From: Tubulanus polymorphus
Taxonomy: Eukaryota; Animalia; Nemertea
Assembly (NCBI RefSeq): GCF_964204645.1
Contig: NC_134031.1
Coordinates: 14,867,807 to 14,931,806, forward strand
Reading direction: 5' to 3'
DNA length: 64,000 nt
Shown: in pieces, positions 1-64,000 of the stretch
Layout: each line of letters opens with the position of its first letter
Numbering within the stretch: position 1 is the stretch's first letter
Notes under the pieces: model-generated
Seen by the model: the letters and a program-made list of their open reading frames with translations, nothing else
Database searches by the model: none
What the model was told of the DNA's origin: nothing
Position numbers and translations under genes: made by a program

Positions 1-675
1 TATGTTAGACTGGTCTAATTCTGTTAGACTGGTCTAATGTTAGTGAATATTTCATATGAAAGTCGCTGAAATACAATGCGTAATCTAATGAATTTTCTTT
101 GACAAATAAGTGGAGGATCTTGTGGGGAGGTGCATTCGCACCCAACGCATCCCCCTTGGGTAGAGGCCGGATGTTTGTTTTCAACGTATTCATTTATATT
201 TGCCCGCAAAAATAACAGGGGCGAGTCAAATATCAAGGAGGAGTTGAAAGGCGTGGCTAGCCACCCCTTCTAATGCCTTCCGAAAATGTTTTAAAAGGGG
301 CATTTTCGTATAGATAGCCTATCTCTTATATCGCGGCAGTTCGACAGACATTGGCGCTATAGGTCAAACTTGACTCGGATGAGAGATCGAATTCGCCGCC
401 GCAAATTAAACCGTAAGCTCAAAATAACAGATTTCTTTCGCATAAGTGTAATCGACCAATGTAGCCTTTCTGATAACTCGCACTGTTTGTTGAATTATGA
501 AGATGAAAATGGTTTGGGACTATTAGCAGTATAGGCCCCATAAGATTGTTGCTTTTCTGCCTCGGAACCAGAACTAACGGTAATACATGATACCTATCAT
601 GCGGTATATAAGATTATATTAGTGCAGCTCCACTCGATATTTATTAGCCCCTTCGTTCGGTTACAGACATTCCGA

Positions 676-902
676 GGGGCGGATCCAACCTATCCTCACT
701 GCATTCCATAATGTTGTCAGAAAAATGTGAATAGAATATCTTCTAGAAGAATGCCTTTAAATACGTGGAAAAACAGTTATTTTTTCATATTCTTCTTGGA
801 GAGAAACTCCCCCCCCCCTTTAATGAGCTTCGCCGCTGGAATATCATTTAGCAATAATTTTTAGGAATAAAGTCAAATTCACCGCGGCTGGATCCGCCCC
901 TG
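676..902. mobile_element. MITE with GGGGCGGATCC...GGATCCGCCCC termini
   Basis: Terminal inverted repeats of the same type as 42367-43205. Confidence 0.6.
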
Positions 903-1668
903 CGCTAGGCCGTGTCCGGTAAACGAACATATTCGCCTAATCAAAATTATCTGATTTTTTCCCAATCTGTGTCAAAAAAATTCCGAAAACCAGTTCTATG
1001 ATGAATTGTAAATCATAACGATAGATGTTTGATTAATGACCTGTATGGTAAGTTTACCCAAATCAATCGTGTGGGTATCTCATTAAATTTATCAACACCT
1101 CGCATCCTGGTCGCGGCACGATGACTCAGCAGGTTGTCATAATTTTTGCTGAAACCATCGCTCAAATGCTGCAAATTCCTCCCTGGCATTTTTCGAAATT
1201 TTCTACGGTCTCTTCATTACGTTTCTTATCAGCCAACCCCTTTGAAAAATCCTAGATCTGATGCGTTTTAGAGGCATTTCTAGCAACTAAAGTCCCAAGT
1301 GGGCCAAAAACAATTATCACATCAACACAAAGTTGATTTCAGCTTTTAATCTTTTAGTTATATCTAGGACCTGAAAAATCCTCAAGCAATCCTCATCTAA
1401 ATGCTAGTCCTCAAAATCAAAATCTCATGAATACTAATTAATGAAAGACAGACTCATGAATATTAATGAAAACAACCTGTTTCTAATATTTTATTTTTTT
1501 GAGTAATAATATTTTTTTCATATATATATATTTCAGTAGAAAATGCACATTTAAATGATGAGTCACGAGGGCACAAGAGCGGGCGAGGCCCGTGAGGGGT
1601 CACGGGTGGGGGCCTGGCCACCAGTGACGGGTCACGGGCCGGTGATATATTCCTAATCGAAGCCTGTT

Positions 1669-9722
<8,054 letters not shown>

Positions 9723-11007
9723 CACTAATTACTATATTCACTAATCACTCTGTGTAATTATCCATGAAATGCGGGTTAATTCGCCTAAAAGTGTGCGCCG
9801 AAAATGAGACAGGAACCAGGAAGTGAATACGGCGCTCGTACTATTTACCGCCGAGTACCGTCCTCGCACAGGGAGTTCACCTTCAGTCGGACTATTTATC
9901 ACCGAGTACCGATGTCATAAATAATCCTATGCGGCCCGCTAGACGCCGGATGATGGTATTTTTATGACGAAAGTGATTAAATCCACATAAGCGGCTGGAT
10001 TCCATAAATATGCTATTCATGATATACAGAAAAGTTAAATCTTTCAGGAAAAAATACTTTTTGTAGCTTTACTGAATTTACATATGGAATATTTCATTTT
10101 GATAATAAATATCTTTTTTTTATTTCAAGTTTTAAATCTCTGAACTTCTTCAACCATCCGTCATCCCAAGCGAAGAAACTGTAACGTTTTTTTTTTGTTC
10201 TATATCAATTAGCCTAACTAGCCGAATATTTTCCAAAGAGAAAATAAACTGGTTTAATTGATTAGAGCGGCCGCGGTAATGAAGGGGTAATTCAGACTGG
10301 TAGGGACGGAGAGCTCCGAATAGTGTTGGGTCTTATCAATAATTCAGTACAGTTGAATCAACATATAATTACTGTACCGTTACCGGTACAACTGTACTCT
10401 CGATGGTGAAATAGTACTTTTTTAAACGGACGAACCTTGGTTTCAATCGACGGAGCCACAACGATTCACCGGTTAACAGATGGTCTCGTTCTCACACGTA
10501 AATATTGAACTTGAAACCGGGCGCCGCAGGTTTTTCAAAAGTCGGTTAAAATCAATACCGATTGGTGAAAACTAAAAGCCTAGGCATTTTGTTGCAGTTT
10601 TCGTGTCGAAGATCTGACACGTGGATATTGATCGACAAAACTCGTGGAATTTCTACACTTGAGAAACTCCGGGCCCCGGCTCAGCTGGATTTATTGAAAA
10701 TACACTAATTTAGATTTTGAGTCGAATTCAACGGTAAAACCTTGTCCTGATCCGCGTCGCACAGTTTCTCCACTCGCGAAGGACACTGATTCGGTGATGT
10801 TATGAAATCTAAGTGACGGACCTCGTCAGAAGCCAATTATTTAGTACGCGATAAATCATAGAACTGTAAATAAGGAATAAAAAAGATGACACCCGGCCTG
10901 GTACGTATGGTGTCAGTCTATTACGATGATTTAGACTAGAAATAGTTCGGTTACTAGTGAACTGTGGAATTTATGATGAACGCTCAATAACGAAAATCAT
11001 AGCTAAA

Positions 11008-12926
11008 ATGTTGCTGCATAACCAAACCGTCATCATCGTGTTGTTTCTGCTCCTCAGTTTTACCGGTGTTTGTATATCGTCTGCTGTTCGCGATGACGTC
11101 CAACGATTCAATATAACGCTGAATTCTGCATCGTTTCAACGCGTTGCCGACAAAAACCCGAAAGTTCAATTCGTGAAAATTGCCACGCATGAACGCGTGG
11201 CTAGCGTTCTCGTGTGCGGGATCATAACTTTACAATCTCAACCAGAGGGCGCTAGTTTATTCACGTTCAAAAACATCTCCGGTGGACTATGTGAGGTTTA
11301 TTCGCAGGCTAATGGCAATAGAAAATCGGTTGCTATCGACTGGGCTGCAGCTGCTGAGGGCGATAGATTTCAAATCATAAAATTCAACAATAACATCAAC
11401 ACCGCACCAAATACAAAATCGACTCATCCGTCTGCTGTTTCCGCAACAACCAGTGCGTTGCCATCGACTACCAGTGCGTTGCCAATGACGACCAGTGCAT
11501 TACCATCACCAATGTTTAAAAATATCAATGGTTTGTAGTTTAACCCTAGAAATCTTAGAATGTTTGATATTTTGATAATTGTACCATTCTACGATTATTT
11601 AGTAATGCTGAGTGTCTTTTAACGTATGTGAGGTGCGCGTATGTGAAGTGTGCGTATGCGAGGTGTGCGGTATGTGAGATGTGCGTATGCGAGGTGTGCG
11701 TATGGGAGGTGGGCGTATGAGGGGTATACGCGTATGCCAGGTATGTGCTATGTTAGATATGCGTATGCGAGGTGTGCGTATGTGAGGTGCGCGTATGTGA
11801 GGTGCGGTATGTGAGGTGTGCGTATGTGCAGAGGTGCGCGTATGTGAGGTGCGGTATGTGAGGTGTGCGTATGTGAGGTGTGCGTATGCGAAGTGTGCGT
11901 ATGTTAATGTGTGCAAGAATGTGTATGTGGAGTGAGGGGTCGGGAATGAAGCTTTTAATGGCTTTTGTTCCTCGCATATTGTTACACCGTGTCCGTCTAT
12001 CTACCTGTGATCAGATGTTTCGCTATCTTCAATCTCTGTACCAATCATTCATGCAAATAAATCTAATTAAATCAATATCCAAAAAGCAGGCATACGTCTT
12101 ATTCTTACTGATCCCGGAGGCGACAGGGCGAAAAAAAGGAAAGAAATAATCTCATTAAAAATCGATTCGTCTTTTATAAGATTTTACAAGATTATTTCGT
12201 TCCCAAGAAAAAAAAATTATTTTTCATCATGTCACCTCTTGGGCTCCGTATAAAAATTTTTTTTTCTTGTTCTATATTTGTGTAGATTGCGTCCGTCTGA
12301 AACATGGATGTTATGTTTTCGATCTGAGACCGGTTCAGACCCGAGACGGAGCGGCGAAAATGTGCGAAAACATAAACATGAAATTAATCGTTACTGAAAC
12401 ATTTGATGAGTTCCTGGACGTGAGAAAATACATTAAAGATAAACTTAAACTCAGTAAGTACGAATATCCAGTTGATAAAATATTTTGATTATTTCATTAC
12501 TCATTTTTTTAGAAAAAAATTTCAAATGATAGAACTACGTATATCTAATGCGTATATCTAATTGATAGATACAAACTATCAGTAAGTAAAGGTTTTTGAT
12601 AAAGATATCTCGAATACGATTTCATTGATAAAAAAGGAATCTAAAAGTGTTCATTTCACACACACATACACAGAAATAGCACGATTTTTACAGGGTTCGA
12701 TTTTTGGACGGCTGGTTATCTGGATACAACGGATAAGACGTGGAAGTGGGCACCGGACGGGATTGAATTCAGTTTTGAAATAGTAAATAATGCATGGGCG
12801 CCCGGACAACCATCAGGGGGCGCCACAAACACTGCCGTGCATTTCTTTTACGGCGGGAACTGTTTTTTCGACGACGACTCCCCGAAAAATTATAAATCCT
12901 TTATTTGCGAAATGATCGGCGGGTGA
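11008..12926 (+). CDS. Secreted C-type lectin domain protein (signal peptide, degenerate PAN/apple-like region, Thr/Ser linker, CTLD), 3 exons, 307 aa
   Basis: Exons 11008-11530, 12286-12453, 12694-12926 with phase-1 GT-AG introns. Hydrophobic N-terminus MLLHNQTVIIVLFLLLSFTGVCISS. CTLD hallmarks: GCYVF, A.KMCE, FWTAG, TWKW, WAPGQPS, FICE. Confidence 0.85.
11623..11930. repeat. Imperfect ~15-bp (GTGTGCGTATGTGAG)n repeat in lectin intron 1
   Basis: Seen directly. Confidence 0.9.
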
Positions 12927-13185
12927 AATCACTTAACAAAGCGGCCATTTTGGATTGTTATGAGTGCGGATGCACGACTTGGTTGGCAATAGCAACTGAC
13001 GATATATTTTTCCCCCGAGTGTCTCGTGATTCTGACGCACGTGATCGAAGATGCCGGAAGCCACACGCGACTGTAAGACAACGATAGTTTTGGAAACAAC
13101 TATATAAATTACTTTTTTTTTCTCGCTTTTTTGCAAATTCTCATTATTGAAATATCACTGAGCGGAACTTTCTGCGCTCTCCCGG

Positions 13186-13384
<199 letters not shown>

Positions 13385-15074
13385 TTTATAATTATATATA
13401 TGTGTATATATATACATATAATTATATATGAAATATTATGTAACTTTGACCATAAACATCATTATTGTCATTAATATTATCTGTACGAGCGCAAACCACC
13501 AAATTATTCCTATTCAATAATGATTAATCATGATTGTTTATTCTATGTTTGGTATTGTTTTTGTATCGGTGTAAAAAATTCAAACATCGTTTAAGATGAG
13601 ATTTCCATGTATGTCGAGGGCAAGCCCTCTATTCGTATCAGTTGGACGTTGTAAAATCAAGCATTATTGGTAAAACATTATGTAAGAGGTACTATCAACC
13701 AATAGATTTTACTTCATTTTCGTAATATTGATTACATTTGAGACGTTACATCACGCAGACACGTGATAGGGTGTGGCTAGGTGGATCTTCAGTCTTCAAA
13801 TATCCAATTCATCGATAATTAGCATTAACAGTAAGTACTTGAGAACTATTGGCTTTAGACGCATTAGTGGTCAGTGATAGAGGTCATTGGTAGCGGTTAA
13901 ATCAGAGGTTACAGTGACTTGTAGGTCACCATCAACTCATGTACTTCATTCTAATCAATCATGTGATTAGGAACCGTTTGAGAAATTCGAATTTTGATTA
14001 TTATGGCTAAACAGTTCACATTGTTTGTTTGAGGGAAATTAAATATAACTGAAATTTAGAAAATAGGAAATTTCTTATGTTTTGTGTCTACTGTTTCATT
14101 TCGTAAAATCTGGTAAGCTATTCAATCAAATCGAAAACACCGAAAGCATTCTTTTCGTGTTCGTTTCTCGTTGGGAATTTTTCTTCTCATTCCATCCATC
14201 TCGCTTTTGTATCATATTAATCATTTCTTTGTTTTTTGGCTCGGTCCAAAGTTGTTACAGCCTGTGGGCTCTGTGACTGCACCCTCACTTATCGATGTTA
14301 ACTCGGCACCTATATTATTCATTTCATTTTTATCATTAAGTAAAAAATGAATTAAATTGAAAATTAATTAAGAATTGAGAATTTTCTCTTTTTCGATCAT
14401 CGAAATTATTCGGATAAGATAAAGTCACATGGCGGAAACACAGAGACATTTTCAAATGTCATATCGACATCAGTGATGTTTAAACCAATCCGAGAAAGCG
14501 CCGCGGTCAAGAACGAATGCGCGGTAAATTTTTTGTAGAGCTACGACAATTTCCACCATGTTTAACGAAAACACGAGTATATCGAAATGTATCGGTAACG
14601 TGAGGTCGCTTGCGCGCCTTTGACATATATCATTAAATATATAAAAATTGACTTTGTTTCTCGAAGTATAAATAAGCGCCGCGAGAGACACAATGAACGT
14701 GTGCGCGATACCTAGAATGGATTGATATCCGTTCATCTTCAGTAATTACTAGATGCATCGGTAATTACTGTAATTAATTACTAATACTAGGATAGGACGA
14801 GATGTAACCGCATGTGACTACAATTTCTAAGATTACATAGAATCATTGACATCTGCAATAAGACACGCGTGTCCGACCTAACTTTTAACCTTAAACAGAT
14901 TATAGATATATATATATATAATAACGGCGACCCGTGGTCAGTACTGTGTGGCGTTGGAACAATGATCAACCGCAATCGCTGTAAAGACTCGCCTAACCTC
15001 ACGTGTACGTATAATATGTATGCGTGTGTGATTGTTACAGTACTCACGTGGCTGTGTCTGTTGTGTCTCCAGCG

Positions 15075-15392
15075 CGGCGTACGCGTGACCAGCTCGAACT
15101 AATAATGATTGCGATAATGTTCTCGGTTTCTGTCGGATGTATTAGCAACCTTGAAACCGTCTCTTCTAACTGGCTGCTTCGGTGAGAGATAGGAAAGCCA
15201 GGTCGTGGCACCTTTGATTTTTATGGTTCTTCCAGTACAACTAAAATATCCGGCCCGCGAATTGTCATCGTAATTTCATCTTCTTGGCATATGCAAGATT
15301 GAGCATGCAACAGTCGCTCCATCTCAAACGCAGTGAACAGAACAGTTTTCATAAGTTGACTTCGTTTTCAACTCAAATCTGCTGAGGACTAC
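15075..15392. repeat. ~310-bp interspersed repeat, direct copy at 27942-28253
   Basis: TACGCGTGACCAGCTCGAACTAAT...AAATCTGCTGAGGACTAC is highly similar at both sites. Confidence 0.9.
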
Positions 15393-18300
15393 TTGCAGAG
15401 GTACACATCTATACCGGTAAGACTTCTCAGTTTTATGCATTGTACAACTGAAAATCAATTCACTTAAAAAAACCATCGCTTTGTGGATTATTAAAAATTT
15501 CAGCTTTAATATGGTATTTACGTTAGAATTAAGCCAAAATGCCAGACATCGCATTTCATAAATGTCCATTGTCCGTGTTTTGGGTAAAGTAATCAAACAA
15601 AATTGGAATCAGTTTTACAAAAAGAAGTTTTTAAAAAGCAATTTCAAGCAATCAAACTGACATTTTAAGAATTTTCGTAAAATGAATCCAGGCCATATAA
15701 CTTGTTTTTACTATCCAAAAGCTAGTACAACCGGCTTGACACAGTATTTGTTACCTAGAGCTATCTATGGTCTACTTGTTTAGAACGTCTTTTTGCTGTC
15801 TATGTACGAGACCCGGGTTGGAGCAGCCCGGTTATCAGATGTTACAGTCTGTCCGTTTAGTTATCGCTTCAAATCTGTCTTGAAACGAGAAAGCCATAAA
15901 CGTGTATATTACTTTGTCCTTAGAAATCTTGATCTTGAATAGAAAATAAAAATACTTGAAGTTTGGGGTGAAAAGTTTGTGGTTGATTTAGTTTACATGC
16001 AACACAGCAATATTTCAAAAGTTCATTAGTTATATACTCAACTTGAATTAATTAATTTTCAATGCGTTAACTCAGAGTCAAAAATACCTAAAATTTGGAA
16101 CTGGTTACAGGGTCCAGGATCCAGATATATCGCTTTTTTACGCTACGCAGGAGCGGATTTAGGGGGAGCACCGGGGCGCGGTGTTCCCCCTAAAAGTGTC
16201 AGGAAATGTTATGAAATACTTTTTGCGCTCTTTTGAAAAGAAGGATTCTCATGTAGGATTCAATGGTCTCAATATACTATTTGTAGTAAATAGTGACTGT
16301 GACGAACACACAAAATCCTAGGAATTGTGATTAAGGCCGGCTGTTTTCCCGATTGGTGCAAGTGTAAATGTGTCGTTTTAAAATAAATATCCAGTTCTTA
16401 ATAACTATTGCAGGTTTAGAAAATTGGTTTTCAGTTATTTTTGCTTTAAACTGAATCATAACTTCGAGATGAGACTAAAATATATCGGGCGGGCTTCAAT
16501 TTTCAAAATTCTTCTGGGGACATCACCTCCCGGGATCGTCCATGGGTCCCAGCCCCTCCCCCGAGTGAACTCCTGCATACTCCTGCTATGTTTAAATTCC
16601 ATTTTAGACGAGTCACCTTACTTAGCAACAGTTGAAATCCACTTAATGTTACTAACTTGCGTCAGAGTCAATTAGCAGAACATACGTCTGTTACATGTGA
16701 CTGTTACGTGCGAGTCACGACAGTGACTTCAGTCGCTCACGCGTTTATAATTAAAGTTACAGCGGGTGCGTATCATTTGTATCCGCGGCCGTTAGATTTG
16801 AAATAATAACAGTAACTCGAAAACTATTCAGTTCTTTTTTGAATTTTCATAACTGTAAAAAAAAACAACCAAAATCTGTTCATGATGAAACAAATGGGCT
16901 GCGTGGTGACGTGTGACATTGTCCGCCTCGTCACCGCTGGGAAAAACATTTTAAAAATTAATTCCAAGCTGAAGATTTTTCTATGTTTCTTAGAAATCTG
17001 CTCAGGGCATAAATTCACATAGTTTGCCCTATTCTGTTCAGACCTGTAACCAGTTTCACAGTACTAGATCTAGTTCCACAGTTCTGAATCAAGTTCCACT
17101 GTTCTGGATCCAGGATCCAGTTCCACATGTTGTGGACCCGGTTCGACAGTTCTGGATCCAGGATGAAAGTGCGACTCAGATTTAGAGATAGTTCACACAA
17201 CCGCGTGGAACTGTGGAACTGGATCCACGATCAATGTTTAAAAGCCTTGGAGTAAAATAATTATCGAGAATCGTAAAATTCCGCACCGCAACCGTCTCTA
17301 ATTGTGAACATAATGTAGGCTTACATATACGTTGAGAATAGCGACCAAAGCGAACTTCGGGTTTCCTAGCTCGACTTTGAACTAATAACCGAAAGCACTA
17401 ACTACATTTCACAATGTCGGCGGCCATCTTGAAACTAGGTCTGAACTTGGTTTGCACAGGCCAGTGGCTGTCGTAAGGCAATAAGTTGATAAACCCACAG
17501 TAAGAAAAAAACTAAAAGATATAGTTTTACGTTTCAATTCAATTCTATGGGCCATTTTCAAATTTTCAAATTCTCATAGTTTTTTCCTCTTACCGTGGTT
17601 TATTAACTTACTAGGTCCGAACTACAGTGCAGCGTCCGTGCTCAATCCGTGATCGACTATATCCAGACCATACTCCCGACTAACGGACGTTCGATTACAC
17701 TTAGTTTGCAAATGAAATAGTCGACTACCGAATTTGTAGGGTCATTGTGGCTGCTTCATTAGTGCGTATTGAAATGATCCAAGTTACATCACCTCCAAAG
17801 ATCAGTCTAAAACCAACTTAGTTCTATAGGCAATCTAACAACTTAAGATCAGTCTTGATATTTAAGACCATATTGGACTTAAGTCACGACCGTGCAACTG
17901 GGCCCTGGGGAAAATTATTCTTGACGCCAAGAATGGTTTGATAAACTTGACGGTACGTGTCACTAAGGTTATGAAACCAGGATTCATTGGTGTTGATATG
18001 ATTAAGGAGTAAACATAATTCCCAAGAAATTTGTTTGTTCGCTGCGTGAGGATTCATAATCTACCGGACAAACATTATTTTTCTGACTGCACCGTTTTGA
18101 CAGGTACAAGTCATTACACTTTTGGTTTTAGTTCCGCCTAAATTAAATCGTTTGAAGGAACCAAACGTTATCTAAAGAAATATGTAGATCTAATCCTAGA
18201 ATGCCGTTGTGTGTTTCAATCATTTACCTCCACCCCTCTTCCCCTCCTCCCCTCCTCCCCTCCTCCTTCTTTCCCTCCTTCCCTCCTGTCCTCCTCTCCT

Positions 18301-18967
18301 CATACATGGTCAGATACTGTAACATGTTCCGGGAGCGAAGGCAATGAATTTAATTTCGCCGGTCAAATTTTCGTATCTGTCAAACTTCTTTAGTATCGAT
18401 CAACAAATTCGCGATCGACGAACCCGGCCTAACTGAGCAAAACAACTCAATCGTCGGTCGAACTTATGTAAGTTGGAGTCACACTTACGTTCCAAAGTCT
18501 AACTCGCTCACTATAAGTATTATCAAAATTACATAAAGAGCTCTTTATGTATTTTTGGTATTATTCAGTAGGAATTACTTCCAGCAGGGAAGTGTAACTA
18601 GTACACTTCCCTGCTTCCGGTACCAGGTACTCTTTAGTAGGGGTTAATTAGGTTCGTAGTTAAGTTTCTCGCATCTACATTTCCCGTCAAGTCACGTAAA
18701 ATTACGTTCATAGGTTTCTCTGCACCCAGTTGCGCGGGTTTTGTATCATCAATTTTGTATCATGTGACTGAGTGGAAATATGTAAATAGTTTCATTAACG
18801 ACGAAACAAAAACTGTTTTATTTGTAAAAGAAGATAACGTTGATTTAGAAGTTAAGAACCGCGACATTTGGTATCGTGTGGAATTGATAATTAAATTTTT
18901 CGAAAGTCGTCAATACCTTTTTCTCTAAAATTTTCAGATTGTTCGATCTTAATTTGTCTCCACGAGA

Positions 18968-19872
18968 ATGGACAATATCGTCGCTAAGCAACGTCAACAA
19001 TGGGAAGTCAATTCATCGACGTCGTCAAATTTGTTCTATTTCTTCAAAATGAAACGTCACCGGTCGACGTGTTCCGAACAAGCCAGTTCTCCGCTAGTCG
19101 CAGAACAGACTACCGCGGAAGCGTGCGGCCCGCCTTCGCCAGACGGTACAAACTCCTCGCCGGAACGAAGATCGCCCGTTAACAGTCAAATGAGCGACAA
19201 TTCGATAGATAACGATAGTTTTCCGTCAAATGTTAGTTCTACAGGTTCCTCGTCGTCTGGTTACGAGAGCGCCGGCTCTTCAGTCATGGACGCTTTGTTC
19301 CCTGCGCCAAACTCAACATCGCCGGCGACCGCGAGAGGCAGTTTATCGAAACAGATCGACAACAAATCTCCTGTCAATCACGCCGAGCAGGAGGCGGGGC
19401 TACGCGAGAAAAAACGTTTTCAAGAATTCACCGAAACGGTGCGTAAAGATATCACGTCGATTCAGATGCCTGTTTTTTCGCCCATGCAGAAATCTATGGA
19501 CGATATCTTCCGCCAGCCGTTACCCCTCGAAATCCCCCATATGCCGTCCTTACCACCTCAACAGAACACTCTCGTTACAAATTACGGATTCCGGAACGAT
19601 ATGAAATTCAGCCCGGGTCCGCGTCATTCCGATTCGATCTTCAGCCAGAAACGAATCGATCAGTTTAGACCGGTCTCGCTGCCCGAAACTTTCCGCTCGA
19701 ATCCATCGTCTCAGATAATGTTACCAGTACAGTACAATATGAGAAATCCGATTGAGACAGCAACAGATTCGAATCAGTTGGAATCAACTGATAAAGATCC
19801 CGATGATTTAGAATGCGGAATATGCGCGGACCGGGCTACCGGACTTCATTACGGGATCGTCACTTGCGAAGG
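18968..19872 (+). CDS. Hr4: HR4-like coding exon 1 (Ser-rich A/B region plus first zinc finger)
   Basis: ORF 18968..19876; donor GG|gtaagc. Confidence 0.9.
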
Positions 19873-21636
19873 GTAAGCTTCAAAAACGCCCTGATACCTC
19901 AATGGGGACAAATCTGAATAGGCCCATTTGAAAAAAAGTTGAATTTTCGATGGAGCCTCCATCGACTTAAACGTATTTCCGACTAGTAAAGCCCCAATCA
20001 GTCGCTTGCCGGTTCAGACTGATTTGAATATTATTTGAATGAACATGAATTTCCCAATAATGCACTTCGATTTAAGGAAAAAAAAAAGATAAATCCGACC
20101 GCCGAATCACACAACTACCTGTCATTCAATTTCCGATTTCAAAATTTGACCACCTGTTTCGCTTCCGGCAGTTGCGGTGGGTTTTGTAAGGGACACCAAA
20201 TCAAAAATAAAATCAAACGAAATCTACCAATCAAATAAAAAACAGGGTCAATTCCTATTTTATGACCAATCCGGAATGCGTACGATTGAGACCACCTGCA
20301 TTACTGTGTAAAATCAAAACCAAAAGTAACATAAGGGAATGATGTAAACTATTCTCGGTTTGTTGTGTAGGGTTGATTATAATTTCATTTCTAGCGATCC
20401 TTTCATTCTGGATTCCAGAACCGACATCTGTAGGGAATTTATTTCAACTCGAGCGAAACCTTTACACAATCACATTTATTCATTTATTCATTTATGTATT
20501 TACAGATGTAAAGGGTTTTTCAAACGAACCGTTCAGAATAGACGCATTTACAACTGTTTGTCAGGAGGCTGTTGTCAGATCGATAAGTTCCAGCGCAATC
20601 GCTGTCAATATTGCCGTTTCAAAAAGTGCCTTAAAATGGGAATGGTGATTGCAGGTAAAAAAAAACCTCGATTCGATTTCAAAACCAATCCCCTGTTCAG
20701 TCCCGTTCCGGTGGGTGTGACTGGTGGGTTTCTAATCCAATCAATCAATCGATCAATCGATCAATAATTCATTAATTTAATCAAAGAAACAGTTGGTAGA
20801 ATTCTCCCATTTAAAGAAAAAAATCTCGCTTCATTCGGTCAGCATAAACCGGCATTTCTGGGGCTCGATTCTACTAATATTCCGCCTCTCCGTTTCAGCG
20901 GTACGCGAGGATCGTATGCCTGGTGGACGCAACTCAGGAGCTGTTTACAACGTACAAAAGGTAAATAAACCACAATTGATAATGACGTTACGATATCCTG
21001 TATTGGACCCTTTTGACGTCATGAAGTCTATATGGGCCAGATTACGTCGTAGATTCCACCTGATGTAGGGCCAAAGTCCAGATTTACATCGTGGCGTCAC
21101 TGTACAATACAACATCCCTAAGTCTTGAGGGCTTTGAGACATCCACCGTCTCTCGATGCCTATGACTTTACGAAAATCTTAATGACGTCACCACACATTT
21201 TGCGTTTCTATTTTAGGTTAAATATCGGAAACATAAAAAGAAGATGGCGAATAAAATACCGAAAATGGAGAGATATTTGAGAGAAACAATTCCTGTCATA
21301 TCGTTAGAATCACAGGTAGTTCATAACGGTCATTCTCGTCACGTGTTCACACCGTCCCGCCACCTACATCAACATATCTACTCAGGCAATAAGGGAAACA
21401 ACGCGGTAGCGGATATTCTCAATCCCTACAACCCGGCGCCGGCTTGGGCTACTTCCGGTCAGCACCGCGCTGCAGGTGTCCGTCAATTGTCACCATCGCA
21501 ACAACAAAATCAACTCGTCAATTACTGTTTCAGTCCGCGGCCGACTTTTCGGGCGCCCTCTTCTGGTCAATATCAGTACGAATCGATCGGACGCTGTGGA
21601 ATACAGGAAGAACCAATGGACTTACACGTCTATTAG
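18968..21636 (+). CDS. Hr4: HR4/GCNF (NR6A)-type nuclear receptor, DNA-binding domain only (no ligand-binding domain seen), 4 coding exons, 511 aa
   Basis: Exons 18968-19872, 20506-20654, 20899-20960, 21217-21636. C4 zinc fingers [35 protein letters not shown]...[14 protein letters not shown] and C-terminal extension [29 protein letters not shown] are characteristic of NR6A/HR4. An in-frame TAA lies upstream of the ATG, and an acceptor at about 18938 implies a non-coding 5' exon. Confidence 0.88.
20506..20654 (+). CDS. Hr4: HR4-like exon 2 (end of P-box, second zinc finger)
   Basis: tttacag acceptor, G|gtaaaa donor. Confidence 0.95.
20899..20960 (+). CDS. Hr4: HR4-like exon 3 ([21 protein letters not shown])
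   Basis: tttcag acceptor, AAG|gtaaat donor. Confidence 0.95.
21217..21636 (+). CDS. Hr4: HR4-like terminal exon (VKYRKHKK...[10 protein letters not shown])
   Basis: ttttag acceptor; frame is open to TAG at 21634-21636. Confidence 0.82.
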   Translation, partial: VKYRKHKKKMANKIPKMERYLRETIPVISLESQVVHNGHSRHVFTPSRHLHQHIYSGNKGNNAVADILNPYNPAPAWATSGQHRAAGVRQLSPSQQQNQLVNYCFSPRPTFRAPSSGQYQYESIGRCGIQEEPMDLHVY

Positions 21637-21639
21637 TCT

Positions 21640-21752
21640 CCTGGACCCAGTTCCACAGTTGTCAATTAAGATTTGACCCCGAGTTAAAACATTGAAAATG
21701 AACTAATCTTAACTCAGAGTTAACTCTAACCCACAACTGTGGAACCGGATAC
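21640..21752. mobile_element. ~110-bp MITE (CCAGTTCCACAGTT...AACTGTGGAAC) immediately after the HR4-like stop; copy at 33105-33205
   Basis: TIRs and shared core TTAAGATTT..CTGAGTTAA.ACAT.GAAAATGAACTAAT. Confidence 0.75.
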
Positions 21753-23267
21753 AGTAAGCTGAGTGTTCTGGTCAAAAATTACTTTTTTGTTGTTTTATTG
21801 TTTTCTTTTTGTTGAAATCCTGTTATCGTCGTCATGGCGACGTATAGGTAACGGGTGGATTTGTTGTATTGTTTGAATATATTTTGATTCATGATTTTCC
21901 ACGTTGTCTATTTTCGGGGAACAAACCTGCGAAACTTGGAATAGATCTCGCCTAGTATAAAAAAATCAAGTAATGTTTCAATGGAGAAGGTGCTAAAAAG
22001 AAAGTATTTGGGGGCCCGGGGCGGTAGGCGCGGGTGGGGGCTTCGTGAGAACAATTACCTAGATCATGTAGCCGATAGGCCTCAGACGTTATTTTATGAT
22101 TCATCTTCGCAAAACGCGGTATCGAATCCCTTTGTGTCTAATCGTTGGCTCGTGACTGTTTTCTGAATTCAGTTCTTATCTCTTGAAAACCTTTGTGTCG
22201 CCAGTTAAGTGTTGACACCCGCCTGGTGTATTTTAAGAACGATGTTGTACGGTGTTCATTAGTAAATGGCGCAGAATTCATCGCTAATATTCAAAAATGA
22301 ATGTATACCGGCTGTACACTTTATATGATTTAAACTTGATCTTTGTTTATGATTAGTCTGTGTACAAAAAGTGTCGTACTTTATCAAGAACAAAGGGATT
22401 TACGAAAGTGATATTGAATCGAGGGAGTGATCTGAGAGATTGGCAGCAATGGGGAGTGGAGAGGGGGGAGCGTGCGACTAGTTAACTAGTGAAAATCGAT
22501 ATGCAGACTGAAAGTCTTCGGAAAATTATTTTTTTGGTTATTTCCGTTAAAATCATAGTTTTGGCCGATGTTTGACTGAACAGCCAAAGTCAGAGAAAGT
22601 CATCTCAGTTTAAACAGCGCATAGTAAGAGTTACTGCTGCTCATCACGTGTGCCTAATGTATCGCTAATCACGTTCCCTGTACACGTGCAGTCAGTAATA
22701 TATACATTTATACAGATGATATTATATAAATACATCGTTAACCGGATGTCATGCGTGTCTTTTTCTTTACGTCCGGACTAACACGGCTCTTAGAAATCCT
22801 TTTGATTACTAGTGACTCGGGAGTCACGTGACAGGATTTTGTTTTGTTATTGCGCGAGTTGATTATAGTGTCTCGATTGGACTCTAGAGGGAGCGCACGC
22901 GCGCACATGACTGTCACGTTGTCTGTCGTGTGTGTCGATTGATCACGTTTTTCTTACACACGCCGTCGACAATCAAATTCGTTCAAACGCGTGACAACTT
23001 TTGATTATATCGATGACCAGGGAGCGACCTTTAACTAACTCGATCCCGGTCAATACAACTTCCGACCGTACATGTAATTCCAAATACATAATTAACAGTG
23101 ATGACTAGTGAAAACCTTTGCGAGTCGCGTCTTCTTTTAAAGATATATGATTAAAGTCTTCTTTAAGGAGACGAAAATTTGACGTTACATCATTTCGGTT
23201 TTTAACTGGTCGATTCTTCCACCTGGCAGTGAGACTGGACAGTGAACTAGGGGTTTACGGGGTATGG

Positions 23268-23410
23268 GGATTAGGGCTTGAGGGTTAGGGGGTTAAGGGT
23301 TAGGGGTTTAGGATGTATGAGGTTAGTATGTTAAAGGTTTAGGGGATTAGGGCTTGAGGGTTAGGAGGTTAGGGGGTTAAGAGGTAGGGGGTTGGGGTTA
23401 GAGGGGGTCG
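23268..23410 (+). repeat. Degenerate telomere-like (TTAGGG)-rich tract
   Basis: Several TTAGGG/TTAGG variants. Confidence 0.6.
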
Positions 23411-24659
23411 GTGGCATCCCAACGACCTTGATATATATTTTACAGTATTTCCTTGAAAATGTTGAATGTGCTGACATGATGATGGCATGTTTCGAGCCCA
23501 CTCACACACACACTCGCGGGACCAGCTTTTTTAACTATGTGGTTTATTTCATTCACAATTTTGAATGTAGATCCATGAACGCGTGTATGGTTGGTTTTAA
23601 GCCAATATAAATTGTTCAAAACAGTGTATTGTGATACCTGCTCCTGTGAAACCAGTTTCACATTTAAACGTATTTAACTGTGTTTTTCATTCATTCCTAA
23701 TTTATGTTAAGTAGATATTAGCAATTCTTCTAAAACTGTGAACCCTGCTGATCGACATCCGAGGCCCGTTGCTCAAAATTTGCTTAGATTTTTAGATGGA
23801 TCTAATTGCACGCCAATGATTTGAGATTTCATTCAGTTAACTCATTTCAAAATTAGCGGATTTTAACTCAAAGTTACTCAAAAGTTAGTTTGAGTTAATC
23901 AGTGGATAAATGCCATAGTAACGATTTTACCGACGATTGAATTTACATCGTCAAGGCCCGTACCGAGCTTTTTTGAGGGACAGTACTATTTCAACAAAAA
24001 GAGCACTTTTTACCATAACTTGGGGCATTTTTCTATTGAAAAAGGGCAGATCTTAAATATGAAGGGCCCCGGGTACCTGAAAAAATCACTGTGAATGGAA
24101 ACTTTTCATCTTCCAAAAAGAATACATGAAACTTGTACAAAATTTCGAAAAAATCTTGACCGAAATTTTCTCTTACACTGACCTCTTGAAGGGCACTTTG
24201 AATATTTTATGGGGTAGTGCTACGCCCGAATCCCCGACCCTCGGTACAGGTCTGGGTAACATTGGTGCTGTCCACCAGTTAACTCTGGTCGACCTGGTTC
24301 CACTTACTCATTGAAAGTGAATTCTATATTTCGATTCGCCAGTTAACTCTAAATAAACTATCTTTAGCCATTTTTGAGCAATTGACCCGTGGTGATTATT
24401 TTAGATAATCTTATGTAATATAAATGAGAGAACGTACAAATGATATAAAAACTGTGATCCAAATGATAATGTGCTCTGTTAGTAGGATGTTGAGTATCTC
24501 TGTTGTTAACGTTTGTTATCAAAAAACTTAATTGTTGTTTTTGTTGTATGGGCATTTTATTGAAAAACATGATAAATAAAATAATTGCCTTATTTGTATT
24601 GAATTTGCGTGTTATTGTTTGTTCGTTTCACCCCACCAACATCAGCAGAGGCTGAGTCC

Positions 24660-24856
24660 GGTTGTCGATGGTTGCCCAGTTAACGATGGTTCCCAGGTTT
24701 TCGAGGATTCCCCAGTTCAGTTGTTGATGATTCCCCAGTTGCCGAGGATTACCCAGTTCAGTTGTCGATGATTCCCCAGTTGCCGAGGATTCCCCAGTTC
24801 AGTTGTCGATGGTTCCCCAGTTGTTAAGGGTTACCCAGTTGTCGAGGTTTCCCCAC
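24660..24856. repeat. Minisatellite built on TTCCCCAGTTG(T/C)CGA(G/T)GAT
   Basis: Alternating 18- and 23-bp units. Confidence 0.8.
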
Positions 24857-25505
24857 TTTACGAGTTCTCGAGGGGATGGATCAGTTTCTCAAAGCTTGTT
24901 AACAGCGTTTGGCATTGAAGATTCCCATTAGATATTTTGTTAAGCCGTTACACCATAATTTGGCCAGTGATGATGTCTGTTTGTAGCCTACTGACCGTCT
25001 CCAGGTCCTCACATATTGTTGAATTAATTTCACACGATCGATACTAATAAAGCCTTGTTTTTGATCGCTAAGGAAATGATGCTTTGTTTCTCATTTCTGC
25101 TTCGATTAGAACTTGACCCGGCCAGCCGCCTATCTACCATGTATACATTACTTTTTGAAAAATCATGATCAAGCTAACACACAGACCGGCAGCTATAGAA
25201 ATGAACTGGTTACAAGTCTCATTGCATTCTACAAAACGACGCGGCCGATTTGGAGAAACAAGGTATCATTTTAGCCTAAGAGTAAATCATTTTTTAGAGT
25301 AAATCATTATCTGCACTCCATAAATACGTTAGAAACTATTAAATCAGATTCATACTTTCTTGGATACCAGTTAGTGAAGGCAAAAATAGCTAAACATTTT
25401 CATTGACTAGTCAGTGAAAATCCCGCCACACCGTTTTGTAGCATCAATTCATCGAGCCACACACGCTCATCTCAACGACTGGCGCGCACATTTTTAGGAC
25501 TCATC

Positions 25506-25580
25506 GTCGGTCCCGATGGCCTCGAATGGTTGAAAGTGTTTAACTTGCCAGGTTGCTGGTTCGAGTCCCGTGTATCCGAC
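25506..25580 (+). pseudogene. tRNA-derived sequence (SINE head or tRNA pseudogene)
   Basis: Box A-like TGGCCTCGAATGG, box B GGTTCGAGTCC, GTCGG/CCGAC terminal pairing; no well-formed anticodon arm. Confidence 0.55.
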
Positions 25581-26411
25581 AACTCAATCATTACCTAGTT
25601 CATTTTCACCTAGATCGATCTTTTAGGATTCATATATGGCGCAATTAATATTCTACATTCGAAGATTCTATTACAATTGAATCTCGAAATCCGGTATCGA
25701 TGATGTCCTTATGCGCGCTTGCGACACCTGGTGGATTTTCGCTTGCTTCAATCGTTACAGTACAATACAATACAATTAACTATATTTGAAAAGAAAATGT
25801 TATGTACCGTACATACAATATACACACATTACATGATATGCCATCCTCGCTTGCCGAAGGTCCGGTATCGCTTCCCGAACTCGCTTCCACCAGCCCCCTG
25901 GCCTGGCCTCACGACGCGTGGTTTCATTACTGGCGCTTATGCGTGTGACGTCATGATCAACTTGCGAAATACTTCCTAGAGCTCGCTAAAACGTCTGCTG
26001 ATTGGTCAATCTAACGGGAAATCCAACAGATGCCTGCCGTTTGTTACAAGCGCTGTGATTGGTGCGACAGGATTCTGTCGGCTAGTAACCACCCCAACGA
26101 GCCGCGAGGTCAAGGGGTTCGGATCGCGGGAAAAGGCATTAGCTTAGTGAGTTCGAATCCCTTGACGGTTGAAGACGACGCTATTACAGGCTCAGCAAAA
26201 CCTTAAAGGCTGCACAACATTAGCACCTTATACACGGGGAAAATACTCACACAAAAACCGAAAACAAATTGAACAGACTAGAAAGCACTTGGAAATTAGT
26301 GATTGGTATGAATCAAAGTCATTGTGAATTCTGGAGTCCCCTCATTTTCGGAACACATCTAGAATGTCGTTCAATCAGCAGATGGCGCGTTCCGCCACGT
26401 GGTATGTGTTT

Positions 26412-27044
26412 CTAATATTGCGAAATTGCCCACATTTCCAAAATATCGTTCAGATCCGGTGACCCGTAGTCAGGATAGAATCCCCCGACACCGGCACTGC
26501 CACCGATAGTGCGCGCGCATCTCGTAACGGCCGTCGTCGTCTGCCTGTTCGGTTCCTGCCAGAAAGACGACGGAAATCTCCGTTCGTTCATTGGTCGATA
26601 TGTGAATCGTTTGGCCGTTTGGAAATCGAATAATTCCCCGAGTGGTCCGAGGCCTTTCTCCGAGTCGACCTGACCCGTGTACGCTAATTCCCTTTTAACC
26701 TCGCTTGCCGCAGCTATATCGTTATCGTCCGTTTTACCGTTGGCTATTTTTAGAATTTCGGCGAAATAAACCTCTCGTCCGGATCTGGCCGGTTGCCAGG
26801 TATCTTCGTATATATCGCACGTGGCCACGCCGGGGTTCGAACCCAACCCGTTATTTCCACCACCGCTGAATATATGGCGTATATTGCGAGTCACGTGATC
26901 GGCGAAATCCAGTAAATCGTGCGCGGCCTCGTTCTCGACGCTTTCGTCGTCGGAAAAAAATTCATTATTTTCAGATCCGAAATCGTCTTCAAAATCGTCA
27001 ACTACAATATCGTGTTCCCCGGGAACTCCGACAAATCGCTCCAT
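26412..27044 (-). CDS. PERCC1: PERCC1 (FAM181-related, TEAD-binding motif protein), single coding exon, 210 aa
   Basis: First ATG at 27044. Motifs occur in the order I recall for vertebrate PERCC1: acidic N-terminus, LLDFADHVTRNIRHIF, CDIYED, SGREVYFAEILKIANG, LGPLGELFDF, PMNERRFPSSFWQEP, SPDLNDILEMW. Confidence 0.9.
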   Translation of the reverse strand: MERFVGVPGEHDIVVDDFEDDFGSENNEFFSDDESVENEAAHDLLDFADHVTRNIRHIFSGGGNNGLGSNPGVATCDIYEDTWQPARSGREVYFAEILKIANGKTDDNDIAAASEVKRELAYTGQVDSEKGLGPLGELFDFQTAKRFTYRPMNERRFPSSFWQEPNRQTTTAVTRCARTIGGSAGVGGFYPDYGSPDLNDILEMWAISQY

Positions 27045-27390
27045 TTCGCCTTTGATCGCATGAGAAAGAAACTTCACCGAATAAGTACCAAAAGGGTTGA
27101 TCGTGTCAGTTACTGCTGCTTTTAGACTGAGATATTGTCTCCACAAATTCCGTGCAAAATTTCCAACAAATTATGCTCGACAATTATAATAGATCTATGG
27201 GAGGTAACCTTTAATGTCCGCCAGGCGACAACATCAACTTCGAAAAGGATTTAAAAAAAACAGAGTTCGTTAAAAGATATGCTGTAAATTAGATACTTTT
27301 CCCCTCGGTGAGAATTGTATCTTTTTAGAAACAACAATCATTGGAGAAGACCCGGCCAGAAGTGTGGCTGTTTTGCCGGAAGTTTGTCTG

Positions 27391-27397
27391 TTTTATA
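27391..27397 (-). promoter_or_regulatory. Candidate TATA box (TATAAAA) upstream of PERCC1
   Basis: Minus-strand TATAAAA about 350 bp upstream of the ATG; motif match only. Confidence 0.35.
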
Positions 27398-28277
27398 TCT
27401 GAAGATTGAGAGCACTGAGAAAAACTAACCTTCAAATAATTTTAATAATCAGATCCGATTTTCAGATGCAGAGAATCATCTCGAACCAGGAACCTGATGT
27501 GTTACCGCCGCCAGTGTATAACGGCGATTCAAATCGCACTAAGTTTATTGCGAGGAGGAGAGATAACTGAGTTGTTAAGCGGTGCTGTTTGTGGTCGGTC
27601 GTGGTGGATTTTAGCTAATATTTGCCTGGCTCTTAGAATCTGAAGTATTTCGGTAATAATCAGCGGGAGACCGCATGTATTTGTTCACACACGCGCGAGA
27701 GAGAGAGCTAACAGCCGCAGCGACTGCGTCACCGTAAAATCCCCCTGCACACTAGCAATAACAAGAAAACTAACTTGAAGGTTTGGTGGCGCCTTGAAAA
27801 ATATCATTCATTGTTGTCGACAATTCAAGAATAATAATTACAATGTCTCAAAATGTATCAGAAATAAAATAAGAGTTATGAAATATATTTGATTACAAAA
27901 TAAACGCCGAAATTCACAATATTGTAATTGTAACTTTGAACGGTGTACGCGTGACCAGCTCGAACTAATGATTGCGATAATGTTCTCGATTTCTATCAGA
28001 TGTATCTGCAACCTTGAAACCGTCTCTTCTAACTGGCTGCTTCGGTGAGAGATAGGAAAGCCAGGTCGTGGCATCTTTGTTTTTTATGGTTCTTCCAGTT
28101 CAACTGAAATATCCGGCCCGCGAATTTCAATCGTAATTTCATCTTCTTGGCATATGCAAAATTGAGCATGCAACAGACGCTCCATGTCAAACGCAGTGAA
28201 CAGAACAGTTTTCATAAGCTGACTTAGTTTTAAACACAAATCTGCTGAGGACTACACGCCAATATCGATGACGTAGT

Positions 28278-28739
28278 CAGGCGCGGATCCAGACTATCGC
28301 ACATACATCACGTGCGGTAGTCGCAGTTTTCAAATGCCCCTAGAAAATTTTTGTTTCGGGATAAAAGTGAATAAAAGGGCACACAATTTGTGCGCCATAG
28401 AAAATAACTGCCTTTCTTTACCTGGCCTAAAGCAAAATGTGAATGAAAACAAATTGGCCAAAATAAAAAAAGGCAATCTAAGGCATTTTTCTTTACTCAA
28501 AAGGGCACTATTCTAAAAGAGACATTATTGTTGCTCAAGTATAAATCTAATCGAAAAGGGGCATATTTCGCAAAAATCTAAAAAAAGGCACAAGCAAATT
28601 GAATGTGAAGGCAAATTAAGTGGCGTGATACCAATAAATGGCACTCAAACTCACTCGCTGGGTATTACTGGTCCTTTTCAAAGTTGGTGCCCTTTTTCCA
28701 CTGTGCTGTAGTCACTGAATGGACCTGGATCCGCGCCTG
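28278..28739. mobile_element. MITE with CAGGCGCGGATCCAG / CTGGATCCGCGCCTG TIRs
   Basis: 15-bp perfect TIR; internal AAGGGCA subrepeats. Confidence 0.8.
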
Positions 28740-30968
28740 GAGAGGAACTGGCAGGATAGAATCAGTTGTTTGAATGCGTCGATGCACGCTAGTATGACTG
28801 GTAAGCGACGATCTATCTCCAGTTGCAGCCAGTTGCTCATGTTCTACTTTTGAGCAACTGGTTATACTCAGTCACGATCATATATATCCGTCGATGTAAG
28901 CGCTCCATAATCAACCATACATGGTTGCAACTGACAAAAACAAAGCGATATGACAAGTGGGATGCCCTCGAGAATATTTGCTAGATAACACATCTCAGTT
29001 GCCGTCGATGTTGGATCTAGAGACTGGCATAAGCCATGCAGTTGCTTGTTCATACAAGATTTTCGATGCGAGCGGGGTGCTTGTTAACTAGCGACCCGAT
29101 ATGATCAGTCGCTAGTTCGATGAACGCTATAGGCTCTACCTAGATTAGTTCCAGGGAATCTTCTAATACTGCAGAATCAATTTGTATCTCGGGACCCACG
29201 GAGTTCATATATATAACAGTTTTAATTTCTCCAGAAGTATGGCAACTTCAGTCGGAGTCCACTTGTACAATTCGACGTAGTCGAGGCCAACTAACTAAAT
29301 ATTTTGGCCTCAGGGCTTAATGTTGAACGTGTGTGGAACATATATGATATTCAATTTTAAAGAATCGTACAAATATAAAATACTCGATTTTCAGAAACAG
29401 CTGAAAATGTAAATACGCGAAAAATAATGATAATTTGAATCGACTTTACACTCGAAAATAGGGATCTGTTTTACAAATAACTAACTCTGAAATCGATTCA
29501 ATTTTGCGAACTCTGAAATCGATTAAATCGGATTCTACTGTCAGATATAATATCGCATTACATTAGAATTAGGCATCTACTGTGAAAAGTATTACCGATT
29601 TTTCTCCCTTTTTTTCTGAGCTGGAAATACAAAAGTTCTGACAAAGTCTTTATTCATCCTTTCATAAAGTGAAACAGTGCTCGAATCGTTGAAGTCATCG
29701 AGAATGAGAAGGTCGTCATTGGTAAGTAATCATAATTTTACTGAATTCTAAGAGTCACCGAGAATGAAAAAGTCATCGTTAGCGATTTATCATAATTCAT
29801 CTGAGCCCTAATCAAAATTTTACTGAATCGTTGTCAGTTGCCATCAACGGGTTACTTTTTATCACTTCAGTGGGGCTGGTTTAGTCTCAAACTTTCTCCA
29901 AAAAGCCTCGGATATTAAGATTTAATTGGTTGTAGTTGAATCAATACTGGACTAGAGTCTTGTTCTAACTGTCTAAAATAAAGTAATATCTCCCATTGTG
30001 ACTTCTAGCCAGCATACCGTGTTATTTCTGCTTCTTGTGTATTCGACAGTCCCTAGCTGTCTGTCTTTCTGGCTGCATTGCTGTCAGCATGTCAATACAA
30101 CTATCTGTCTGTCTATTTGTGGTAGCAGTCTGTTTTTCTGCCCGATGAATCATCTGAACAGTTTTTACAGTGTTTCATCTCTCAGACCTACTGCTTGTCT
30201 CTCCACCCAACCTCCTGACCAATGGATGTTCAGCTGATCAGTCTAAAGTTCTTGCATTTTCAGAACCCGAATTTAAACGGCTGAGTTCTCACAGGGTCTA
30301 CTGGTTCAATTCGACAAATGTTGGGATGACGTAAAAGGTTTTGATTGCATAAGGATCCGTTTCAATTCATAATCGTTTTACGGAATCGATTTAAAAGTCG
30401 ACTCTATTGTAAAACCGATGTCTGGTCTCAGGTGTCAGTGTTGGGGTAAAGATGAAATGTAAAGTACACTAGAATAAAATCGAATAATGAATTGCTGCAC
30501 TATCATTTCCAGATATTTTTGAAACTTATCAACAAATATCATATGACATATGAATTGGTCATTGATCAGACGAATATTGAATATATATAATGTTTATATA
30601 TGTTTGTCAGCGCTATTCATACTCCGCAATTCTTGACGTTTTGTGTGAGTACATTTAATGAGATTTTATTTGGTGGACACACTCGACTTTGACGACGACG
30701 ACGCAAATATTCTGGAAAAATCTTGCAGCGTTCAAAGGAAAAGGTAATAAGTTAATGATTAAGGGTTTTCATCCGTTAGGCAGAATTGAAGTTAGAAGGA
30801 CACGCCCCAGAAATCCCACAACATGGCATCCACGCGGGCATGGGAGATACTTTCCAACGTAAATACCGTCAATCTCTTCGAAGATTTTGTACTCCTAGGC
30901 AAAAAACTAGTCCTTTTCAAACTAGTTGTTTCACCATTGTGTCATTACGCGTGGGTCTATCGTTACAG

Positions 30969-33384
30969 ATGAACTACTTCCTAACCCTTGGAGCCGTACT
31001 GCTGTTGATGTCGTCATATGTGACGTCATGCCCGATCGTTAAAGGTAGTAAGTTTCATTGTTAATATTATCAGTTATATGCAGTTTGTACGAATCGAATT
31101 TTGAACAACTAGCTAACTACAATCTCACGGGTCCCGCATATAAAATATCCATAGACACCCAAAGCGTTGTATTGTTAACCTGACGATATCATAACGATGG
31201 TCAAAAATAATCTTATATTTACATGAGAGATGATGCCCGAAATTTGGCAAACAAACTATGACGTCACGCGGTCAACTTCATTGTTGCAGCCAGGTGGATT
31301 TTTGTCACGTGACAGCTCATTTGTGCAGACAAACGCTCGAATCCATACGTTTCACAGTTGTATTATTATTTCTGTATCAATTTGTTTCTAAATTATTTGA
31401 CTTTCTTCTGGTTTTGTTGTTGCGCTTTTCCGTGAAATAGATATTGAAATTGATGAAATATGCTAATTCGATGGTATGAGTAATTTATATAACAGATTGC
31501 GATAGTTTCAGCATCCCAATCCTTGCATCTCAACCTGATTTCTATGATCAATATTTTTCGCGGTAAAATACATTCTTGGCAACTTACCAGCTTCCGGGCA
31601 AACTTCGTCCTTTTAGCTAACCTAGCATTTTGATTAGTCACAAGGTCATCCGCCAGTTGGCTTCAACTCTTACCAACTGACTCGTCATTTGGTTTTACTT
31701 TCGTAGTTACGATAATATTCGTTACACATTTTATAATTTAGACGACGACACGATTACAAGTACTGTAACTACTACACCAACTGCTACTGGAACTACCGAG
31801 ACTACATCAGTAACTGATACTGAAACTACCGAGACTACATCAACAGCTGATACTGAAACTACCGAGAGTACATCAGCAGCTGATACTGAAACTACCGAGA
31901 CTACATCAGCAGCTGATACTGAAACTACCGAGACTACGTCAGCAACTGATACTGAAACTACCGAAACTACATCAGCAACTGATACTGAAACTACCGCGAC
32001 TACATCAGCAACTGATACTGAAACTACCGAAACTACATCAGCAACTGATACTGAAACTACCGGGACTACATCAGCAACTGCTACTGAAACTACCGCGACT
32101 ACATCAGGTAAGTTTTTAGTCGAGAGTTATCTCAACTTTATTTCAACTCGATCAAAATTGTATATCTTTTTTTCAATTAAATGTCGTATAAATATGGTGT
32201 CTACAGATCTCAGAGTCAGAAACTGTGCAAATCGTTTCACCAAGGATAAACATCATCCATGATGTGTTTAGGTTTGTTTCCTATGTGGCACTGTGGAACG
32301 AACAATTCAAAGACAGCGTGGGTCAAATCCATAAGATTCACTTAGGTCTCTTTCCTATATACATAAAACGTTTGAAATTCGACATAAGTAGCCAGTATCG
32401 TCGTCGGGTTACGAACACTGGGATCCGACTAGAGTTTTTATCAGCCGGGCAATCGTGTCTCGTTTTTGATCACCCTTATTGCGATCATATTTTACCATGA
32501 ACCTCGCCAAAAAAAACAAACTCAAACGATAGTTTGTGCCTAGGGTAATTTATATTAAACTTGTAGAATATTGATAAGACGGCTTATCGCTGCGTCGACC
32601 TCATTCAGATCTTGATACAAATAATATCACCCATGCATTACTAACGACCATACCTATTTGTATTTTCATTACCAGAAGGAATGGAAGTTCAATTTGATAT
32701 GAATGTATTCACTTTCTTACTGAAATAGCAACACATCAGTTCAAATGATAGAAAAATGCTGTCTGTTCTGCCGTGGTCTTTTTTAGACTGCTTTAAAAAG
32801 TTCATTGTGATCGCTCCAACAATTATTATTGTAATTATGCAAAAAGTGGTGACATAATGATGTTGTCGAAAAATATGCGGCCACATATTCTTTAACAGAA
32901 TAATGCACCGGATTCAATGCCGTTGAAAGTGACGTCACATTTGTTACGACTGTCGTAACAAATCCAGTTATCGCATTCGAATGCTATTGATTAAATATCA
33001 TTAGGAAGTCGTCGCGATTCTGCGCGTTCGTTCATCGATGATTTTTAGCACCGTCTTATTAATAGATGTCGATTTTGATCGTCTCGGGAATTTTCTTAAA
33101 TGCCTGGACCCAGTTCCACAGTTCCCAGTTAAGATTTCACTCTGAGTTAACACATCGAAAATGAACTAATTTTAACTCTAACCCAGATCAGTGGAACTGG
33201 ATCCTTGTTGAATATTGATGTTCCATATTTATTCTCACGGTGATCGTGTAATCTTTAATTTATGTTACTTATAGTCTATTCGGTATCACAGTTTGTTTTT
33301 CAAGTGTTTTTTTTTCTTTCAACAGATAAACCTGTTAAATATACGTACAGGAAAGGCCCATGGTTAGTATCCGTATATCATTGA
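30969..33384 (+). CDS. Small secreted Thr-rich mucin-like protein with 11-aa repeats, 3 exons, 166 aa
   Basis: Exons 30969-31044 (signal peptide MNYFLTLGAVLLLMSSYVTSC), 31742-32107 (33-bp repeats, TDTETTETTSA) and 33326-33384 (DKPVKYTYRKGPWLVSVYH*). Phase-1 GT-AG introns; AATAAA near 33913. Confidence 0.72.
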
Positions 33385-35001
33385 GGAAGGTCAATTTACG
33401 CTCGACGATATAATTCCCGGCTTGGCATCGTAGTTAATACAACTCGTGGACCTATTTGCTTAGATTTATTTTTCATTATCTATAACTACAGCAGCCTCCG
33501 TCTAAACCGGTACCGGTCTATCCGTACAATTCGGCAAAATGAAAACAAGATTTCAGTTTGCTAGTTTTTCAATACAAAATATCGCCTAGTTTGGTATCTA
33601 TTGGCTCGATTCGGTAAAATTTTGACATCATCATTCCCGTTCATTGTGCGCCTGAACCGGTAAACGGCAAACGGCTCTATTCGTCTACCGTCAACAGTGC
33701 TGTATTTTCAAACCCAGGCAACCGCCTAAACTCGGTAGAAAAATGAAGGCCTCAACACTGTACCGTACTGTTTATAAGGCGGAGTCTACTGTATTATGCT
33801 TTGCTCGTGTTCGTTATTCTCATGTTAAGTGTCACTCTCGCTAAAGATATTGTGTTGTTTCCGTATTGATAGTACTGATTCGTCTGATAACAAAGCGACA
33901 AATCGTATCTTTAATAAACTAGTGTTAATGTCACATCATAGAGTTAGTTTCCTCGTTGTTTACGTTATCGATTTTTGGAATCCCTAAAAAAGGTTATTAA
34001 CATTGCTATTAAGATATTTGGTATTCTGATGACTGCGCAGTGTCGTCCTGTATCGATCCTCTCTTCAGATTTTACCAATACCTCATTTAGGGAGGATCTA
34101 TGCTTCGGCGAAGAGGCAATGTTCCGAACGAACTTACTCGAACAATGAGAGGGTAAATGTTAGATCCTATAACCGGCTCGACAGTGCTATGATAACGTCT
34201 AAAATCCTCTCGCACGTTCTAGCACGTTTAAGGCCCTAGTAAACAAAAAAACTTAATCAGTTCAATTCATATTAACGGGTTGACCACCACGGGATGCCAC
34301 CATTATTATCCTTCGGTCTATCTGCCACTAAGAGGCGTATTGATCTGATTACCTACGCCAAATATAAAAACAAACAAACAAACGAATTTAAGTTCGGAAT
34401 TTTATTTGAAGTCATCTCTCGATTATACCAGCGGAGAAACTGATATCGTTTCTAAACGAGTTGATACATGACTAGTTCTGCCGACAACGTTTTGAACAGG
34501 AAGAGTGACACTTTTTCTCAATGCAGTGAGTGACAACACTAGGTGCCAGTTGCACAGTCATGACCTAAGTCCAAAAGTGGTCTAAAAATTATAAGACCGG
34601 TCTTAAATTGTTAGATTGGCTATAGAACAAAGTTGGTCTTAGACTAGTCTTAAGTCTAAGCCATGACTATGCAACCAGCCCCAGGCCCGTTATTGACGTA
34701 AGTTTCACACCTCTTCTTGCAGAGCGTTAAACAGGTCGCACACATATCAGAATTAGCGCCGCCAGCGACCGCTATCAGAACTAAAACTACCAGATACTGG
34801 AATGAAAGCATATTTATAGTAAAAGCTGGATATTTTCTGAGTAACGAACAATATTTCTATTTTTTTAAAAACAATTCACAGAAATTCTGGAAATAATGTA
34901 TATATGTTCAGATATTTGAATGCATAAATGGTTGGATGACCCCTAGAGACAGTGAGGACTCCGCAATGGCCAAGGCACGTGGGAATTGCAGATATAGTGA
35001 A

Positions 35002-35295
35002 GATCCACCAGGTGTTACTAGTGTGCAGTAGGACATCAACTACTGCAGCAATAGGGGATTCCATTTGTGACAAGTGAGGATCCACCAGGTGTCGCTAGTG
35101 TGCAGTAGGACATCAACTAATGCAGCAATAGAGGATTCCACGTGTGGCAAGTGAGGATCCACCAGGTGTCACTAGTGTGCAGTAGGACATCAACTACTGC
35201 AGCAATAGAGGATTCCATTTGTGTCAAGTGAAGATCCACCAGGTGTCGTGAGTGTACAGTAGGACATCAACTACTGCAGCAGTTGAGGATTCCAC
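35002..35295. repeat. 77-bp tandem repeat, about 4 copies
   Basis: GATCCACCAGGTGT..CTAGTGTGCAGTAGGACATCAACTA at 35002, 35079, 35156 and 35233. Confidence 0.92.
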
Positions 35296-38200
35296 AGTTT
35301 TAGAACAATTAATAAACTACCTTGATGACGACATGTTGCTACGATTTTGTAGGTTTCAGATCCCGATCGCGTTTGTGAAGTCGATGCAATGAGTTTTACT
35401 GCACGAATACAAATGTGATCGCGGTTTAAATAGAGCGAATTCATGGTAAAACAAAATTGTTGAAATTGTGAAGATGATTCGATTGGTTCTAATTCTATCC
35501 ACCATTCACACGTACTCAATTCGGTATCGTATTTTACTGACAGATATAAATATCGCATTACATTGAATTCTTTTAGGCAGCTGATGGTGACGATGTTCTC
35601 CATTTGTTCCTAAACCCGGTTTCACGAAACAAAAAACTTATCATCGAGAATGAAAAGATCGTCATTAATCATATCGTTTCTGAATCGTTGAAGTCGCCAA
35701 CATTCTCCACCGTCTTATGGTCTCTTAAAAGCCTAACGTATATCGACAAAGTAGCTCGAGACATTGAACTAGTTGCTGCTGCAAGGCAGTTTTCGGCGTA
35801 CGCGACTAGGGCGCATCGATTCACACAGGATTCCTTACATAACGGATACTATCAGTGTACATAAACATTATTGTAACGGTTTTTACGGCGTCCAAAAAGG
35901 CGTCCGAAATGTTTCCTACTGCGGAACCTCTCATTATGACGAACTCGGATACAATGATTCATCGGATATAACGAATACAGAATTCCGTCCCTAGTAAGAA
36001 CATTGGTTGGTTTTAAACGAACTATCGGTTATAACGTGGGTCCCGTGAAGTTCGTTGTAACGAGGGTTCAACTGTGGTAGTTTATACAACGTTTAGACTA
36101 TTGTTGCCCTCATTATAAACATTGATATGAAACACACTGGAGTCCGTGTTGTATTGTAGAATCACACGCTAAGAATAAAGACTCAATCCTAATAGAGGTA
36201 CACTGAATATTAAGGTGGCTGATTTGGGCCACACGAAAAAAATGTTTCTGTGCGGCTAGAGGAACGATAAAAACATTTCACATTGGCCCGTTTTTTTGTT
36301 TTCTCGCTCGACAGTTTTTTTCCTGAGGCCTAAAAACTATCGCGCGACCCGGGTTTAATTGAAACGTCGCAACGTTGCCGAAAACTATCCGCTCTGAAAG
36401 AAAACATTGTGTGGACTCGTCTCATCCTCGTTGCAGGAGGAAAGTATCGGATAAGGGGATTGGGTGACAGAACTGGATAAACAGGAACATACTGCGGAGT
36501 GTGGTACACGCGAAGGGCTTTCCTTGGATAAAGTAGTCACGCTGAAGGCTATTACCGAATTCCCGCCCATCCATCAACCGGCATTATTAGAAACGCATCG
36601 GAAAAGGTGCAATTTCTGAGACGATGAGCGGCGAATTTATTTTTTCTCAAAGCTTTCTGGATCATTGTCTCGATAAAAAGGAATCACCTCTAGTGGGTTA
36701 GACCCGCTCCCTCTCACTCCCTAGATCCGTCCCAAAGACATAATTTTGTCACACATCACAAAACGACGAGGCGGGAAGGACGGGGGTTATAGCCCAACGG
36801 GTACAGATTATTACTGTGCTCATCCTGTTTTTAAGCCGCTCTTTACAGATCGGATTATTTTTCATTTTACCCCGTTTAATTTCATATTAAATGTTTGAAT
36901 AATTAAAATGCGATGGATTTGTCGTGAATCGTGTGTTGAGTCTTGCGGTCGTGCTGTTTTTATATTCAGGGCCCACACGATGCCTGAAGCCGTTTTCATC
37001 TTCTGATGTTTCCGAACAAAATCGGAGCGAACGTCGTTTTGAAAAGTACGTAAAAACTTCCATGAATCAGCTTATTATTTATATCTCGATAGAAATGTTT
37101 TATAACTCATGGAAATTTCGCGCAACAACTCATTTTTGCACGACCCGAAACTCTGGAATATGATGAAGCATGATACAACACGTTTCATGACGATATTCAT
37201 AAGAGGTTATTCTAGTATATTCATCAACTACGCATTGTTTTGATATAATACGAGGCCTTTTAGATCAGAAATTACAAACAGGTTTTATGTAAATGAATAA
37301 TGAATTCGGCTGCGTTCATTGGAGATTCAATCTTACACAGTGTTTGAGACATGTTCGATATACTCCGTGATTCAGGTAAGAAATCAAATAATTCGTTATT
37401 AATTCAAAGTGTCCAGTTGGTAAGAAAAAGAGAATTATTATTTACATGACGAGAGAGCTGTGGACGAGCTGAGAATCAGTGAACGGGAAAATAAATTGTT
37501 CGTGTTTAGGCTTAAAAAATGATACATTGATTCTCCGCAGCGGCCGGGTCACTTCGTAAACTGAAATAGAATCAGTTCATTTCTTTTTTTGTATCTTAAA
37601 ATAGGGATTGACCCTGTTATTTATTTGCTTGGTAAATTTCGTTTGATTTTTTGATTGAGTGTCCCTTACAGACCCACCACACCTGCCGGGAAACAGGATG
37701 TTTGATTTTGAAATCGGAAATCGAAGTACAGATATAGTTGTGTGATCGGCGGTCGAGTTTACATATTTTTTTGTTCATTTTATTAGCTGTCGGGTCTGTT
37801 TTTGTATGCCTGGTCACAATAACTGAATAGATAGGCGGTCAACTTTTGCGTTGAGCAGACGAAGAAACAAGGTATCCATTTTTTGCCTTAAGATGAATTT
37901 ATATGAAGTACCAGTATTACCGTTTACCCGATGAAGCGCTTGTAGCGCAAAATCGTATTTTTAAGACAAATTTAGTTCTAATCATTCAAGATAATATTTG
38001 TCTTTTCGTTCAACTATTCGTATGAACTTTCAGTTTTTCCGCCGCCGCCGCCGCCGCCGCCGCTGCTGGTACTCACGCGAATGAATAAACTAAACACTTT
38101 TTTTTTAGAGTAAACGGTAAATCCATACACACATCTCATCCGCCGTAACCTTGAGATCCAAATCTTTGACGATCTGAATAGGCATTTCACCTGAATAGTC

Positions 38201-38666
38201 GTCACTTTACTATTAAAAAAACAACAAATATAACCGCAATTTCAGCTAAACAATTTGTAAATTAAAATACTGTCTATCATAAGATTCATTCTACTATCTA
38301 TAGTAGACTGCGCGTTAGTCTCAGATCTCAAAATTCTCTCCGGGAATTCCGGGGTAGTTGGAGTGGCAGTTGGAGTGTCATCATCAGATGACTTGGGGTC
38401 TGGAGGCACACAGAGCGCAAAATAATCTGAGGTAAGTGGCATGGTAAGCCTGCAGTCTACTGCAGAGAGTTGATAACTTGGAAATAATGTATAAAATGAA
38501 TTCTTACGATTGATACATTCTATCTAGCTGTTCGAGCGATACAGTTGAATCCGTATACACTAACTGATATCTTCTATCCGATTGTTTAATGACCGAAGTT
38601 ATGGAATCTGCCCTTATTATTGAAAATATGGATAAATGTGTTAATTTGAATAACGGTTTTTCAGAA

Positions 38667-38800
38667 ATCTGATTGCCGATTGTCGACCTGCTCTCGAGTC
38701 GACAATCGGCAATTGGCAATCAAAAACCTGAATGGTCGACTATCAGGTTTCCGATTGCCGATTGTCGATTGCCGATTGCCGATTGCCGATTGTCGACTTC
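38667..38800. repeat. (GATTGCC)n heptamer repeat with an internal inverted copy
   Basis: Seen directly. Confidence 0.75.
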
Positions 38801-39479
38801 TGAAAATCACTTCACGTGCCTCCTTCTATCGATCTGCGCGTATTAATACTTTTCTCAGTGAACATGTTGGACCCGCAGATCTACTTTTACCTGTTCTGGA
38901 GTTGAGCCACAATGGTCAAACAAAGCGAAGTGGATCATTTCCGGTACCAGTTACAATTCAAACGCAATCATTTGTCTGGTGCTAAAATTTGGCAAGGGCC
39001 GGGTCCGACGTTTTTGGTCGGGCCAGATTTGGCCCGGGCCAAACAGGCTCGCGCCGATTCGGCACCCGTGTGAACAGTTGTTCCGGGCCAAATTTGACAT
39101 GGCCCCAAAAATGCTCGTGTGACCGCGGCTATAGAATTTTTCAATCTTGGCTTCGTTATTGTGGGATTTCTCTCGTTAGTATTAGATAATTCTAGTGATG
39201 TGTAGTGACGGCCAGTGACGGGAGTTTATTCAAGTCCCCCGTGGGTCGTACGAAAATATTCCCCGGAATGAACGACTTTGTAACAAATGTAATCTAGGCA
39301 AAATTGGCGACGAATACCATTTCATAATCGAGTGTCATTTTTTCGAGAGTTTAAGAAGTCGGTACAAACCGCAACAACGGTAGTAAATGTCCCTAACTTA
39401 CGAAAATTTATGAATCTTTTTACATCACAAGACCCAAACATCTTAAGGAAGCTAGCAGTATTTATCAAAAAAGGTTAGC

Positions 39480-39570
39480 GGTAAAAATCCCCTTGGTAAA
39501 AATCCCCTTGGTAAAAATTCCCTAGGTAAAAATTCCCTAGGTAAAAATCCTCTCGGTAAAAATCCCCAAT
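39480..39570. repeat. 15-bp tandem repeat (GGTAAAAATCCCCTT)
   Basis: About 6 copies. Confidence 0.85.
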
Positions 39571-39660
39571 TCTTCTAAGTAGATAAAAATCTCCCTCCTT
39601 CTGAATGTGTAAAAATGTGTGAAGAAAACACATAGCCTCGTCTAGCCATCGCTGGGCATA

Positions 39661-41432
39661 CACGTCTTAATAAAGAAGTTTCCAGTTTCTAGGCGCCATT
39701 TTGTGGCGGTCCCGCGAGGTCCCCATTGTTGCGATAATTTGCGCTCATTTTTAAAACATAAGTTTCGATTGAATATCATATAGTTCTGCAGTCCCTAGCT
39801 CGACGAAATCAATTTATACACCATTTTAAAGGAAATGAAATGCAGATATTTGCTGGCGATTCTTGGAATTTTTGAACTCAACAATTGAGAACAGTGAAGA
39901 TGTGAAACCAAGGACCGCATATCTTAACCGTGCGTAAAAGAAATCGCAATATTTATTAATTTTAAAATATCTAAGTATCTCTTAAAGCTATATTTCCAAT
40001 TTTCACAGAGGTTAAAGAGGGTTATTTGCAGTTAAAGCCTGCGTTGAATTTTTTTAAATATCTTTCCTGACGACTGATCTGTACCCGCTTGAGTTTGAGA
40101 TTACGCGCAAAAGGGGTCTCCCACTGCGCATTGCAATTTCACTGAACATTGAGATTTGCGACAAGAAATTTTTAAATGCAATTTGATTTCTTCACATTTT
40201 CCATGGGGATATTTTGAGATGATAATCCATATCTTCTTTGTACCGTATTTTGGCGGGAGCAATTCGTTAATCTGGTTTCGGGATCCGGTTTGTCCCGCTA
40301 TTGAAGTGTGAACGGCCCAGTTGAGGAATTGTCGTATACAGCCCGTCCAGCCTAGCGCCGATTTTGTGTTCGGTGAAATCAAACGTTTTAGAGTCGATGG
40401 TGAAATGTGCCAGTCAATTTAAACGCTTAGGACATATTTAACACATATCTCTCTCTGGTAATCCCTCATTCTGGGATCATACGATGAATTTAATGAATCT
40501 CAACCTTCTTGCTGGAAAACATCGACCAGAAAACCTTACTGATATAAAATTCCAATATAATATTTAAAGGGGTTCATATCTGTCCCCCATTTGATATTCT
40601 GTTTTAGGGGGTCAACGTCCAGTTTGGCAACTTTCAGCTGCGCCGCATATTCAAAACTATATAAAAACTTAGATTTTTTTTCTAGTGTCCAACCATGAGT
40701 GGTACATTCGGTTGAAACGCAAATTAGGTTCTCAACTAGGCCACATTTGCAACCAACACAGAAAGTCCCCACTCTAACAAGAAATCCTTTAATTTCCCAA
40801 CGCTACAAAACTCGAATTCATCAAAACACTCAAAGTCCATTTTCAACCATACGAAAATAAAGGTAATATATAACCATCAGAAGCAATATTGATAATTACA
40901 AACCAGTATAAAATCTTATTTTTGCGATTTCTTTTCACAAATCTCAATGTTCAGTGAAATGGCGGTGCGCAGTGGGAGACCCCTTTTGCGCGTAATCTCA
41001 AACTCAAGCGGGTACAGATCAGTCGTCAGGAAAGATATTTTTAAAAATTCAACGCAGGCTTTAACTGCAAATAACCCTCTTTAACCTCTGTGAAAATTGG
41101 AAATATAGCTTTAAGAGATACTTAGATATTTTAAAATTAATAAATATTGCGCTTTCTTTTACGCACGGTTAAGATATGCGGTCCTTGGTTTCACATCTTC
41201 ACTGTTCTCAATTGTTGAGTTCAAAAATTCCAAGAATCGCCAGCAAATATCTGCATTTCATTTCCTTTAAAATGGTGTATAAATTGATTTCGTCGAGCAA
41301 GGGACTGCAGAACTATATGATATTCAATCGAAACTTATGTTTTAAAATTGAGCGCAAATTATCGCAACAATAGGGACCTCGAGGGACCGCCACAAAATGG
41401 CGCCTAGAAACTGGAAACTTCTTTATTGCGTG
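39661..41432. mobile_element. Foldback-type DNA element with ~510-bp near-identical inverted arms, flanked by TA
   Basis: 39661-~40170 is the reverse complement of ~40925-41432; ends are TA|CACG...CGTG|TA. Confidence 0.9.
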
Positions 41433-42089
41433 TATAAATGATATGTACGAACTTCATAGAAGAAAAAGTGTTACTGTACATTGTAAATGAAACTGGAGTA
41501 ACTGTAATTGTATAACTGTAAACCGTTTATTTGTTTGTATCCTGTGCTCGAAAAGAGAAGAAGGATTTTGTGTTTGAATAATATATAGGCCTATCATGTC
41601 AACGCGTATATCATTACCCCACGTGTCAACGCGTATATTATCACCCCACGTGCGCCGGGTGACCTCTACGCATTGTAAGTCTTGAGTGTTATGCGAAAAT
41701 ATTATCACTTCATAAACACGTTGACATGACAGGATGCGATAATTATAATCGTGACGCAGCGGATTACCTGGAAAATAATTAAATCATGCACGTATCAAAC
41801 GTGTTTAAACCGTTGCCAAAACAACTCGCAGAGACCGTTACCCAGTGCCCAAACAACTCGCTTAGGAATATGATTAATGTAAAAATTAGTAGCCCTTTGT
41901 CTGGAGTTTTTGGGAGAGAGAATGTAACTACTAGGATGAAAGCAAATAAAGATAGCAAAACGTGATCATACCAGATAATATACGAAGTGGATAGTATTTA
42001 ATATCTAACCCAAGAGGAAAAGGCAGGCCGGAGAAACCACTGAGAGAAGATCAGCCGGCAGTACAACATCGGTGAACTGTTAGCTGGTT

Positions 42090-43392
42090 CTACCTGGATG
42101 GAGGTTCACCCGCATGGGTGGAGGTCTTCCTGGATGAGGGGGGATCTACCTGAATGGAGGGTCACCCGCATGGGTGGAGGTCTTCCTGGATGAGGGGGAT
42201 CTACCTGAATGGAGGTCCACCTGCATGGGTGGAGGTCTTCCTGGATGAGGGGGATCTACCTGAATGGAGGGTCACCCGCATGGGTGGAGGTCTTCCTGGA
42301 TGAGGGGATCTACCTGGATGGAGGTCCACTTGCATGGGTGGAGGTTCCTGGATGAGGGGATCTACCCAGGGGCGGATCCAGACCGTATTAGCCGTATTGC
42401 CCAATACGGTCTAGAATTGTTAAGCGCCCTTCGAAATTTCACCGGCAATATTTTTGACGGCATTATTTCAGCAACCGCTAATTCCGTGTCCGTAATCCGG
42501 GCATAATTATAAAATTAATCGGTATATACTGCTGCCGAGAAAGTGAGGAGAGGTAATCATATTTGTAAAGCCTTTAATCATGATAAATTAAATAGGGCAC
42601 TTTCCTTTTGCAAGGGGCACTCATGCTTTAGATGAGGGCACCTTGTCCTTGCCTTTTCAAGGAGGGCTAAAGGGGCACTCGTACTTTAGAAGAGGGCACT
42701 ATACGCGGAAAATGTTGAAGAAAAGGGCACTTTTTTGCCTAATTTTTAAAATTTTAGGGGCACTTTTGGTTTGGAAGATGGCACACGACATGAGGATAAA
42801 TGTGAAGACGAGGCAATTTTTGCCGATTGTTAACAATGAAGGGGCACTTAGCCGTATTCTGTATAATTGTTAAGGGGCACTTTTAAAGATTATAGGGGCA
42901 CTAGGCGAAGTTGGCGACAACCATTCTTTCATGGGTTCGCCAGCTTCATTTTTTATCCGCATCTGAAATCTTGTCTCGAATTCGTTTATTCTGGATTGCT
43001 CTGCTAGCCTCTAGAAGCCCTCTAAAAACCTTTAAATGGTACCATATTTTCAAAATTTTCCGGGGGTGGGCCCCCAGACCCCCCTCTAAGGACTTCGCGC
43101 CTTCGGCGCTCGCATTGACCTGGATACTGGGTGTGCCCTAAATCAGAAAGCTGCCGTTCAATTTCCTTCCAATACTGTCTACCCATCCCCCTGGATCCGC
43201 CCCTGCTACCTGGATCAAGGGATCTTCCTGGGTGCGGTGTCTGTGCCTGCCTGGAAGGAGTTCTACTTGATGAGGAGCAGGTCTACCTCGATCAGGGGAT
43301 GTACCTGGATGAGGGGATACCTGCATGAATGGAGGTCTTCCTGAATGAGGGGTCTAAGCTGGATCAGGGAATGTACCTGGATCAGGGGATCT
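42090..43392. repeat. ~55-bp minisatellite (CTACCTGGATGGAGG...) interrupted by a MITE
   Basis: Units at 42090-42366, degenerate continuation at 43206-43392. Confidence 0.85.
42367..43205. mobile_element. Non-autonomous TIR element with a 5-bp TSD (CTACC)
   Basis: CAGGGGCGGATCCAG / CTGGATCCGCCCCTG, with CTACC on both flanks. Confidence 0.88.
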
Positions 43393-43727
43393 TTTCGCAA
43401 AGTTCTTACATATTTCAATAAATCAAGGTTAAATTTAAGAAACCGGAACGGGAATTTTTCACAATCTCACAAACTTTTAGTTATCTATAGTGACTTATGA
43501 TGAAGGTTTGAGGGCAAGTTGATGTAGGACCTGAGGCTGAGGGCACTTACACTTGTAAGTCAACTCACGCCATTAACAGGGGCACTTTTTCGTCAAACCC
43601 ATGGATTGAGGGGCTGCATCTCGGAGGGGAATGGAGTAAGCGCGACAGCATTCCGGAACCCACCCTGCTGTAGAAGGCTCTGCTGGTGATAGTGTTGGTT
43701 TCTCTCGATAGAGAGCACTGCTGTATT

Positions 43728-43978
43728 CAGGGGCGGATCTAGCTTTTCGGATAAGAGGGTGCTACTTACATATGGGGTGGGGTCCGGATATGCTCCTCCA
43801 GAAAATTAAGAAAAATAAAATGTATTCTGGGCACTTTCCTGGTTGAAATTAGTAATGAAATGTGTTCACTATTTCACCATTTTCTAAACAAAAAGACTTG
43901 GGTAGAAAATTCCAAGGTCACTCTGCTGAAAAAAGGGGGTGCGTGCAGCCGCCACGCACCCCCCTGGATTCGCCACTG
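43728..43978. mobile_element. Related short TIR element
   Basis: CAGGGGCGGATCTAG / CTGGATTCGCCACTG; flanks GTATT and GTATC. Confidence 0.7.
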
Positions 43979-44835
43979 GTATCAATCTAACTTACAACTT
44001 GATAGAACTCCATTTAATAATCAATTTTATTTCAGTGTTTAATTCAAGTATGAACATTATCACAGTGAATGTCCCCTCCCCCTAACAGATACCCCTCATC
44101 CCCTCCCCTTCCCTGCACATACCCCCTCCCTCCCACCCACAGATTCTCCCTCCCCACACATATTGACTAGATTAAACCTCTATAGTAATCTTTAATTCAG
44201 GATTTAATTACTCTCGAGATTAGACTTAAACGTCCAGACCCCTCACAGTTGAGGAGTATCGCCTCGTCCACGGAGCCGTATATTATTTTGTGACCTGACA
44301 TTATTCTCATTCTAACAATCATTTTGAACAATCAATTCACAATAGTTTATACAACGCACAATTATTCACTTCAACTCACTAACATACAATCACTGATTCT
44401 TAACATTCAACCACTAATTCAACAAGTATAATTCATTTATTTGGTATTTTCTTGTAAAGCAGCACTGAGTGAAACAGTATAGTCTGATCACCCGCCTGTC
44501 TGTATCCCCGCCCTTCAGCCCGCTCGCCTGTGTCCCCGCCCTCCCTAAGATCTAAATAATGAATAAATTAAACAAATAAATTAAACATGGACAAAGTGTT
44601 TAAATAATTGCCAACAAAATTCAATAGTTTTTCCAAAAAGACTTGTCAGTTGCGTTAAGTTGTAACGTAAGTAACTAAAGCAGATACATTAAATATAAAA
44701 ATCTTTGCACAAAAATATTTGAATTGTCTAAACATTGATAAGACGAAATTGAAGGTGAATTAATTATTGAGAGAACTAAGATAATACATAAACACTAGAA
44801 CTAACTTTAGAAAATTTTACCAATCATAACTAGTC

Positions 44836-45630
44836 ATAATAAGACTGAACCTGACACCCCTCCGTGTGGCGGGTTTCCTAATAAAACTGAACCTGACACC
44901 CCTCCATGTGGCGGGTTTCATAATAAGACTGAACCTGACACCCCTCCATGTGGCGGGTTTCATAATAAGACTGAACCCGACACCCCTCCGTGTGGCGGGT
45001 TTCATAATAAGACTGAACCCGACACCCCTCCGTGTGGCGGGTTTCATAATAAGACTGAACCCGACACCCTTCCGTGTGGCGGGTTTCATAATAAGACTGA
45101 ACCTGACACCCCTCCGTGTGGCGGGTTTTATAATAAGACGGAACCGGACACCCCTCCGTGTGGCGGGTTTCATAATAAGACTGAACCCGACACCCCTCCG
45201 TGTGGCGGGTTTTATAATAAGACTGAACCTGACATCCCTCCGTGTGGCGGGTTTTATAATAAGACGGAACCGGACACCCCTCCGTGTGGCGGGTTTTATA
45301 ATAAGACTGAACCTGACACCCCACCGTGTGGCGGGTTTCATAATAAGACTGAACCTGACACCCCTCCGTGTGGCGGGTTTTATAATAAGACTGAACCTGA
45401 CACCCCCTGTCTCACGGTTTTCGATAAGACTTAGCCTGACACCCCTCCATGTCGCAGTTTTATAATAAGACTGAACCAGACACCCCCTGCCTCACGGTTT
45501 TCGATTAGACTTAGCCTGACACCCCTCCATGTCGCAGGTTTTATAATAAGACTGAACCGGACACCCCCTGTCTCACGGTTTTCGATAAGACTTAGCCTGA
45601 CGCCCCTAAGGGTCGTGGGTTTCATAACAT
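44836..45630. repeat. 42-bp minisatellite abutting the SUCO stop codon (3' UTR side)
   Basis: (ATAATAAGACTGAACCTGACACCCCTCCGTGTGGCGGGTTTC) about 19 copies. Confidence 0.95.
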
Positions 45631-46566
45631 CTACCGCAATTGATAAGGCAGCGATGAATCATCTTTATAATTGTATTGTTTATGATTTATATTATTACTA
45701 TTATTATTATTATTATTATTATTATTGATCACTAGGGGGCGCCTGTGTTTGACGCCCGCACTGCCCCGGTACCCGTTATAATCGCTCTGACTGCAAAAAT
45801 TCAAGTCGTTCAGTTGTTTCCGCGGCATCCGAGGAGAATTTGACGGCAAGGAATTCGTCGTTTTACGTTGAGACAGAGTTCCACCACCGGGGGCGCCACT
45901 GGTCGGGTTACGTTGAGACGTTCCACCACCGAGCGCGCCACTGGTCGGGTTACGTTGAGACGTTGTTCCACCACCGGGGGCGCTACTGATCGGGTTGCGT
46001 TGAGACGTTGTTCCACCACCGGGGGCGCCACTGGTCGGGAATGTATCGAACGGATCGAGGAATGCATCCGGATCCCAGTCCGTCGTATGTGATTTACGCG
46101 CCAAATCAAACTTTTTATCCCAGTCTTTTTTCTTGTTGTACCGAGCGTAATTCTGCCGAGCTGGGCCCGCGCCCCGGTGAGGACCGATATTATCGATATT
46201 TGAAACATTCCCGTTAATTTGAACTGAATGATTTTTACGAGGTTGTTTCGATTGTTGCGGATATCTATGGACAGTTTCTGCGGCAGATCTGTATCCGGTT
46301 TGTAGTGTATCCCCGCTCTGACCGCTGATTGAGCTGCTATCGTTCTCGAACACCGGTAACATTTCTCCGGTGCTGTATGATTTCTGTAAACCGTGATTCC
46401 AATGCTGTTGCCGCGACAACCAACTGTCGTGCTGTTGTGTTCCGAATAAAAGTCCGGCCGAAACGACGCTGGAATTTGTAGCCGATTTCGATCCGCCGGA
46501 ACCGCTGTTTAGTTTATTTGACGAACGTTTTCTTTTCTTTTTCTTCTTCTCGACGAGAGCGGGCTC
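45631..46566 (-). CDS. SUCO: SUCO terminal exon
   Basis: [14 protein letters not shown]... open to TAG. Confidence 0.88.
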   Translation of the reverse strand, partial: EPALVEKKKKKRKRSSNKLNSGSGGSKSATNSSVVSAGLLFGTQQHDSWLSRQQHWNHGLQKSYSTGEMLPVFENDSSSISGQSGDTLQTGYRSAAETVHRYPQQSKQPRKNHSVQINGNVSNIDNIGPHRGAGPARQNYARYNKKKDWDKKFDLARKSHTTDWDPDAFLDPFDTFPTSGAPGGGTTSQRNPISSAPGGGTTSQRNPTSGALGGGTSQRNPTSGAPGGGTLSQRKTTNSLPSNSPRMPRKQLNDLNFCSQSDYNGYRGSAGVKHRRPLVINNNNNNNNNSNNINHKQYNYKDDSSLPYQLR

Positions 46567-49500
46567 CTGAAATACCAAAAACAACAATTTTCAAAAAATA
46601 AATCACGAGACAGGTTTATATGGATAATTATAGATTGGATATCCTCGCTTACCAGGGCTCGGTTGCCTCCAACTAGGAATGAAACCCTGGTAAGTGGTTA
46701 ACTACATAACGTAGAAAAGGAGAGAGTTTGAGCAGCAGGGCAGGAGGGTTTGGGCAGCAGGGCTGAAGAGGGTCCGGGCAGCAGGGCTGAAGAGGTTCTG
46801 GGCAGCAGGGCAGGAGGGGGTTTGGGCAGCAGGGCTGAAGAGGGTCTGGGCAGCAGGGCTGAAGAGGTTCTGGGCAGCAGGGCAGGAGGGGGTTTGGGCA
46901 GCAGGACAAGGCGTTTTCATGATTCTAATGCAATGATCCCTTTCAAAGCTTACATTTAATACATTTATATGAAATATCACAACAAAAGTAAAAGAATAAC
47001 AAAGAAAAGGCACACAACTGATGACAGAGTGAGAAGAATGAAGGAGTGAGGGGAGGGGAGGGGGTGAGAAGAGTGAGAGGGGGTCAGAGTTTATTTACTA
47101 ACCAACGGCGTCCAGAAAAAACTTAAACTTTTCAAAAGAGCAGCATTTTAATAAAAAACAGAGCAATCACAATAAACAGAGAGCCATGAGACTAACAAAT
47201 GTGGAACTGGATCCATATTCACCCTTCCACCATGCCCCTCATCCCCTCCCCCTGAGTTTATACCTACCCGTTTCTCTGTGAGGAAGAAAGGTATACTTGG
47301 CTCCACTATATACAAGTTACTGTCACTACCTGTCATAGGAATAAATAAAAAATTTATAAATTTTTCTCACTAGCAGCTACAGCTGTAGCTCTAGCTACCA
47401 GTAGCAGCAGCAAAATAAGGAAAATAAACGTTGTAGCAGCAGAATTTAATTTAGTTTTCAGTCAAAATTAATCACAAAATGTGACTCACAAATCTCAACA
47501 GTTTCCTATAAAAAAGGCAGAGTTTCTTGGTCAAAGGATCCTCTCCGACACTGAGCGGGTTGAGGGAGACCCTGCCTGGTGCTCAACCGGTCGAGGTGAC
47601 CCTGACTGGCACTCGACTGGTCAAGGGGATCCTGACTGGCGCTCAACCAGTCGGGGATCCTGACTGGCGCTCGACTGGTCGAGGGGATCCTGACTGGCGC
47701 TCAACGGGTCGAGGGCATCCTGACTGACGCTCAACGGGTCGAGGGCATCCTGACTAGCGCTCGACTGGTCGAGGGGATCCTGACTGGTGCTCAACGTGTC
47801 GAGGAGATCCTGTCTGGCGCTCAGCGTCAGAGGAGATCCTGACTGGCGCTCGACGGGTCGAAGGGATCCTGACTGGTGCTCAATGCGTCGAGGAGATCCT
47901 GTCTGGCGCTCAGCGTCAGAGGAGATCCTGAATGGCGCTCGACGGGTCGAAGGGATCCTGACTGGTGCTCAAAGTGTCGAGGAGATCCTGTCTGGCGCTC
48001 AGCGTCAGAGGAGATCCTGACTGGCGCTCGACGGGTCGAAGAGATCCTGTCTGGCGCTCAGCGGGTCGACGGAAACTCGAATGTAACTCACTATGGGTTA
48101 ATAGTTACCTGATAGTTTATTATTGATCGATTTAGCCGGTGATTGTGTTAGCGTACTGTCCGATAAACGACGCAGAGTAACTGAACTCGGTTGTGTCGGC
48201 ATGTTCTTCAACAACTCCTGTAGCTCGGCTCGTGTCGCCCTCTGACGAGACCTCCGCACACACATAGCGATCACAAATATCAATATAAACGCTTCGATTA
48301 TCATGAAAAACAAATGACTTTCGAGGGCCTAAAAAATACACAAGCAAATATTCACAAACCGATATTACAGACAGAAATTTTTTAATTGTCTTGTAGGTAT
48401 AGAAATTTTGTCTTGACTCCAGAATCACAGAATAATTCCATTTATCCTGAGTTAGTCAACTAGAGTTCGGTGTAGGGGTAACAGCCTGGTGTGGAACCGG
48501 ATCAGTCCACTAGAGTTCGGTGTAGGGGTAACAGCCTGGCGTGGAACCGGATCAGTCCACTAGTTCGTTGTAGGGGTAACAGCCTGTGTGGAACCGGATC
48601 AGTCCACTAGAGTTCTGTGTAGGGGTAACAGCCTGGTGTGGAACCGGATCAGTCCACTAGAGTTCCGTGTAGGGGTAACAGCCTATGTGGAACCCGATCA
48701 GTCCACTAGAGTTCGGTGTAGGGGTAACAGCCTGGCGTGGAACCGGATCAGTCCACTAGAGTTCGGCGTAGGGGTAACAGCCTGTGTGAAACCGGATCAG
48801 TCTACTTGAGTTCTGTGTAGGGGTAACAGCCTGGTGTGGAACCGGATCAGTCCACTAGAGTTCGGTGTAGGGGTAACAGCCTATGTGGAACCGGATCAGT
48901 CCACTAGAGTTCGGTGTAGGGGTAACAGCCTGGCGTGGAACCGGATCAGTCCACTAGAGTTTGGCGTAGGGGTAACAGCCTGGCGTGGAACCAGATTCAT
49001 TTAGTTAGACTGTTATCCCTACACCAAACTTTAGTCTTAATTTCAGTGTAGGGATAACAGCCTGTGTCGATCAGTCCACTGTAGCAAGTGGTAGGGGTGT
49101 CGTATATATTAATTACCTGTACATACATCCGATCGATCTGTTTAGTAAGATTACCCACATTATCGTGTAACCCGTGAATCTGTGTCTGTAAAGCTGCTAT
49201 ATTCTCTTGCTGTTTTAGATCTCTCATCTCGGCCGACTGAGCCGTTTCCTGTAGTTTCTGAATCGTTTTATCAAACGATAAATGCATGTTTTCGATTTGT
49301 TTTTTGTAACGTTGGCTCAATTCGTCCAAATATCTAGAAGAAAAAAAACCAATCATAAATATTTCGTCTTTTCTTCCGACGTTCAAATGAAAGCCTAAAT
49401 CCAGCTGCAGCCATGATTTGAGTCCAAGAAATGGTCTTTAATCATAACACTGGTCTTAAGTTGTTTCAATTGTGGCTGTAGAACTTAAGTTGGTCTGAGA

Positions 49501-52500
49501 CTGGTCTTAATTACAAGTCATCACCGCTACGCAACTAAGCCTACAATTGATCCGTTATAAACCTAACAATAGTCAACCCTAAATTAAACTTCAAACCAAA
49601 ACTGTAAAACTGGACTCAGCTGACCTAGAACTAAGTTAAGGATCTATCTTTAAAATTTACCGATATATCAGGAAGCCTCAGGGCCCACTCGCAGCCTCAT
49701 GATTTAAGTGAATAGATGATTATTATCTTTTATATCGGTTTTAATCTTTAAAATCGAGTTATTTATGCTAAGGGTAGATTTGATTCAGTGTCCCAAACCC
49801 ACCACACCTGCTGGGAGCGAAAGAAAAGATGATCTTAACAGGCTCGTCGGTAGCAATTTTCAATTGCTGCGGCCAATCGCCAATTTTCGACAGGTTCTAA
49901 CATGTTGCCGGGACGAAATTTATTCACTTCAATTTCGTCAAAAACGTGATATTAACAACAAATGTTAGTCAGTAAATTGTTGCCATGGCCATCACTACTG
50001 TAGTCGCTGCACTTCCATAGCCGCTCTGGTTTAAATAATCTTATGACTGCTTTAGGAGTAAATTGTTAAATCCACTATAGTAGAACGAATGATCTCAAAT
50101 CTTATGACATAGAACTAACTTCGCATTTTTTTGGCCAAATGAATTATCGTTTAACTGGTATCAACTATAACTGGGGACCACTGTCCCGTTTAGACTGATA
50201 ACAAACCTAAGGTTCGGCAATTTGATTAATGGTTTATACATTTTTGAGGTCGTTTTGATAACGGTTTGACCCTCGTCGCTTTAGATAAATGACACCTATA
50301 ATCAAATGGACGGCTTTTACTGATAAAATACTGAACACCTTCTAATATTCTACGTATATAGAAACTACTGTGTTATCGCAAACACTATTCTACCACTGAT
50401 TCCATTACAACTCTCAATCAGTTTCTCAACGAAATTACTTTCATTGCTTGCTTGTTTTCCCTCTCCATAATGTAAATCAACCATCTTACATATTTTGTTA
50501 GTAATAAAAGTTTTTTGTGGAGAAAAAAGATCATATTATCTGATGAAAGCAGCATTTTCACGAGGTAGCGTAAATATCAGAACGGGTCAGTTGAAGTTAA
50601 CCAGTAGAAACCACCGACACCCCCATCCCCGTTTAGGGACCACAGACACCCCACGACCCCGTTTAAAAGTTATAGACTGACCTTAAGATAAAAACCCACT
50701 ATCTATTCATTGACGATGATCTCTAGGGTGAGTATATATTTTAGATTGAATAAATAAATTCTTGTTTTCAAATTCTTTTAATCTGTAGATAGTGGGATTT
50801 TATCTTATTATCCGTTCACCACGTTTGAGTGTGGTTATCGTTCTAATAGACTGACCTGTTGGTGAGAGAGAGATTTGCTTCTAAGTTTTTAATCCGATTG
50901 TTCAATCTCATGATGGCCGACTCCCGTTTGACGGGGGGTAGACTGGCGTCACTAGGCATCACTTTCTGTTGTTGGATTTTCTCTGAATCTGTCGCCGCTG
51001 CCGATGCTGCTGTCGCTGGTGTATGAACTATATTATCACCGTTGTTAACGTGATTGTTGTTAGTTTCTATGACGACATGTGTACTTTCAACGTTGTTATT
51101 TTCGACGGACTGCTGAGCGGATTGCTGTTGGTTCGGTGTCCCTGACTCATCTGTTAAAGGAGCGCGGTTTTTAATATTCTCACTAGATGTCTCTGCTGTC
51201 TGCTTATCTATGTTATTGTTCTGGTTATCAACGTTTTTATCTGAATTCAAATCGGCACCATTAAAACTTTCGACCTTGACCTTATTCGCCGCACCGTTAT
51301 CTGCATCGAGTCGAGCAGACGGATCTGATTGTTTCTCTTTCCCGTCGGTAGATGGCGCCGCTGTGTTTACCGGTTGAGCTGTATTGACCGCCCCATCGCC
51401 CGGTTTACCTTCCAGAACTTTAGGCCCGGCCGTACTTATCCCCGCGACTACGCTCGCAACTATGGTCGATTGTTGCGGCGTAGTCGTGGGCGCTGAGCGT
51501 ACTGACGATTCCGCGTTCAGATCCGTCGTCGACAGCGACGACGATAAAACCGGAGTCCGCGTAATTACAGAACAAATGCCGTCGCTGCACTGATTTACAA
51601 CAATCGCCGGCTCCCCGGTAACCGTTTCTACGGTATTATCGGCCGCGCGATCGACGTCCGTTTTTTGTGATACAGTCGGTTGTATTCTAGTAACATCCAT
51701 CCCGCTAGTGGCAACCTCCAACGGCCCGGCGGTCTCGACCAGGTTTTCCCCGATTGTTTCTCTATATCTATTCATATCGTCGATCGAAGGTAAAATCGTC
51801 TGCCCGTCGTCAACGACGACCGTTTTAGTAATTGTTGTTTTATCCGGGTGTATATCGGCGTCGGGCATCGCGGGCCCCGCCGGCACGCTAGTAGTGCCCT
51901 CTATGTCTCCGGACTCAGTCCTCGGTTTCTCCGAGCGTATTACCGCGTTACGCGTGGCTCTACACGATTTCGGCCGCCATGACGACACGGCCGACAACAG
52001 GAAGTAGTAATAAATGCACGAACGAGATCCGAAAAACGGAGTTGATTTCACCGGCTGACATCGAACTGATTCGCAAACGCTACAGCGACTAGTTAAACTG
52101 GTCGAATCAGTCGAACTGGTCGAGAGACATGCCTCTATTACAAACACTGCTATACCACCTAATGTATTACAATACAGTTCTGTATTACCTGAAAAATCAA
52201 TGATAATATAAACTTTTACTCTTAACAACAAATCAGTCTTCACAAAAAATGTACCCGACAGTTAAGCTGCTACTCACCTATATAAACAGCTTGTATATTA
52301 CCAGTAGGTATTTCTGGTAATGCTCTATTATCAGGGGGTACTATAGGGAACGGTGTCGCCCCCTGGAGACAGGGTAACTGTTTACCGTCAGCAGTACGGT
52401 TACACGTCACATTGTTATCCGTGCTCGACGAACCTGCGAATAATCAAACGTAAAAACAATGCCTAAATTAATTATATTGAGGGGCAGTTGAGGGCTCTGT

Positions 52501-55500
52501 TGTAGGAGTCTGCCGTACACTACAATGACTCTGGGGTAGATTTTTAAGAGGGCAATCTGGGAGACACTATGAAAAGATCTCTGAAAAGGATTTGGAGTGT
52601 ACAAGGATCTGACTGCCAATCTGCTGCTGCTGCTGTATGTGAACTGTCTGGTATGAAGGGAGGGGTTTATATGAACTGTCTGAAATGAGGGGAGGGGTAT
52701 ATGAAATGTCTGGAATGAGGGGTCTACATGAACTGTCTGGTATGAGGGGAGGAGTCTATGTGAGGGGGAGAGGGAGGAGAAGGGGGAATTTTTTTACCTT
52801 TACACGGATCTCTCAGCCGATCTGCTGCTGCTGCCGCTACCGTATTTGCCGAATCCGTCTGCTGCGTCGTTTCTTCGTCGGTTCCTTTTAATACTTTTTT
52901 AACGAGTTTGAACATGGCATCGGTGGCGCTAGTGAATATATTCGACGATTCTTTCTCGGTATTCACGGAGGAGGACGACGAGGAATCGGCGTCTGCTGCG
53001 AGGTGTTCGTCGTTATTCTCTCCACCGGCTACGTGCTCGTATTCATCCTCCGTGTAACTGATACCGTAAGCTCTTAACATACTCAACGGACAGAAATGTT
53101 CCTTTCCGTAATAATCAACTACTTCTATCTGCAACACGTCAAACAGAAAATCGTCAATTATTTATGGTCATGATCCGATTAGTCACTTGTTTCGTAGCTA
53201 ACGTATTGATGCACTTCGCAAAGATTTTCACAGTCTAACTCGTTCCAATTGCAATCGGATAAGTCATCACATTAATGAAGTCATCTCTATTTTCGGTTCC
53301 CAACTTATATTTTCTACTCAATTTTCGAAGAGCAAGTCATCGTTTGGATCATCCTCCCTCAGCAGGGATTCAAACCTGATGACATCGAGACTCACCACGG
53401 TACGAAACCCTGCCGCACTAGACCGAGTGCGCAGCAGATGATGTCATTATTAGCCAATCAAAAATCTGGTTTTATTTTTAGCCCGGGTTTTTCTATTTAT
53501 AGTTTATCCATGAAATTTGCTTCAGCGATAACACAATGAGCGAGCTGATTGGTGCCGCAAGTTTTCCCTGCGTTCCCTGTCAAGCAGCAAGCTTTCGGAC
53601 TGCCTTGCTGCCATCAGGTTTGAATCCCTGACGGGAGGATGTATTTGGATACGCCCTTACATTACTTAAGTTGTAATTACTTCCTATAAAAATTTCAAAT
53701 TTTTTTCGAAAAATAAGATCGTAATTCGTTCATACCTTGATGAATTTTTTGTAAAGTTCCTGTCCAGGAATCGGGAAACTCTGAATTTTTCGTTCTTCAC
53801 GAGCGTAAAACGTCCCCAGAAAATCCCACTCTTTCGTCGGGTATCTGAAAATATATCGAATTTATAAAATAATAAATATTTCAAAATTATCGTCTCAAAC
53901 TGCTGGTGCTTCTGCAGCTGCAGCTGCTACTGCTATATTTGGGTTGAATAAATACAAAATGTAGCTGTCATAATTTACGTAGACTATCTAATTTTCAAAA
54001 ATTGATGTTCAAATTTGCAGGGTTTAAGGAATTTTGAGGACCTTTTTGCCTCTGGTTCAAGGAATTTCCATCCATCAGACAAGTGTACTAGACCTAATAA
54101 TACCCCACGATCTGATCGCTATGAACCCTGGACTTGTTAAAATATTCCATTCAAGAATAAATTCAATAATATCAATAAGAATCATAATGAATTACCGTTC
54201 ACTGATGAAAACGTGGAATGATTTCGGTAGCGATGAAAACAATTCGAAATTTGCGATTTCTAGAAACTTCAGTTGAATTGGTTCACAAAGTTCAACCACA
54301 AACCTGCAATTAAACAATCATCATATAACTGACAACACTACAGCTGTGAGGGAAGATATGGTTCACCAAGAACCCATGCAACACTACAGCTGTGAGGGGA
54401 GAGGTGGTTCACCAAGAACCCATGCAACACTACAGCTGTGAGGGGAGATGTGGTTCACCAAGAACCCATGCAACACTACAGCTGTGAGGGGAGATATGGT
54501 TCACCAAGAACCCATGCAACAATCTAGCTGTTAGGGAAGAGATGGTTCACCAAGAACCCATACAATACTACAGCTGTGAGGGGACAGGTGGTTCACCAAG
54601 AACCCAGACAACACTACAGCTGTGAGGGGAGAGCTGGTTCACCAAGAACCCATACAACATTACAGCTGTGAAGAGAGGTTGGAACCGGATCCAGGACTGT
54701 GTAACTGGATCCAAGGAATGTATAACTGGGTCCACACACAGGTCAACAGATTGTCGTGGGCAAATTCAGAATAAAAACGTTCAACTAACCATTTTTTCAC
54801 ATTGCACGGGTTGATCATATATTCATCTTTATTATCGCTGAGTACGTAGCTGCCGTGTTGCGCTTCCGGGTTCGACGTTTGAATCTTAGCTCCACACGAC
54901 AGAGAGGCGTAGTTCGCGCGCATCGAGTTCGGACGCGTTTTTTTATCACCTCCGACGGACAGATGAACGATCGCATCTACACGGAATAAACAACTTCGTT
55001 GGATAAAAATGAAATCATACGTAGCATTGAGATTATAAGAGGTAAGTTGGTTAACACCTAAAGGCTCAGACACGTCCATGCCAATAGACCTATCACCCGA
55101 GACGTAATTATACACCCTCGCTATTACCGGTATTCATTTTGCCTAACGTCCACTAGATGTCACCGCTCTTCAATTCAAAACAAACATGGCAGCTCTTGGT
55201 TAAGCGGAATGTTAACCAGTGAAAATCGTGAATTTTGTGCAATCAACAGGAAACATTGGGATGATATTAAACTCGAAAAAAATTAGAAGCATTTCTTGGG
55301 ATAAAGTTGTAAACAGTTAGAGTGAATAGTATTAGTGTTTGCTAGTCCACAAATTTTTAAAGAAAAGAAAATTCTCAACATTTTCCTTGATTTCTAGATG
55401 AATAAGTGGCCACCCTGAACGAGGTCTAGAACTGACCCCTGATTTCTAGATAAAGTGGCTACCCTGAACTAGATCTAGAACTGACCGCTGATTTCTAGGT

Positions 55501-58500
55501 GGGTAAGTGGCCACCCTTAACTAGGTCTAAGACTGAGCCTTAATTTCTAGGTGCGTAAGTGGCCCCCTGAACAGTAGTTCTAGAACTTAAACCTGATTAA
55601 GTGGCCACACTGAAATAGGACTAGAACTTAACCCCAATTAAGTGGCCACCGTGAACTAGGTCTAGAACTGATCCCTGATTTCTAGGTGCGCAAGTGGCCA
55701 CCGTGAAATAGAACTGAGTCGGTGAATATTGTAATTTACCTTCTCGTTTACGTTCCTGCTCTTCAGCTATTTGTTGTTTTTTCCACTCATCAAATGAAGG
55801 TATGTCTTCTTTCTCTTGTTTCGGCAAAACGTTATTGTCAGTAGCCGGTGTGGTCGTCATGGTAACCGGTGCATCGACGACCGCTTTTTCTTCCTCCGTT
55901 TGTGGTTTAGCCTGCCCGGAGCCCGCAGCTCCCGTGCCCATGGCTACATTATTCTCAGCCGTAGAATCGGTATCAATATTTTGTCGCTGGTCTGTAGACA
56001 TCACCTGGTCTTCAGTTTTTGGTTTGTTCTCTATTTTTATTTCTCCTGAATTCAGCAGTTCATCTTTACCACTGAAAATATAAAAACAACACCGGCGTTC
56101 AGTGTGGAGTCAATATGGGACTCAGGATCCAATTCAACAGTATTCAGTGTAGTAGAGTCAATATGGGACTCAGGATTCAAATCCATAGTAATCAGTGTAG
56201 AATCAATATGGGACTCAGGAAACAGTTCCATAGCACTAAGTGTGGAATAAGGCTTTTTACAGTTTCCAGGCGCCATTTTTTTTGGGTACCCGCCGGGTCC
56301 GCATTGTTGAATTTTTTGTCCCTATTTTTCCCCCGTTTAATTTTTTTATTTCGTTTATATCTCTGGATTGGATTAAGTTAGAAACAAAGTAAAAATATCG
56401 GTGAACTCGGCTAATAATTGACTATTTTATGATATCACCCATTTATAAAGTTAATGCAACAATGCGTGCTGGTGAAGTTATAAACATTGGTATCATCTTC
56501 CCGATAATTCAACTTGAATTATTGCTCATCCCATTCAAAAGTTCGTAATTCTTACAAATTTCTATCTACATTTTCGAAGTTTTCAGGATCAATAGACATC
56601 TATATATAGTCTTATATACTTTTTACCGTTTTCAATTATCTTTATTAGTTTTTAAGTAATTGCGAGTCAAACTTCCAAAACACGTTTTCCTGGCTTCCCT
56701 GCATGCATAGTTACTGAAAATTTTGATTTTAACAAAATAGGACCGGTTAGATTAAATTTCTTGATATAAATATGCAAACGTGATACTCTAGAAAACTTTG
56801 TTTCTAACTTAATTCAATCCGGAGATATGAACGAAATAAAAAAAATAAACATACGGACAAAAAATTCAACAATGCGGACCCGGCAGGTACCCAAAAAAAT
56901 GGTGCCTGGAAACTGTAAAAAGGCTTATTGATTTGACTCTGGATCCAGCTCCACAGCCTTTAGTGAGGAATTGACTTGTGGCTCTGGATCCAGTTCCACA
57001 CTCTCAGTTTGGAGTCATCCTGAGACTTTGAATTTCAGTCAGTGCTAGGGGCAAATATTTGGAAATGAACTTTAAATCCAAATTCATATCAAAATCAAGA
57101 ACTATGAAACTAGAGCTCTGCCACAAAATCGATTAATTTGCTATGAAATTAGACCCTCTTTCGATAATTCCCGTAAAGGTTTAATGTTCAAGCATTTTTT
57201 TACTACCTTTGGTGCCGATCAGCACTCCCCCGAGGAACCGACCACAACATGCAGGGATATAAACTGGATTGAGCCAGTTGAAACCTCACAGATAGTGTTA
57301 CCAGATCAAACAACAGATTCCCTGATTGAATATGATTCAAATCTCGACCAAATCAATAATAAACTCTTTATCAGTCAGTTCTATGAACAAGGCAGCAAAT
57401 CACCTTTCTCTCTCTTAACAGATATAAGTTGTTAAAAACAACTTGAACCAGGGCACAGAAATATAGATATTTACCTATTGCATATCAAAGTCAGGGCAAA
57501 AAACTAAGTTCAACAGTTGTGAACCCAGTTCAACAATAAACCTGGTTCAACAGTTGTGAACCCAGTTTTACAGTTACAAACCCATTTCAACAGTTGTGAA
57601 CCCAGTTTTAGTTATGATTGCAGTTCAAGTTAAGAACCATGTTGAACAGTGTGTTGTGAACCCAGTTTTACAGTTATGAACCCATTTCAACAGTTGTGAA
57701 GTCATTTTTAGTTTGGAACCAAGTTCAACAGTTGTGAACCCAGTTTTACAGTTATGAATGCAGTTCAAGTTGTAAACTATGTTGAACAGTTGCGAACCCA
57801 GTTCGACGATGAACCCATTTTAACAGTTGTGAGCTCTCAGTTTTACGGTTGTGAACCCAGTCCAACAGTTCCCAGTTGATAAATATTTTACTCTGTAAAG
57901 TTAACTAATCGGAAATGATGTAATATTCAATTTTACCTTTTTGATTCTTTGTCTTTTTCATCCTTCTTTGTTTCGATGACAATAGGAGGCAGTATAATCG
58001 GTTTGTCGGGTATTTTCTGAGCGTCCGGTATTTCTGGAGATATCGACTCTGAACCCGGCTGCAGTCTGAACAAACAAAGAACAACAATTTGATAAAAAAT
58101 CAAAATGGTTTGTCCATTAATCAACGCATAAATGATACAAATTCCAAAAATTTCCCAAATAGCTACGAATTTTGATTCAGAAATTCAGATTTCACATTCT
58201 CAGAGAGTTGGAGTCTTAAATCTTTATAAATAGAAACTGCCAGTTATTATGAGAAAAAAATGGATCATCGGTTCATCAGTGATACAAGAGGAAAAAACTG
58301 AAATACAATGTATGTCATCAGTGGAAAAACTAGAACAGTTACACAAAAAACACATTTATCCTCATTCTCACCAGACACAAACAAAAAACACGGTACGCAC
58401 ACACACACACAACCCTACATCATATACAGGGAGAATCCTACATCATACACAGGACCCTTAGATCACACAGGGAGAATCCCACATCACAGGGAGAACCCAC

Positions 58501-59291
58501 ATCATACAAGAACCCTACATCATACAGGGAGAACCCTACATCATACAAGGAGAACCCTACATCATACAAGGAGAATCCTACATCATACAGGGAGAACCCT
58601 ACATCATACAGGGAGAACCCTACATCATACAGGGAGAACCCTACATCATACAGGGAGAACCCTACATCATACAAGGAGAACCCTACATCATACAAGGAGA
58701 ACCCTACATCATACAGGGAGAACCCTACATCATACAAGGAGAATCCTACATCATACAAGGAGAATTCTATATCATACAGGGAGAGTCCCACATCGCAGGG
58801 AGAACCCCATGTCACATAGGGAGAACCCTACATCATACACAGGGAGAACCCTACATCATACAAGGAGCACACAGGGAGAATCCCATATCACAGGTTGAAC
58901 CCTACATCATACAGGAAGAACTGTACATCATACAGGGAGAACCATAAATCTAATCATACAGGGAGAACAAACAACCCATTAATACAGGGAAGTTCAGAGA
59001 ACCCTTAACCCAGTAACAAGGGGCCCCAGAGAATCCTATCAGTTCCGCAAGGAGCCCTAGGTACATAAAAGTACAAGTGACCTGTGAATCTTACCTCTTT
59101 GATAAACAAGCGTTAATCAATAATAAAATCAGCGATATATGAACGCCCGTCAACATGCCGTAACGCCACCTAGTCGTAGATCGTGTAGTTACATTGCGTT
59201 GTTTCTGACGACGGATGCAGAGAAGGGCGGTTGTTTTTAAAATCTGTTCCGTTTCCGTTCCGTATTGAGACGATATGAACTGATTCAACAT
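45631..59291 (-). CDS. SUCO: SUN domain-containing ossification factor (SUCO/Opt/Slp1 family), 12 coding exons, about 1340-1390 aa
   Basis: Exons 59291 (or 59156)-59095, 58065-57937, 56071-55740, 54976-54790, 54303-54196, 53844-53736, 53128-52798, 52188-50856, 49333-49117, 48328-48109, 47329-47268, 46566-45631; all phases are consistent. Motifs: [22 protein letters not shown]...[22 protein letters not shown]...[57 protein letters not shown], a transmembrane segment, LYIVEP. Confidence 0.96.
46730..46905. repeat. GGGCAGCAGGGC-based minisatellite, SUCO intron 11
   Basis: 21-24-bp units. Confidence 0.9.
47268..47329 (-). CDS. SUCO: SUCO exon 11
   Basis: [10 protein letters not shown] motif; phase 1-0. 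Confidence 0.85.
47550..48070. repeat. ~30-bp minisatellite, SUCO intron 10
   Basis: GATCCTGACTGGCGCTC.AC.GGTCGAGG. Confidence 0.92.
48109..48328 (-). CDS. SUCO: SUCO exon 10 (transmembrane helix)
   Basis: [22 protein letters not shown]. Confidence 0.92.
48458..49000. repeat. ~50-bp minisatellite, SUCO intron 9
   Basis: ACTAGAGTTCGGTGTAGGGGTAACAGCCTGGTGTGGAACCGGATCAGTCC, about 11 copies. Confidence 0.95.
49117..49333 (-). CDS. SUCO: SUCO exon 9 (coiled coil)
   Basis: [16 protein letters not shown]. Confidence 0.95.
50856..52188 (-). CDS. SUCO: SUCO exon 8 (large low-complexity exon plus start of coiled coil)
   Basis: ORF 50843..52243; [16 protein letters not shown]. Confidence 0.93.
52798..53128 (-). 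CDS. SUCO: SUCO exon 7 (end of SUN domain)
   Basis: [17 protein letters not shown]. Confidence 0.95.
53348..53642. repeat. Inverted pair of tRNA-box-B-containing fragments (SINE-like)
   Basis: CAGGGATTCAAACCTGATG versus CATCAGGTTTGAATCCCTG. Confidence 0.55.
53736..53844 (-). CDS. SUCO: SUCO exon 6 (SUN)
   Basis: [23 protein letters not shown]. Confidence 0.95.
54196..54303 (-). CDS. SUCO: SUCO exon 5 (SUN)
   Basis: [36 protein letters not shown]. Confidence 0.95.
54333..54678. repeat. 46-bp minisatellite, SUCO intron 4
   Basis: ACACTACAGCTGTGAGGGGAGA..TGGTTCACCAAGAACCCATGCA, about 7 copies. Confidence 0.93.
54790..54976 (-). CDS. SUCO: SUCO exon 4 (start of SUN domain)
   Basis: [11 protein letters not shown]...DEYMINPC. 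Confidence 0.95.
55388..55715. repeat. ~45-bp degenerate minisatellite, SUCO intron 3
   Basis: TAAGTGGCCACCCTGAACTAGGTCTAGAACTGA. Confidence 0.85.
55740..56071 (-). CDS. SUCO: SUCO exon 3 ([11 protein letters not shown])
   Basis: Conserved motif and splice sites. Confidence 0.9.
56246..56929. mobile_element. TIR element with ~140-bp inverted arms, SUCO intron 2
   Basis: AATAAGGCTTTTTACAGTTTCCAGGCGCCATTTTTTT... versus ...AAAAAAATGGTGCCTGGAAACTGTAAAAAGGCTTATT. Confidence 0.85.
57505..57880. repeat. Degenerate (CAGTTGTGAACCCAGTT) minisatellite
   Basis: Related to the 2860-3480 array. Confidence 0.85.
57937..58065 (-). CDS. SUCO: SUCO exon 2
   Basis: Phase 2-2, ttcag acceptor, gtaaaa donor. 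Confidence 0.75.
58410..58990. repeat. 21-bp minisatellite (ACCCTACATCATACAGGGAGA), SUCO intron 1
   Basis: More than 20 copies. Confidence 0.95.
59095..59291 (-). CDS. SUCO: SUCO first coding exon (signal peptide; start ATG at 59291 or 59156)
   Basis: [19 protein letters not shown]; donor AG|gtaaga. Confidence 0.7.
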
Positions 59292-59369
59292 CTTACAACA
59301 TCCGAGCAACGAGCAACGAGCAGGAGCCTCTACAATTAACGAGGGTTTATCAAAACGCAGCGAGGTCCA

Positions 59370-59566
59370 AGGTCTCTCCGTCCTGGTCCGAGGTCTCTCT
59401 GCCCTGGTCCGAAGTCTCACCGTCCCGGTACGAGGTCTCACTGTCCCGGTACGAGGTCTCTCCGCCCTGGTACGAGGTCTCTCCGCCCTGGTACGAGGTC
59501 TCTCCGCCCCGGTTTGAGGTCTCACCGCCCCGGTACGAGGTCTCACTGTCCCGGTACGAGGTCTCT
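59370..59566. repeat. 21-bp minisatellite (GAGGTCTCTCCGCCCTGGTAC)
   Basis: About 9 copies. Confidence 0.92.
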
Positions 59567-61811
59567 GTCCAACTGTCTGTTAGAATTTATTGGTTAATGT
59601 AAATATCACAAGAGAAAACATCTGCATATCTATATCTACGTAACAGTATATATATATATACATATATATCACTGATTAATCCTCTCTCAAATATTAACTA
59701 TAGTTATTCAACGCAAGCATTTCAAGTTGTAATCCTAGCAGTAAATATTCCAGAGCTAAGTACTACGAGTACCCGTGTCGGTACGACAGGACTAGATTAT
59801 ACCGGTTCTACCAGCATAATGAAACCTACAGTAATCGGTTTGCAAAACAGACAGATCACCATCAAACTAGACCTCAATTAACATATAATTGGTAGCGACC
59901 ACTGATTCTAGTGTCCAGTACCGATACCGCCCAGCTCCGGATACTGACCACTGTCCGAGACGCTGACCGCGCTGTGTGTCTCGTACAGACTACAGTACTA
60001 GATGCGACCCACCCGTAGATAACAGTCCCAGATACTGACCAGCCCTATACTGTATCCGGTACAGACCACAGTCCGGACTGCTACGACCGCCTGGTCCCGA
60101 TGTTAACTACTCCACACGTATACAGAGGCTATAGCAGACGGCACTATGTCATACATTCCTGAGTTTAAAGTTTAACAGATTAAACAGAAATGTCAATGTA
60201 CAGAAGCCCAGTTTGTCATATCAGTCATCAAAAGTGCGGGCTTTAATACTATCTGATAATCAGGTCATTCTGTACATTAATAAACACGTGATTTATTTCA
60301 ATGTCAAGTTTGATAACGTTCTCAAATCTATTGTTCTAATCATCCTGAATCATATTTTTATGTTTGCCAATTCGGCAGCAGCCACAGTCGTCAGTAAAAA
60401 CTAGTTCAATACACAGGGAGAATCCCACATCACATGGAGAACCCCATGTCAAACAGGTTGAACCCTACATATACAATTAACAGCCCCAAAAACTGTTGCT
60501 AGCTCCTCTGAACATTCGCCTAAAATTCTTAAAAACACTGCTTAAAAACAACTATTTTTCAACAATCTAGCACAGCGTATTTCACCTTGATCTCTACATT
60601 TTTCTGAAAGGCCAGGACCCAGATCTAGTGTTCTCCACAACAGGTTTTAGAGAGGCCAGCACCCCTTTTCATTTTCACATCCACCCCTCTAAAAATGAAC
60701 CACCCCTTATAAAATATCTGTTGCCCCTACCAGAGTGGATGTCAATATTCCATCTATGCTGATAATTGCTTAGAAATATATTGCGCTAATGTGAAAAATA
60801 GAAGATTACACCAAAATCAAGCTTAGATTTTCTGTATCTTTTCGGGGAATCGAAAGCCTCGGTGGCATACACTTAACAATGAATGCAGCCCCTCTAAAAT
60901 TCCAGCCTATAGGCCTATTGCTTTGAACAGGGATCATTCATTTATTACGTACCCATATAAGTTTCAACCCCCTGTATGCAAGATCAGCCATTTTATTATA
61001 TGCATTACGCATTGCAATCATCGCTCCCTCTCCCCTAACGCGTACGCAATAAATAAATGTCCCCTTACCATGATTTTGACAAAATTGAAATAAATTCGCC
61101 GTGGCAACCTGTAAAAAAATCTGGTATTGGACGTGGCAATCGTAAATTGCTCGTAAAGCGCCTGTTGCCTACTTATTCAGAAGTTAACCCAATCAACCGG
61201 TTCTCCCCTCATTTTTAGTTATTCCCCCACACCTGACGACAACCTCTAGTGTCAGTTCGAAACGTCCTGTCCTTTTCAAATTTTTCATTTGAAATAAATT
61301 CCCAGGCTTTAAAACATTTAAAGCTTTACCATAATGGGGTTGTTTTTTTCATATTATATTCTTTCAAAGTCTAAAACGATTGATAAACTGTTTGCTAAGT
61401 TTTCGTGCTTTGATATTGACTTTCTTACCACGAGTTGTTGGATCAATGTCTATAGTCTAAAGTCCGTTAAGTCGCCCACAAACAGTCAGTCAGACACATA
61501 CAGTACTCGGTATAGGCTCAGTAGAACCTGTACAAACACACGCATCTAAACGTTAATTAAACACGCTTACGTTAATTGGGGTCTAATTACACCGGCCAAA
61601 TTAACAAACTAACTAATTAATCTCTAAGCCAACAGTTCGACAGTTAGGTCTTTCTGATGGTGTCAGAAAGATGTCTTCGAAAAATTCATTCTATATAATT
61701 TAGATTGAATAAATAAATTCTTGTTTTTAAATTCTTATAATCTGTAGCTAGTGGGTTTTTATCTTATCATCCGTTCACCACGTTTGAGTGTGGTTATGGT
61801 TCTACTGTTTG

Positions 61812-62367
61812 AGAGTCTTGAATCAGAATACTGCCAAGAGTCTTAAGTCAGAATACTGCCAAGAGTCTTGAGTCACAATACTACCAAGAGTCTGGAGTCA
61901 CAATACTACCAAGAGTCTGGAGTCACAATCATGGTAAGAGTCTTGAGTCACAATACTGCCAAGAGTCTGGAGTCACAATACTGCCAAGAGTCTGGAGTCA
62001 CAATCCTGCTAAGAGTCTGGAGTCACAATCCTGCTAGGAGTCTCAGTCACAATACTGCTGGGAGTCTGGAGTCACAATCTTGGTAGGAGTCTGGAGCCAC
62101 AATACTGTTGAGAGTCTTGAGTGACTGGAGTCACAATCCTGCTAGGACTCTGGAGTCACAATACTGCTAAGCGTCTGGAGTCACAATCCTGCTAGGAGTC
62201 TCGAGTCACAATACTGCTGGGAGTTTGGAGTCACAATCCTGGTAGGGGTCTGGAGTCACAATACTGTTGAGAGTCTGGAGTCACAATCCTGCTAGGAATC
62301 TGGAGTCACAATACTGCTAAGAGTCTGAAGTCACAATCCTGCTAGGAGCCCTGAGTCATAATACTAC
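61812..62367. repeat. 27-bp minisatellite (GAGTCTGGAGTCACAATACTGC(C/T)AA)
   Basis: About 20 copies. Confidence 0.95.
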
Positions 62368-63399
62368 AACGTGACTACATAAAACGTTTGAAAGAAGTGA
62401 TCGTGCCATTAGGACCTTAACAGATCAGGGAATCCAACATTCTCTAATATTTCCCTGAACTAGGAGTTCTAGGATTATGTTTTGAGGGATTTGACTTGTT
62501 TCTAACTTTCAGTTTCAGTAAAATATATTCATTGTGAAATTGTGTTTATTGAATCAGCATTACACATGCCCTATAAACCCTAGCCTGTGATTGGCTGAAG
62601 ATGGTCACCTGGTATGCAAATGAGTCAATAGCTGATCACTTAATCTATGTCACAATAACCTTAACCCTAACCCTAGCCCGTGATCGCTCGTTCAGAGCTG
62701 GTCACCTAGTAGTATTTAAACAAACAGACCATACTTGAAGAAACATGGCTAAATTTCAACATAAATTGACTAGGATTTTTATTGGTCCTGTTCAGAAGAT
62801 GAAAACCGAAGTATCATCAGGAAAGCCCAAAATCTGAAACTTATTGATTCGTTGGCTGTGAAGTATTCTAGAGCGTTCAAAATATCATGTGATCTTTCTT
62901 TTGATTTTCACTAAGAGTCAGAATTCCCCGATGTTCGCTGATATCTGTTAGAATTATGTGTAGTGAACTGTGATGAGACACACATGTTACACGGCACAGA
63001 TATAGAGACAGTAGGCGAGGGGGGGTTGTAAAATCAGCAGCTGTCAACAACATTCATTCATTCAATGTTAATTCACAATTGTATGTTTAATTTCATCATT
63101 AATCTATATATGGTACTGCGTCAATCATTCAAAATTACAATAAAATTCTTCCTATTAAATTGAACTGAATAAATTCATATTCAAACTGTTGAATAATGTT
63201 AGAGTCAGTCGTCATTATCTGTCAGTCTGTCAAATCAAGCATTCGGGCGGTCCATCAGTCAATCAGTCAGTCAAGTTTTCATGACCAGAGATCAGGGGCT
63301 GCAGTTGTTCAAAATTTCTCTCAGCTAACCAAAGGACAACAGACAATTCCTGGTGGTTTCACCTCACAGTTAAATCACCGAGACCAGATCCACAAGCAG

Positions 63400-64000
63400 A
63401 AAACAGGGTACACACGAGGAGTAGGCAGGGTGCACGCACTCACTCACGAGGGGTAGACAGGGCACACACGAGGAGTAGACAGGGTACACACACTCACTCA
63501 TGAGGGGTAGATGGAGTACACACTCACTCACGAGGGGTAGACAGGGTATACATGAGGAGTAGACAGGGTACACACACTCACTCATGAGGGGTAGATGGAG
63601 TACACACTCACTCACGAGGGGTAGACAGGGTATACATGAGGAGTAGACAGGGTACACACTCACTCATGAGGGGTAGATGGAGTACACACTCACTCACGAG
63701 GGGTAGACAGGGTATACACGAGGAGTAGACAGGGTACACACACTCACTCATGAGGGGTAGATGGAGTACACACTCACTCACAAGGGGTAGACAGGGTATA
63801 CATGAGGAGTAGACAGGGTGCACACACTCACTCATGGGGTAGATGGAGTACCACTCACTCACGAGGGAGAGACAGGGTACACATGAGGGGTATACAGGGT
63901 ACACACGAGGGGTAAGACAGTTTACACTCATGAGGGGTATACATGAAGGGTAAACAGGGTACACACTCACACACTCAAGAAGGTTAGCCAGGGTACACAC
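63400..64000. repeat. ~84-bp compound minisatellite (GTAGACAGGGTACACACACTCACTCATGAGGG)
   Basis: Runs to the end of the window. Confidence 0.92.

Follow-up and report, generated by a model that had tools for sequence, protein, structure and literature searches.

The window, which is the whole 64-kb stretch of DNA analysed (C7:14867807-14931806), contains a nuclear receptor gene of the NR6A (HR4/GCNF) family for which no ligand-binding domain (LBD) could be detected, neither within the window nor anywhere else in the 268-Mb assembly. We consider it likely that this is the single NR6A orthologue of the genome, that its LBD has been lost, and that it encodes a predicted protein of approximately 511 amino acids, made up of an A/B region, a DNA-binding domain (DBD) that is fully conserved, with its C-terminal extension, and a short disordered tail. 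As read from its sequence, the predicted product is probably a regulator that acts through DNA binding only.

The predicted gene occupies positions 18968-21636 of the window on the forward strand, and consists of four GT-AG exons with mutually consistent phases (2/1/0), listed here with a candidate motif and an adjoining repeat:

18968-19872, + strand: exon 1, donor GTAAGC; start codon, Ser-rich A/B region of 282 amino acids, HR4 N-terminal motif and first zinc finger (open reading frame and zf-C4 match).
20506-20654, + strand: exon 2, acceptor tttacag, donor GTAAAA; P-box CKGFFKR and second zinc finger, to MGMVIA (zf-C4 and HR4 profile).
20899-20960, + strand: exon 3, acceptor gtttcag, donor GTAAAT; C-terminal extension of the DBD (HR4 profile, 43.5 bits).
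21217-21636, + strand: exon 4, acceptor attttag; VKYRKHKKK followed by a His/Gln/Pro-rich tail, with the stop codon TAG at 21634-21636 (coding score and alignment of the first residues).
21613-21627, + strand: PMDLH, a candidate CtBP-like motif two residues before the C-terminus, which ends PMDLHVY-stop (read from the sequence).
21641-21754, no strand assigned: MITE of high copy number with terminal inverted repeats of 22 nt, lying 5 nt past the stop codon, in the presumed 3' UTR (inverted repeat and word depth).

The four exons sum to 1533 coding nucleotides, and the codons split at the exon joins encode G and A, matching other HR4 proteins. Splice sites, phases and zf-C4 matches agree with the model proposed in the first-pass annotation, in which four exons encode a Ser-rich N-terminus, an intact DBD with its extension, and a His/Gln/Pro-rich tail. 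Exon 4 and its stop codon were recovered in independent DNA contigs of two runs (X1 and X2). Three DNA-like contig runs came up in the one search of sequencing runs, along with a single possible RNA run in which nothing matched the locus. All of the searches, alignments and folds of this gene were run exon by exon, and never on a joined chain. An acceptor-like ttttcag at approximately 18935, ahead of exon 1, suggests that an additional 5' UTR exon may lie upstream.

The DBD and its extension are assigned by sequence to the HR4/NR6A type, as had been proposed, with the top matches named hormone receptor 4-like or NR6A1-like. The Pfam zf-C4 family (PF00105) gave a match of 22.5 bits where exon 1 ends (residues 282-301) and one of 62.1 bits (E 6.9e-17) in exon 2, and no Pfam family matched exon 3 or exon 4. 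Exon 2 shares 71-78% identity with its nearest relatives, which come from molluscs, insects and an annelid, and the names HR4, HR4-like or NR6A1-like were given by the source to proteins of Haliotis, Mya, Babylonia, Phlebotomus, Pollicipes, Paramacrobiotus and Strongyloides. Among the best 150 of 4937 matches, most were proteins with the same first finger and the same extension, a few were NR5A, and none was Knirps-like. Exon 2 scored 107.2 bits on the HR4 profile, on which the NR5A paralogue reached 80 bits, and exon 3, in which the invariant residues of the extension are kept, is the sole HR4-type extension found in the genome.

All 38 of the scored invariant DBD positions of the HR4 family are retained, including the eight zinc-binding cysteines, as are 18 of the 19 scored positions that are nearly invariant, the exception being a Tyr in the extension that is replaced by Gln. 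The gene has the EGCKG P-box of the family, and the HR4 N-terminal motif (consensus SLFxDxKLKRRK) is present at residues 21-32, where it aligns to P0084, P0036, P0056 and P0104 and to the family consensus. An NR5A identity, raised by the best PDB match, was rejected, as the first finger, P-box, extension and named matches all point to NR6A. A profile search for an HR4-type DBD with extension identified only one NR6A-type gene in the 268-Mb assembly. The family was found in all the phyla sampled (molluscs, an annelid, a brachiopod, arthropods, a tardigrade and nematodes), and has been reported from cnidarians through vertebrates (PMC7827873).

We could not find an LBD belonging to this gene by any of the approaches used. 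The Pfam LBD family (PF00104) gave 54 matches genome-wide and none inside the window, with a match within approximately 12 kb at 30 of the 32 other zf-C4 loci as a positive control, and with full-length HR4 relatives scoring 39-74 bits. Neither a mollusc HR4 protein used as query nor a 28-sequence HR4 profile recovered an LBD in the window or an HR4-type LBD in the assembly; regions outside the window were covered by the whole-genome searches, whose first pass was a filter. A purpose-built HR4-LBD HMM, run over both strands of the whole window, reached a best score of 6.4 bits, compared with 13-31 bits on most LBD loci of the other receptors of the genome. Domains with the characteristic HR4 ending KM[FI]Y[VI]PFLLN were likewise absent from the window and the assembly, and none of the coding-like open reading frames downstream on the plus strand was LBD-like.

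The claim that no LBD exon lies between the stop codon and the neighbouring gene therefore extends from that 4.8-kb intergenic stretch to the window and the assembly, including the PF00104 and HR4 searches of both. The neighbour had been called PERCC1; Pfam gives only a sub-threshold TEADIR3 match for it. We additionally noted an orphan, sub-threshold PF00104 match at C4:25680109 (22.5 bits, with two stops). Gene fission, in which the HR4 LBD survives separately, was rejected, as the sole LBD-only gene of the chromosome (L029, 2.85 Mb away) is NR0B/DAX1-like, with NR0B1/DAX1 as its best match and an HR4 profile probability of 16%.

After the extension comes a tail of approximately 130 amino acids (exon 4 encodes 139), rich in His, Gln and Pro, and predicted to be disordered, with a mean AlphaFold pLDDT of 45 for the exon 4 fold and short helices only at residues 5-24. 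As modelled, this tail is too short and too disordered to be an LBD. Exon 4 is single copy in the genome, has a GC content of 52% against approximately 40% in its flanks, and has a coding score of +0.087, compared with a null of -0.26 +/- 0.10. Its alignment to HR4 proteins is limited to the first 9-18 residues. Searches for relatives of the tail, one of them limited to proteins of 76-243 amino acids, identified none, and a protein search likewise found no relatives of the N-terminus; these negatives carry little weight, as this genome seems to be missing from the collections searched. No orthologue was recovered from any close relative.

A more specific version of the preferred reading, which we regard as unlikely, casts the protein as a dedicated short-range repressor: lacking an LBD, this NR6A product would recruit CtBP by means of the PMDL(H) at its C-terminus, convergently with Knirps, which represses via a PMDLS CtBP motif. 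The motif lies two residues from the C-terminus in a tail without other recognisable features, and by a rough composition estimate a PMDL four-mer in the last few residues is rare by chance, although it was noticed post hoc. Only one of 97 HR4-family proteins contains P[LVIM]DL, and there it is N-terminal; its absence from the other 96 argues that the motif here is lineage-specific, and not inherited noise. Known CtBP motifs, however, carry Ser or Thr at the fifth position (PxDL[S/T]), where the ELM pattern allows V/A/S/T/R/G, and the His of PMDLH falls outside both; no paper presenting PxDLH as a CtBP motif was found in the literature searched, and the searches for tail relatives returned nothing in which the motif could be compared. 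A repressive role would be consistent with PMC12606860, which describes GCNF and HR4 mainly as repressors. Of the Knirps-like CtBP repressor suggested in the first-pass annotation, the NR6A DBD without an LBD is retained, and the CtBP component, which is drawn from one short motif, is speculative in view of the atypical fifth residue and the lack of a PxDLH precedent.

It is also rather unlikely that the 3' end has been mis-modelled, such that the mRNA leaves exon 4 at an internal donor (for example CAG/GTAGTT, at 21316) or runs on, towards an LBD that is unassembled or too diverged to be recognised. Long hinges and remote LBD exons are features of the HR4 genes of other animals, which is why many HR4 predictions in databases stop after the DBD; moreover, neither AATAAA nor ATTAAA, the canonical polyadenylation signals, occurs within 1.4 kb of the stop codon. 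Against this, 106 codons beyond 21316 are free of stops (P ~0.002), the distal tail has a coding-like score, and no LBD exon is available as a splice target. The window contains no N, the next downstream genes sit on the opposite strand, and the plus-strand open reading frames lack LBD-like coding potential. Four independent searches failed to reveal an HR4-type LBD, both in the window and in the assembly, while they detected LBDs at 30 of the 32 other receptor loci.

The MITE that follows the stop codon has a word depth of approximately 117,000, compared with approximately 37 in single-copy DNA, and repeat boundaries at 21638-21644 and 21745-21750. Truncation of the gene by this element was rejected, since the TAG precedes all of the inferred repeat boundaries; if the target duplication is TA, the sequence before insertion would still have read TAT TAA. 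A further MITE lies within intron 1.

The exons show signs of constraint. One SNP was identified in 1536 exon nucleotides, compared with 14 in 1683 flanking non-coding nucleotides (13-fold lower, Fisher p = 0.0011), a comparison that rests on essentially one alternative haplotype, and this second haplotype has neither a frameshift nor a stop in the exons. A truncated, decaying HR4 pseudogene without function, as might be imagined from the missing LBD and from the MITEs in intron 1 and right after the stop, is very improbable, given an open reading frame intact over four exons with canonical splice sites, the retention of every scored invariant position of the DBD, its eight zinc-binding cysteines among them, the 13-fold depletion of SNPs, and the standing of this gene as the sole NR6A member of the genome in a family retained across the phyla sampled.

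GCNF and HR4 bind 5'-extended AGGTCA half-sites (TCAAGGTCA, DR0), and the EGCKG P-box and extension would be expected to confer binding to the same sites here. These would also be the target sites of the NR5A receptor encoded 1.7 Mb away (an FTZ-F1-type gene at C7:16.566 Mb), with which the NR6A product may compete. The competition with full-length HR4 proposed earlier is inapplicable, as a second, full-length NR6A gene is absent from the genome. A protein without an LBD would neither sense a ligand nor recruit LBD-dependent corepressors, and its output would therefore have to be constitutive, consisting either of site occupancy and competition, or of the action of motifs in the N-terminus or tail, among which PMDLH is one candidate effector that might mediate repression.

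The complete NR6A family members recovered here all carry an LBD, and no earlier report of an LBD-less HR4/GCNF was found in the literature searched; the LBD-less variant is probably new, and the Knirps-like mechanism is speculative. It is doubtful that NR6A became DBD-only in this lineage while gaining a CtBP-recruiting PMDL motif, and so arrived convergently at the Knirps solution with no full-length HR4 left. If the LBD has been lost from the only NR6A gene of this animal, with the DBD perfectly conserved, this would be a natural conversion of a receptor into a ligand-independent DNA-binding factor, raising the question of which NR6A functions need the DBD alone. Few DBD-only receptors are known (the Knirps group and ODR-7), and an NR6A-derived case would be added to them. 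To specialists in receptor evolution it would be a curiosity of evolutionary interest, and not a new kind of system.

Compared with HR4/GCNF proteins (Mya arenaria, Babylonia areolata, Haliotis and Phlebotomus), the predicted product has the same first finger, C.IC.D[KR]ATGLHYGI[IV]TCEG, the same EGCKG P-box and second finger, the same extension ending [KR]KHKK, and the same SLFxDxKLKRRK-like N-terminal motif. Judging from read-through fragments, three intron positions also appear to be shared, namely those following CEG, GMV[LI]A and the YK of the extension. The relatives differ in possessing a PF00104 domain of approximately 190 residues, which ends KM[FI]Y[VI]PFLLN and is lacking here, and in the Tyr of the extension, nearly invariant among them and Gln in this gene. 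The sequence after KHKKK, comprising hinge and tail, is unrelated to any relative found.

The NR5A group (FTZ-F1/SF-1/LRH-1) is the next point of comparison, as the NR5A2 DBD is the best solved-structure match to exon 2 (E 8e-17), and the NR5A gene L043 is the closest paralogue in the genome (66% identity). Both groups have a related extension (RxDRMxGGRN in NR5A) and have recognition of extended half-sites in common. NR5A differs, however, in its ESCKG P-box and first finger (CPVCGDKVSGYHYG), and the NR5A gene of this genome has its own LBD exons.

Finally, with Knirps/Knrl/Eagle and ODR-7 (NR0A), the predicted product has in common the architecture of a DBD without an LBD. The Knirps motif PMDLS differs from PMDLH in its fifth residue, leaving the CtBP motif here as a candidate only, and the Knirps group has a Knirps-type DBD, whereas the DBD here is of NR6A type. 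Thus, any likeness to Knirps would be convergent, and one of architecture, not of descent.

In the window (G000:C7:14867807-14931806) we identified four plus-strand exons, together with the DNA-binding domain (DBD), its C-terminal extension and the PMDLH-type end of the His/Gln/Pro-rich tail in exon 4, at the positions that the first-pass annotation had given them.

Exons of the NR6A gene (window positions), from reading of the DNA and the ORF list
18968-19872, plus strand: exon 1
20506-20654, plus strand: exon 2
20899-20960, plus strand: exon 3
21217-21636, plus strand: exon 4

All three introns are of the GT...AG type with polypyrimidine acceptors, and their phases (2, 1, 0) are consistent, with split codons for Gly (GG/A) and Ala (G/CG), giving a predicted coding sequence of 1533 nt (511 aa). 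In the searches, alignments and fold prediction each exon was used separately. In Pfam, exon 2 (E 6.9e-17) and the final 20 residues of exon 1 matched zf-C4, the DBD family; exons 3 and 4 matched no family. Among the sequencing runs searched, none of RNA covered the locus, and no AATAAA or ATTAAA was found within 1.4 kb of the stop codon.

The earlier assignment of the gene to the HR4/NR6A type proved right, since finger 1, the P-box, the extension, the conserved alignment positions and an N-terminal motif all match this family. With exon 2 as the query, HMMER found 4937 matches among 1.84 billion representative proteins, and the best 150 of these are mostly from one family, which shares with our gene the finger 1 sequence C.IC.D[KR]ATGLHYGI[IV]TCEG and an EGCKG P-box, and whose extension matches near letter for letter over 29 residues. 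Family members are named hormone receptor 4(-like) or NR6A1-like by their sources in Haliotis, Mya, Babylonia, Phlebotomus, Pollicipes, Paramacrobiotus and Strongyloides, and unnamed orthologues were found in Owenia, Lingula and Lottia, among others. Against a 28-sequence alignment of full-length HR4 proteins, the DBD and extension were identical at all 38 scored invariant positions and at 18 of 19 scored nearly invariant ones, the sole change being Tyr to Gln in the extension; the two positions that are split codons lay outside the scoring and are conserved as read by eye. The N-terminus contains a counterpart of the family motif SLFxDxKLKRRK. Among solved structures, exon 2 matched NR5A2 best (E 8e-17), followed by GCNF (E 3e-13). 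Truncated database predictions for family proteins from other phyla run into intron after CEG, GMVLA and NLYK, which suggests that the three intron positions are common to NR6A genes of those phyla.

As judged from the assembly sequence, this NR6A gene is the only one in the genome. A zf-C4 scan identified about 33 receptor loci, among which exon 2 has its closest paralogue in a gene of NR5A type (C7:16.566 Mb; 66% identity; P-box context ESCKG). The HR4 profile, built from the 28-sequence alignment, scored 107 bits on exon 2 and 43.5 bits on the extension, and found an HR4-type extension at no other locus in the whole genome, nor the separate full-length HR4 paralogue for which a check had been proposed. 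Because the genome is without any full-length HR4, the suggested competition with such a protein is impossible. On the same contig, 1.7 Mb away, lie two NR5-type receptors with ESCKG P-boxes, about 20 kb apart and each with its own LBD exons (G000:C7:16561260-16586022, minus strand), which are probably NR5A and NR5B.

Full-length HR4 relatives contain a ligand-binding domain (LBD, PF00104) at 39-74 bits and end in ...KM[FI]Y[VI]PFLLN. None of the assembly's 54 PF00104 matches lies in the window, which contains no N bases, while 30 of the 32 other zf-C4 loci have one within about 12 kb. Searches with a Haliotis NR6A1-like protein and with the HR4 profile matched the gene through the DBD and extension alone, and their LBD portions gave weak matches (≤27 bits) that were always LBD exons of other receptors. 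A local HMM of 37 HR4 LBDs, run unfiltered on all stop-to-stop stretches in both strands of the window, detected no LBD (≤6.4 bits), against 13-31 bits for the majority of the positive controls, which were LBD loci of other receptors; DNA beyond the window was covered by the whole-genome searches. The absence first noted by eye thus extends to four kinds of search, with no LBD in the window and no HR4-type LBD in the assembly. The genes downstream are on the minus strand, and the sole sizeable plus-strand coding-like ORF there consists of a Thr-rich repeat that matched no LBD.

ORFs downstream of the NR6A gene (window positions)
26412-27146, minus strand: convergent 244-aa ORF, putatively labelled PERCC1; Pfam match limited to TEADIR3 (TEAD-interacting omega loop), sub-threshold, at residues 185-199
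31681-32259, plus strand: mucin-like Thr/Glu-rich repeat ORF of 193 aa (TETTSxADTETTE), no significant Pfam family

At 44817-45465 and 58308-58898, the long ORFs seen in several frames of either strand are spurious products of tandem repeat arrays. An orphan sub-threshold PF00104 match (G000:C4:25680109-25680258, plus strand; 22.5 bits) has two internal stops and no DBD nearby, and was not matched by the HR4 protein or profile.

In the gene sequence itself, no LBD thus accompanies the intact NR6A DBD and extension, and the mature protein probably lacks this domain as well. Gene fission, with the HR4 LBD kept as a separate gene, was rejected because the LBD-only receptor locus L029 (L029:613-1860, plus strand; G000:C7:17737878-17739125), a 415-aa ORF located on this contig about 2.85 Mb further downstream, is NR0B/DAX1-like and not HR4-like; among solved structures it matched the NR0B1/DAX1 LBD best (E 1.8e-5), and no zf-C4 match lies near it. 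A canonical CtBP-type motif, PMDLS (DEPMDLSCKP), is present in the N-terminal region of this ORF.

Only two other zf-C4 loci have no PF00104 match nearby (G000:C11:2615105-2615329 and G000:C3:26532839-26533713, both minus strand), and these may encode additional receptors that lack an LBD or are very divergent; in the former, the P-box is an unusual EACKG and finger 2 contains a long insert. At G000:C1:5009074-5018635 (plus strand), several consecutive zf-C4 matches precede a single weak LBD match, an arrangement that looks like a two-DBD nuclear receptor (2DBD-NR).

Past a candidate internal donor at 21316, exon 4 continues for 106 codons without a stop (P about 0.002 given the genome's stop frequency), with codon log-odds of +0.087 against -0.26 +/- 0.10 in intergenic windows, 0.24% of which reach the observed value, and with a GC content of 52% against about 40% in introns and downstream DNA. 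Exon 4 is single copy in the genome. Neither relatives of its tail nor an orthologue from a close relative were found in the protein collections searched, which seem to hold neither this genome nor its near kin. Single-sequence fold prediction, hence weak, gave exon 4 no structure (mean pLDDT 45).

The exons and their stop are also present, without frameshift, in independent DNA contigs, which differ from the reference by a single SNP over 1536 exon nt, an Arg to Cys change at 21592 (C>T), against 14 in 1683 nt of flanking unique non-coding DNA (Fisher p = 0.0011); another run added one synonymous SNP in exon 1. This scarcity of exon SNPs, albeit from very few haplotypes, points to purifying selection and speaks against a pseudogene.

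Repeats in and beside the gene (window positions)
19979-20372: high-copy repeat in intron 1, word depth 4,000-7,000
21641-21754: high-copy MITE with 22-nt terminal inverted repeats, starting 5 nt past the stop, word depth about 117,000 (single-copy DNA: about 37)

An origin of the C-terminus by MITE insertion was rejected, as none of the inferred repeat boundaries encloses the TAG. Degenerate TTAGGG-like units (GGGTTAG/GGGGTTA) at 23240-23400 look like an interstitial telomere-like repeat.

From what is established for GCNF, HR4 and NR5A receptors, the NR6A DBD and extension are predicted to recognise DR0 elements and extended AGGTCA half-sites independently of ligand, and the protein could compete there with the NR5A receptor. 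Regulatory activity would have to reside in the 282-aa N-terminus or in the tail. The four core residues of PMDLH in the tail fit a CtBP-type motif, but the fifth is His, where CtBP motifs usually have Ser or Thr; no precedent with His was found in the literature searched, and 1 of 97 HR4 relatives has such a motif, at another place in the protein. Recruitment of CtBP through PMDLH, as initially proposed, is therefore a candidate that we consider unlikely.

In the literature searched, we found no earlier description of an HR4/GCNF receptor that lacks its LBD. The gene belongs to NR6A by descent, whereas in its architecture, a DBD without an LBD, it is like the NR0A group of Knirps and ODR-7.
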